This document shows positions 1 to 39,007 of a stretch of 39,007 nt of DNA, piece by piece (position 1 is the first letter of the stretch; the number at the start of each line of letters is the position of its first letter). The position numbers and the translations under genes were made by a program. This stretch comes from Pseudobdellovibrionaceae bacterium. GTDB lineage: Bacteria; Bdellovibrionota; Bdellovibrionia; Bdellovibrionales; Bdellovibrionaceae. The notes beneath the pieces are model-generated. The model saw only the letters and a list, made by a program, of their open reading frames with translations. It ran no database searches and had not been told where the DNA came from. The DNA lies in contig JBDHWW010000027.1 in NCBI GenBank assembly GCA_039810425.1, forward strand, positions 1-39,007, written 5' to 3'.

Positions 1-94
1 GGGGTGAGCCTTGCTGCGCTTTGAATCATGGAAAAAGCCCCGAGTGTCAGGAAGTAGAACGAGTCGTACCAGCCAGTACCTTTACCATCAACAT

Positions 95-1459
95 TTAAAG
101 GGGCCAGTTTTTGAAGCGCACACGGGCTGTTGTTCCCCCGGAGTTATCCCAATGCAACTCCCAGCTATAGATCTCACAGATCGTCTTAACCCAAGCCAAC
201 CCAAGCCCAACCCCACCGACAGGACCCGAGCCAAGGCCCTTGTTAAAGGGCGCCCCCAAACGGCCGAGAACCTCATCTGGAATCCCCGGACCGTGGTCCT
301 TTACGATGAGTTCTAAATCACTGAACTGAACCTCCACCGCACCTTCAGAATACTTTAACGCATTCCCCACAAGATTGCGAATGACTTGCTCTAAATGAAG
401 TGGATTGCAAAGCACCAAGAAGTCTTTGCTGGGCAAAAGCCGAATTCGCCCGCTGAAAACCTTTTCGAAGTTCAGCTCCTCTTGTTGCCAAACACGGTCC
501 ACATGAACCGCATACAGATTGTCCACTTGACGCGATGAAACCGTTTCTGCCCAGCTTAAAAAGCCCGAGATCGTCTCTGAGATTTTATCAATGTTTGCCT
601 GGATTTCATTTTTAGTATCTTGATCAACACCATACCGCTGGGTCACTAACTCAAAATCACGATTTAAAATAGTCAGCGGCGTCTTTAATTCATGGGCCAT
701 CTGAAATGACCACGTCTTCATGAATTTGCGGTTTACATTAATTTTTTCGACCATGCCTTTTAAAACTGCAAGGAGATTCAAAAATTCATCACCATGAGGC
801 ACGGGCCCCGCCCCTACTTCAAGAGACATCGGCATCGCCGGCAAGTCCGCGTTGGCTTCAAAGGATTTTGTGACCGAATTAATATACAAAGCCAAAGAAT
901 GAATGGCAGAAAACAAGTACGAAGACAGCCCCCAGGTCAAAACAAGCATCAACGACAAAATCAGCGCCACCATCATCCAAGTCGTCTTACTGACATAGAC
1001 CAGAGACATCGACTTTGCATCGGTGATCACTCCCACTTGCATGGTCCGATTCGGAACCCGCGGCAAATCAAGATTCACCAAACGCACAAAGTACTTTGGC
1101 AAACTGAGCGTCACCCAGAGGGGCTTACGATCAATGTTGACCTCCAGGCGCTCGATGTTCTGCGTTTGAAAAAGGATTTCACCCGTCTGCTCGTTACGAA
1201 CGATAAAAAATTTATCAACGCTATCAGGCCCCAGTTCTTCTGAAATAATCTCGACGGCTTTTTCGTAGTCGTAGGTTTTAAGCTCCAGCAGCTTTGAATC
1301 AATGATCGCCGTCGCCGTTTGACGGATCTGATCGTCAATATAACTCAATCTCTCGCTATGAAAGTAGTAAAGCAAAATCACCCCGATGGATGCCATCGAG
1401 GTAAAAATCACCAAAAACGAAATAAGAAAAAACTTACGCCTCAAGCCAGTATCCCACAT
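95..1459 (-). CDS. Membrane sensor histidine kinase (HisKA + HATPase_c)
   Basis: Two TM segments; H-box MAHELKTPL, N-box NLVGNALKY, G1 DHGPGI, G2 GVGLGL. The ORF track starts at 1618, deep inside the RR gene; the real start is probably ATG 1459, ATG 1468 or TTG 1444, overlapping the RR stop. Confidence 0.92.
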   Translation of the reverse strand: MWDTGLRRKFFLISFLVIFTSMASIGVILLYYFHSERLSYIDDQIRQTATAIIDSKLLELKTYDYEKAVEIISEELGPDSVDKFFIVRNEQTGEILFQTQNIERLEVNIDRKPLWVTLSLPKYFVRLVNLDLPRVPNRTMQVGVITDAKSMSLVYVSKTTWMMVALILSLMLVLTWGLSSYLFSAIHSLALYINSVTKSFEANADLPAMPMSLEVGAGPVPHGDEFLNLLAVLKGMVEKINVNRKFMKTWSFQMAHELKTPLTILNRDFELVTQRYGVDQDTKNEIQANIDKISETISGFLSWAETVSSRQVDNLYAVHVDRVWQQEELNFEKVFSGRIRLLPSKDFLVLCNPLHLEQVIRNLVGNALKYSEGAVEVQFSDLELIVKDHGPGIPDEVLGRLGAPFNKGLGSGPVGGVGLGLAWVKTICEIYSWELHWDNSGGTTARVRFKNWPL

Positions 1460-2108
1460 TGCGGGCATTTTTGATCGCAACGCTCGCGGCGGAAGACTCG
1501 AGCTTACGGCGAAGATTATTAATCGTGGCTTCAACAACCTTCGTATCGACTTCCGCTTTAGAGTTCCAGATTTTTGAAAGTAAAACCTCGCGAGGATATA
1601 TCTTGCCGGGGTTTTCACAGAACAAAATCAGCAACTGGTATTCCTTTGCAGAAACCAACACGGACTCTTGCCCCACAAGAAGGCTACGGGATTCCTTATC
1701 CAGGGCCAAGTTGCCCAGCTCCACTCGGAGAGATGGCATCACATCTTTACGACGGTAAAGAGCCTTTATACGCGCCGACAGCTCAACTGCAGAAAAAGGC
1801 TTGGCGAGATAGTCATCAGCCCCCGCATCCAAAGCCCGGGCTTTCTCGAGCGGAGTATCGATTGCTGACACGATGATAATTTTCGTGTCAGCAAAAGTCG
1901 ATTTAATCTCGCCAATGAGAGAAACCGAATCCGTGTTTTGCAACAAACGGTCTAACACGATGACATGAGGATAAAATGACTTGCTTTTTAAAATCTGCTG
2001 CAGGGATATCGCACTGGTGGCCGTCTTTACCACGCCCCCCTCAGACTCGGCCAGGAACGTCATTTTCTTTAGAATTTCCACTTCATCGTCAACAATAAGA
2101 ATTTTCAT
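1434..2108 (-). CDS. OmpR/PhoB-family response regulator
   Basis: Receiver motifs ILIVDDE, VLD, GADDYLAKPF; winged-helix end INNLRRKL...RNVGY; coupled to the kinase. Confidence 0.95.
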   Translation of the reverse strand: MKILIVDDEVEILKKMTFLAESEGGVVKTATSAISLQQILKSKSFYPHVIVLDRLLQNTDSVSLIGEIKSTFADTKIIIVSAIDTPLEKARALDAGADDYLAKPFSAVELSARIKALYRRKDVMPSLRVELGNLALDKESRSLLVGQESVLVSAKEYQLLILFCENPGKIYPREVLLSKIWNSKAEVDTKVVEATINNLRRKLESSAASVAIKNARNVGYWLEA

Positions 2109-2169
2109 GCGTTCATCTTCTTACAAACAGCCTGACTTTTCAAATAGAGTGCGGCGCACAGAAGCAGGA

Positions 2170-2187
2170 GTTAAAACATTTTTTAAC
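2170..2187. promoter_or_regulatory. Perfect 7-4-7 inverted repeat, candidate operator
   Basis: GTTAAAA-CATT-TTTTAAC, between the RR start and an extended -10 on the + strand. Confidence 0.45.
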
Positions 2188-2209
2188 CACAGAGATTGTG
2201 ATTTTAGTT

Positions 2210-2218
2210 TGGTAAACT
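2210..2218 (+). promoter_or_regulatory. Extended -10 promoter element for the sRNA candidate
   Basis: TG-G-TAAACT; no good -35, consistent with activator dependence. Confidence 0.45.
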
Positions 2219-2224
2219 ACTCTC

Positions 2225-2297
2225 AAAGAGTCGTTTAAAGACAGAGTAGATCCCCTACTTAGTTTTGCGGGCCTTGGGTTTCCATGGCCCGTTTTTT
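2225..2297 (+). ncRNA. Candidate ~70-nt small regulatory RNA
   Basis: Lies between an extended -10 and a + strand intrinsic terminator with no credible + strand CDS; internal hairpin AGTAG-ATCCC-CTACT; complementary to the RBS region of the gene starting at 2925. Confidence 0.55.
2267..2297 (+). terminator. Intrinsic terminator
   Basis: GCGGGCC(T)TGG-GTTT-CCA(T)GGCCCGT stem running into the T-tract TTTTTTATTT. Confidence 0.75.
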
Positions 2298-2310
2298 ATT
2301 TCTTCTAAAT

Positions 2311-2342
2311 AAAAACCCCGCGGGACAGACCACGGGGTTTTT
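2311..2342. terminator. Bidirectional intrinsic terminator ending the beta-barrel gene
   Basis: AAAAACCCCG(C)GG-GACAGA-CC(A)CGGGGTTTTT with T tracts on both strands, about 20 nt past the stop at 2365. Confidence 0.8.
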
Positions 2343-2364
2343 GATTTTTAAATTCTCTTCTATT

Positions 2365-2925
2365 TTAGAACAAATAACCCACGGTCAACATCGGCATCAC
2401 TTCATCATGGGTGTAGTGATCAAGAGCCGCGTTGTTTTCGTCCTTCTTGTAGGTGATCGTTCTATAAGTCAATTCGACGCCCACAATGAAGTTTCCGTTA
2501 ATTGCCGTGAGATACCCCAAATCGGCCTGATACCCCGAGCCCTGTTTATAATTCGTGCCCTCTGTTGCAGAGAAGATATAGTGTGCCATCGCATAAAACC
2601 CCGCAGACCCCACATAACCAATTGAGCCCGCCGTTGCAGAACCCGCAGTCGAAGAGCCTCCAGCATCGTGACTGCGTGAAGTGTACATACCACCGAGATA
2701 CCAGCCATCGCCCTCGAGATAGCCGAGCTTCACGTCGTACACAGCCCCTTTCGTATCAGAAGTCACCTTGGCCCCGCCGGACTGCGTTTCGGTTTTATCC
2801 GTATTGTAGAAACCGTTGAGCGTTAACAGCACGCCAGAACCGCCGCTGCCCCCGCGGGCCTGCGCCGTTGCGGCAAAAGCCAAAGAGGACACAAGAACCA
2901 GAGCAAAGAACCACGTGTTTTTCAT
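2365..2925 (-). CDS. Small outer-membrane beta-barrel protein
   Basis: Signal peptide ending AQA; amphipathic Gly/Tyr-rich strands; C-terminal BAM-type signal MLTVGYLF. Confidence 0.8.
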   Translation of the reverse strand: MKNTWFFALVLVSSLAFAATAQARGGSGGSGVLLTLNGFYNTDKTETQSGGAKVTSDTKGAVYDVKLGYLEGDGWYLGGMYTSRSHDAGGSSTAGSATAGSIGYVGSAGFYAMAHYIFSATEGTNYKQGSGYQADLGYLTAINGNFIVGVELTYRTITYKKDENNAALDHYTHDEVMPMLTVGYLF

Positions 2926-2934
2926 AAGTACTCC

Positions 2935-3762
2935 CTACTTGTTTGCGTTCAGAATCCATTCTGAACGGGACTCTAAGATTATACCCTGGGCCTGCAAATA
3001 AGACATCTTTTTCGCCCACTCTTCCCTCGGTAGTTGTGAATCCAATTCCATCATCAGGACCTGATCCAGGAGTTGGTCGAGGGTGTATTTTCTATCCTCC
3101 TGCAGCACATCGGCAATGGCCGCGTCCCACAGATCCATTTTATACTCCCCCCTCTTCTTGCGAGAATAGTCGTAATAAAAGACAGACAGCCCCGGAGACA
3201 ACTCGATCTCCGCGACCTCGTCCGCAGTGTAAAGGCTTTGTAACGAAGGGTTTACCAGTAATCGGCCTTGCTCCGCCGGGGGAAAACCAAAATCCGCAAA
3301 ACTTAAATAGGACCAGAGCCACTCTTTTTGCGCGATCAGATAAAGACGAGAGTCCTGGAATTTACGTTTCAAAAATACCGGTAAATAACGAAAGTGCGCG
3401 CTCCGCAAAGGTCCCTGCCACGGCACTTCCTTCATGTAGTCCTTGAGCAGTTCGCGCAAGCCCCCTTTCAGATAGGCCTCTGTCTGCGGGAACGCCTTTT
3501 TGAACTCTTCAAGTAACACTTCATGTAGAAATTCTGTTGGCGCAACAGGCAGCTTCACTGTCCGCACCGAGGTGGGTTTCAGCCACCGCAGGGTCTCCGT
3601 CAACAGCTCTTCGTGCAGGCTAGCCTGTGCCGTGGGCACAAGCTCTTTATGAATCAGAAGCTCCACCGGGGTTAGACCCGCCAGCAGTTCCTCTCGACGG
3701 ACTGCGCCTATGCCAAGAACGTCGTAATCCTTCAGCTGTCGAAGCTCGTGTTTTTTCATCAT
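2935..3762 (-). CDS. Hypothetical protein, possible DUF2063/HvfC-like domain
   Basis: 275-aa ORF; segment AFPQT...YMKEVP...LPVFL...LIAQKEW resembles the DUF2063 pattern (from memory); promoter-like TTGCGC-18-TAGAAT upstream. Confidence 0.6.
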   Translation of the reverse strand: MMKKHELRQLKDYDVLGIGAVRREELLAGLTPVELLIHKELVPTAQASLHEELLTETLRWLKPTSVRTVKLPVAPTEFLHEVLLEEFKKAFPQTEAYLKGGLRELLKDYMKEVPWQGPLRSAHFRYLPVFLKRKFQDSRLYLIAQKEWLWSYLSFADFGFPPAEQGRLLVNPSLQSLYTADEVAEIELSPGLSVFYYDYSRKKRGEYKMDLWDAAIADVLQEDRKYTLDQLLDQVLMMELDSQLPREEWAKKMSYLQAQGIILESRSEWILNANK

Positions 3763-3901
3763 GACCTTTAAATTCTACCGACGAAGCTCTGGGAAGCGCA
3801 AGCCCGCTCTCAGCCCCCCTGGCCACACCAAAATAACACGCGGGGCTAACTAGAGCTTTTATTTTTGACCGGGCGCTGCTCACATGCCAGAAACTGATGC
3901 C

Positions 3902-4468
3902 ATGAAGTACATCTTCTTCTTGCTAGTGACATTCTCGTTCCAGCTTGTACTTGGAGTTCAAGCCTTTAGTGGTTACATGACCAAAAAAGGGACGAACTAT
4001 TATTTCACGCCAAAAAGTTCCGCATTGTTCTATATGATTTTAGCGGAAAACCCGGATGTTCAAGACAGCCTTTCTCGCCTTGAAAATGGTGACTTCCTCG
4101 CTGGCAATGGAACGCTCGATACGACCAACAAAAGATTATCTATTGAAACCGTCGACTACGTCGGCCTCCGCAAGTTGCTCGGCCCATGGGTCGGCTCTGA
4201 AGGCACGATGGTGTTTAAGGACTTCTCAACCATGCGCTTTACCCCGCGCTTTAGAGATATCAATTTGGAGTCGCGTCTTACCAATTATCAAAAAGAATTC
4301 CGCTACAGCGTCACGCCAAGTGACGGCAACGAGTGGGGGCTCTTTCTGTCGGACGACAAGAGCACAACCTTTGCGACCGTGGAGTTTACAAAGAATAAAG
4401 TCATCATGAAGATCTTTGAGTCTGAAAGTGGTAAGATCGTACGCACTCTCAAACTTGAAAGACCTTAA
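3902..4468 (+). CDS. Secreted hypothetical protein
   Basis: Signal peptide MKYIFF...VQA from ATG 3902; beta-rich; stop is 2 nt before hutG. Confidence 0.75.
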   Translation: MKYIFFLLVTFSFQLVLGVQAFSGYMTKKGTNYYFTPKSSALFYMILAENPDVQDSLSRLENGDFLAGNGTLDTTNKRLSIETVDYVGLRKLLGPWVGSEGTMVFKDFSTMRFTPRFRDINLESRLTNYQKEFRYSVTPSDGNEWGLFLSDDKSTTFATVEFTKNKVIMKIFESESGKIVRTLKLERP

Positions 4469-4470
4469 GC

Positions 4471-5427
4471 ATGGCTTGGACCACACCCACCGATTCGAAA
4501 CTTTTCTTTACACGTCATGATGCCTCGGACCCTCGCCTTGGTGAATGGGTCAAAGCTTTTGCTCTCCAAAAGATAGACGACCTCGCCCAGATTCCGGCAC
4601 CATCATGGACCCTGCTGGGGTATCCTGATGATGAAGGCATTGCCATGAACGGGGGCCGCCCCGGGGCCAAAGAAGCCCCGCATGCGATTCGCACTTATTT
4701 CTACAAAATGACTCCGTCCTTGCAAAATCCAGAGCCGCAAACTTTGGTGGATCTCGGCAATGTGCCGGTGGAACTGCCCCTGGCTGAGCGCCACGAACGC
4801 GGACGCGAAATCATCCGGGCTTCCCTGGCACACGGCCATCGTACGCTCAGTCTCGGCGGTGGTCATGATTATGGCTATGCCGACGGCGCAGGCTTTATTG
4901 ACCACTGCCTGAGCAAGAATCAGCGTCCTGTGGTGATTAACTTTGATGCTCACTTAGATGTGCGGCCAACCGACACAGGTTTTCATAGCGGCACTCCTTT
5001 TCATCGACTCCTGACTCACTATGAAGGCAAATTCGACTTTATCGAAGTGGGCTTGCAGAACCAATGCAATAGCCTTACTCATTTAAATTGGGCCAAGGGC
5101 AAGGGGGCACGAATTTTACTTTATCAGGACATCATGGAACTGGGGCTTAAAGCAACACTGGAACCGCTGGTTCAAAGTTTCAAAGGACGTCCCTGTTTAC
5201 TCAGTGTGGATATTGATGCCTTTACTTCAAATGAAGCTCCGGGCTGCAGCCAGTCATGGACCACAGGCTTGCAAGCACAGGCTTTCCTCCCGGCACTTCA
5301 AAGGCTCCAATCGTTGCTGGATGTACGCAGTCTTGCGGTTTACGAAGTGTCGCCGCCGCTGGATCAAGACAACCGCACCAGTAAATTGGCGGCCTTGATT
5401 CTGCACCATACGATTTTTAATTCTTAA
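4471..5427 (+). CDS. hutG: Formimidoylglutamase (arginase family)
   Basis: DEGIAMNGGRPGA, LGGGHD, NFDAHLDVR, SGTPF, SVDIDA, EVSPPLD motifs. Confidence 0.9.
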   Translation: MAWTTPTDSKLFFTRHDASDPRLGEWVKAFALQKIDDLAQIPAPSWTLLGYPDDEGIAMNGGRPGAKEAPHAIRTYFYKMTPSLQNPEPQTLVDLGNVPVELPLAERHERGREIIRASLAHGHRTLSLGGGHDYGYADGAGFIDHCLSKNQRPVVINFDAHLDVRPTDTGFHSGTPFHRLLTHYEGKFDFIEVGLQNQCNSLTHLNWAKGKGARILLYQDIMELGLKATLEPLVQSFKGRPCLLSVDIDAFTSNEAPGCSQSWTTGLQAQAFLPALQRLQSLLDVRSLAVYEVSPPLDQDNRTSKLAALILHHTIFNS

Positions 5428-5438
5428 GGAGACCTTCC

Positions 5439-6464
5439 ATGAAGCGAGGTTTTGGTTCCGACAATCACTCCGGCGTCCACCCCCGTATTTTGGATGCCCT
5501 CGCAAAAGCCAATATTGAACACGCCCCTAGCTATGGTACGGACGAGTGGACGGAAAAAGCCGAAAAACTCTTTCGTGAACATTTCGGGCCCCAGGCCGAG
5601 GTGTTTTTCGTATTCAACGGGACTGCCGCAAATGTCCTTTCCCTGAAAGCCGCTTCGAAGTCTTTCCAGGCTTGTTATTGCTCTGATTTAGCCCACATCA
5701 ACGTCGATGAGTGCGGGGCCCCGGAGTATCTTGCCGGGCTTAAGCTGATTCCCCTCCCCACCGTGAACGGCAAACTTCGCCTCGAAGACCTCAAACGGGC
5801 CCACATCCGCCGTGGCGACCAACACTATTCTCAAGCGCAGGTTGTGAGCCTGACCCAGCCGACCGAGTTCGGGACTCTATACTCGATGGAAGAGCTGAAA
5901 GAAATTATCACCTGGGCAAAGATTGAAAAACTTTACGTGCATATCGACGGGGCCCGCCTTTCGAATGCGGCGGTGAGTTTAAAGAAATCTTTTAAGGAAT
6001 TGACCACCGACTTGGGTGTGGACATCGTTTCCTTCGGCGGCACAAAAAATGGCCTCATGATGGGCGAAGCGGTCGTGTTTTTAAACCCGCAACTGGCAAA
6101 GGATGTCAAATTCTACCGTAAACAGCTGGCCCAGTTACCGTCTAAAACTCGCTTCATTTCCGCCCAATTTTTAGAGTACTTTAGTGGCAGTCTCTGGAAA
6201 GAGATCGCCGAACACTCTTGCGCAATGGCGGAAAGGCTCTACCAAGGAGTCAAAGATATTCCAGGGGTGCAAATAACGCAAACGCGCGAAGCCAACGCGA
6301 TCTTTGCAAAAATCCCGCAGGCTTGGGTGAAACCTCTGCGGGAAAAATATTTCTTTTACGTCTGGGACGAAAACACGTTTGAGTGCCGCTGGATGACCAG
6401 TTGGGATACTCAACCCTCTGATATCGAAGGCTTTGTTCAAAGCCTTCAGGAGCAAGCACAATGA
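5439..6464 (+). CDS. ltaE: Low-specificity L-threonine aldolase (PLP-dependent)
   Basis: FGSDN, FNGTAAN, AHINVDECGAPE, HIDGARLSNA, SFGGTKNG (PLP lysine). Confidence 0.9.
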   Translation: MKRGFGSDNHSGVHPRILDALAKANIEHAPSYGTDEWTEKAEKLFREHFGPQAEVFFVFNGTAANVLSLKAASKSFQACYCSDLAHINVDECGAPEYLAGLKLIPLPTVNGKLRLEDLKRAHIRRGDQHYSQAQVVSLTQPTEFGTLYSMEELKEIITWAKIEKLYVHIDGARLSNAAVSLKKSFKELTTDLGVDIVSFGGTKNGLMMGEAVVFLNPQLAKDVKFYRKQLAQLPSKTRFISAQFLEYFSGSLWKEIAEHSCAMAERLYQGVKDIPGVQITQTREANAIFAKIPQAWVKPLREKYFFYVWDENTFECRWMTSWDTQPSDIEGFVQSLQEQAQ

Positions 6465-7540
6465 AATACCCACCGATTCACTACCACACTTACCTCAAAA
6501 TTGATCAGCTCTTAGGCGTGCAAACCCGCCGCAGTGAAGAAATGGGCAGTCCCGCTCACGATGAGTTGCTTTTTATCACGGTTCATCAAGCCTATGAACT
6601 TTGGTTTAAACAGATTCTTTTTGAAATCGACTCTGTTCTTGAAATCTTCTCGGCTCACCCGATTGCTGAACAAAGGATGGCGACGGCCTCTGCGCGCGTG
6701 GACCGCGTGATTTCGATTTTAAAACTCATCATGGGCCAAATCGACGTCCTTGAGACAATGACCCCCCTCGACTTCCTGGAGTTCCGCGATTACCTCTATC
6801 CGGCCTCGGGTTTTCAGAGCGTCCAGTTCCGTCTCATTGAGATCAAGCTTGGCCTGAAAGAAAAAGAACGCCTGCTTTACAACCAAACACCATTCACTCA
6901 ATACTTGCCCGAGGACCACCAAAAGCTTGTTGCCGAAGCAATGAAGCAAGAGTCCTTGTTTGAACTGATCGATAAGTGGCTTGCGCGCACGCCGTTCTTG
7001 CAAAACAGCGAGTTTGATTTCTGGACGGCCTACAAAACCGCCGTCACGAATATGTTTCATGCCGATCGCGACACGGTTCGCGGAAATCCACAACTGACCG
7101 AGGAAATGAAAAAGAAAAACCTTGAGATGATCGATGCCTCTGAGAAAACCTTCCACGCAACCTACCACGAAGAAGATTACAAAAAGCTTCAAGATCAAGG
7201 TCATTTTCATTTGTCATTTAAGGCCTTCCATGGGGCTTTGCTCATTTACCTTTATAGAGACCAGGCGATCTTCCATCTGCCATTTAAAATTTTAAATTCG
7301 CTCATGGATATTGATGAGCTCCTGACTCAGTGGCGCTACCGCCATGCTTTGATGGCCCACCGAATGCTTGGTCAGAAAATTGGAACCGGCGGTTCTTCAG
7401 GCCACGCGTACCTAAAAGCGGCAACCGACAAGCACAAGGTCTTTACTGATTTCTTTAACTTAAGCACATTTCTCATTCCACGCTCGAAGGTTCCGCCTTT
7501 GCCGGCGAGCCTTCAGTCTAAGATGAACTTTAACTACTAA
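6461..7540 (+). CDS. kynA: Tryptophan 2,3-dioxygenase (long form)
   Basis: HDELLFITVHQAYELWFKQ, PASGFQSVQFR, WRYRH, GTGGSSG; ATGA overlap with ltaE. Confidence 0.95.
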   Translation: MKYPPIHYHTYLKIDQLLGVQTRRSEEMGSPAHDELLFITVHQAYELWFKQILFEIDSVLEIFSAHPIAEQRMATASARVDRVISILKLIMGQIDVLETMTPLDFLEFRDYLYPASGFQSVQFRLIEIKLGLKEKERLLYNQTPFTQYLPEDHQKLVAEAMKQESLFELIDKWLARTPFLQNSEFDFWTAYKTAVTNMFHADRDTVRGNPQLTEEMKKKNLEMIDASEKTFHATYHEEDYKKLQDQGHFHLSFKAFHGALLIYLYRDQAIFHLPFKILNSLMDIDELLTQWRYRHALMAHRMLGQKIGTGGSSGHAYLKAATDKHKVFTDFFNLSTFLIPRSKVPPLPASLQSKMNFNY

Positions 7541-7552
7541 AGGAGTTTCACA

Positions 7553-9412
7553 ATGGCGAAACAGACTCAAAGCTTCAACGCTGAAATAAAACAACTTTTG
7601 GATCTCATGATTCATTCTCTTTATTCCCACAAGGAGATCTTTTTGCGCGAGCTCGTCTCGAACGCTTCAGATGCGCTCGACAAATTGAAATTCAATGCTC
7701 TGACCCAAGACAATCTGATGACCCCGGGATCGGAGCTGATGATTCGCCTTGAGCCGAATAAAGACGCTCACACACTGAAAATCCAAGACAATGGTATCGG
7801 CATGAGTCCTGAGGAAGTGGTGGAATACATCGGTACGATTGCCCGTTCAGGCACCAAACGCTTTGCTCAAATCAGCCAAGAAATGAAAGAGCGCCCCGAA
7901 CTCATCGGCCAATTCGGTGTGGGTTTTTACTCTTCGTTCATGGTTGCCGACAAAGTCACTTTGCACAGTCAAAAGGCCGGCACCCACGTCGGCACTCTTT
8001 GGGAAAGCCAAGGCGATGGAACTTACACGATTGATGAAATCCCCCGGGCCGAAGGCCATGGCACGACAATCACTCTTCATTTGAAAAAGTTCGCGGAAGA
8101 GGAAGAAGTTCAGGACTTCACCGACGCCTTCACCCTGAAGGCCCTCGTGAAGAAGTATTCTGACTTTATCGCCTACCCGATCAAAATGAAGGGCGAAAAA
8201 GAAGATGAGACTTTGAATAGCCAGAAGGCCTTGTGGTTAAAATCTCCCTCTGAAATTACCAAAGAAGAATACAAAGAGTTCTACCATCACTTGAGCCATG
8301 ACTGGAATGACCCGATTAAGACCATCCACTACCGTGCTGAAGGCACGATGGAGTTTAATGCCCTGCTCTACATTCCGACGCAAAAGCCTTGGAACTTCAA
8401 CATGCGTGACACGGAATATGGCTTGAGCCTTTACGTTAAACGTGTGTTTATCATGTCTGATTGCAAAGATCTTATTCCGCAGTACTTGCGTTTTGTAAAA
8501 GGCTTGGTCGACAGCAGCGATCTTTCTTTGAATGTTTCCCGCGAGATCTTGCAGCAAGACCGTCAGGTCACCCAGATCCGCAAAAATGTCGTCAACAAAG
8601 TCCTGGGCTCATTAAAAGACATGATCAATAAAGAGCGCGGTCTTTATGAAATGTTTTGGAAAGAGTTCGGAGCGGTTTTAAAAGAAGGCTTCCCAAGTGA
8701 TGCCCCAAACAAAGAGCGACTGCAGGATGTAACTCTGTTTAAGAGCACCGCGGGCGAGGCCTGGACGACTTTGGAAGAGTACGTCGGCCGCATGAAAGCG
8801 GGGCAAAAGGATATCTACTTCATGACGGGCGATGACCTTGCTAAAATGCAGGAAAGTCCTTACCTCGAAAAACTCAAAGAAAAGAATTATGAAGTTCTTT
8901 TGCTTGCGGATCCTGTGGACGAATGGGTTGTCGATGTTCTTCGCGACTACAAAGATAAAAAACTTCAATCTGTAACAAAAGAAGACCTGAATCTTGATAC
9001 GGAAGAAGAAAAGAGCAACAAAGAAGAAGAGAAAAAAGGCTTTCTTGAAAGATTTAAGCCTTTGATGGAGTCCATGAAAGAAACCCTGAAAGACCAGGTC
9101 AAAGATGTAAACATCTCCGACCGTCTGACGGAAACTCCTGTTTGCTTGGTCGCGGGCAGCCACGACCCTTCAGCTCACATGCAGAAGATCTTGTCACAAA
9201 TGGGTCAGGATCAGGGAATGAATGCAAAGCGCATTCTGGAGATCAATCCCAAGCATCCTGTCATTGAGAAGCTTTTAAACCTCTCCGGCGAGCAGCAGAA
9301 GCTCTGGACAGAGGTTCTTTACTCACAGGCTTTGTTGAACGAAGGATCCAATATTCCGGACCCCAAGCGTTTTAGCAGGCAACTTGCAGACCTGATGTTG
9401 GGTCGGCACTAA
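7553..9412 (+). CDS. htpG: Chaperone HtpG (Hsp90)
   Basis: YSHKEIFLRELVSNASDA, IGQFGVGFYS, LNVSREILQ, LEINPKHP; RBS AAGGAG. Confidence 0.98.
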   Translation: MAKQTQSFNAEIKQLLDLMIHSLYSHKEIFLRELVSNASDALDKLKFNALTQDNLMTPGSELMIRLEPNKDAHTLKIQDNGIGMSPEEVVEYIGTIARSGTKRFAQISQEMKERPELIGQFGVGFYSSFMVADKVTLHSQKAGTHVGTLWESQGDGTYTIDEIPRAEGHGTTITLHLKKFAEEEEVQDFTDAFTLKALVKKYSDFIAYPIKMKGEKEDETLNSQKALWLKSPSEITKEEYKEFYHHLSHDWNDPIKTIHYRAEGTMEFNALLYIPTQKPWNFNMRDTEYGLSLYVKRVFIMSDCKDLIPQYLRFVKGLVDSSDLSLNVSREILQQDRQVTQIRKNVVNKVLGSLKDMINKERGLYEMFWKEFGAVLKEGFPSDAPNKERLQDVTLFKSTAGEAWTTLEEYVGRMKAGQKDIYFMTGDDLAKMQESPYLEKLKEKNYEVLLLADPVDEWVVDVLRDYKDKKLQSVTKEDLNLDTEEEKSNKEEEKKGFLERFKPLMESMKETLKDQVKDVNISDRLTETPVCLVAGSHDPSAHMQKILSQMGQDQGMNAKRILEINPKHPVIEKLLNLSGEQQKLWTEVLYSQALLNEGSNIPDPKRFSRQLADLMLGRH

Positions 9413-9424
9413 AACTCGTTAATA

Positions 9425-9447
9425 GAGGGCGCCGAAAAGGCGCCCTC
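9425..9447. terminator. Hairpin between convergent htpG and bcp
   Basis: GAGGGCGCC-GAAAA-GGCGCCCTC perfect 9-bp stem; weak T tracts. Confidence 0.6.
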
Positions 9448-9466
9448 CTATGCTGACTGGGAAAAA

Positions 9467-10291
9467 CTACAGGCCTTGAACGAACTTAAGCACCTCGGCG
9501 GCATGCCCGGGTGCTTTGATTTTTCGGAACTCGCCAACGAGCTTCCCGTTCTCGTCAATCACGAATGTGCTGCGCTCAATACCAAGAACCATCCGTCCGT
9601 ACATATTCTTCTCTTTGATCACGTCAAAGATCTTACAGAGCGTCTCATCGGCATCCGACAGTAACTCAAATTTAAAATCAAATTTACACTTAAAATTGTC
9701 ATGCGACTTCACACTGTCACGGGAAACACCGAAGATCACTGTCTTTGCCCCGTGGAATTCCGAATAAAGGTGGTTGAACTCCTGCCCCTCGATGGTACAA
9801 CCCGGAGTATTGTCCTTCGGATAGAAGTACAAAACGACTTTCTTGCCCCGCAGGCTTGAAAGAGAAATATCCCCACTGTGAGTCGAGGGAATTGTAAATT
9901 CAGGAACCACGGCATTCAACTTCAGAGGGCTACCGGGTATTTTGGTCACGGTTTTGCTCGTGCGGGTCGAGGTCTTGGCCGTTGGCTGGGACGACTTCTT
10001 GGTGCTGCTCACCTTCTTGCGGCTGGCCTGGCTGAGGCGGCGGCTGGATGACTTGCTGCTGCTGGATTTCTTGCTGCTGCTGGATTTCTTGCTGCTGCTG
10101 GATTTCTTGCTGCTGCTGGATTTCTTGCTGCTGCTGGATTTCTTGCTGGTCTTCAGGGTGCGCCTGGTCGTTGCTTTCGATGACGCCTTCGTAAGGGTTT
10201 TGCGGCGGCCTTTGCTTTGCGGCTTTTGGCGCGCGGACGCCCCTGCTTTGCGGATCTTCTTGGCGGTCGATTTCTTTGCCGTTGCGGTCAT
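9467..10291 (-). CDS. bcp: BCP/PrxQ peroxiredoxin with long Lys/Ser-rich N-terminal extension
   Basis: YFYPKDNTPGCTIE and ERSTFVID motifs; start ATG 10291 preceded by SD AGAGGA at 8 nt; no in-frame ATG between it and the start of the Prx domain. The start position is inferred. Confidence 0.85.
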   Translation of the reverse strand: MTATAKKSTAKKIRKAGASARQKPQSKGRRKTLTKASSKATTRRTLKTSKKSSSSKKSSSSKKSSSSKKSSSSKKSSSSKSSSRRLSQASRKKVSSTKKSSQPTAKTSTRTSKTVTKIPGSPLKLNAVVPEFTIPSTHSGDISLSSLRGKKVVLYFYPKDNTPGCTIEGQEFNHLYSEFHGAKTVIFGVSRDSVKSHDNFKCKFDFKFELLSDADETLCKIFDVIKEKNMYGRMVLGIERSTFVIDENGKLVGEFRKIKAPGHAAEVLKFVQGL

Positions 10292-11171
10292 GATAGATAT
10301 CCTCTGCACTAATGGCTTCTGGGTTGGCGGTCGGAGAAACACTTGGCGCCGGTGTCGGCGTTGCAGGAACTTGTTTTGCCAGATATTCCGGCTGTTGCAA
10401 AGCCGTTTCCGTGACAGTGATCTTTCCATCCATAGGAACACTCACCTCGATCTTCTTCACAGGATCTAAGTTTTCCAAAACTTCCGCTTTGATATAAAGC
10501 ATATTCTTCGAATTCTTTTGATATTCGTACTGCTTAAATCGTAACACTTGGTTCTTCGCTGGATTGTAATCAATCATGAAACCATCACAGCTGAAGGTTT
10601 CAATGATGCCATTCTCCGTCGACTTCAATTTACAACTGATGCGCGGGCTTAAAATTCCCGTCGTAAAGCCTAAAACTTCGGATAAATTGCCACCACGGAA
10701 GTTCATCGTTAGCTCCTCAGCTTTGGCATGATTCCAATCGCCGATTTTAATAAAGCTCTCCTTCGTATTGCACTGATGCATCACTTCACCGTTTTGCGGA
10801 ACCCCGCTAAGACCAGAGACATTGCGGGTCATTGAATACACGTCACAGCGGAACAGAGATTTGTTCGACAGCTTTTGCTTCATATCCACGAGAAGCGCTC
10901 TTTGAAATTTCCCAAAAATAGATTTTCCTTGCGGCGCACGCTCCTGGCGAATCACCCAAAGCGATTCGCGGAAAATCGCATCCATCTGCTCGAACCAATG
11001 GAGAATTTTTTGTGCCTCACGGTCTGCGGGCTTCGTCACCGCCGGAGCTGCTATCGCATTCAGTTTGGAGACCGGCGTCGCAAGCGGGCTCTCAGGAGCT
11101 GCCTCTTTCTTTTTGAAAGTACACCCTGCACACAAAATGAGCATCATAAGACTGAAGAACAAAACTCGCAT
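9930..11171 (-). CDS. Lipoprotein of unknown function with Pro/Gln-rich C-terminal tail
   Basis: Lipobox LCAGC after a hydrophobic stretch; several Cys; tail (EIQQQQ)n overlaps bcp. Confidence 0.8.
   Translation of the reverse strand: MRVLFFSLMMLILCAGCTFKKKEAAPESPLATPVSKLNAIAAPAVTKPADREAQKILHWFEQMDAIFRESLWVIRQERAPQGKSIFGKFQRALLVDMKQKLSNKSLFRCDVYSMTRNVSGLSGVPQNGEVMHQCNTKESFIKIGDWNHAKAEELTMNFRGGNLSEVLGFTTGILSPRISCKLKSTENGIIETFSCDGFMIDYNPAKNQVLRFKQYEYQKNSKNMLYIKAEVLENLDPVKKIEVSVPMDGKITVTETALQQPEYLAKQVPATPTPAPSVSPTANPEAISAEDIYHDRNGKEIDRQEDPQSRGVRAPKAAKQRPPQNPYEGVIESNDQAHPEDQQEIQQQQEIQQQQEIQQQQEIQQQQEIQQQQVIQPPPQPGQPQEGEQHQEVVPANGQDLDPHEQNRDQNTR
10043..10148. repeat. 18-bp tandem repeat, about 6 copies
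   Basis: GCTGGATTTCTTGCTGCT x4 exact, one partial copy and one variant (GCTGGATGACTTGCTGCT). Confidence 0.95.
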
Positions 11172-11243
11172 GTATTGACTTCCCTAGTGCAACCTCTCTA
11201 AAATTTAGAGGCTACTTGCAATTAGTAAAACCTGGAGGTCGCG

Positions 11244-12911
11244 ATGGAGAAAATTTGGCTTAAGCATTACCCCAAGGGCATCCCTGCCGAAATTAACGTG
11301 CAGGAATACTCTTCGATTATGCAAGTTTTCGACGAAGCTTGCCAGAAATATCCTGAGAAGATTGCTTTCTCAAATATGGGCGTGAAGATGACCTACTCTG
11401 AGCTTACCCAAAAGGTCGAAACCTTCGCGGGCTTTCTTCAAAATGAATTAAAACTAAAGAAAGGCGACCGCATTGCTTTGCAAATGCCAAACCTGCTTCA
11501 GTTCCCTATCGCCTTGTTTGCCGCCTTTCGTTCTGGACTAACGGTGGTAAACACAAATCCACTCTACACGGCGTCGGAAATGCTTCACCAATTTAAGGAC
11601 TCTGAACCCAAAGCCATTGTGATTATGGCGAACTTCGCACATCACCTCGAGCAGATTCTTAAAGAGACAAAAATAGAATCCGTGATCGTGACAGAACTTG
11701 CGGACCTCTTCCCGTTCCCAAAAGGACTCATTGTTAACTCTGTCGTGAAATACATTAAGAAAATGGTTCCTGCGTACAACTTGCCGCAAGCTTATACTTT
11801 CAAACAAGCAATGGAGCTAGGACATGGTAAGCCGGTCCAAAAAATTGTAACCACACACGACGATATTGCCTTCTTGCAGTACACCGGCGGCACGACGGGC
11901 GTTTCTAAGGGCGCTATTCTTAGCCATAAGAACATCATCGCCAATATGCTGCAAATTTGCGCCTGGATGACTCCTGTTTTGAAAGAAGGCGAAGAAGTTT
12001 GTATCACGCCGTTGCCACTCTATCACATCTTCTCTCTGACGGTGAATTGCCTCGCGTTCATGAAATACGGCGCGCACAACGTCCTGGTTACAAACCCGCG
12101 CGACCTCCCGGCGCTGGTGAAAGACATGCGTACGAATCACTTCACCCTGATGTCTGGCGTGAACACACTTTATAACGGCTTGCTTAACAACGAAGAGTTC
12201 CGCAAACTGGATTTCTCAAAATTAAAAATGAGTGTTGCCGGGGCTATGGCTTTGCAGACATCTGTTTGCAACCGCTGGAAAGAGCTCACGAAGAGCATTC
12301 TGGTTGAAGGCTACGGGCTGACCGAGACTTCGCCGGTGGCGTGCTGCAACCCGATTGACGGCCGCGATAAAGTCGGCACGATTGGTTTGCCGGTTCCAAG
12401 CACCAATATCAAACTTGTCGACGACAATGAGCAGGAAGTTCCACCGGGTCAATCCGGCGAGTTGTGTGTTTTCGGCCCGCAGGTGATGCAGGGTTACTGG
12501 AAGCGCCCTGACGAAACCGCGAAGGTTCTTAAGAATGGCTGGCTCCATACGGGAGATATTGCGGTGGTGGACGAGGATGGATACTTTAAAATCGTTGATC
12601 GCAAAAAAGACATGATCCTCGTTTCAGGCTTCAATGTTTACCCGAACGAAGTTGAAGATGCGATTGCGTCTCACCCGGGCGTGCTGGAAGTAGCCGCGAT
12701 TGGCGTGCCGAACGAACACTCGGGCGAAGCCGTGAAAGTTTTTGTCGTGAAAAAATATCCGAACCTGACAGCACAGGACGTGATTGATCAAGCGAAAAAG
12801 AGTCTGACGAATTACAAGGTCCCACGAGAAGTGGAGTTCCGAAATGAATTGCCGAAGACGAATGTGGGAAAAATCCTGCGCCGGGCATTGCGCGACGAAC
12901 ACGCCCAGTAA
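11244..12911 (+). CDS. fadD: Long-chain fatty acid-CoA ligase
   Basis: LQYTGGTTGVSKG, EGYGLTETSP, GWLHTGD, VSGFNVYPNEVE, PKTNVGKILRR; RBS GGAGG. Confidence 0.95.
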   Translation: MEKIWLKHYPKGIPAEINVQEYSSIMQVFDEACQKYPEKIAFSNMGVKMTYSELTQKVETFAGFLQNELKLKKGDRIALQMPNLLQFPIALFAAFRSGLTVVNTNPLYTASEMLHQFKDSEPKAIVIMANFAHHLEQILKETKIESVIVTELADLFPFPKGLIVNSVVKYIKKMVPAYNLPQAYTFKQAMELGHGKPVQKIVTTHDDIAFLQYTGGTTGVSKGAILSHKNIIANMLQICAWMTPVLKEGEEVCITPLPLYHIFSLTVNCLAFMKYGAHNVLVTNPRDLPALVKDMRTNHFTLMSGVNTLYNGLLNNEEFRKLDFSKLKMSVAGAMALQTSVCNRWKELTKSILVEGYGLTETSPVACCNPIDGRDKVGTIGLPVPSTNIKLVDDNEQEVPPGQSGELCVFGPQVMQGYWKRPDETAKVLKNGWLHTGDIAVVDEDGYFKIVDRKKDMILVSGFNVYPNEVEDAIASHPGVLEVAAIGVPNEHSGEAVKVFVVKKYPNLTAQDVIDQAKKSLTNYKVPREVEFRNELPKTNVGKILRRALRDEHAQ

Positions 12912-12936
12912 GTGGAGGCCTTCAACCGTCTTTCCT

Positions 12937-13347
12937 TTAGCTTGCGCGCAGCAAGAAGCGGCGGTTGAAGAAGTGCCCTAAAAAAAGCGCGATACTGCCG
13001 ACAATCGTCATGATGTCATTCCAGCGAAGCTGGTCGCGGGATCCTGGAGATATTAAAGCAACGCTTAAAAGAAAGAGCCCAAAGCCTCCTAAGAACAATA
13101 CGGATTTATGTGCGTGTTTTTTATAGCCCATCCAAAACGAATAGATCGCGATCGGAAAAATGAACACCGCAATAAACAAATGAACTGGTGAGTAATGAAT
13201 TGAATACACCCACAACGGCAAGCTCAAGGTCACAAACGGTGTTACAAGACAATGAAGCGCGCACAACGCCGACAAGAAGGCTCCCGTGCGGTCCCACTCT
13301 TTGAGGTCGTTTTTCATTTCAGGGGTGTTGATGCGATCCAAAGACAT
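12937..13347 (-). CDS. MerC-domain membrane protein (putative metal uptake)
   Basis: WDRTGAFLSALCALHC, GYKKH and GHFFN motifs with 4 TM segments. Confidence 0.85.
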   Translation of the reverse strand: MSLDRINTPEMKNDLKEWDRTGAFLSALCALHCLVTPFVTLSLPLWVYSIHYSPVHLFIAVFIFPIAIYSFWMGYKKHAHKSVLFLGGFGLFLLSVALISPGSRDQLRWNDIMTIVGSIALFLGHFFNRRFLLRAS

Positions 13348-13365
13348 CCTTCTTATATGCTCCTA

Positions 13366-13384
13366 ATTGCAAATAATTGTCAAT
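13366..13384. promoter_or_regulatory. Fur-family box-like 9-1-9 inverted repeat
   Basis: ATTGCAAAT-A-ATTGTCAAT (7/9 symmetric), overlapping a consensus TTGACA on the minus strand upstream of the MerC-like gene. Confidence 0.6.
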
Positions 13385-13436
13385 AAAGAGGCCTTAAAGC
13401 CTTGTCTTTTAGTTTGCGCTCGCAGATAAAAGGTCC

Positions 13437-14843
13437 GTGGACAGAGAAAATATTCACGACGATAGCCCCATCATGGCCCTTGGCCCCGACTTCTTCGATC
13501 CGGTGAAACCCGCGACATTTCCCGAGGCGATTCTGCGCTTTCGCAATCAGGATGCGGCCAAAATCGTAGGCCTTGATTCTCTGACGCCGGAAGAATGGCA
13601 GAAACACTTCTGGGCTTTTCAACCATTGTCTGGAAATTTACCGGAACCTTTGGCACTTCGCTATCACGGCCATCAATTCATGCACTACAATCACGAGCTC
13701 GGTGATGGCCGCGGTTTTTTGTTTGCGCAAATGCCTGTGGGTGATACGTGGTACGACCTTGGCACCAAAGGCAGCGGCCAAACTCCGTACTCACGCAATG
13801 GCGATGGCCGCCTCACGCTGAAAGGCGCATACCGGGAAGCTCTCGCGACCGAGCTTTTACAAAGCCTTGGGGTGAATACCAGCAAGACGTTCAGTTTTTT
13901 TGAAACCGGGGAAAATCTCGACCGCAATGACGAACCCTCACCAACCCGCGCAGCGGTTCTTGTTCGGCTGAGTCACGGACACATCAGGATTGGAACTTTT
14001 CAGCGCTTAGCTTACCTGAAGGACATCGCCAACATCGGAAAACTCACAGATGTTTGCCTAAAGTTCTACAACCCCGCACTGCGCTCCGCCGATGCCAACG
14101 AGCGTGCATTCTTGTTTTATCAATCCGTCGTGCGCCACTGCGCTCTCTTGACTGCCCAGTGGATGATTGCAGGCTTTGTTCACGGCGTGCTCAATACCGA
14201 CAATATCAATATCACGGGCGAAAGCTTTGACTATGGTCCTTACCGTTTCTTGCCTCGCTATGACGTACGCTTTACCGCAGCCTATTTTGATCAACGGGGG
14301 CTTTATTCTTTCGGCCGCCAGCCGGTAACGATGCTCTGGAATCTACAACGGCTCGGTGAGTGTTTAAAACTCCGTTACGAATCTCTGCCAGCGGACGAAA
14401 TCCTCGAGGAGTTCAGCGATGAGTTTAATGCTCAAGTTCAGCGTCTGTTCCTAATGCGCCTGAATCTCAAACCTCTTAGTTCGGAGGCCGACGGCGAACT
14501 GCTTCAGAGTTTCTTTACTTTTATGGAATCCAGCAAAGCTTTGTATGAGCAAACCCTCTTTGATTTCTTTGGCGGCGCTTCCTCTCCGCGATGGCAGACC
14601 TCTTTGCAACAAGACCTCTATCAAGGCGGGGATTTTGAAAAATTCAAGGCGCACCTTGCAGGTTTTGAAGTTGCAAATGCCAACCTGTTGTCTCACCCCT
14701 ACTTCAGCGGCCGCCAACCTTGCAGCCTCCTGATTGAAGAGATCGAAGCCATTTGGTCGCACATTGCAGGCGACGATGACTGGAGCCATTTTTACAATAA
14801 AATCGAAGAAATACGGGCCTTCAGGGGAATCTATACAGCCTAG
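13437..14843 (+). CDS. selO: Protein adenylyltransferase SelO/YdiU
   Basis: YHGHQF, LGDGRG, KGSGQTPYSRNGDGR, HIRIGTFQ, FVHGVLNTDN, FDYGP motifs; start uncertain. Confidence 0.93.
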   Translation: MDRENIHDDSPIMALGPDFFDPVKPATFPEAILRFRNQDAAKIVGLDSLTPEEWQKHFWAFQPLSGNLPEPLALRYHGHQFMHYNHELGDGRGFLFAQMPVGDTWYDLGTKGSGQTPYSRNGDGRLTLKGAYREALATELLQSLGVNTSKTFSFFETGENLDRNDEPSPTRAAVLVRLSHGHIRIGTFQRLAYLKDIANIGKLTDVCLKFYNPALRSADANERAFLFYQSVVRHCALLTAQWMIAGFVHGVLNTDNINITGESFDYGPYRFLPRYDVRFTAAYFDQRGLYSFGRQPVTMLWNLQRLGECLKLRYESLPADEILEEFSDEFNAQVQRLFLMRLNLKPLSSEADGELLQSFFTFMESSKALYEQTLFDFFGGASSPRWQTSLQQDLYQGGDFEKFKAHLAGFEVANANLLSHPYFSGRQPCSLLIEEIEAIWSHIAGDDDWSHFYNKIEEIRAFRGIYTA

Positions 14844-14909
14844 TTGAATAATTTTCACGGCGGTTCCATTCTTGAACCAATTAAATGGTTTTATGCTAAG
14901 ATCCCACCC

Positions 14910-15581
14910 ATGAAAAAACCGGTTTTAGGGATCCTGACTCTCGCGCTTCTTGCCGGAGTGATCTACCAACTTCACGCAAAATCACAGAGCCATTCCGCCG
15001 CGGAACCCACGGCCACAGCTGCGCGTGAGGGAGCTCAACAAACACCCAGTGCGGCACAAACATCCGCACCCGTTGCCAATGAAAAAGTAAAGGCTGTTGT
15101 TCTTGGACAAGTGTCCAACCAGGAACTCACACCGGAATTCATCGCAGAATTGCAGGCAAAGATGACGTCTGGAGAACTAGAACAGCTGGCCCTGACGGCC
15201 CGTGATGAGTCCCAGCCGCAAGAAACCCGCAGACGATCTCTTTATATTTTAACAAAAATGGGCTCAACGGCATTGCCGGCTCTGACGGTTGTCGCAACCA
15301 CCCCCATGCCAGTGGCGGCTTCCCAGGACCCACACTCAGTGGCACAAATTAAGCAAAGCTTTGAAGCTGGTCTTCGCGTCACAGCTATTGAAGCTTTGGA
15401 TGACCTTGGCACGGACCCCCGCTTAAGCCCGGCTATTAAAGACAGTATGTTAAAAATTTTAAAAGTACAAAAACACCGCAGCCTCACTCTTCTTGCGCAG
15501 ATCAGCCTGTCAGGAATTGAAAGTGGCCGCCCGGGAAAAGTTAAGAGAGCCGTCGACGACCTCTTAAAAGAAAAGGAATAA
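14910..15581 (+). CDS. Membrane-anchored or secreted helical-repeat (HEAT-like) protein
   Basis: N-terminal hydrophobic helix from ATG 14910, Ala/Thr linker, HEAT-like segments RRRSLYIL...ALPAL and LRVTAIEAL. Confidence 0.65.
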   Translation: MKKPVLGILTLALLAGVIYQLHAKSQSHSAAEPTATAAREGAQQTPSAAQTSAPVANEKVKAVVLGQVSNQELTPEFIAELQAKMTSGELEQLALTARDESQPQETRRRSLYILTKMGSTALPALTVVATTPMPVAASQDPHSVAQIKQSFEAGLRVTAIEALDDLGTDPRLSPAIKDSMLKILKVQKHRSLTLLAQISLSGIESGRPGKVKRAVDDLLKEKE

Positions 15582-15585
15582 AAAG

Positions 15586-17025
15586 ATGAAAATATTTACC
15601 CTCGTTGCAGGCGTGCTCATGGGTTCCGTTGCTTCGGCGAAGTGCCTCGATAATAAACTTATCTACAATGCCACCGCTCCTTTCGAAATTACTCGCTGGG
15701 ACGGTTCAAAACAAAGTGCGCCTTTGAAGCTCAAAGATCTTTGCGATGAAAAGGATGTCGCTTATAAAGTGGCGGAAGCACTGATCCTGACTCAGCAAAT
15801 TCAGAATGAAGCCCATGGCCCTAATCCCGGCTCAGAAAGTGTTGTCGCCAACGAAGGGGCATTTAACTTCTTTAAGAAACGTATTGAAAAGATCGTGATC
15901 GAAGATCAAGCAATGCCTAATGGCGCGTGTACGGCTGAAGGCGTTGTCGCTTATGTTCGTAGCGGTGATGGGAAAAGAACTTTTATCTGCGCAAAAAAGT
16001 TCGCGCTTGCAAATGCGTTTACGAACAGCTCGGTTCTTATTCACGAATCACGTCACGTTGAAGGCTATAGCCATGCCCATTGCGCCCATGGAACCCTCAA
16101 AGGCCTGGATCTCGACATCAGTGGCGGTTGTGACACAGATTACCCGTCACAAGGTTCTTACGGCATCCAGACCGGCTTTAAACTCGATGTTTTTAATTTG
16201 ACGAAAGATGATGTTCTAAAGCAGCAAGCGCGTAGTGAAGCTGTGGATGACCTCATTAACCGCTTCAACGAACTTCCGTGGGATCTGACGTCCGGCGTTC
16301 TTACAATGTCTCGCGACAACAATGCTTTAAAACGTCCTGAGCCATTGAGTTTGTCTTTCTTTGATGGCCAGAAGGCTGTTTCTATTCAGGCCTTACCTGC
16401 CGTGAATGAAGATATCGTCATGACATCTCGCTATGGCTTACCTACTTTCTACGCAGTGGATGGCCAAGTGACGAGCTACGTTTACTCTCCGGTGATCGTT
16501 AACACGACGGGCACGATGGCTCAAGATTACCGTACTAAGTCTACCCCCTCTGAGCGCAATGCACTCTTGGACGTTTACTACAATGCTGAATACTCTTGCC
16601 GCCTTTACACAAACGCCTTGAAATGTGAGTCGACAACGGAAGACAACCAGCCGATCGTGATGAATGTTTCATTAGCATCGATCAAGCCTTTTGCGATCAT
16701 CGAAGTTTCAGGCGATTCTTCCTTGGGCGAAACCAGCATTACCAGATATATCGTTGATGAAAATGGTGATCGCTATAAGCTCCCATCAAAGAAAGCAGAT
16801 ATCGTGTCGTTCACGGCAAACGACCTGGTTAAAGAAGACATCAGTGACGATGATCGCGTTTTGGGCCTGGCGACAACGGACGACGGCAGCGTCTTTGCGA
16901 TCAATGATGCCAAACAGCTGATTCAGCCGAACAATAGAAAATGGGAAAAGGTTCCTCAATACAGAAGCCAGCGAGTGGAAAAACTGATTCCATTCACTTG
17001 GTCTTCGCGCATCGAAAATTTGTAA
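15586..17025 (+). CDS. Secreted protein with HExxH motif (putative zinc metallopeptidase)
   Basis: Signal peptide ending ASA; VLIHESRHVEGYSH; multiple Cys; beta-rich C-terminal half. Confidence 0.65.
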   Translation: MKIFTLVAGVLMGSVASAKCLDNKLIYNATAPFEITRWDGSKQSAPLKLKDLCDEKDVAYKVAEALILTQQIQNEAHGPNPGSESVVANEGAFNFFKKRIEKIVIEDQAMPNGACTAEGVVAYVRSGDGKRTFICAKKFALANAFTNSSVLIHESRHVEGYSHAHCAHGTLKGLDLDISGGCDTDYPSQGSYGIQTGFKLDVFNLTKDDVLKQQARSEAVDDLINRFNELPWDLTSGVLTMSRDNNALKRPEPLSLSFFDGQKAVSIQALPAVNEDIVMTSRYGLPTFYAVDGQVTSYVYSPVIVNTTGTMAQDYRTKSTPSERNALLDVYYNAEYSCRLYTNALKCESTTEDNQPIVMNVSLASIKPFAIIEVSGDSSLGETSITRYIVDENGDRYKLPSKKADIVSFTANDLVKEDISDDDRVLGLATTDDGSVFAINDAKQLIQPNNRKWEKVPQYRSQRVEKLIPFTWSSRIENL

Positions 17026-17029
17026 AACT

Positions 17030-17059
17030 AAAAAGAGCGGGTTTCCCCGCTCTTTTTTT
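17030..17059. terminator. Bidirectional intrinsic terminator
   Basis: AAAAAGAGCGGG-TTTC-CCCGCTCTTTTTT between convergent genes. Confidence 0.85.
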
Positions 17060-20000
17060 ATACCTTTTCGAATTCTTTCTTCGTATGCCCCCCGAAGCGA
17101 CTGAAAAATCTGCCGGCCGCCATCCGGAAGTCATCCACGAATCCATAAGCCGCAGGCACAATCAGCAGTGTTAACAACGTTGAGCTAATCAGGCCACCGA
17201 TGATGGCAATACCCATCGATGTTCTCATCGCGCTGGCTTCATTCAAACCGATCGCAATCGGAATCATTCCTGAGATCAACGCCAGCGATGTCATCAGGAT
17301 CGGACGAAGGCGCGTCCTGGAGGCTTTAATAATCGCCTCGTTACGCGGGTGCCCCGCATGCTCCATTTGTTTGGTGTAATCCACAAGCAAGATGGAGTTT
17401 TTCGCCACCACCCCCAAGAGAAGGACAATTCCTATCAGCGAGAAAATGTCGATGCTCTTTCCAAACACAAGAAGCGCGACCATCGCTCCGCACATCGCCA
17501 ATGGCAAAGCAAGGAGGATCGTAAACGGTGTCACAAAGCTTTCATACAGAGAAGACAAGACTAGGTAAATGAACAACACGCCCAAAAAAATAGCGAGCAA
17601 CATGCTGGAGATCAAATCCTGGAAGTCTTCCGCCTGGCCTTGGAAACGATAGTCAATCCCTGGAGGCGGTGGCAGCTCTTCCTTGACGATCTTTTGAACT
17701 TGTTCAGAGACAGTTCCCAAAGAACCTGTCGGGCCTAAGTTTGCACCGATGTTGATAAACCGGCTCTTATTCTGACGATTGATTTGAGAGTACCCGAGCG
17801 TGTCCTCCGCTTTTGCAATGCGGTTGAGTGGAATCATATTATTATTCGCATTCGGCACGAGCGTGGTATTAAACTGACTGCGTAAATCACGGTACTGTTC
17901 GTCGAAACGAACCCGGACCTTGTACTCAATCCCTTTGTCGCGGAAAACCGCCGCTTCATTGCCCTCGGTGCGATTGCGGAGCTCCGCCCCCGCCAGAACC
18001 GTAGAAACACCGAGATGTTCGGATTTTTCACGGTCAAAGACCACATGGAACTCCGGTTTTCCCGAGCGGAAATTCGTATCCACATCGACAAGACCGGGAA
18101 TTTTTCCGATGCGTTCCTTCAGCTTATTCGCGTAGGTGGAAAGTTCGTCAAGATTATCGCCGGTGACATTCAAATTAAACGGTTTTTGGCCACTGTTCAC
18201 CGCATCGATATCACCGATCTCAACAACCGCTTTTTGATTAAAGGGTTTTAACTTTTCACGAACAGTGGTTTTCATCTGGGTTGTTGTCATAGAGCGCTTT
18301 TTTCTTTCAACCAAGCGTACAAACAGGTTGGCTTTATTGGCTTCACCTTTATTGGATCCCACCGTCGTCAAAACCATCTCAACGGCTGGATCCGTATTCA
18401 GAATATCTTCGATCCCTTTGGTGAAATCCGCGGTGCCTTGCAAGGAAGTTCCCACCGGCATTTCGATAGTCACACCGAACTCTCCGTTATCCGCCTGAGG
18501 CAAGAACGTCTTTGGAATAAATGGAACCGTCATCATACTCGCAACAAAAACCAGGAAACCCATGAGCAGAACTGTCTTGGGAAATTTGAGGGTTTTTTCC
18601 AGCAGACGCTCGTAAGTGTTTTCAAGACCTGTCTGAAAGCGATCAAACGCCTTTAAAACTCTTGCAATAAAGCCGTTTCCTTTATCATGTTCCGCGGGAG
18701 ACGCCATGTAAGCGGACAACATTGGCGCCACGGTAAACGCATCAAACAGAGAAATCAGCATCGTAAATACGATGGTCAAGCCGAACTGTTTGAAGAACTG
18801 GCCGATGATCCCCGACAGGAATGAAATCGGGCCAAAAACCGCGATCACCACCAAGGTCGTTGCAACAACGGCTTGAGCAACCTCCGTCGTCCCTTCCAAC
18901 GCGGCTTTCTTTGGCTCTTTTCCCATCTCCATATGACGGAAAATATTCTCCCGCACAACGATCGCATCATCAATCAGAAGACCGACCGCCAACGAAAGCG
19001 CCAAGAGCGTCATCATATTGATCGAGAACCCCATGGCATACATCACGACGAAACCACCCAGAAGTGAGTTCGGAAGCGCCATCCCGGTAATAAACGTCGA
19101 ACGCCCTGATCCCAAGAAGAAAAACACCACAACCACGCACAAGATGATCCCGATCAAGATAGACTCGTTCACGTCCACAACATTCAAACGGATCGGGCGG
19201 GACATATCGCGAACTACCTGCACCTGGGCATCAATCTTTTTATCCGTAAGATATTTATTCACCTTCTCCAAACTCTTTTTCACCGCATCGGTCACCGCGA
19301 CGGTGTTCGCCCCGGACTGTTTGTAAACTTGCAAGAGCAACGCCGGAGAACCTTTGATGCTTGCCATCGTCTTTTGATCCTCAAGGCCTTTTTCCACACG
19401 GCCGACGTCCTTGAGAAGGACTGCGCGGTCCGAACCGACGAAGTTCACGTTGACGTTCTTGATCTCATCCAACGATGAGAACTCACCGATGGTCCTCATC
19501 AAGAGCTCTTTAAGGGGGTTTTCAACTTTACCGATCGGAATGTCTTTCGAAGTCTCTTCAACACGCTTTGAAATCTGCAACATCGAGATCTGGCGGTCTT
19601 GAACTTTCTTTTTGTCGATCAAGACTTGAATCTCAGTCTTGCGCCCGCCGACAACTTCGACCTTACCGATATCGCTGAGACGCTCAAACTGGGGCTTAAT
19701 CAATTCGTTGGCGACGTCATACGCCTCTCCCGGGGGAAGTTTCGACGTGAAGGCCAGCGTAATCACCGGCTGGTCGGCCGGATCAAAACGGAAAATAGCC
19801 GGCTCGTAGATATCATTCGGAAGGTTTCTGCGAATATTGCCAAGACGATTTCTGACCTGCTGCTCGGCATCTTTCACATCGGTTCCCAGGCGGAATTCCA
19901 GAATGATCATCGCGACAGAATCCAAATTATTCGAAGTCATGGTTTTTAAACCGGACAAACTTCCGAGCTCATCTTCGATCAGCTTTGAAACTTGCTTCTC

Positions 20001-20177
20001 CATATCGATGGGCGAAGCCCCTGGATAGGTCACTTGGATCGCCACGATCGGGAAGGTCACGTCCGGAAAAAGGTCCACAGGCATCTTATTCAAACAAATC
20101 ACTCCGAGGATCAGCATGAGTGAAACCACACAAGAGATGAAAATCGGTCGTTTAATCGAAAGTGCTGATAAATTCAT
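17058..20177 (-). CDS. RND efflux permease (AcrB/AcrD/AcrF family)
   Basis: 1039 aa; SIKRP, GLLIDDAIVVRENI, KNSILLVDY, RLRPILMT. Confidence 0.96.
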   Translation of the reverse strand: MNLSALSIKRPIFISCVVSLMLILGVICLNKMPVDLFPDVTFPIVAIQVTYPGASPIDMEKQVSKLIEDELGSLSGLKTMTSNNLDSVAMIILEFRLGTDVKDAEQQVRNRLGNIRRNLPNDIYEPAIFRFDPADQPVITLAFTSKLPPGEAYDVANELIKPQFERLSDIGKVEVVGGRKTEIQVLIDKKKVQDRQISMLQISKRVEETSKDIPIGKVENPLKELLMRTIGEFSSLDEIKNVNVNFVGSDRAVLLKDVGRVEKGLEDQKTMASIKGSPALLLQVYKQSGANTVAVTDAVKKSLEKVNKYLTDKKIDAQVQVVRDMSRPIRLNVVDVNESILIGIILCVVVVFFFLGSGRSTFITGMALPNSLLGGFVVMYAMGFSINMMTLLALSLAVGLLIDDAIVVRENIFRHMEMGKEPKKAALEGTTEVAQAVVATTLVVIAVFGPISFLSGIIGQFFKQFGLTIVFTMLISLFDAFTVAPMLSAYMASPAEHDKGNGFIARVLKAFDRFQTGLENTYERLLEKTLKFPKTVLLMGFLVFVASMMTVPFIPKTFLPQADNGEFGVTIEMPVGTSLQGTADFTKGIEDILNTDPAVEMVLTTVGSNKGEANKANLFVRLVERKKRSMTTTQMKTTVREKLKPFNQKAVVEIGDIDAVNSGQKPFNLNVTGDNLDELSTYANKLKERIGKIPGLVDVDTNFRSGKPEFHVVFDREKSEHLGVSTVLAGAELRNRTEGNEAAVFRDKGIEYKVRVRFDEQYRDLRSQFNTTLVPNANNNMIPLNRIAKAEDTLGYSQINRQNKSRFINIGANLGPTGSLGTVSEQVQKIVKEELPPPPGIDYRFQGQAEDFQDLISSMLLAIFLGVLFIYLVLSSLYESFVTPFTILLALPLAMCGAMVALLVFGKSIDIFSLIGIVLLLGVVAKNSILLVDYTKQMEHAGHPRNEAIIKASRTRLRPILMTSLALISGMIPIAIGLNEASAMRTSMGIAIIGGLISSTLLTLLIVPAAYGFVDDFRMAAGRFFSRFGGHTKKEFEKV

Positions 20178-20195
20178 AGATGGCTCCGCTTTTTA

Positions 20196-21614
20196 TTATT
20201 CATTCAACCGGATGAAAAGTCTGCTTTGCGCTTCCATTTTCCGCGCTTCTGAACGCAAGCGATTCAAAGTCAAAATGGAGTTCGCCGCGTCCTCTTCCGA
20301 GTTCACGACATCGGAAGTCACCGCACGCCCCCGACTGAGTTTTAATGACTGCTCTTTTGCCTTACCCGTCTGCAATTGACTGATACGTTCGGCCGTCTCG
20401 ATCTGCTTTATCTTTTCACCATAGCGGCGAAGGAGTTCCCCCCACGATACGTCACTTTCAAGCATCTTTCTTTCGCTCTTAAGTTGGGCAGCAAGGGCTT
20501 CCTTGCGGTAAAGCTCTTCTTGTGAAACTTTCGCGTCCGTATCGAAAATATAGGTAAAATTCAAACCGACTTTTGTCGTTGGAATGTCCATGTTCGAAAT
20601 CCTATTCAGGGCCGATGTTGGACTATCTTGAAGATTCGAATTCGTATTGTACGAACCCGAAAGGACTAAGTCCGGGCGCATTTGGTCTTTTGCTTCCTTG
20701 GCTCCAAGTTCTTTGCTCTTTGCCTCCAGCGCCGCCAGGTAGGCGTCTAAACGCACGACGCGGCCGGCGCTCCCTCCGACCAAGGCACGAACGTCGCGCG
20801 GCTTTTTAAAGTCTGATTCCAGAGTCGGACTTTTTTCCGCTTCGTCCATTTCCAAAAAAAGACGCAGGTTTTTCTCTGCGGAAACCGCCAGATCGCGAGT
20901 GGCATCTAAAAGCAACTGCCGGGAGGCCGTCAATGCCTGGCCGTTTAAGAAGTCGGCTTTATCATTGATGCCATCAGCAAAACGACGTTTTAACCACGCT
21001 TCAATTTTCTTTGCGCGCTCCAAAGATTCCATGCGCGACTTGAGTTCATCCTGCTGATACAGGTAATCCCAATACGCCATTTCCGCATCAATCAGAACCT
21101 GGCGCTGCTGAAGGTTATAGCCTTGCTTTTCAAAATTAGCGGCGGCCGTTTGTCGCTCTTGGCGAAGGCGCGTGCCATTTCCAAAGAAGTTCTTCCACAA
21201 AGACTGACTCAAAGACAAACCCAGGCTTGAAGTGGAATAATCCGCGAACTTTTCATATCCCGGCGGCACATCGTGAATTTGGGTTTGCTGGACATTCCCG
21301 GTCACAGAGGCCTTGGTTCCGGAAGAGAATTCCTTAGCGACGCCAAGGCTGTATTGCCTTGAAACGATTTTCGAACCCACCGTCTGAGGCTGGGCTTCAT
21401 CGCTGAGATAACCGCCCGCCATTGTCAGGACCGGAGAAAGGCCGAGATCGCCGGCTTGGCGACGATCCTCCGCGGCCTCTTCGGACACCGTAGAGGCTTG
21501 AAAGGCTTTATTACGTTTTTGCACTTCAGTGAGATATTGATCAAGCGTCATCGCCGAGGCCGACACGTGTGCGAAAGCCAGACCCATCAGCAGGGCATAT
21601 TGGTACATTTTCAT
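20196..21614 (-). CDS. TolC-family outer-membrane factor
   Basis: Signal peptide, MTLDQYL start, two-fold repeat of helix and strand pattern; in operon with the RND gene. Confidence 0.85.
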   Translation of the reverse strand: MKMYQYALLMGLAFAHVSASAMTLDQYLTEVQKRNKAFQASTVSEEAAEDRRQAGDLGLSPVLTMAGGYLSDEAQPQTVGSKIVSRQYSLGVAKEFSSGTKASVTGNVQQTQIHDVPPGYEKFADYSTSSLGLSLSQSLWKNFFGNGTRLRQERQTAAANFEKQGYNLQQRQVLIDAEMAYWDYLYQQDELKSRMESLERAKKIEAWLKRRFADGINDKADFLNGQALTASRQLLLDATRDLAVSAEKNLRLFLEMDEAEKSPTLESDFKKPRDVRALVGGSAGRVVRLDAYLAALEAKSKELGAKEAKDQMRPDLVLSGSYNTNSNLQDSPTSALNRISNMDIPTTKVGLNFTYIFDTDAKVSQEELYRKEALAAQLKSERKMLESDVSWGELLRRYGEKIKQIETAERISQLQTGKAKEQSLKLSRGRAVTSDVVNSEEDAANSILTLNRLRSEARKMEAQSRLFIRLNE

Positions 21615-22258
21615 ATGAAGATCCCTTGAACGAAAATAGTGACTAATTGTTGTTGAAAGTCTTTAAAATTTTGCGCGTGACACATTGGCGACTGCGTGAT
21701 CTCCAGCTGACAATTCATAATATTATGAAAACCAAGAATAGACTCTTGCAGAAAAATAAAGATCAATAGTGGGTTGAGGTCCCTGCGCACCAAGCCCTTT
21801 GCTTGGGACTTTGCGATCAGTTTCACCAAGCTTTGACCGATCGGGGTGAACGTGGTCTCGTAAATATCACGGGCAAAAGGCAACCCCGCCAGACGCTCCC
21901 GTTGCAGAATGACGCCATGATAAGGATATGCCGAGCGGATTTCAGAAAAACTCGAAACGATCATCATGAAAACCTTCTCTAAGTTCTCTTTTGATGTTTC
22001 CTCCGCCTCCGACGTGCGAATTATTTTTTCCACCTCGCTCTTGATAGTGAGCGCGAAGTTCTGAATGATTTCGCGGTAAAGGCCGTCTTTGCCGCCGAAG
22101 TAGTAACTCACAAGACTGAGATTCAAACCCGCAACCTTCGCGATATCGCGAACGCTCGTCCCCTCGAGTCCATTTTCCGCAAACAGCTTCGCGGCGACTT
22201 GTAAAAGCCACTCGCGCGCGCTCAAATCCTGCAATGTCCGTTTTGTTATTTCGAGCAT
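21611..22258 (-). CDS. TetR/AcrR-family regulator
   Basis: HTH AAKLFAENGLEGTSVRDIAKVAG...SYYFGGKDGL; ATGA overlap with the TolC gene. Confidence 0.93.
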   Translation of the reverse strand: MLEITKRTLQDLSAREWLLQVAAKLFAENGLEGTSVRDIAKVAGLNLSLVSYYFGGKDGLYREIIQNFALTIKSEVEKIIRTSEAEETSKENLEKVFMMIVSSFSEIRSAYPYHGVILQRERLAGLPFARDIYETTFTPIGQSLVKLIAKSQAKGLVRRDLNPLLIFIFLQESILGFHNIMNCQLEITQSPMCHAQNFKDFQQQLVTIFVQGIFI

Positions 22259-22272
22259 AGGTCCACAGGCTA

Positions 22273-22318
22273 TTTCAAACGAACGTTTAAATCAAAACTT
22301 TGAAACGTTCGTTTAAAT
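22273..22318. promoter_or_regulatory. Twin palindromic operator, probably TetR autoregulation
   Basis: AAACG-AA-CGTTT (22277-22288) and its reverse complement AAACG-TT-CGTTT (22303-22314), 26 bp apart, just upstream of tetR. Confidence 0.8.
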
Positions 22319-22356
22319 TGTCCGACTTAGGTCTGGGTCTTTTTAAAAAAAGCCGC

Positions 22357-22881
22357 TTATCCGACGCCCAATTTGCGAAGCAAGTCGTCGATTTCGTTTT
22401 GATCCATCTTCTTATTTTTCGATTGCGAATCCACAGACCCGCGCACCTCTGCACCGAACTGATTTGAAACCCAACGAAGCCGTTCAAGAAATGTGCTGGT
22501 GAAAGAACTCTTCATGTCCTCGACTGAATCCACGCCTAGATTATTAATCCATTCGCTTAGGGTTTCCGTGGCATCCAGTAAAAGCGCGACACAGATATCA
22601 AAAAACTGCCCGTTGCCCTTGATTTGCGATGCTTTGTAGCCCACCGCTTTGCAAAGTTGCGCGTAGTCCGCCACCATGTGCAACGGGTGACCTTGCGGAA
22701 CCAAAAGGGCTAGACTTTTAGCGCCCCCCATAATCCGATCCACCTTCTGGCCGTATTCTTCCAACTGCGAAACTTGCGAAAAATCACCTTCGAGGCCTTC
22801 GAGCAAATTGACCAGGTCCTGAATGATCCCTTTAGACTCGATCACAAAATCTTTTACTATATCCTTATCTATATTCGACAT
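22357..22881 (-). CDS. Hpt-like protein lacking the phospho-His, with CheZ-like C-terminal peptide
   Basis: DFVIES...VDRIMGGAKSL aligns to the Hpt H-x-x-K-G motif with H replaced by D; ends DQNEIDDLLRKLG. Confidence 0.7.
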   Translation of the reverse strand: MSNIDKDIVKDFVIESKGIIQDLVNLLEGLEGDFSQVSQLEEYGQKVDRIMGGAKSLALLVPQGHPLHMVADYAQLCKAVGYKASQIKGNGQFFDICVALLLDATETLSEWINNLGVDSVEDMKSSFTSTFLERLRWVSNQFGAEVRGSVDSQSKNKKMDQNEIDDLLRKLGVG

Positions 22882-22916
22882 AGAATAAGCGTAACAAATT
22901 GAGGGGTTCGTTAGCA

Positions 22917-23846
22917 ATGGATTATGTTTCTATTCGTGTGAGTACCTTACGCGGAGATCAAAAAATTGATTTCAACGCCTATATTAAAATTAACGGCAAA
23001 ATGATCCTGTATCTTCGTCGTGGGGACTCCTTCGAGGGCGACCGCCTCAAGCGCCTAAAAGAGAAGAAACTTAAGAAAATGTTCATTCTAAACGACGAAG
23101 AGACCAAATACCGCGATTACCTTCAAAAAAATATCGAACTGGCTTACGATGAAAAATCCGGTAAGGACATCAATGCCCGGGCGGAGATTGTTCAGGGGCA
23201 ACAACAAAGCAACACCGAGGAAGTCTTTGACGATCCTGGCAATATCGAATCCTACAATAACACCAAAGACGCGGCCGGTAAGTATGTGCAATTTCTATTA
23301 AGTAATAGCAAAGCTGTTGGCGCCGTGATGAGTATCGCAAATGATGAGTGCAATATCGCTCACCATGGCGTGACGGTGTCGACACTCTCGGTGGCGCTTG
23401 CGCAAAAGCTGGGAGTGACGGATCCAAAGAAAACCCAACTCCTGGCCCTTGGCGCCCTTTTACATGACTTCGGCCACCACGACTCGGGTGTCGCCCTGAA
23501 CCGTCCGCTCGGCGATTTCACCAAAGAAGAATTGGCCGTGTACACAAATCACGCAGGCCTCGGCGCGCAGAAGGTACAAGATAAAAAACACTTCGACCAA
23601 ACAGTTATCAACATCATTGCACAGCACGAGGAGTGCATTGATGGCAGCGGTTTTCCGACAGGTTCACGCGACAATCAAGTCGATCCTTTGTCCGTGATCG
23701 TTTCCAGCGCGAATGCGCTGGATCGCATGATCACTTTTGAGAAAATTCCGCGCGTGGACGCGGTGAAAAAGTTAATGATCGATCAAGTCGGACGCCACCC
23801 CCTGAACCATATTCAGTTCTTGGGCGAAATATTAAAAAACATGTAG
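22917..23846 (+). CDS. HD-GYP domain protein, variant motifs
   Basis: AHHGVTV, LLHDFG, QHEECIDGSGFP; final Asp replaced (SANALD). Confidence 0.85.
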   Translation: MDYVSIRVSTLRGDQKIDFNAYIKINGKMILYLRRGDSFEGDRLKRLKEKKLKKMFILNDEETKYRDYLQKNIELAYDEKSGKDINARAEIVQGQQQSNTEEVFDDPGNIESYNNTKDAAGKYVQFLLSNSKAVGAVMSIANDECNIAHHGVTVSTLSVALAQKLGVTDPKKTQLLALGALLHDFGHHDSGVALNRPLGDFTKEELAVYTNHAGLGAQKVQDKKHFDQTVINIIAQHEECIDGSGFPTGSRDNQVDPLSVIVSSANALDRMITFEKIPRVDAVKKLMIDQVGRHPLNHIQFLGEILKNM

Positions 23847-25886
23847 ACGGTCTCGAGCTTCGAACTGTTGATCAGAGCCCCGCCGGCATGAACTCACAAA
23901 CAAGCGAACGCCACGAGGAGCGGCCTCTGCCAGAGGCAGCTCCGTCGGCTGCCGGGCAGACAGAGTCACGTTCAACATCGTGTATTTAAAACGCGAATAG
24001 TATCCAGCCCCCTTGTCTGTCATCACTTCCACGGTGCAATTCTCAAAACTTTCACGGCCCGCATTGTCGATACGGATCACCGACGTGGCCTCATCGAAGC
24101 CTCGGCGGATTTGGCCGCTAAGAACGGGGCTCGGTTGGATCGGCAGGCGGTCACGGAAGTCTTCACTGCGGTTTAAGTAGTAGTCTTCCTGCAAAGCCGC
24201 AGGATGGTGTGGCGTGCGCAAATAGCTGCCGCTGGCAACAGCCTCACGCAGGTCCGCCCCGACAAAGCCACCGAGTTTATTAAACCACTGCTTCTGGGTC
24301 TTATCGAAGCCCGGAGAAAGCATATTAGAACCCAAAGCCTCACTCCGGCCGACAATGCTGGATTTAAAACCACTGCCCGTGACATATCCATAGAGGATCA
24401 TGCCAAAGAAATGATACCAAGTGCCGTACTTGTCGTCAGAGTAGTTATAACCACTCGTAATCGGACGAAGGCGTTTGGTGACGGGCATGTTTTCGCGGCC
24501 GCCATAGCGCCAGTTGGCTGCAAGCAAGTTTTCGATTGTCAAAAGGGCGAGATAAACGTCACCGCGATGGATACGAAGGCTTGCGCGGAATATCTCCGGC
24601 AAAGTGACGCTGTTATATTCCTGCGCAACAATCCATTGCCACAGGTCTGCCTCGTGGCCAGTCGTCATAAAACGCGAAGAAAAGCCCATACTCAAAACCA
24701 CAAAGAGTTTTGAAAACACCATCACCGGGCTTTTGATATTTTCCATCGTCTCAGGAGCCCAACGGTGAAAAACTCCAACCGTCGCTTTTTGACCGTCTGT
24801 TGTTTCCTCACGCAAAACCTGCTTCATCATCTCTAGAAACTCTTCCAGTTTGATCGGCTTTTCACGACCTTGAATCGACGGGCCTGGGCCCTTCGTGACC
24901 GGCTCTACTTTTTTACCAGCGAAAGGCTCCACCATCTCCCAAGGCTCCGGCAGCCAAGGATCCGTAGTGCGCCCATAGTTCTCATTTTGGAAGAGAGCTC
25001 TTAACACATTCTTCGGCACCTTCGCCGCCCGCTCAATCAAAGCGGCATCACCTTCCGGGTCCATCACACGGTAAGACTTTTGTGCATATAGATTTCGATC
25101 ATAGCCGCTCGCCGCAGGCCATCGAGACACCGCACCGGCTGCCAGATTCGGATATTCTTGCTCCCGCAAAATCGAGCTGCGAGCATCCAGCAGCAAATCG
25201 CGAATCGTGTTGCGAATGGTTTTATCTAAATTAAAAAAGGGAATTAAGCGGGCTTTCGCATAGGCGGACTCTTTCGCCGAGAACACCTGGTAACTCTGCG
25301 CCCAGGTCAGATTCTCACCCATCTTATAAAACGCCGTATAGCTGGCTCCTTGGGCGAAAACGCTTTCGATTTCGGTAAATTCCTGGGCCGCAACCAGATC
25401 CGGGTCATGCAATGCTTGAAAGGCGGTTTCCCACTCTACGGGAACATGGGATTTATCAACCGAGCCAAAGCGAAGTGAAATCGCCAGACTGGCCATGTTG
25501 GTCTTGATTTCACCGACACACTCATTGCCCGCACAAGATTTCACCTTCAGGTTTTTAGAATAACGAGAAATCTCAAGCGGCGAAGACATGCGTTGACGGA
25601 TCTCACTCACACTCAAAGGCAGATAAAAAGATGAGCGCACCACGATGATTTTTTGAATACCCTCCGTGTTTTTAGCAATACGGTAAATATCCATATAACG
25701 CGGAATTTGCGCTGCTTCCGCCACCGACACGAACTGAGTGGCCGTTTGGATACGATCTGCCCGGCCGTCTTTGAGGTCCGTAAATAAGAGCTGCTTTTCT
25801 TCCACGACACTGACTGGCACCGCCGCCATCGCCGCACGCCAAGAAGTCATCGCCATGAAAATCAAAAAAACGTGCCTTTTACACAT
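23832..25886 (-). CDS. Large secreted hypothetical protein
   Basis: 684-aa ORF, RBS GGAGGA, signal-peptide-like N-terminus; no family recognised. Confidence 0.75.
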   Translation of the reverse strand: MCKRHVFLIFMAMTSWRAAMAAVPVSVVEEKQLLFTDLKDGRADRIQTATQFVSVAEAAQIPRYMDIYRIAKNTEGIQKIIVVRSSFYLPLSVSEIRQRMSSPLEISRYSKNLKVKSCAGNECVGEIKTNMASLAISLRFGSVDKSHVPVEWETAFQALHDPDLVAAQEFTEIESVFAQGASYTAFYKMGENLTWAQSYQVFSAKESAYAKARLIPFFNLDKTIRNTIRDLLLDARSSILREQEYPNLAAGAVSRWPAASGYDRNLYAQKSYRVMDPEGDAALIERAAKVPKNVLRALFQNENYGRTTDPWLPEPWEMVEPFAGKKVEPVTKGPGPSIQGREKPIKLEEFLEMMKQVLREETTDGQKATVGVFHRWAPETMENIKSPVMVFSKLFVVLSMGFSSRFMTTGHEADLWQWIVAQEYNSVTLPEIFRASLRIHRGDVYLALLTIENLLAANWRYGGRENMPVTKRLRPITSGYNYSDDKYGTWYHFFGMILYGYVTGSGFKSSIVGRSEALGSNMLSPGFDKTQKQWFNKLGGFVGADLREAVASGSYLRTPHHPAALQEDYYLNRSEDFRDRLPIQPSPVLSGQIRRGFDEATSVIRIDNAGRESFENCTVEVMTDKGAGYYSRFKYTMLNVTLSARQPTELPLAEAAPRGVRLFVSSCRRGSDQQFEARDRLHVF

Positions 25887-26139
25887 AGGTCCTCCATTGC
25901 GCCGTCACTTTGTTTACAAAGACCGTGCCAGGATACGGAGATTCTATTATCTTTTTTACAAGCCCCGACACGGTCCCCGGCTGCAAACGCGCGCCCAATG
26001 TCAATAAAATCGACATCGGCGGCCCAGGGCGAAGTCCCCGGAAAAGTAAGCTCATTTTTACTTCCGGAAGGTAGCCTCTCGAAAATCCTTGGACTATAAG
26101 ACGGTCTCTTACAAACATCCCCGTGGAAGGACGATTTAT

Positions 26140-27615
26140 ATGCGATTAATATTGAAATCCGTCGGCATGGCTCTGGCGGCAGCACTTGTCACTTTGCCCC
26201 CTGCACTCAGCAGCGCCCAAAGCAAAGCCAACCTCAAAACCGGCCAACGTTACTACATCACGGCAACGGCGTTGAATGTTCGCAGCAGCAACTCGACGAC
26301 CGCACAAAACGTCGTCGGCCAACTGACTCAGAATGATCTTGTTGAACTCTATGACCTTTTGAACGAAGCCACCCCGCTCGTTCAAATCAAGATCATCCAA
26401 TCCGTGAGTATCAAAACCACGGTCGCTCCCGACCTCTTCGTTTCAAAAGACTACTTGGGCGAGAAGCCAGTCATCATCAACACCACTCCGGCCTCTAAGT
26501 ATTTCGTGATTCAGAACGTCGCAACCGAAAAGACCCGCGTTTATGAACGCTGCACGCTGACTCCCGACTGCGCCCACAAATTGATTTTCGAAACAGACAC
26601 CGTCGTTGGCCGCCCGGAAGAAGGCACCGAAAGCGATCCAAAAGCTTTTATCACCTGGCTCGGTCACTCACGCATTTCAGACTGGGTGAAATTCTACTCT
26701 GACGGCGCCGGCACGTACCCATCCTGGTACACGGCTGGTCAGGACATCAAGTCCATCCCGGGCCCTATCAGTAACAACGTGAATAAAACATTGGGTGCTA
26801 AAAAATGGACCATCAAGTACAACGGCCGTTCCACCATGTACGGCGCTTTCGGCTGGTTCGCCGCCCGCTTGAGTCCGGCAGATGCATCGGGGGTGAATCA
26901 CCAATGGATGCACGGAACCATTGGCTGGGGCGTTGATGAAGATAAAGCGATTGAAATCACTCGCGGCTTTTTCGTGAACTTGTTCTCAAACCCAGGTTCC
27001 CACGGTTGCACGCGTTTGGAAAACCGTTCCATCGCCTTCTTGCGCCAGATCTTGCCGGTGGGTACAGACATCTACCGTGTTTATGCCCGTGAATCAGTTC
27101 GAGAAAACAATCCAGTGCTTTCTCGCTACATAGATGAGCAAGCTCCAGGTCGCTGGGACTACATCCTCTTGACAGACGGCGCGCAAAAAGTGAACGGGCT
27201 GACGGCGGATGCGGCAACAATCCGCGGCTCAGGCATTGCGATCATGAAAGGCGTGAACTTCCTGGAAGAAGGAACTTTCAACTACGACCGCTATCCCAAC
27301 GCTGTGGCGCTTGATTACACTAAAAGCGCTTCGAGCGGTAAATCCGGCGACCGTTATCAGATCGACTCTGGCAAGGCCAAAGACGTCGCGAACACGCACT
27401 TCCGCGGTTACTTCCTTGTGGACGAGGGCCGTTTCATCGATTACCAGCACCCCGATGAGGTCGTTGTGGCGGGTAAAGTAAAGGTCAGCGGCCTTCCCGA
27501 CTTCAGAAACTCAATTCCTGAATCTTTGCGTGCCACCGGCACCCACTACCCTCCGGCGATTAATTACAACCGCAATGGCGGTGTGAATGAACCCGGCGGC
27601 AGTATCGGAAACTAG
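26140..27615 (+). CDS. SH3b + L,D-transpeptidase (YkuD-like) protein
   Basis: Signal peptide; ATALNVRS (bacterial SH3); WMHGT...GSHGCTRL catalytic motif; RBS GGAAGGA before ATG 26140. Confidence 0.88.
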   Translation: MRLILKSVGMALAAALVTLPPALSSAQSKANLKTGQRYYITATALNVRSSNSTTAQNVVGQLTQNDLVELYDLLNEATPLVQIKIIQSVSIKTTVAPDLFVSKDYLGEKPVIINTTPASKYFVIQNVATEKTRVYERCTLTPDCAHKLIFETDTVVGRPEEGTESDPKAFITWLGHSRISDWVKFYSDGAGTYPSWYTAGQDIKSIPGPISNNVNKTLGAKKWTIKYNGRSTMYGAFGWFAARLSPADASGVNHQWMHGTIGWGVDEDKAIEITRGFFVNLFSNPGSHGCTRLENRSIAFLRQILPVGTDIYRVYARESVRENNPVLSRYIDEQAPGRWDYILLTDGAQKVNGLTADAATIRGSGIAIMKGVNFLEEGTFNYDRYPNAVALDYTKSASSGKSGDRYQIDSGKAKDVANTHFRGYFLVDEGRFIDYQHPDEVVVAGKVKVSGLPDFRNSIPESLRATGTHYPPAINYNRNGGVNEPGGSIGN

Positions 27616-27699
27616 CCTCTGCTCTGATGGCTCCGCAGCACCCCTCGCATATCGACGGGCGCGGAGCCACGGCACCTCACAAGCGCTTTGTTTCGCGCT

Positions 27700-27978
27700 T
27701 TATGTTTTTTTAATTTTTTGTTTTAAGTCATCAACCTTGCGATTCACAGTCTCAGAGACTTTCTGTGGAGAGAACTTTCTCTCCATATCACGCATGAACT
27801 CAGAAACGTTACGTGTCACTTCATCCTTTTCCAAGCCGAATTTATGCTGAATGATACCGGCGAGAGACTCGGCATTGCCTTTGGATTTACGGATTTCATC
27901 GTCGGTGAGTTCTCCCCATTTCTTTTTGATTTCTCCAGATATCTCTTTGAATTTGCCCTCAAAAATGTCTTTGTTCAT
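27700..27978 (-). CDS. csbD: CsbD family stress protein
   Basis: MNKDIFEGKFKEISGEIKKKWGELTDDE...G.IQ.KFG; RBS GGGAGGA. Confidence 0.88.
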   Translation of the reverse strand: MNKDIFEGKFKEISGEIKKKWGELTDDEIRKSKGNAESLAGIIQHKFGLEKDEVTRNVSEFMRDMERKFSPQKVSETVNRKVDDLKQKIKKT

Positions 27979-28125
27979 AAATCCTCCCTTTGTGACGATC
28001 CATCATAATGCCGAAATAGCGCTGGGTTTTGACGTAAATTTCGCAGATTCGTAATCAAAAACTGACTCTCAACACCTATCATCTTTTTCAAGTTGATAAA
28101 CGAACCTCATATGAAAGGAAGTACC

Positions 28126-28413
28126 ATGGAACCATCTACAAGTGATCTTAAGAACGCCGCCGCTTCTGCAGGGAACTATGCCAGCGATAAAGCCCGCCAA
28201 GTGGCAAATCAAGTGTCAAACCGAGTTTCTGATAAAATCGACAAATCACAAGCACGTATCGAGGACATCTACAATGCGGCCCGAGACCGCGCTGAGGATT
28301 ACTACGACAACTCCGTTGATTTTGTGAAAAAGTATCCCGTGTCCACGGTGGCCGGCGCAGTTGCGATCGGCTTTGTGGCTGGCATGATTCTTCGCCGCAC
28401 AACAAGACATTAA
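28126..28413 (+). CDS. DUF883/ElaB/YqjD-like tail-anchored protein
   Basis: Helical N-terminal part followed by FVKKYPVSTVAGAVAIGFVAGMILRR; RBS AAGGA. Confidence 0.8.
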   Translation: MEPSTSDLKNAAASAGNYASDKARQVANQVSNRVSDKIDKSQARIEDIYNAARDRAEDYYDNSVDFVKKYPVSTVAGAVAIGFVAGMILRRTTRH

Positions 28414-28426
28414 TTTTATCACCCCT

Positions 28427-28458
28427 AAGGGCCCTGCTAAAAACAGGGCCCTTCTTTT
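28427..28458 (+). terminator. Intrinsic terminator-like hairpin between two co-oriented genes
   Basis: AAGGGCCCTG-CTAAAAA-CAGGGCCCTT followed by CTTTT. Confidence 0.7.
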
Positions 28459-28469
28459 GAGGAGCCGCT

Positions 28470-28970
28470 ATGCACTGGCTAAGCCTTTTGTTTTCATTTT
28501 TTCTTGGTAAGTTTAACGTCGCCCGTCCCCCAAGCCTGAAAGATAGCGTATCCTTTGTTTTCGAAGAGGCGGTCTCCCGTAGCCGCAAACCCGCTGTTCT
28601 GATTTTAGGCGGGATTGCCAGTGTGTTGCTTTTGTGTGGAGGCTTCTTCATGGGCCTCATTGACCTCACCACCCAAATGGACCGTGATGGTGTGATTCGT
28701 GCTTCAGCCGGTGCTGTCAGCGGTTTTGCCCTTATGGCGCTGGCTCTGGGCGTTTTCTTCTGGATCTTCACCCGCGCTTGGCCCGGCGCCCGCAACGTGA
28801 AAGCGCAACAAGAAGAAAAAGCAGTTCCTGCCGCTGGACTTGAACAAGCTCTGACCTTACTTGTAATGGATTTTATCAAAGAGCGCGAGCTGAAACGGGA
28901 GGAGCGCCGTCATCCCTACACTCCGCCAATTTCTGAAACAAACGAGCGCCCCCCGCCGCCCCTCCACTAA
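28470..28970 (+). CDS. Membrane protein with 2 TM segments, possibly YqjE-like
   Basis: RBS GAGGAG; two hydrophobic helices; position after the DUF883 gene. Confidence 0.65.
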   Translation: MHWLSLLFSFFLGKFNVARPPSLKDSVSFVFEEAVSRSRKPAVLILGGIASVLLLCGGFFMGLIDLTTQMDRDGVIRASAGAVSGFALMALALGVFFWIFTRAWPGARNVKAQQEEKAVPAAGLEQALTLLVMDFIKERELKREERRHPYTPPISETNERPPPPLH

Positions 28971-29018
28971 ATAAAAAAATGCTTTACGTATCCTTCTTAT
29001 GAAGGTCATAATCCTTTC

Positions 29019-29831
29019 ATGGTAAATTGGAATGTTAGTCCGACAATCGTGAACCTAGGCCCCCTTCAACTGCGTTGGTATGGCCTCATGTTTTTGGTGG
29101 GTTTTCTTATTGGCTATCAAAGCATGCGTAAAATCTGCATCTGGGAAAATAAACCTCTCGAAAAATTAGACTCCCTGTTAACTCATATTTTCTTAGGCAC
29201 GCTTTTGGGCGCGCGCCTCGGCCACTGCCTATTTTATGAACCAGGATATTATCTGAGCCATCCGCTGGATATCATCAAAGTCTGGGAAGGCGGCCTGGCA
29301 AGCCACGGCGGCGGCATGGGGGTGCTGATCGGAATTTGGCTCTTTTCCCGGAAAAACAGAGAATTCCCCGTGATGTGGATCTTTGACCGCGTGGCGATCT
29401 TTACCGTTTTGACGGGGGCCTTTATTCGCATCGGCAACTTGATGAATTCAGAAATTATCGGACGTCCGACGGATGTTGCGTGGGCTTTCGTTTTTGAACG
29501 AGTGGATAAATTACCTCGTCACCCGACGCAGATTTACGAAAGCCTTTGCTACTTTGCGATCGCTCTGATTGGCTGGCTGACATATCGCAAGTATAAAGCC
29601 AAGCTCCCATCAGGACGCATTTTTGGCCTAACCCTGGCTTTGATCTTCTTAGCTCGTTTTTTAATCGAGTTTTTCAAAGAAAACCAAGAAGCGTTTGAGT
29701 CCTCCATGGCGATCAACATGGGCCAGCTCCTGAGTATTCCCTTCATTCTTGCGGGTGTTTACTTTTATGTTCGATCATTCCGCGAAATTCCTACAGAAAA
29801 CAAAAAACCTGTAAAGAAACGATCAAAGTAA
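29019..29831 (+). CDS. lgt: Prolipoprotein diacylglyceryl transferase
   Basis: LRWYGL, GARLGH, VWEGGLASHGG, RIGNLMNSE, RHPTQIYE, MGQLLS. Confidence 0.97.
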   Translation: MVNWNVSPTIVNLGPLQLRWYGLMFLVGFLIGYQSMRKICIWENKPLEKLDSLLTHIFLGTLLGARLGHCLFYEPGYYLSHPLDIIKVWEGGLASHGGGMGVLIGIWLFSRKNREFPVMWIFDRVAIFTVLTGAFIRIGNLMNSEIIGRPTDVAWAFVFERVDKLPRHPTQIYESLCYFAIALIGWLTYRKYKAKLPSGRIFGLTLALIFLARFLIEFFKENQEAFESSMAINMGQLLSIPFILAGVYFYVRSFREIPTENKKPVKKRSK

Positions 29832-29959
29832 TTCCATTCTTCTTCCAAGGTTCACGGACCTAGGTTGATTTTTTCCCGAAGATTTTTTTTTCGCCATTTT
29901 CTTCGGCAACTTTCCAAGGAAATGTTGCTACAATATTTGCATCACCTGGAAATTTGGAA

Positions 29960-31090
29960 ATGCAAAAAAACGTAGCAACAAAAACACCAACGGCGTCGGC
30001 TTCTAAAGTACTTCAATCCTGTCTTTCCAGCTCCTGGGGCGGGCTTGAGATGGTTGCGTACGAAAATGCGCTTTCTTTGCGTGACAATAATACAGAGTGC
30101 TTCACGCTTTGTTTTTCGGGAAGCCCCCTCGAAAAACATTTGCAATTGCAAGGACTCCCGACGCTAAGCCTTTCCCAACGCAGCATTTTTGATTTTTTAA
30201 AGGTCCGTCACTTCATTCAAGAACATGGAGTTAAGACCATTCTCGTCCAGCATTTGAAGGACCTTCGCCTGCTTTCAATGGCGACGATGAACTGCGAGAA
30301 TGTGAAGATGTTTGCAATCTCCCATACTTTTGTGAACGTGGATAAAAAAGATTTTATCCACCGCTGGACCTATAAAAAACTCTTCAAGCTGATTTGCCTC
30401 ACAAGTCTTCATAAAAAAAATCTTTTGCAGCACTTGCCACTGAACGAACTGCAACTCGAAATCATCCCTAATTTTGTGGACACCGAACGCTTTCATCCTA
30501 AGAATCGTTCGGAATCGGTCCGCCAAAGCCTCGGCGCGAAACCCGGCCTTCCACTGATCGGCATTGCCTCCCGTCTTGATCCCCAAAAAGGCCAAGACAC
30601 GGCCCTTGAAGCCATGGTTCTTCTGAAGAGCCAGAAGGTTCCCCTTCAGCTTGTGATTGTCGGCGAAAACACGTTGAATGAAGAGAACTACCTGGAGGTT
30701 TTGAAAAAGAAAACCACGGAACTCGGCCTTGATGACTGCGTTTCCTTCGCCGGCTATCGCGCAGACATGGAAAACATCATGGCTTCACTCGATGCCCTGG
30801 TGATGCCTTCACACTGTGAAACCTTCGGCCGCGTTTTGATTGAAGCCATGGCCTCAAAGACTCCGGTCATCGCTACCCGCGCTGGCGGAGTGCCTGACAT
30901 TATCGACTCAGACCACTTAGGTCTGCTTGTAAGCCCGCAAAACCCAGAGGAGCTGGCTGCCGCCATAAAGAAGATCGTCACCAACCGGGAGCTTCGTAGC
31001 CGTCTCTCAGAAAGCGCTTACTTCAAGGTGCGTTCAACCTATTCCAAACAGGTTGTCGAGAGCCACCTGATGGGTCTTTTAGAAGTTTAA
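29960..31090 (+). CDS. Glycosyltransferase family 4
   Basis: WGGLE, IIPNFVD, RLDPQKG, ETFGRVLIEAMA motifs. Confidence 0.93.
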   Translation: MQKNVATKTPTASASKVLQSCLSSSWGGLEMVAYENALSLRDNNTECFTLCFSGSPLEKHLQLQGLPTLSLSQRSIFDFLKVRHFIQEHGVKTILVQHLKDLRLLSMATMNCENVKMFAISHTFVNVDKKDFIHRWTYKKLFKLICLTSLHKKNLLQHLPLNELQLEIIPNFVDTERFHPKNRSESVRQSLGAKPGLPLIGIASRLDPQKGQDTALEAMVLLKSQKVPLQLVIVGENTLNEENYLEVLKKKTTELGLDDCVSFAGYRADMENIMASLDALVMPSHCETFGRVLIEAMASKTPVIATRAGGVPDIIDSDHLGLLVSPQNPEELAAAIKKIVTNRELRSRLSESAYFKVRSTYSKQVVESHLMGLLEV

Positions 31091-31102
31091 AACAACCCGC
31101 CC

Positions 31103-32038
31103 CTAGTGTTGTGGGGGATTTTCCTCTTGATAAGAAGAGTGCTGTTTATCTTCGCCCTCGTCAAAGAAAATGCCACGAAAGGCCCTTAGAAAATCCTCAA
31201 TCCGGGTCGATGTCATGCTGCCTGAATCCCGCGCGCCTTGCGTGTTGATGAGCCCTGAATTGAACGCACGATACATTTCGACAAACCCGCGTGCGACGGG
31301 CGCGGAAAGCCCGGTCTGCATCAGGATTTTTTCGCAATCACGGTCGCTGAGTTGTTGGTAGCTGATCCGCTGCTCAAGAATGCGCGACAACAGCACGCAC
31401 ACCTCCGCCATGCTGACATCGCGCGGGCCTAAAATGCTCCGTATGTTTTTGCCAACGAAATTTCGGCCCAAAAGCTGCTCTGTCGCAACCCGGGCAATAT
31501 CCAAGGTTGCCACCATCGGAATCGGCAAATCCGCCTGTAAAGAAGCCATAATCATTTTCTCCTGGCGAATCGTCTGCACATAACTCAGCAAGTTCTCCAT
31601 GAAAAACGCCGGACGCAGATGCATGATATTGCATGACTCCAACTGGTTCAGACGTTGCTCGTGGTCATGCAAGCACTGTATCACACCCGTGCCCGTCGCA
31701 TGTTCAGCGCCAAAGCTTGAAAGATTCACCACGTAGCGCAGTCCGGATTCGCGAATGGCTTTATATATGGACTCACTGAGCTTTCTATAGTGATTCCCCA
31801 AAGAATCCGTGCGGAAGTCCGGCGGAATCATCACAAAGGCGGCGTTGCAATCTTTAAAACATTTTGCGAGAAAGCCCGTGTCAGCGATTTCTCCGAGGTA
31901 AAGGTCCGCGCCGAGCCGCTTAAAACCTTCCAGATTCTGGGCATGTCGCCCCACCGCACGCACCCTCTCACCTCGCTTCAATAAAGCGTCTGCGACCTTA
32001 CTTCCCACATTCCCTGAGGCACCGAGCAGAGCCAACAT
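31103..32038 (-). CDS. NmrA-like NAD(P)H-binding protein
   Basis: LGASGNVGS, VNLSSFGA, LRPAFFMEN, VATLDIA; RBS AAGGAGG. Confidence 0.9.
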   Translation of the reverse strand: MLALLGASGNVGSKVADALLKRGERVRAVGRHAQNLEGFKRLGADLYLGEIADTGFLAKCFKDCNAAFVMIPPDFRTDSLGNHYRKLSESIYKAIRESGLRYVVNLSSFGAEHATGTGVIQCLHDHEQRLNQLESCNIMHLRPAFFMENLLSYVQTIRQEKMIMASLQADLPIPMVATLDIARVATEQLLGRNFVGKNIRSILGPRDVSMAEVCVLLSRILEQRISYQQLSDRDCEKILMQTGLSAPVARGFVEMYRAFNSGLINTQGARDSGSMTSTRIEDFLRAFRGIFFDEGEDKQHSSYQEENPPQH

Positions 32039-32236
32039 AAAACCTCCTTGCTTCTGGCTCTAAAGCATATAGCGGAAGATTTCGAGAATCTCGTCACGAG
32101 ACAGTGACGAACAATAGACGCTATCGGCATGCCTTAAGGAACCCGCGTCACCCCAACACGACCTATGTCCTGAGTAAGTATTATGTTGCGAATTGAGATT
32201 TACACTCCGCCCTATTTTTAAGCTATAATAGAAGGC

Positions 32237-33865
32237 ATGAAGTACGTCTACCTTCTTGAAAATGAAGAGAAATTTCGAGATGAGATGATCGAAGCAATCA
32301 GGAAAATCGATCCTCAGTTGCTGATCCGTTACTTCACATCCCTCGAGGAATTTTCAAAATGGATCAAATTGGTCATGCTGGAAGGCCCCGACGCGCTTCC
32401 CAAAGGTGGTACTGCGCCGGCGGGACAGTTGGAACCCACGGGTGGCACCCACCAATTACCTCTGATTATTTCAAAAGATGAATTCCTTGGCGCCCGACAC
32501 ATGCCCCTGCTCCGAAAGACCAGGGACTTGTTTATTAAAAAAGGCCTCTGCTCCCAAGACGATCCTACCTCCCTCGTTCTCACAAGCTTTGACAACCCTG
32601 ATTTTGATATTAAGCTCGCCGAGGACCGCACGATTAACAATGTCGTCTTTAAGCCCTTTGACAAACTCATTCTGCAACAGCATCTGGCCTTCGCCATCGG
32701 CGGACGCCATCCGGTGTCTTCTTACTCCGTCCACAATATGAAAACCACTGCGGCGATTGAGATGCTCAAAGAAGTCGAGATCGAAGCTCTCTCCGACATT
32801 GGCTTTGTCAGTATCAGCAACCGTCCATTGAAAGTCGGAGTGCTGGCAAAATACTACAGTCCCGCGTTCCTGTCGATTCAGCACCGAAGCATGATGGCCC
32901 TTTGTGTGAAGTGCGAGCCCCACCCGGAGCGTAAAGATTTTTATCGTTGTGGTTTCACCTTCCTGGCGGCGGACACATTTCAGATCAGCAATATTCGCAA
33001 ACAAGTGCGCGCCAAGGACGCAAAACCCTTTATCTACGAATGGACTGTTAAACCACAGAATGCGCTACCAGTGGAAATCGCCGTGATCACCACTGAAGAG
33101 CACCTGGGCCAGCACTTTAAAGACAGTCTCGATAAAAGCTTTGGCAATGTCCAGATTCACCACTTTGCGACTTTGCAGGATTTCCTCTATACGGTGGATC
33201 CGGAGCTCGCGAAGAAAGACAAGCGTGACATCGACTTCAGCAAGCGCCCCCACATTAAAAACACTTTGCATGCGATCGTCGCCGATCATACCCATTTCGA
33301 AGGAAGCTTCCAAGAGCGCTGGCAGACCGTGCTCGACACTGTGAAAGCGAAATTCAAAAAACCGGACACTCCCTCAGGCCTGACCGAAGTTTTTGCAATA
33401 TCAAAACACGCTTACTCCGACCCTGAAGAACGTGCTCTGGGGGAACTGGTCCGTGATATTTTCTTCCAGCCGGTAGATCCTATCTACTTGGCTAAAAAAC
33501 TTCTCGCATTTATTCCTTCATTGCGTCCGAATGAAGACCTGAAGATCGTGACCGTGGACCAGCATCACAATGCCAAGGCCGCAAGCCCGGTTGAAATCAG
33601 CGAATTCTCAGAAGCTGGCCTGGTGTTCAAGTACTATCGCCCGATCAGCACGGGGGCTTTCCGCGAGTTTGTTTTGTGGCTCCCGCACGAGTTGGATACG
33701 CCAGAGTTCCTGGCGACCTGCAATTACAGTGAAGAGAGCAAGGCCACCAAAGGTGAATATTTCAATCATTTCGTCTTTTTCGGCACGAGTGACCACTACT
33801 TAAAGCACATCCGCCGCTGGATCCTCCAGAACCACGTCCACAGCAAAGAGAGTGAGAGCGCCTAA
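32237..33865 (+). CDS. Hypothetical signalling protein with two degenerate receiver-like + PilZ-like units
   Basis: MKYVYLLENE, VFKPFD and FFQPVD receiver-like elements; ALSDIG and EFSEAG resemble the PilZ D-x-S-x-x-G motif. Confidence 0.6.
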   Translation: MKYVYLLENEEKFRDEMIEAIRKIDPQLLIRYFTSLEEFSKWIKLVMLEGPDALPKGGTAPAGQLEPTGGTHQLPLIISKDEFLGARHMPLLRKTRDLFIKKGLCSQDDPTSLVLTSFDNPDFDIKLAEDRTINNVVFKPFDKLILQQHLAFAIGGRHPVSSYSVHNMKTTAAIEMLKEVEIEALSDIGFVSISNRPLKVGVLAKYYSPAFLSIQHRSMMALCVKCEPHPERKDFYRCGFTFLAADTFQISNIRKQVRAKDAKPFIYEWTVKPQNALPVEIAVITTEEHLGQHFKDSLDKSFGNVQIHHFATLQDFLYTVDPELAKKDKRDIDFSKRPHIKNTLHAIVADHTHFEGSFQERWQTVLDTVKAKFKKPDTPSGLTEVFAISKHAYSDPEERALGELVRDIFFQPVDPIYLAKKLLAFIPSLRPNEDLKIVTVDQHHNAKAASPVEISEFSEAGLVFKYYRPISTGAFREFVLWLPHELDTPEFLATCNYSEESKATKGEYFNHFVFFGTSDHYLKHIRRWILQNHVHSKESESA

Positions 33866-33876
33866 ACGCCCGCCCC

Positions 33877-33905
33877 TTGCCGTTTTCCCCTAAGGGTGTT
33901 ACCTT
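33877..33905 (+). promoter_or_regulatory. Sigma70-type promoter of the Fur-family gene
   Basis: TTGCCG-17-TACCTT with extended TG. Confidence 0.6.
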
Positions 33906-33914
33906 CACAGGACT

Positions 33915-34379
33915 ATGAAGAAAGATGCCAAGACTCCGCACAAAACCCCTGCGAAAAACTCTATTTTTGCGAAGATGAAGGAGCATAAAATCAAGGTCAC
34001 TCGCCAACGCGAAAAGATCATTGATTGTTTGATAGCGACACCCCAGCCGCAAACCGCTGAGGAAATTATGGCAAAATTCAAAAAAAGCAAAAACCCCGGC
34101 AAGTGCGATCTTGTCACGATCTATCGCACGCTTCATCAGTTTGAAAAAATCAATTTAGTCCAAAAAAGCTTTTTCAGCGAGAACTCCGCCCAATACTGCC
34201 TGAACGATCTCGACGACCATCACCATCATCATCACTTTCTGTGCAAAAAGTGCCAGAAAATCACGGAAATCGATTCTTGTCTGCTCGAGAGCCAGCTAAA
34301 GGCCCTTGAGAAAAAAGGCTTCCGCGATATTGTTCATCGCTTGGAATTTTTTGGCATCTGCCCCCAGTGCACCGCTTAA
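33915..34379 (+). CDS. Fur-family metalloregulator (Fur/Zur/PerR)
   Basis: VTRQR, TIYRTL, HHHHHHFLCKKC, GICPQC. Confidence 0.93.
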   Translation: MKKDAKTPHKTPAKNSIFAKMKEHKIKVTRQREKIIDCLIATPQPQTAEEIMAKFKKSKNPGKCDLVTIYRTLHQFEKINLVQKSFFSENSAQYCLNDLDDHHHHHHFLCKKCQKITEIDSCLLESQLKALEKKGFRDIVHRLEFFGICPQCTA

Positions 34380-34416
34380 ACGATTAAATTCTCATTGCTG
34401 ATATTTTGTATATGAA

Positions 34417-34521
34417 GTGAAAGAAGACATCGCTCTTGAAGAGATGGTTCGCACGCTCATCCGCACCGAGACTGAACACATTGACGAAGCGAAGAAGATG
34501 CTTGTCACTAAGAATAACTAG
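34417..34521 (+). pseudogene. 34-aa ORF resembling the C-terminal helix of a ferritin-like/bacterioferritin protein
   Basis: (V/M)KEDIALEEMVRTLIRTETEHIDEAKKMLVTKNN with ExxH; in-frame stop at 34399-34401 upstream; absent from the ORF track. Confidence 0.55.
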
Positions 34522-34547
34522 TTCTCAGGAACATCGAAGCTTTTGAT

Positions 34548-34579
34548 AAGCCCACCTTCCTCGCGGAAGCTGGGCTTTT
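34548..34579. terminator. Terminator hairpin between fur and the convergent flagellin gene
   Basis: AAGCCCA(C)CTTCC-TCGC-GGAAG(C)TGGGCTT followed by TTAATATT. Confidence 0.7.
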
Positions 34580-34601
34580 AATATTGCTTGATTCCCTCGA
34601 C

Positions 34602-35435
34602 CTAGCCGAGGAGCTTCAGCGCGAGTTGGTTCATCTGATTTGCCTGCGACAAAGTCGAGGTTCCGGCTTGCATTAAAATATTATTGCGAGTCATTTCCGA
34701 AGACGCTTGCGCGACGTCGGTGTCACGAATGCGTGAATTCGCCGCACTTAAATTCTCCATCGAAACACCCAAGTTATCCGCGGTTGAGGTTAAACGGTTT
34801 TGAATCGCACCGAGATTTGCACGATAACCATTCACCGACGTTTGCGCATTGTCGAGTGCTTGCAGAGCCGTTTGTGCGCCCTCTTTCGTGGAGTAATCAA
34901 GCCCTGACAGGCCTAAGGCATCAATGGTCGCAACATTTTGAGAAGCATCGAAACTGATTCTGTCTTCCTCGGCGTTATTGAAAATACCAACTTGGAAATC
35001 AAATGTGGGCGTGCTGCCATCCAAGAGCTTCGTTGTACCCCACGTCGTCACCGAGGCGATACGTTGAATCTCAGATTTCAACTGTTGGGTTTCTTTATCT
35101 AAAAATCCACGCTCTGTCGCGCCAACCGTGTCGGAGGCCGCCTGGATTCCCAGTTCCCGAAGGCGAACGATGAGGTTGCCAATCTCGTTCAAGCCTCCCT
35201 CTGCCGTTTGCACCATGGAGATACCATCATTTGTATTTCTTTGCGCTTGGCCTGCGGATCTAATTTGCGCCTTCAGGTTTTCTGAAATCGCTAAGCCCGC
35301 GGCATCATCCGCCGCCTTATTGATCCGACTGCCTGATGACAATTGCGCCATCGAGCTGTTCAATAGCCGCTGACTGCCAATCAAATTTCTTTGCGCATTG
35401 ATAGCTGATAGATTCGTTGTTACTCTCATCCCCAT
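34602..35435 (-). CDS. fliC: Flagellin (short, 277 aa)
   Basis: MGMRVTTN, LSSGSRINKAADDAAGLAISE, QTAEG, RANLGAIQNRL, SRIRDTD; RBS GGAGGA. Confidence 0.98.
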   Translation of the reverse strand: MGMRVTTNLSAINAQRNLIGSQRLLNSSMAQLSSGSRINKAADDAAGLAISENLKAQIRSAGQAQRNTNDGISMVQTAEGGLNEIGNLIVRLRELGIQAASDTVGATERGFLDKETQQLKSEIQRIASVTTWGTTKLLDGSTPTFDFQVGIFNNAEEDRISFDASQNVATIDALGLSGLDYSTKEGAQTALQALDNAQTSVNGYRANLGAIQNRLTSTADNLGVSMENLSAANSRIRDTDVAQASSEMTRNNILMQAGTSTLSQANQMNQLALKLLG

Positions 35436-35496
35436 TGTATCATCCTCCCCTGAACTGCATGTGAACCTCCTTGGCATTGTTTGTCTTCAGTCCATT

Positions 35497-35522
35497 AAAA
35501 AAGCGTAGCATCCGGGCTACGC
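35497..35522 (-). promoter_or_regulatory. Flagellin leader hairpin with GGA loop and U tract
   Basis: GCGTAGC-CCGGAT-GCTACGC-TTTTTT on the minus strand; a possible sigma28 -10 (TCCGAAAT) lies just upstream. Confidence 0.55.
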
Positions 35523-35648
35523 CAATTTTGTGCTAAATATTTCGGAATTCTGATGCCTGACTGAACTCGGCTTGAGGAGAGAATTGCGGTGAATTTTTTG
35601 TCAAAGACAGAACTTGACCCGACTCATCTGTTCTATGATTATGCGGTC

Positions 35649-35825
35649 ATGCGGATACTTAAGGAAATTAAGGCCACATTCAAAGAGTCCGGATTCAAAG
35701 GTGTCACCCGAAAGTATGGGTGGAAACTATTTCTAGCAGTCTTCGTTTACTATCTGATCAGGGATATCACGCTCTATATCGTGATTCCCTATTTCGTGTA
35801 TCAAGGTTTTGCCGGGCAGTCATAA
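35649..35825 (+). CDS. Small membrane protein (58 aa)
   Basis: GFKGVTRKYGWKLFLAVFVYYLIRDITLYIVIPY; protein-like composition; TTGACC upstream. Confidence 0.65.
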   Translation: MRILKEIKATFKESGFKGVTRKYGWKLFLAVFVYYLIRDITLYIVIPYFVYQGFAGQS

Positions 35826-36187
35826 AGACGGATCAGGCGCGCACCGAAATATGCGCCAGAGCGAGACAAACTCCACGGCGGGTATGGCAAGAATTTGACT
35901 TCCGCACACTGCCCCTTTTGTACCACGGCCCAACGGCGATCCTCGGAAGAGGCTGTGAAAATTTCACCCGTCTTTGCGTCCTTGACTGCCACTGCAAATG
36001 AGAAAACTTGGTTTGCCGGCTTCGCGCCTTCCGTTGTCACGACAGCCAGAGGCGCTTCAACGCGCTCAACGCCATAGACTTCCCCATCCACTGATTTTGA
36101 AAAGATATACGGGTACCAATTAACCAAAACAAAACCGACAACGCAAAGACCGACAATCACAAATAAACCAAGTAAAGCTTTTTTCAT
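35801..36187 (-). CDS. Membrane-anchored hypothetical protein
   Basis: N-terminal TM helix followed by a beta-rich domain with two Cys. Confidence 0.7.
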   Translation of the reverse strand: MKKALLGLFVIVGLCVVGFVLVNWYPYIFSKSVDGEVYGVERVEAPLAVVTTEGAKPANQVFSFAVAVKDAKTGEIFTASSEDRRWAVVQKGQCAEVKFLPYPPWSLSRSGAYFGARLIRLYDCPAKP

Positions 36188-36229
36188 GGGGTTGAATTTA
36201 ACCTTTAACCCGGCGCAACAATCAAGAAA

Positions 36230-37744
36230 TTAAGAAGCCTTGGGCTTCATTTGTGGGATTTGGCCTAGAATCTCCATGGAATACTCATCCAAAAAGAAAT
36301 CACAGTGACGGCACTTCATCACGTAGTGGCCTTTTTCATTTGTATCGAGGAACAGGACCGCATCCGGATGGTGCGGGCACGTGAGAGATCCCGAGAATGA
36401 GTTCATGCGGTCTGGTGGCGCCTGCAAGAGTTCGTACACAATGTTCTGATCTCCCTCAAACCCCTTGATCACGCGCTCGCCGAGACGATTTATTCCGAAG
36501 CTTTCCGCCTCCAGCACGGCCGCCACATCGCAATCCACCAGGATCTGATCCGGCTCGGCCAAGTTAGTCAAACGAGAAGCCAGCGGGAGAGGGGCGCCGA
36601 TCGCCGTATAGCAACGGAAGAACTTTTTATTCCCATAGAACCCGACGTTTGCATAACCCACAGAGACTCCCATACGAATCTGCATTTCTTTTTTCCAATT
36701 CATCAAATAGAACTCGCGATCGGCCTGAAGCAAATCACGCACTTCTAATGCCGCGTAACTCGTCCTTTGTACGAAGTCCTTATGAAGAATCGGATCGTTG
36801 GCAAACGCGAGGATCCCATCCCCTTGGAATTTATCAATCGTCAGATCATACTTTAAAAAAGTCGAAACCACGGTATCCATAAAACGTGCGAGCACCTTGT
36901 CCACTTTTTGCTGATCTAAGCGCACGACTCGTTCCGTTGAGCCCACGATATCCACGAAAATCGCACAGATCTGCGCGCGGTGAACGCCCTTTTCAAGATC
37001 GACCCGGCCTTCGCGAATGGCGCGCACCACCTGCGGACTGAATTGCGAACTCAAAGTATTTAAACGGACCGCTTCACTGGCTTTCGCCTCAATCAGCGCG
37101 TCGCGATTGGCAATTTCTGACTTCAAAGCCATGCGTGAGTTGATTTCGCGAATGCGCAGGCCCTCATTAAAGTGCCGGATCAAGAAACAAACGATGATAG
37201 ATCCCACCGTAAAAAAAGTATGAACGAAGATCGTCTTATAGTCGGAAATGCCCTGCGCTTTCGTCAACACGATGGCGTAGTACGGAGAGAAAATTCCCGC
37301 CCCCAACATCACGAAACTGAGGCGATTAAACGGTATAAATGACAAGCTCCCAATAGCGACGAGATTCAACCCTGCATAGTACGGTGTGGAAGCATCCGGA
37401 ATCAGGAAAATGATGGCATTGATACATCCCGCGACTCCAATTCCGAATCCCACGGCGACCAGTTGTGCATGACCAAACACCCGCACACGGTCGATCATGT
37501 ACTTTGCGCCAAAGCACATCGGAATCACAAGCAAGCGGATCGCCAGGAAAGTCCATTTAAACTCAGGATAGAAGCTCAAATCCGCCAACCAGAACACCAT
37601 AAATAACGGAATCGCCATCCAGTGACAAATCACGTGCATGACCGAACGAATTTCCGCCATCACTTCGAATTCCCGAAGTGCGCTTGTGGTTATTTCAGGT
37701 GGCAAGCTCCCTTTTTCCTGTTCCAAGCAATCCTTACTTTTCAA
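36230..37744 (-). CDS. 6-TM sensor fused to class III adenylate/guanylate cyclase domain with C-terminal Cys/His knuckle
   Basis: Six hydrophobic segments including STPYYAGLNLV; FVDIVGST, IDKFQGDGILA, YTAIGAPLPLASRL; CPHH...CRHC. Start uncertain. Confidence 0.88.
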   Translation of the reverse strand: MKSKDCLEQEKGSLPPEITTSALREFEVMAEIRSVMHVICHWMAIPLFMVFWLADLSFYPEFKWTFLAIRLLVIPMCFGAKYMIDRVRVFGHAQLVAVGFGIGVAGCINAIIFLIPDASTPYYAGLNLVAIGSLSFIPFNRLSFVMLGAGIFSPYYAIVLTKAQGISDYKTIFVHTFFTVGSIIVCFLIRHFNEGLRIREINSRMALKSEIANRDALIEAKASEAVRLNTLSSQFSPQVVRAIREGRVDLEKGVHRAQICAIFVDIVGSTERVVRLDQQKVDKVLARFMDTVVSTFLKYDLTIDKFQGDGILAFANDPILHKDFVQRTSYAALEVRDLLQADREFYLMNWKKEMQIRMGVSVGYANVGFYGNKKFFRCYTAIGAPLPLASRLTNLAEPDQILVDCDVAAVLEAESFGINRLGERVIKGFEGDQNIVYELLQAPPDRMNSFSGSLTCPHHPDAVLFLDTNEKGHYVMKCRHCDFFLDEYSMEILGQIPQMKPKAS

Positions 37745-38918
37745 TCACCACAAAGAGGTTCACTCCGAGCGGTTCTTTTTCCACGTAGACTTTCGAACCA
37801 AAGCCTTTAAACATTCTTTCAAGGTCTTCTTTCGAGCGATAAATCAAATTCCAGTCAAGCCACAGCTCCATAAATGGCGCACACGGATTTTCCGTGCTGA
37901 AATTACCGATAATGAGCGTTCCGCCCGGCTTTAAACAAGCCAGCATCTTTTGCGCCGCCATTTGGGCGACGGGCTCTGTGAAATAGTCAAAAAGACCGGC
38001 TGAGTAAACGAAGTCGTAATCCTTTTCCGGCAAGCCCGCGGCAATCACGTTACGGATCGCGAGGTTTCTGAATTGGAATTTAAATCCCGATTTCACAAAG
38101 CGCTCCATTGAACCGATTTGCTTTTGCGCATGCTTCAGGGACTCTTCGTCTTGGTCCAGGCACGTGAAGGACACGTTACGGCCGTAACACTCGCGATGGT
38201 TCTGCAAAAAGAGCTGCTGCTCAACCGCAGGGCCGCTGGCGACCGAGATGATCTTCATAAGCTCGTTGGCAGGATGGGCTTTTACCAACTGGGCCAATTT
38301 TGCTTCGAGGTATTCGCCGCGGTTTTTCACCGCGACACCTGCCGGTTCATCGACGAAATACTTATGCATGCATTGATCAAACAACGTCCTGCCGGTCACT
38401 TCGGCGCGGTAAAGATGGTTCATCATTTCATAGTCACCGGCATAGCCGCGGGGCTTGTAATAAGCGCGCGCCGCAAACGGAGCACCGTAAATGTAAGGCC
38501 CAATTTGTTCCCGAATGAAATCCGTCGCAAACTGGGTGTCTTCGGGGCTGAGGCCCTTTAACATTGGTGGAACTTGGCTATAAACATGCGGAACAACGCT
38601 GCCGATGTATTCGCCCATGTTCTCAACAATGGTCATGCGATACTCGGCGGCTTCTTGCGCATTATCAACCGGCGCATCTTTTTCGAGCTGGTCAATTTGT
38701 TCTTTCAATTTCTGGAACCAGTCGCGCACCTGGAAGACGATCTGCCGGTAATTTTCCGGCAGGCGCTGAACCTTGGCGGCGTACTCGTTTTGCTTTTGTA
38801 AAACGCCCGCTGTGAGTTCCAAAACTTTGATCCGGTCGATCTTGAAAGGCTCCCCGATGGTCTCAAAGGCCCAAATGCGCTCACCGCTCACGCTGGTGGG
38901 GTGCGCTTCATCGCGCAC
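37734..38918 (-). CDS. Class I SAM-dependent methyltransferase, PhcB-like; probably 5'-incomplete
   Basis: YYKPRGYAGDYEMMN, SVASGPAVE, LDQDEESL, YSAGLFDY, LKPGG.LIIGNF, WNLIYRS; frame stays open about 20 codons upstream of the GTG. Confidence 0.88.
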   Translation of the reverse strand: MRDEAHPTSVSGERIWAFETIGEPFKIDRIKVLELTAGVLQKQNEYAAKVQRLPENYRQIVFQVRDWFQKLKEQIDQLEKDAPVDNAQEAAEYRMTIVENMGEYIGSVVPHVYSQVPPMLKGLSPEDTQFATDFIREQIGPYIYGAPFAARAYYKPRGYAGDYEMMNHLYRAEVTGRTLFDQCMHKYFVDEPAGVAVKNRGEYLEAKLAQLVKAHPANELMKIISVASGPAVEQQLFLQNHRECYGRNVSFTCLDQDEESLKHAQKQIGSMERFVKSGFKFQFRNLAIRNVIAAGLPEKDYDFVYSAGLFDYFTEPVAQMAAQKMLACLKPGGTLIIGNFSTENPCAPFMELWLDWNLIYRSKEDLERMFKGFGSKVYVEKEPLGVNLFVVIEK

Positions 38919-39007
38919 TTTGCGAAGATGTATGAACTGTTTTTTTAGGAGTGAGACGAATCTGATTTTTTTGGTTCGTCAGTTTGATTGTTAAACTTTT
39001 ATACAGT

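Follow-up and report, generated by a model that had tools for sequence, protein, structure and literature searches.

Several enterobacterial small RNAs (sRNAs), among them MicF, MicC and OmrA/B, are encoded by two-component-controlled genes that lie next to a regulator or an outer-membrane protein (OMP) gene. These RNAs depend on Hfq, expose single-stranded 5' seeds and pair in a conserved manner with OMP mRNAs.

Gram-positive bacteria possess sRNAs built around a UCCC motif. The LhrC sRNAs of Listeria monocytogenes are two-component-dependent, carry UCCC in their loops and block translation of an envelope-related mRNA with no need for Hfq, according to the excerpted account (PMC4132741). In Staphylococcus aureus, RsaE, RNAIII and other UCCC-motif sRNAs pair through an unpaired UCCC with the Shine-Dalgarno (SD) sequence, and the excerpted source describes their expression as Hfq-independent (PMC2790875). 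The noncoding RNAs described in Bdellovibrio bacteriovorus, namely APsRNA1-7, merRNA (PMC3627812) and the hit-locus sRNA (PMC3818213), are intergenic, and the excerpts of these two papers give neither a validated base-pairing target nor a two-component link for them.

We analysed a candidate sRNA in a contig of a Pseudobdellovibrionaceae bacterium (JBDHWW010000027.1; source genome G000); the window is the whole stretch studied, 39,007 nucleotides. By analogy, the candidate is predicted to work like LhrC and RsaE. It resembles LhrC in its UCCC loop, probable two-component link, predicted SD blocking and Hfq-free setting, whereas LhrC RNAs, as excerpted, are 111-114 nt long and multicopy with three CU-rich sites, and the candidate is about 68 nt long and single-copy with one loop. 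An unpaired UCCC is likewise common to the candidate and the staphylococcal RNAs, although phylum and regulators differ. The B. bacteriovorus RNAs come, like the candidate, from the predatory order Bdellovibrionales and span 98-655 nt in their excerpted descriptions, and it is by description, not by sequence comparison, that the shorter candidate is set apart from them. In contrast to MicF, MicC and OmrA/B, the candidate comes from genomes without detected Hfq, holds its seed in a loop and shows no conserved OMP pairing; the neighbouring OMP is a predicted beta-barrel, as expected for a target of that type, but neither conserved seed pairing nor Hfq was found.

At the gathering threshold, Rfam gave no match in the window. 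The best match over the candidate was RF02345 (25.3 bits against a gathering score of 40), the alphaproteobacterial ar15 family, which also has UCCCCU followed by a terminator; this match skips much of the model, and nearby terminators of the ordinary kind reach equal scores with other families. LhrC and RsaE-type families were absent among the matches listed. The candidate is outside every Rfam family, and it is outside the MicF/OmrAB type. A search of open-access full text, as distinct from supplements, where RNA-seq tables might list the 3'-UTR version considered below, found no description of the RNA or the locus. The mechanism itself, a UCCC loop directed against the SD, is already known from Gram-positive bacteria; the locus offers a regulator and its likely operator, the candidate RNA, a putative small regulon made up of this RNA and a gene for a PsiF-like protein, and a testable B. 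bacteriovorus counterpart, and interest is heightened by the apparent lack of Hfq in these genomes.

The candidate comprises the following parts, with positions counted in the window and G005 denoting the one other genome that carries the RNA:

2230 to 2297, plus strand: candidate small RNA, about 68 nt (fold; conserved in G005; start placed from the -10 position)
2238 to 2266, plus strand: 11-bp hairpin with an unpaired AUCCC loop at 2250-2254, an anti-SD-like seed (predicted unpaired probability of the loop 1.00)
2267 to 2297, plus strand: intrinsic terminator of the candidate RNA (terminator scan; G005 comparison)

The plus strand from 2225 to 2298 has a folding energy of -26.9 kcal/mol (z -4.1), which none of 200 shuffles equals, and the minus strand over the same stretch has one of -22.4 (z -3.4). 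A first-pass annotation had proposed, from the letters alone, about 70 nt with no credible coding sequence, a core folding as a hairpin with an AUCCC-type loop and a plus-strand terminator at 2267-2297, all of which our computations bear out. The UCCC-loop hairpin is followed immediately by the terminator, and the only starts inside the RNA are weak, namely two TTG codons (12-15 codons, no SD) and one ATG within the terminator stem. An unpaired UCCC loop, a promoter of its own, an intrinsic terminator and the lack of an ORF, as predicted or seen by comparison, are features of UCCC-motif sRNAs. The core matches the 3' end of 16S rRNA, the anti-SD, at 10 of 12 bases, so partial pairing with many leaders or strong SDs is expected.

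The flanking genes all lie on the minus strand, and the plus-strand terminator standing among them speaks for the candidate:

95 to 1459, minus strand: sensor histidine kinase (HATPase_c E 1e-17; HisKA under cut-off; start codon taken from orthologous locus L062)
1434 to 2108, minus strand: OmpR/PhoB-family response regulator (Response_reg and Trans_reg_C domains)
2311 to 2342, minus strand: OMP gene terminator (z -5.6 on the minus and -5.1 on the plus strand; U runs on both)
2365 to 2925, minus strand: OMP, 186 aa (signal peptide, eight predicted strands, C-terminal Phe)
2935 to 3762, minus strand: gene upstream of the OMP gene, no assigned product (ORF list)

None of the best 25 NCBIfam families reached its cut-off for the regulator. 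The OMP had been called a beta-barrel at first reading, and structure prediction agrees, yielding an 8-stranded beta-barrel model (pLDDT 84) whose Foldseek matches are beta-barrels with few exceptions; OmpW and OmpA are among those with the highest TM-scores (about 0.45). A member of the 90% cluster to which the OMP belongs carries a Bdellovibrionales label. In the other five genomes of the genus, the sequence after the OMP gene differs and the candidate region is absent; no close regulator orthologue was found in these five, so that one of six genus members has it. Since the five congeners have neither, the regulator/RNA module is likely to be an insertion common to G000 and G005. Between the RNA terminator and the OMP terminator, G005 (L010) has about 41 additional bases with another GC-rich hairpin.

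Upstream of the RNA, we delineated the following elements:

2170 to 2187, strandless: palindromic operator, 7-4-7, core TAAAA-N4-TTTTA (orthologue comparison and matrix search)
2196 to 2201, plus strand: likely -35 box TTGTGA (TTG 8 nt past the operator in 20 of 20 orthologues)
2218 to 2223, plus strand: likely -10 box TACTCT (TAxxxT 16 nt past the -35 box in 19 of 20 orthologues)
2210 to 2218, plus strand: alternative extended -10, TGGTAAACT (the box of the first-pass annotation; hexamer 2213-2218)

The orthologue set consists of 20 regulators, 19 of the 22 matches among 384 genomes and one of 80 metagenome loci; the three weakest of the 22 and three further matches, which fall outside the clade in the tree (100/100), were left out, and the promoter layout was missing in the three excluded regulators that were scored. 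In all 20 loci, the operator lies 48-63 nt from the regulator start with 9-14 of 14 consensus bases, and when it was placed by consensus alone, TTG followed exactly 8 nt behind it in every case. A matrix built from 18 promoters, with G000 and G005 left out, ranked position 2170 first of 7,067,442 (score 32.8), ahead of the promoter of a 62-aa protein gene on contig C20 (25.0) and a site inside a coding region (22.9). A strict promoter pattern, which by construction misses G000 and G005, matched in 11 of the 44 genomes in genus g10, in each case at the regulator locus, and at two unrelated sites. The promoter/terminator scan gave no sigma-70 consensus promoter at the candidate. The palindrome and a promoter divergent from the OmpR-family pair, both noted at first reading, are thus conserved across the orthologues, while the proposed extended -10 fares less well: TGGTAAACT is present and kept in G005, but the -10 box is more likely 2218-2223, which would put the RNA start near 2230.

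Operator and regulator occur together in 20 of 20 loci; from this we judge it likely that the palindrome is bound by the adjacent response regulator, and we infer that the RNA is transcribed and that this protein activates it. A real, regulator-driven transcript seems to us highly probable. Public sequencing data are evidence neither way: contigs from three of eight runs match the locus identically in short pieces (1804-2268), and nothing over it came from two metatranscriptomes or from two RNA runs of doubtful nature. The regulator genes themselves (2100-2120 and the orthologous loci), inspected by eye, have no SD, and in many of them a hexamer resembling a -10 box stands about 6 nt ahead of the ATG, a hint that their mRNAs are leaderless.

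Of 384 genomes of the order, two contain the RNA core, namely G000 and G005. The exact 28-nt seed pattern had no match in the genome-contig collection, where a regulator profile search returned only distant regulators (28-35% identity), and a metagenome scan for further carriers gave one regulator orthologue among 80 loci. The G005 copy is identical over 28 nt around the seed, within a region of about 88% identity; the first hairpin keeps all 11 pairs and its loop with the same predicted fold, and the terminator shows one two-sided change, one one-sided change and one repaired mismatch. None of the five substitutions in paired columns breaks a plus-strand pair, whereas two of them would mismatch on the minus strand (G-U/A-U or C-G/U-G, kept on the plus strand only). 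A formal covariation check on these two sequences is without statistical power, since 257 of 500 shuffles score as high. Taken with the operator/promoter layout and the absence of a credible ORF, the fold and its conservation support a structured, ORF-less plus-strand RNA with an anti-SD loop at this locus.

Predicted targets were ranked with our own gene caller (3275 genes) and ViennaRNA cofolding rather than IntaRNA; comparison with G005 spans 2.24 Mb out of about 4.2 Mb, with 1324 of the 3268 genes, and may therefore miss targets that are better conserved. The leader of nagZ (identified by NCBIfam NF003740 over cut-off) contains a 12-nt perfect match to 2245-2256 that spans the whole loop and the SD. 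It ranks 1 of 3268 in G000 (-14.6) and best of 1324 pairs across both genomes (-13.1 in G005), and is identical in G005 over the 28 nt compared. The nagZ leaders of three congeners without the RNA reach only -2 to -5 kcal/mol (G006, where the start falls at a contig end, was left out), a contrast confounded by descent, as G000 and G005 are sisters. Among stem-randomised hairpins, 185 of 2000 had a match of at least 12 nt in some leader (p 0.09) and 63 of 2000 in conserved leaders (p 0.03); none reached the nagZ energy, out of only 33. No matching nagZ-start site was seen among the matches listed for four Bdellovibrio-type genomes with a UCCC 3' element. We regard nagZ as the best predicted target and as a tentative lead that may well prove wrong. 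A scan for avoidance of near-complementary sites showed a deficit of 3-mismatch matches relative to reversed controls in G000 (16 against 29) and G005 (8 against 39), but one also in G004 (10 against 28), and was discarded.

Hfq (PF17209) was not found in five of five genomes by a search that found it in 5 of 14 controls. In the mechanism that we propose, the phosphorylated regulator would bind the palindrome and switch on the 68-nt RNA together with the PsiF-like gene. The UCCC loop would make first contact with a GGGA or GGGG SD, and the duplex would then open one hairpin arm; the RNA stem is stable, and most of the predicted pairing requires it to open. Ribosome loading would thereby be blocked on a few mRNAs, with nagZ as the best predicted target, and Hfq would be dispensable. 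We assign a probability of roughly 0.6 to the reading that the RNA is a base-pairing, anti-SD RNA.

The orthologous loci point to the possible origin of this unit. In 17 of 20, the promoter drives a gene whose secreted product has 56-64 aa and two cysteines and is called PsiF in one source; the one protein tested had no match in Pfam, and an Atlas value of 0.84 is a lead only. The source genome retains such a gene elsewhere:

Contig C20 of G000, 61096 to 61355, plus strand: gene for a 62-aa PsiF-like secreted protein (same operator/promoter; far from the regulator)

The C20 gene is homologous to the PsiF-like proteins (E 2e-12) and is likely a second regulon member, judging from its promoter; no homologue was found in the 2.24 Mb of G005 searched. 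The three ORF-less loci (G000, G005, G142) are nested among ORF-bearing ones on two branches of the regulator tree, with moderate inner support (92/98, 89/88, 81/52), and two outgroup regulators also adjoin a PsiF-like protein gene; ORF loss is accordingly the likely direction of change, with a single origin of the ORF-less state standing as the alternative. By such comparison, the unit likely descends from a regulator-driven PsiF-like gene of Bdellovibrio whose ORF is gone from this locus.

Seven of the 17 ORF-bearing loci have, past the stop codon and directly before the terminator, a UCCC-loop hairpin in the same layout as in the candidate:

L153, 2506 to 2584, plus strand, with L154-L157, L148 and L151: UCCC hairpins in the psiF-like 3' UTR (Bdellovibrio-type genomes)

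The regulators of L153-L155 fall in a cluster named Bdellovibrio bacteriovorus, and the element, for which Rfam gave no match in L153, is a candidate 3'-UTR-derived sRNA. All three ORF-less loci have a UCCC-loop hairpin at the 3' end of the regulator-driven transcript; among the terminator-bearing 3' ends in G000, by comparison, 2 of 266 do. The second ORF-less transcript, in G142 (L158, 2292-2400, plus strand; genus g60), is about 100 nt long and C-rich, with a UCCCUUCA loop (z -3.4). The ORF-bearing loci closest to G000 are without the UCCC hairpin.

Sequence homology between the candidate and the Bdellovibrio 3' element was tried and set aside: two covariance models from seven elements, the first of which lost the hairpin through misalignment, gave the candidate 12.5 bits (E 0.48) and 11.7 bits (E 0.88), the latter below the score of an ordinary terminator, and a search of the whole genome returned no match to the candidate. 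Descent of the RNA from the 3' UTR is thus plausible by position and layout, not by sequence, and we hold it to be a possibility with the odds against it. Equally tentative is the fuller scenario of a regulatory RNA freed from a 3' UTR, in which one regulator-driven Bdellovibrio transcript holds both the PsiF-like ORF and a 3' anti-SD hairpin, the ORF was removed in two lineages and the promoter came to fire the RNA alone, with the ORF surviving elsewhere in G000 under a promoter copy, an Hfq-free mimic of the 16S tail that would link an envelope signal to peptidoglycan recycling through nagZ. If this is true, a 3'-UTR-derived version has gone unnoticed in B. bacteriovorus itself, where culture makes it testable; should the 3'-UTR origin hold, the locus is a clean natural case of the birth of a stand-alone sRNA. 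In 13 of the 17 3' UTRs (L062, L142-L146, L150, L152-L157; partly by eye), a hexamer, CTCGAC, follows the psiF-like stop, a candidate second seed or processing site.

The first-pass annotation had favoured a compact circuit in which the regulator induces the RNA and the RNA mainly represses the adjacent OMP mRNA, in the manner of MicF or OmrA/B. The sites concerned are:

2926 to 2947, minus strand: OMP ribosome-binding region, the proposed target (2935-2947 double as the final codons and stop of the upstream gene)
2947 to 2966, minus strand: stable OMP-leader hairpin with GGA in the loop, possible CsrA site (fold; identical in G005)
L162, 2495 to 2523, plus strand: leader of a gene for a 986-aa TPR-like protein, with a 5-bp SD hairpin as in the OMP leader and an AGGAU loop

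The OMP adjoins the RNA, and the reported resemblance of the core 2245-2269 to 2927-2947, with an exact 8-mer, is there in the sequence. An alignment score this high turns up in 5 of 400 random 3-kb windows of the genome and in 5 of 300 shuffles (p about 0.01-0.02), although the similarity was picked after the fact and, both stretches being hairpins, its two arm matches are not independent. The 8-mer occurs in 2 of 3275 leaders, and in G000 the leader of the OMP takes rank 38 of 3268 on duplex energy and rank 45 of 3268 on cofolding (-8.7 kcal/mol; top 1.4%). In G005, the only relative with the RNA, the complementarity is lost uncompensated: the seed is unchanged, yet the leader falls to -2.2 kcal/mol and rank 1097 of 1324, within the range of OMP leaders from seven RNA-less genomes (-1.6 to -6.6 kcal/mol), whereas, of the 30 best G000 leaders that have an orthologue there, 13 remain within the top 5%. 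All three leader changes within the proposed duplex favour pairing in G000, as a recent gain there or a loss in G005 would produce, but two of them are an Ala/Thr codon and the TAG/TAA stop of the upstream gene; the 8-mer itself is a Lys codon, this TAG stop (TAA in G005) and the GG of the SD. Six of the eight core partners are buried in the RNA stem, with two in the loop, and other leaders pair better. The TPR-protein leader matches more closely (32 against 25) also in the RNA-less G001, which shows that such leader matches arise without the RNA and led us to reject the TPR-protein gene as a target. The mRNA hairpin proposed beside the AUG appears in the minimum-energy fold of a 53-nt leader (frequency 0.08) but is absent from the centroid and replaced in the 73-nt fold. 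The OMP is predicted to be at most a weak, strain-specific target, and the compact circuit appears unlikely; recent gain of pairing in G000 is possible, as is a core that arose when the OMP leader was duplicated, with later escape in G005, and outgroup OMP leaders do not settle the direction of leader change.

About as improbable as the circuit is that the PsiF-like ORF left while promoter and terminator stayed, so that the transcript has no target and the region is kept as a control site for the regulator and an insulator. The narrow distribution of the RNA, the lack of significant homology to the Bdellovibrio 3' elements, the absence of a target far above the null and the homologous ORF elsewhere under the same promoter all fit a leftover of this kind, but the first hairpin, unneeded for termination, keeps its 11 pairs and loop, and the ORF-less G142 locus on the other tree branch also has a UCCC-loop hairpin. 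A real RNA that acts through a protein or another RNA, masking the GGA sites of CsrA or serving as a sponge rather than plainly blocking ribosomes, is less probable again. CsrA is present in five of five genomes tested and is functional in B. bacteriovorus, as stated in the excerpted source (PMC13443453). Hairpins of 5 bp whose 5-nt loop contains GGA, placed immediately ahead of the start, are enriched in G000 leaders (69 of 3275 against 36 +/- 7 in shuffled ones), which hints at a wider CsrA regulon or structured SDs, and the RNA is nearly complementary to two of them, those of the OMP and the TPR-like protein, but nagZ, the best predicted target, is without a GGA-loop hairpin. The plus-strand RNA contains no GGA and lacks the multiple GGA loops of CsrB/RsmZ-type CsrA sponges. 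Very improbable, finally, is a functional element on the minus strand, where a leader or read-through RNA would carry a CsrA-type hairpin with GGA in its loop. This strand does offer a 5-bp hairpin with GGGAU in the loop, and CsrA is available, but that hairpin lies immediately beyond the strong terminator of the OMP gene, the hairpin at 2267-2297 has its U run only on the plus strand, two G005 substitutions keep pairs only on that strand and the conserved promoter is directed the same way. The CsrA-type alternative raised at first reading remains plausible for the OMP leader but not for the candidate, for which we retain the reading as a base-pairing, anti-SD RNA.

The SD hairpin of the TPR-protein leader, kept in G005, G001 and G002, is a possible CsrA site; the genes ahead of this 986-aa TPR-like gene are presumably MotA/ExbB-like and ExbD-like. 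Elsewhere in the window, 9930-11171 (minus strand) encodes a likely lipoprotein of 413 aa in which about five QQEIQ-type repeats stand in tandem close to the C terminus.

Follow-up and report, generated by a model that had tools for sequence, protein, structure and literature searches.

A PhcB-family methyltransferase gene beside a PhcS-type sensor–cyclase gene, and its disruption by an insertion sequence, in a Pseudobdellovibrionaceae genome

Gene pair and insertion sequence at the locus

The window, that is, the whole stretch of 39,007 nucleotides that was analysed, is one entire contig (C27) of a Pseudobdellovibrionaceae genome. Close to its end lie two genes on the minus strand, one for a SAM methyltransferase and one for a 504-aa membrane protein with a cyclase domain (Table 1). 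The methyltransferase open reading frame at 37734–38918 (–) encodes 394 aa, with the class I SAM domains Methyltransf_25, Methyltransf_31 and Methyltransf_11 above the Pfam threshold. A sequence-only reading of the window had taken this frame, with its KPRGYAGDYEMMN motif, for the methyltransferase; frame and motif are both present, but the frame covers only the 3′ four-fifths of the gene for a protein of ~492 aa, and GTG 38918 is merely the first start codon past an upstream stop and not a genuine start. The six hydrophobic segments, the STPYYAGLNLV motif and the class III cyclase domain described for the second gene were all found, the segments being separated by very short loops in the hydropathy profile. 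The reported overlap of the two genes depends on the start codon of the cyclase: the frames share 11 nt if translation begins at TTG 37744, but TTG 37726 would lie 8 nt past the methyltransferase stop and leave a gap.

Table 1. Features at the methyltransferase–cyclase locus in window coordinates
Feature	Position	Strand	Evidence
Methyltransferase gene, 3′ fragment (codons ~95–492 of ~492)	37734..38933	-	94% identity to P0001 residues 90–492; family HMM E 7e-162
504-aa membrane cyclase gene (MASE8-like 6-TM sensor, coiled linker, class III cyclase domain, C-terminal zinc ribbon)	36230..37744	-	ORF and Pfam Guanylate_cyc
Cyclase sensor domain, aa 26–214 (six TM helices and juxtamembrane helix)	37103..37669	-	hhalign, HMM, hydropathy
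STPYYAGLNLV motif, sensor TM4	37358..37390	-	aligned with SLFYAGL of PhcS-type kinases
Cyclase linker, aa 215–257, with QFSPQ motif	36974..37102	-	motif invariant in 23 sequences
Class III cyclase catalytic domain, aa 258–431	36452..36973	-	Pfam
Zinc-ribbon-like Cys/His C-terminal tail (C456, H459, C478, C481)	36275..36379	-	residue conservation
KPRGYAGDYEMMN, methyltransferase family signature motif	38418..38456	-	motif location in sequence
TAC target-site duplication at IS insertion point	38931..38933	.	second copy at end of the gene's 5′ piece, contig C92
IS3-family insertion sequence, terminal 74 bases, up to contig end	38934..39007	.	identity with ends of other contigs

A multi-copy IS3-family element interrupts the methyltransferase gene at 38933/38934. 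Intact relatives of the enzyme measure 485–493 aa; homology to them ends at ~38933–38945 in the window, and residues 1–94 are encoded on a separate contig (C92:6625–6906). The junctions read ...aacctTAC/TGTACTG... on C92 and ...CAGTTCA/TACatctt... on C27, and deletion of the element together with one TAC in silico yields acc tta cat ctt (T-L-H-L), matching the intact relatives. Contigs C99 and C77 end in sequence that matches the IS end in the window at 100% identity, and their flanks differ past the boundary. In the window genome, the IS ends and the TAC duplication were seen and the IS body is absent from the assembly; a complete copy of ~1.46 kb (78% identity) in a genus-mate (G065) is bounded by TG...CA ends and encodes orfA, with HTH_Tnp_1, and orfB, with rve/rve_3 domains. 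In a source-like sequencing run, the IS body forms a 1307-b unitig at a depth of 190, compared to 13.7 for the flank. Assignment to the IS3 family follows from the TG...CA ends, the 3-bp target duplication and the pairing of an HTH orfA with an rve orfB, the two ORFs being read in the genus-mate copy.

An origin of the split in assembly or binning, with the gene intact in the organism, is very improbable. The assembly consists of 149 contigs, none under 2500 b, and rare variants are dropped from contigs, so a minority intact allele is possible. However, both junctions carry IS3-type TG...CA ends and a TAC duplication that restores the frame exactly, the flank unitig of the source-like run enters the IS end with no contig bridging an intact gene, and the same IS end borders two further unrelated flanks in the assembly. 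The window genome thus holds no intact methyltransferase coding sequence, as the element follows codon ~94, inside the PilZ-fold domain described below. Because the element splits the synthase gene, the two genes probably form no working synthase–receptor pair in this genome. Most likely, the synthase is inactive and the receptor–cyclase intact, a signal-negative, receiver-positive variant. Self-signalling in this genome would be impossible unless the truncated 3′ part were expressed and active.

Relationship of the two proteins to PhcB and PhcS

Ralstonia PhcB makes 3-OH PAME/MAME, which is sensed by PhcS (excerpts of PMC7694676), and the sequence-only reading had likened the window pair to these proteins. 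The methyltransferase fragment comprises the end of a PilZ-fold domain, a helical bundle and a Rossmann domain, and a Rossmann fold is seen in the model (pLDDT 94.8) of an intact relative with 94% identity. Kinship with PhcB was borne out by profile alignment of the family (A1) with 15 PhcB-type proteins (A4), which matched at 100% in hhalign (E 8.9e-57, 338 columns); named proteins from Cupriavidus, Paraburkholderia and Massilia stood in for R. solanacearum PhcB in this comparison. By BLASTP, the methyltransferase shares 30% identity with a Cupriavidus protein over 279 aa (E 3e-31), and the family HMM matched the methyltransferase of a Paraburkholderia operon with the layout phcBSRQ (E 4e-79). 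As in the PhcB–PhcS(–PhcR–PhcQ) systems of Ralstonia, Cupriavidus and Paraburkholderia, a helical bundle precedes a catalytic domain with KPxGYAGDY, and the two are collinear with those of Burkholderiaceae PhcB-type proteins. The earlier statement that this motif is typical of PhcB homologues proved sound: KPLGYAGDY (K219–Y227) is invariant across the 15 PhcB-type proteins, and KP[LR]GY[AP]GD[YF] is present in 28 of 30 family members inspected. The motifs of the methyltransferase and the sensor are family signatures and not chance matches. The PhcB-likeness had already been flagged by automated JGI names, as several family members, including some from Bdellovibrionota, are named 'EF 3-hydroxypalmitic acid methyl ester biosynthesis protein'.

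Membership of the PhcB clade itself, which the earlier reading had made a test of its proposal, was not observed. In a tree of 94 proteins (quick search, LG+G4, unrooted), the window methyltransferase fell in a 39-row clade (SH-aLRT 96) and the PhcB-type proteins in another, 33-row clade (support 100). As judged by these comparisons, the enzyme shares a family with the PhcB-type proteins and falls in a sister clade to the narrow Burkholderiaceae PhcB clade. Given this position and the identity of only ~30%, its product may differ from that of PhcB. As a hint at the substrate, the structural matches listed for the model are methyltransferases that act on small molecules or acyl-carrier-linked compounds.

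A further difference from PhcB lies at the N-terminus, where ~115 residues were left unaligned with PhcB-type proteins by hhalign. A model of the corresponding domain of a genus-mate (pLDDT 90.6) matched PilZ structures in VIA-align, namely MrkH (Z 10.2), YcgR (9.7 and 9.4), MotI (9.0), PlzA (8.8), PP4397 (8.7) and Alg44 (8.4); these seven structures are c-di-GMP-binding PilZ structures, and the best Foldseek match was PlzA (E 1.2e-3). The model assigns the N-domain of the intact methyltransferase to the PilZ β-barrel fold. R-Q-D-R (RxxR) and N-x-S-x-F-G (NxSxxG) are nearly invariant in the domain, the canonical PilZ motifs being RxxxR and (D/N)xSxxG, and Pfam PilZ matched 4 of 32 N-domains weakly (best E 0.008).

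The membrane domain of the cyclase aligned with that of PhcS-type kinases (A2 versus A3, the latter headed by Ralstonia insidiosa P0477) at 99.0% in hhalign (E 3.9e-18, 185 columns), in agreement with its proposed kinship to the PhcS sensor. The sensor HMM also matched a Paraburkholderia PhcS-type kinase (57.9 bits, E 2.3e-19). All 120 relatives listed for this kinase have a Pfam MASE8 domain; PhcS is the name of many of them, and two from Cupriavidus taiwanensis bear the name 'repressor of PhcA'. Across 23 cyclase-coupled sensors, F51, D55, R70, Y122, G125, L126, P154 and F178 are invariant. Y122, G125 and L126 form part of the YAGL motif, and D55 and R70 have the same 15-residue spacing as D39 and R54 in the PhcS-type kinases. 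S..YAGL is invariant in PhcS-type kinases, as had been stated for PYYAGLNL-type motifs in partner sensors, so that both groups share a D/R/S..YAGL signature. Pfam MASE8 (PF20968) did not match the window sensor even at E ≤ 10 and was found in only 2 of 23 relatives, below threshold (E 0.005 or weaker). On the strength of the profile alignments, we assign residues 26–214 as a divergent homologue of the MASE8 domain of PhcS-type kinases. The output differs, being Guanylate_cyc followed by a zinc ribbon where PhcS has HisKA and HATPase_c; the window protein thus appears to be a PhcS-type sensor in its working, yet no PhcS. Among 9925 stop-to-stop frames of the genome, it was the only match of the sensor model.

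Pfam Guanylate_cyc matched aa 258–431 (E 3e-10; 40.3 bits versus a cut-off of 21.9), and the closest solved relative is the class IIIb cyclase CyaB of P. aeruginosa (3r5g, E 2.4e-17, aa 255–438), with which the window protein shares Lys/Thr adenylate-type residues. CyaB carries the N-terminal membrane sensor domain MASE2, which is of a different family from that of the window protein, and no synthase gene is known to lie beside it. Upstream of the catalytic domain, linker residues Q234, F235, S236, P237 and Q238 are invariant in 23 sequences. The linker with QFSPQ is likely a signal-transmitting helix from sensor to cyclase, and may resemble the cyclase transducer element found in class IIIa/b enzymes. 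D265, D309, K305, T380 and R391 are conserved; these are presumably the two metal-binding Asp residues, the substrate-binding Lys/Thr pair (K305/T380, adenylate-type) and the catalytic Arg. In the tail, C456, C478 and C481 are invariant in 23 sequences, and at E ≤ 1 Zn_ribbon_RPB9 matched 7 of 23 relatives and Zn_ribbon_8 matched 4.

Distribution of the pair and of its outputs

A survey of 201 Bdellovibrionota genomes supported the expectation that the pairing is conserved in this group: 30 of the 33 methyltransferase-positive genomes also encode the sensor, which is adjacent in all 30. In the family-level loci, a cyclase homologue lies downstream in 16 of 17, the last ending at a contig boundary. 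B. bacteriovorus carries the pair (L050). The two genes are not strictly co-dependent: in 14 of the 201 genomes, the sensor domain occurs but the methyltransferase has no strong match, and 3 genomes show the reverse.

Of 80 methyltransferase loci examined in named genomes, 65 have the sensor domain next to the methyltransferase. The outputs of these 65 partners are cyclase (20), kinase (15), hybrid kinase (23), SpoIIE (1), HK-REC-SpoIIE (1) and HK-REC-cyclase (1), with 4 cut or undetermined. At the plain-kinase loci, a PhcR-like REC-kinase gene comes next. The same sensor thus occurs beside the methyltransferase in six or more phyla, with cyclase, kinase, hybrid kinase or PP2C phosphatase outputs, and Phc-type pairs were found in Bdellovibrionota, Myxococcota, Verrucomicrobiota, Acidobacteriota, Planctomycetota and Leptospira. 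By this survey, such synthase–receptor pairs are not confined to Burkholderiaceae, and their outputs vary. At one myxobacterial locus, the methyltransferase is paired with a fatty-acid hydroxylase–P450 fusion, another hint at its substrate.

A candidate lipid-ester circuit with a cyclase output

We consider it probable, though well short of certain, that the two genes make up a signal cassette of the Phc type whose output has been swapped, a cyclase taking the place of the kinase. As in PhcB–PhcS, the synthase gene comes first and the receptor gene lies directly downstream; no PhcR- or PhcQ-like genes follow the window receptor, unlike in Phc operons. The synthase–receptor pair with a cyclase output proposed by the sequence-only reading accords with the homologies, the adjacency and the cyclase domain, but its synthase is broken in the window genome. 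By homology, the intact methyltransferase, with its PilZ-fold domain, helical bundle and Rossmann domain, would produce a hydrophobic ester, most likely the methyl ester of a (hydroxy) fatty acid. The divergent MASE8 (PhcS-type) six-helix domain would probably bind this ester within the membrane, and the conserved juxtamembrane helix and QFSPQ linker may relay the signal to a class III cyclase of adenylate type that would work as a dimer, the direction of regulation being likewise presumed. The signal would be converted directly into cAMP, a step taken in Ralstonia by the PhcS–PhcR phosphorelay, and the cAMP could be read by the cNMP-binding proteins of the genome (13 domain matches). The PilZ-fold domain may set signal synthesis under c-di-GMP control, and the circuit as a whole may serve density sensing, possibly in predation.

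Other readings of the pair concern the role of the methyltransferase. Its product, a modified membrane lipid or metabolite, could stay in the producing cell, where the MASE8-like domain would monitor it as an envelope or lipid-status sensor and set cAMP, with no diffusible signal or density sensing. A sensor nearly without extracytoplasmic loops suggests that something inside the membrane is read, the PilZ-fold domain suggests internal control of the enzyme, and the structurally neighbouring enzymes have substrates that are acyl-carrier-linked or small and lipophilic. We nevertheless regard this as unlikely, since PhcB, the sole characterized family member, makes a secreted volatile signal sensed by PhcS according to extracts of PMC7694676, and the 14 sensor-only genomes fit listening to the signals of others better than a private circuit. 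Methylation of the adjacent sensor protein in the style of CheR, with no small-molecule ligand made, is barely credible: weak sequence hints (PDB 5ftw, E 0.023; Pfam CheR, E 0.046) and the CheR annotation of one plasmid relative are set against a family that includes PhcB, needed for 3-OH PAME/MAME (portions of PMC7694676 and PMC6989110), and against the structural comparison, in which the 40-odd best matches listed are without exception methyltransferases of small-molecule, PKS or FAS type, none of them CheR.

The cyclase domain, too, may be read differently. In the window protein, the position of the transition-state Asn is occupied by Pro387, paired with Gln307, whereas CyaB keeps the Asn (VNLASRL in the alignment) and most relatives pair Asn387 with Leu or Ile at 307; activity of the window cyclase may therefore be low or altered. 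Together with Pro or Val at this position in 8 of 23 relatives, the conserved C-terminal zinc ribbon and the modest Pfam score of 40 bits, this substitution could mean that the domain in this subclade has little or no catalytic activity, or yields a different nucleotide, and signals through protein contacts, for example via the zinc ribbon, instead of cAMP. Such a reading is improbable in our view, because both metal-binding Asp residues, the Lys/Thr pair and the Arg are kept, 15 of 23 relatives retain the Asn, and its loss covaries perfectly with L307 to Q/H (8 of 8 versus 15 of 15), which looks like compensation under selection. The many cNMP receptors in a genome with two class III cyclases, one of them the window protein, also speak for an active enzyme.

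The favoured reading, a Phc-type cassette with a cyclase output, bears on whether the six-helix anchors of class III adenylate cyclases act as receptors, a long-standing question in extracts of PMC4821796, PMC12414865 and PMC9433096. Like M. tuberculosis Rv1625c/Cya and the mammalian membrane adenylyl cyclases, the window protein carries a class III cyclase behind a 6-TM domain, with weak catalytic-region similarity to 7yz9 (E 6.6e-5). The anchors of those cyclases are orphans with no ligand or ligand synthase known, according to portions of PMC9433096 and PMC12414865; beside the window cyclase, by contrast, lies a gene that suggests what its ligand might be. An engineered chimera of the Vibrio CAI-1 receptor CqsS and the mycobacterial class III cyclase Rv1625c is a ligand-regulated cyclase in excerpts of PMC4821796, where, as would hold here, a minimal-loop six-helix quorum-sensing receptor directly controls a dimeric cyclase via the post-TM6 segment. 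The chimera is man-made and the window protein natural, the receptors are of the CqsS and MASE8/PhcS types, respectively, and the synthases are the acyl-CoA transferase CqsA and a methyltransferase. PhcS does not occur in PMC4821796, and our literature searches returned no published description of a cyclase-coupled Phc-like pair.

Tentatively, and with more doubt than conviction, the PilZ-methyltransferase and MASE8-sensor pair may be seen as an ancient lipid-ester cassette that spans many phyla with interchangeable outputs and is gated by c-di-GMP through its PilZ fold. In Bdellovibrionota, including B. bacteriovorus, it could provide the first six-helix class III adenylate cyclase from nature with a receptor anchor and an identifiable cognate ligand synthase, and IS-knockout strains could be signal-negative listeners in wastewater communities. 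On this tentative view, the Bdellovibrionota cyclase would be a natural counterpart of the engineered CqsS–cyclase chimeras. Next to this natural cyclase, whose anchor is of the quorum-sensor type, lies the gene of the enzyme expected to produce the ligand, which opens a direct way of looking for that ligand. The source of cAMP in B. bacteriovorus is still uncharacterized according to excerpts of PMC6717892, and the pair suggests that predatory bacteria may use lipid signals of their own making.

Gene pair and its PhcS-type membrane domain

The sequence-only reading had described a SAM-methyltransferase gene followed by a gene for a six-helix membrane cyclase, each with a signature motif, and ORF, domain and hydropathy analyses located all of these in the window, with the two ORFs consecutive on its minus strand. 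A TTG start at 37744 gives the cyclase an 11-nt overlap with the methyltransferase frame; with the alternative TTG at 37726, which has TAAGGA in front of it, the two genes would instead be 8 nt apart.

Positions of the methyltransferase and cyclase features in the window
Feature	Position	Strand	Remarks
Methyltransferase ORF, 394 aa	37734-38918	minus	class I SAM-methyltransferase domains
KPRGYAGDYEMMN motif of methyltransferase	38418-38456	minus	
Cyclase ORF, 504 aa	36230-37744	minus	six hydrophobic segments, very short loops
STPYYAGLNLV, in 504-aa cyclase ORF	37358-37390	minus	
Guanylate_cyc domain	aa 258-431 of 504-aa ORF		

Two further ORFs of the window were noted. The cyclase gene is followed, after 43 nt and in the same orientation, by a 128-aa ORF (35801-36187, minus) with an N-terminal hydrophobic segment and no Pfam family; the two genus-mates share this ORF (96% and 80% identity), and it was not found at the other ten loci compared. 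A 542-aa ORF (32237-33865, plus), also without a Pfam match, has as neighbors genes for a Fur-family regulator (33915-34379) and, on the minus strand, a flagellin (34602-35477), and was found solely in the two genus-mates among twelve loci compared.

For comparison with the Ralstonia quorum-sensing synthase PhcB and receptor kinase PhcS, a named Paraburkholderia phc-like operon and named relatives stood in for the R. solanacearum proteins. This Paraburkholderia graminis plasmid operon has the phcBSRQ layout, encoding a 468-aa methyltransferase, a 445-aa membrane kinase and two response regulators; PhcB is given as 464-468 aa in PMC7694676. Relatives of the operon kinase all carried Pfam MASE8 (120 of 120 listed), together with HisKA and HATPase_c in 119. 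Many of those listed are named 'sensor histidine kinase PhcS', two from Cupriavidus taiwanensis bear the name 'repressor of PhcA', and one is from Ralstonia insidiosa.

Pfam found nothing in cyclase residues 1-231, and NCBIfam was likewise empty for the membrane domain. A sensor HMM based on residues 1-215 of 12 Bdellovibrionota cyclases matched the P. graminis kinase over model positions 34-197 (E 2.3e-19, 57.9 bits), aligning sLFYAGLtL of the kinase with sPYYAGLNL of the model. The postulated likeness of the membrane domain to PhcS-type sensors held in profile-profile comparison: hhalign aligned 23 cyclase-coupled sensors (window first) with 18 PhcS-type kinases (Ralstonia protein first) over 185 columns at 99.0% (E 3.9e-18). 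The aligned region runs from residue 26 to 214 in the window's protein and from 10 to 194 in the kinase, and takes in all six helices together with some 20 residues of the helix that follows TM6. D55, R70 and Y122-A-G-L, invariant in the cyclases, have invariant counterparts in the kinases (D39, R54 and Y107-A-G), and the distance from D to R is the same in both. The Pfam MASE8 model matched 2 of the 23 cyclase-coupled sensors, both below threshold, so these sensors represent a divergent branch of the PhcS-type domain. Among the 9925 frames of the window's genome, the sensor model matched this gene only.

Conserved pairing and exchanged outputs

The methyltransferase was detected (E <= 1e-20) in 18 of 61 family-level genomes, the window's own counted. 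By tblastn, a cyclase homologue lay just downstream at 16 of the 17 other loci (11 full-length at E <= 1e-85, two full-length and weak, two catalytic-domain only and one cut by a contig edge), and at the 17th the sequence ends 3 b past the methyltransferase match. The pairing proved conserved across the phylum as well. In 201 Bdellovibrionota genomes, searched at thresholds that differ (sensor E <= 1e-8, methyltransferase E <= 1e-30) and including kin that are not independent, the sensor domain occurred in 44, the methyltransferase in 33 and both in 30. The two were neighbors in all 30, either in tandem within ~100 nt (28 genomes) or divergent and ~1.2-1.3 kb apart (two genomes). The methyltransferase was alone in three genomes and the sensor in 14; having no strong methyltransferase match, the latter may be listeners only. 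Some Bdellovibrionota genomes (G189, G078 on contig C10, G147 and G236) have two sensor-domain genes, which in G189 stand in tandem after a single methyltransferase (C1:102613-106285).

The survey of named genomes covered the best 80 of more than 599 matching stretches, from Bdellovibrionota, Myxococcota, Verrucomicrobiota, Acidobacteriota, Planctomycetota, Leptospira and others; no Ralstonia locus was among the 80. Within these best 80, the sensor HMM matched 65 ORFs, one per locus, and 61 of these are the next or next-but-one gene downstream of a called methyltransferase. Three loci (L068, L108 and L111) have no called methyltransferase ORF, the sensor starting <300 b from the end of the methyltransferase match, and at L055 the sensor match is upstream on the opposite strand. 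Among the 15 sensor-less loci of the best 80, the contig stops at the methyltransferase in two. In Bdellovibrio sp. HCB290 (L049:7582-8928) and HCB209 (L052:7608-9083), an SLT or lysozyme-like gene directly follows the methyltransferase; such a gene comes after the cyclase in at least one relative (L050). The HCB290 and HCB209 loci thus seem to have lost the sensor-cyclase and to retain the synthase as an orphan.

Outputs attached to the 65 sensors comprised 20 cyclases (18 by Pfam, two cut ORFs by our own model), 15 HisKA/HATPase kinases, 23 hybrid kinase-receiver-kinases, one SpoIIE phosphatase (Leptospira), one kinase-receiver-SpoIIE and one kinase-receiver-cyclase, with four cut or unassigned. 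At plain-kinase loci, the next gene encoded a receiver plus kinase of 351-421 aa in four of four scanned, the architecture given for PhcR in PMC7694676, and the hybrid forms look like PhcS-PhcR fusions. In two kinase-output sensors (L044:6369-8570 and L047:1844-3181), the membrane domain very closely resembles that of the cyclase-coupled proteins (E 1e-58 and 3e-51), so outputs were exchanged between close relatives. Their methyltransferases nest in the cyclase clade of the tree described below, which points to a recent output swap at the post-TM6 helix.

The methyltransferase belongs to a large family, with 4380 representative clusters at E <= 1e-3 and 443 at E <= 1e-30. The family motif KP[LR]GY[AP]GD[YF] was present in 28 of 30 members listed and recurs across the family alignment, and several members, some from Bdellovibrionota, carry the JGI label 'EF 3-hydroxypalmitic acid methyl ester biosynthesis protein'. 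A tblastn search of plasmids with the methyltransferase returned relatives of the catalytic half only. The family HMM matched the P. graminis operon methyltransferase at E 4e-79, and relatives of the latter include Cupriavidus, Massilia and Paraburkholderia proteins named PhcB in JGI or NCBI. Profile-profile comparison of the family with PhcB-type proteins gave 100% probability (E 8.9e-57, 338 columns), covering the helical bundle and the entire catalytic domain, with the first ~115 residues outside. P0001, an intact full-length relative 94% identical to the window's fragment, shared 30% identity with a Cupriavidus protein over 279 aa (E 3e-31). R22 is invariant in the PhcB-type proteins, which fits the adaptive PhcB change R22C at a residue conserved in Ralstonia, Cupriavidus and Paraburkholderia, according to PMC6989110. 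As a cross-check of published Ralstonia mutation sites against the Paraburkholderia proteins this is weak, since PhcB R22 alone coincides, whereas PhcS L161 and PhcQ R154 do not.

An unrooted tree of 94 methyltransferases (IQ-TREE quick search, LG+G4) placed all 30 cyclase-coupled proteins in one 39-row clade (SH-aLRT 96), which also includes the two kinase-coupled ones and seven proteins that lack a called partner. A separate 33-row clade (support 100) contains the six PhcB-type proteins together with Verrucomicrobiota and Planctomycetota. The proposed kinship to PhcB therefore stands as family homology, but not as membership of the PhcB clade.

Interruption of the methyltransferase gene

The METHYLTRANSFERASE gene of the window is interrupted by an insertion sequence. 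Full-length relatives have 485-493 aa and span the whole 394-aa ORF; P0001 aligns to the window over residues 90-492 only, and its residues 1-94 match the end of contig C92 (6625-6906) of the same assembly, which has 149 contigs (3.54 Mb) and includes the window as one entire contig, C27. Both contig ends enter unrelated sequence bearing inverted-repeat termini, TGTACTGTTTTTT... on C92 and, along the gene's strand, ...AAAAAAACAGTTCA on C27. TAC is present on either side, and deletion of the element with one TAC yields acc-tta-cat-ctt (T-L-H-L), identical to intact relatives. In the structural model, the insertion point falls within a long strand of the N-terminal domain, residues 89-103. In the genus-mate G050, where the methyltransferase gene is intact, the order is cyclase, methyltransferase and then a divergent 526-aa gene, whose product may be RNase Y as read by eye; in the window's genome, C92 carries the 526-aa gene together with the 5' end of the methyltransferase gene, and C27 carries the rest.

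The terminal 74 bases of C27 (38934-39007) recur with 100% identity at the ends of contigs C99 and C77, the flanks diverging beyond the same boundary. The assembly contains only contigs of 2500 b or more, and filtering would therefore have removed a collapsed IS body. The genus-mate G065 holds a 78%-identical copy of the C27 element end internal to a contig, where the same termini enclose ~1.46 kb (L115:1500-2965) encoding orfA (HTH_Tnp_1) and orfB (rve integrase); the element is therefore of the IS3 family. An IS630/Tc1 element with TA duplication was rejected: DDE_3 gave one sub-threshold match elsewhere in the genome, and the full G065 copy is IS3-type. The IS3-family element is present at several sites in the window's genome and breaks the assembly at three or more places.

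An assembly artefact is an unlikely alternative explanation of the split gene. Besides the frame restored by deleting the element, the sequencing run that probably yielded the assembly speaks against it: its 28.8-kb flank unitig (depth 13.7) terminates within the IS end, further flanks join the same end, and the IS body forms a unitig of 1307 b whose depth, 190, is ~14x that of the flank. No contig from this run bridges an intact methyltransferase allele, although contigs tend to drop rare variants; contigs from three other runs span only parts of the window's stretch. No Shine-Dalgarno sequence was evident by eye at GTG 38918, and no second methyltransferase copy was found in the genome. Most likely, the synthase gene is inactive in this organism and, with the synthase IS-disrupted, at most the receptor half is functional.

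Catalytic domains and proposed signaling

The closest solved relative of the cyclase is the catalytic domain of Pseudomonas aeruginosa CyaB (3r5g, E 2.4e-17). D265, D309 and R391 are invariant in the 23 sensor-cyclases, and K305 and T380 are each present in 22. We take D265 and D309 to be the metal-binding aspartates and K305 and T380 the substrate lysine and threonine of class III cyclases; the K305/T380 pair points to ATP as the probable substrate. A weak cyclase or pseudo-cyclase, a less likely alternative, would accord with Pro387, which replaces the transition-state Asn in the window's protein. Across the 23 sensor-cyclases, positions 387 and 307 covary perfectly: the 15 proteins with Asn387 have Leu or Ile at 307, whereas the eight with Pro387 or Val387 have Gln or His there. 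The pattern suggests that the transition-state site was rebuilt, with compensation, in the Bdellovibrio subclade. The linker QFSPQ is invariant in all 23, and a C-terminal Cys4 or Cys3His zinc-ribbon-like tail (window 36275-36379) is conserved, with a Zn_ribbon_RPB9 match in seven of the 23; we know of no such tail on class III cyclases. The genome encodes two class III cyclases in total and has 13 matches to cNMP-binding domains, four to GGDEF and 12 to PilZ. A loop from cAMP through a Bd1971-type EAL protein to c-di-GMP and PilZ is not supported for this genome (completeness 99.88%), in which the search for EAL domains gave no match.

In an AlphaFold model of P0001 (89-row alignment, pLDDT 94.8), residues 31-118 form a beta-barrel and residues 125-252 a helical bundle, alongside a Rossmann domain. 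That the methyltransferase is instead a CheR-like protein methylase seems unlikely. A PDB sequence search with it was uninformative (best E 0.023). The structural neighbors listed for P0001 include no CheR; they comprise an uncharacterised Bordetella protein (3ocj), C-methyltransferases embedded in PKS/FAS enzymes, and natural-product O-methyltransferases. Modeled alone, the N-domain (pLDDT 90.6) adopts a PilZ fold. Its best Foldseek match was PlzA (E 1.2e-3), and in a Foldseek-independent structure search c-di-GMP-binding PilZ proteins made up seven of the eight top chains (Z 8.4-10.2). The nearly invariant R-Q-D-R ... N-x-S-x-F-G resembles the PilZ motif, yet with RxxR instead of RxxxR; Pfam PilZ matched weakly in 4 of 32 N-domains and a PDB sequence search with the N-domain profile gave no match. 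In a Myxococcaceae MAG (L086:5469-7502), a fatty-acid hydroxylase fused to a cytochrome P450 takes the place of the sensor after the methyltransferase, an arrangement that hints at a family acting on hydroxylated fatty acids.

In the scheme we propose, the methyltransferase would produce a lipophilic methyl ester, the MASE8-like domain of a dimeric cyclase would bind it within the membrane, and the post-TM6 helix and QFSPQ linker would alter cyclase activity, giving cAMP in place of a phosphorelay. The genes are homologous to those of the Phc system, adjacent and modular in output. A private lipid-status sensor is a less likely alternative. The ester product, ligand binding, sign of regulation and density sensing are suggested by analogy with the Ralstonia system (PMC7694676) and with an engineered CqsS-Rv1625c chimera, CAI-1-responsive with an EC50 of 400 nM according to PMC4821796. 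The whole scheme, from ester synthase through membrane receptor-cyclase to cAMP, appears reasonably likely to us. The main texts searched described neither a cyclase-coupled Phc-type pair nor any such pair outside Burkholderiales, and contained one relevant mention of MASE8, in passing; the four annotated HD100 cyclases of Bdellovibrio are termed uncharacterised in PMC6717892. To this proposed family of synthase and receptor-cyclase pairs, the window's own copy contributes a probable IS knockout of the synthase.
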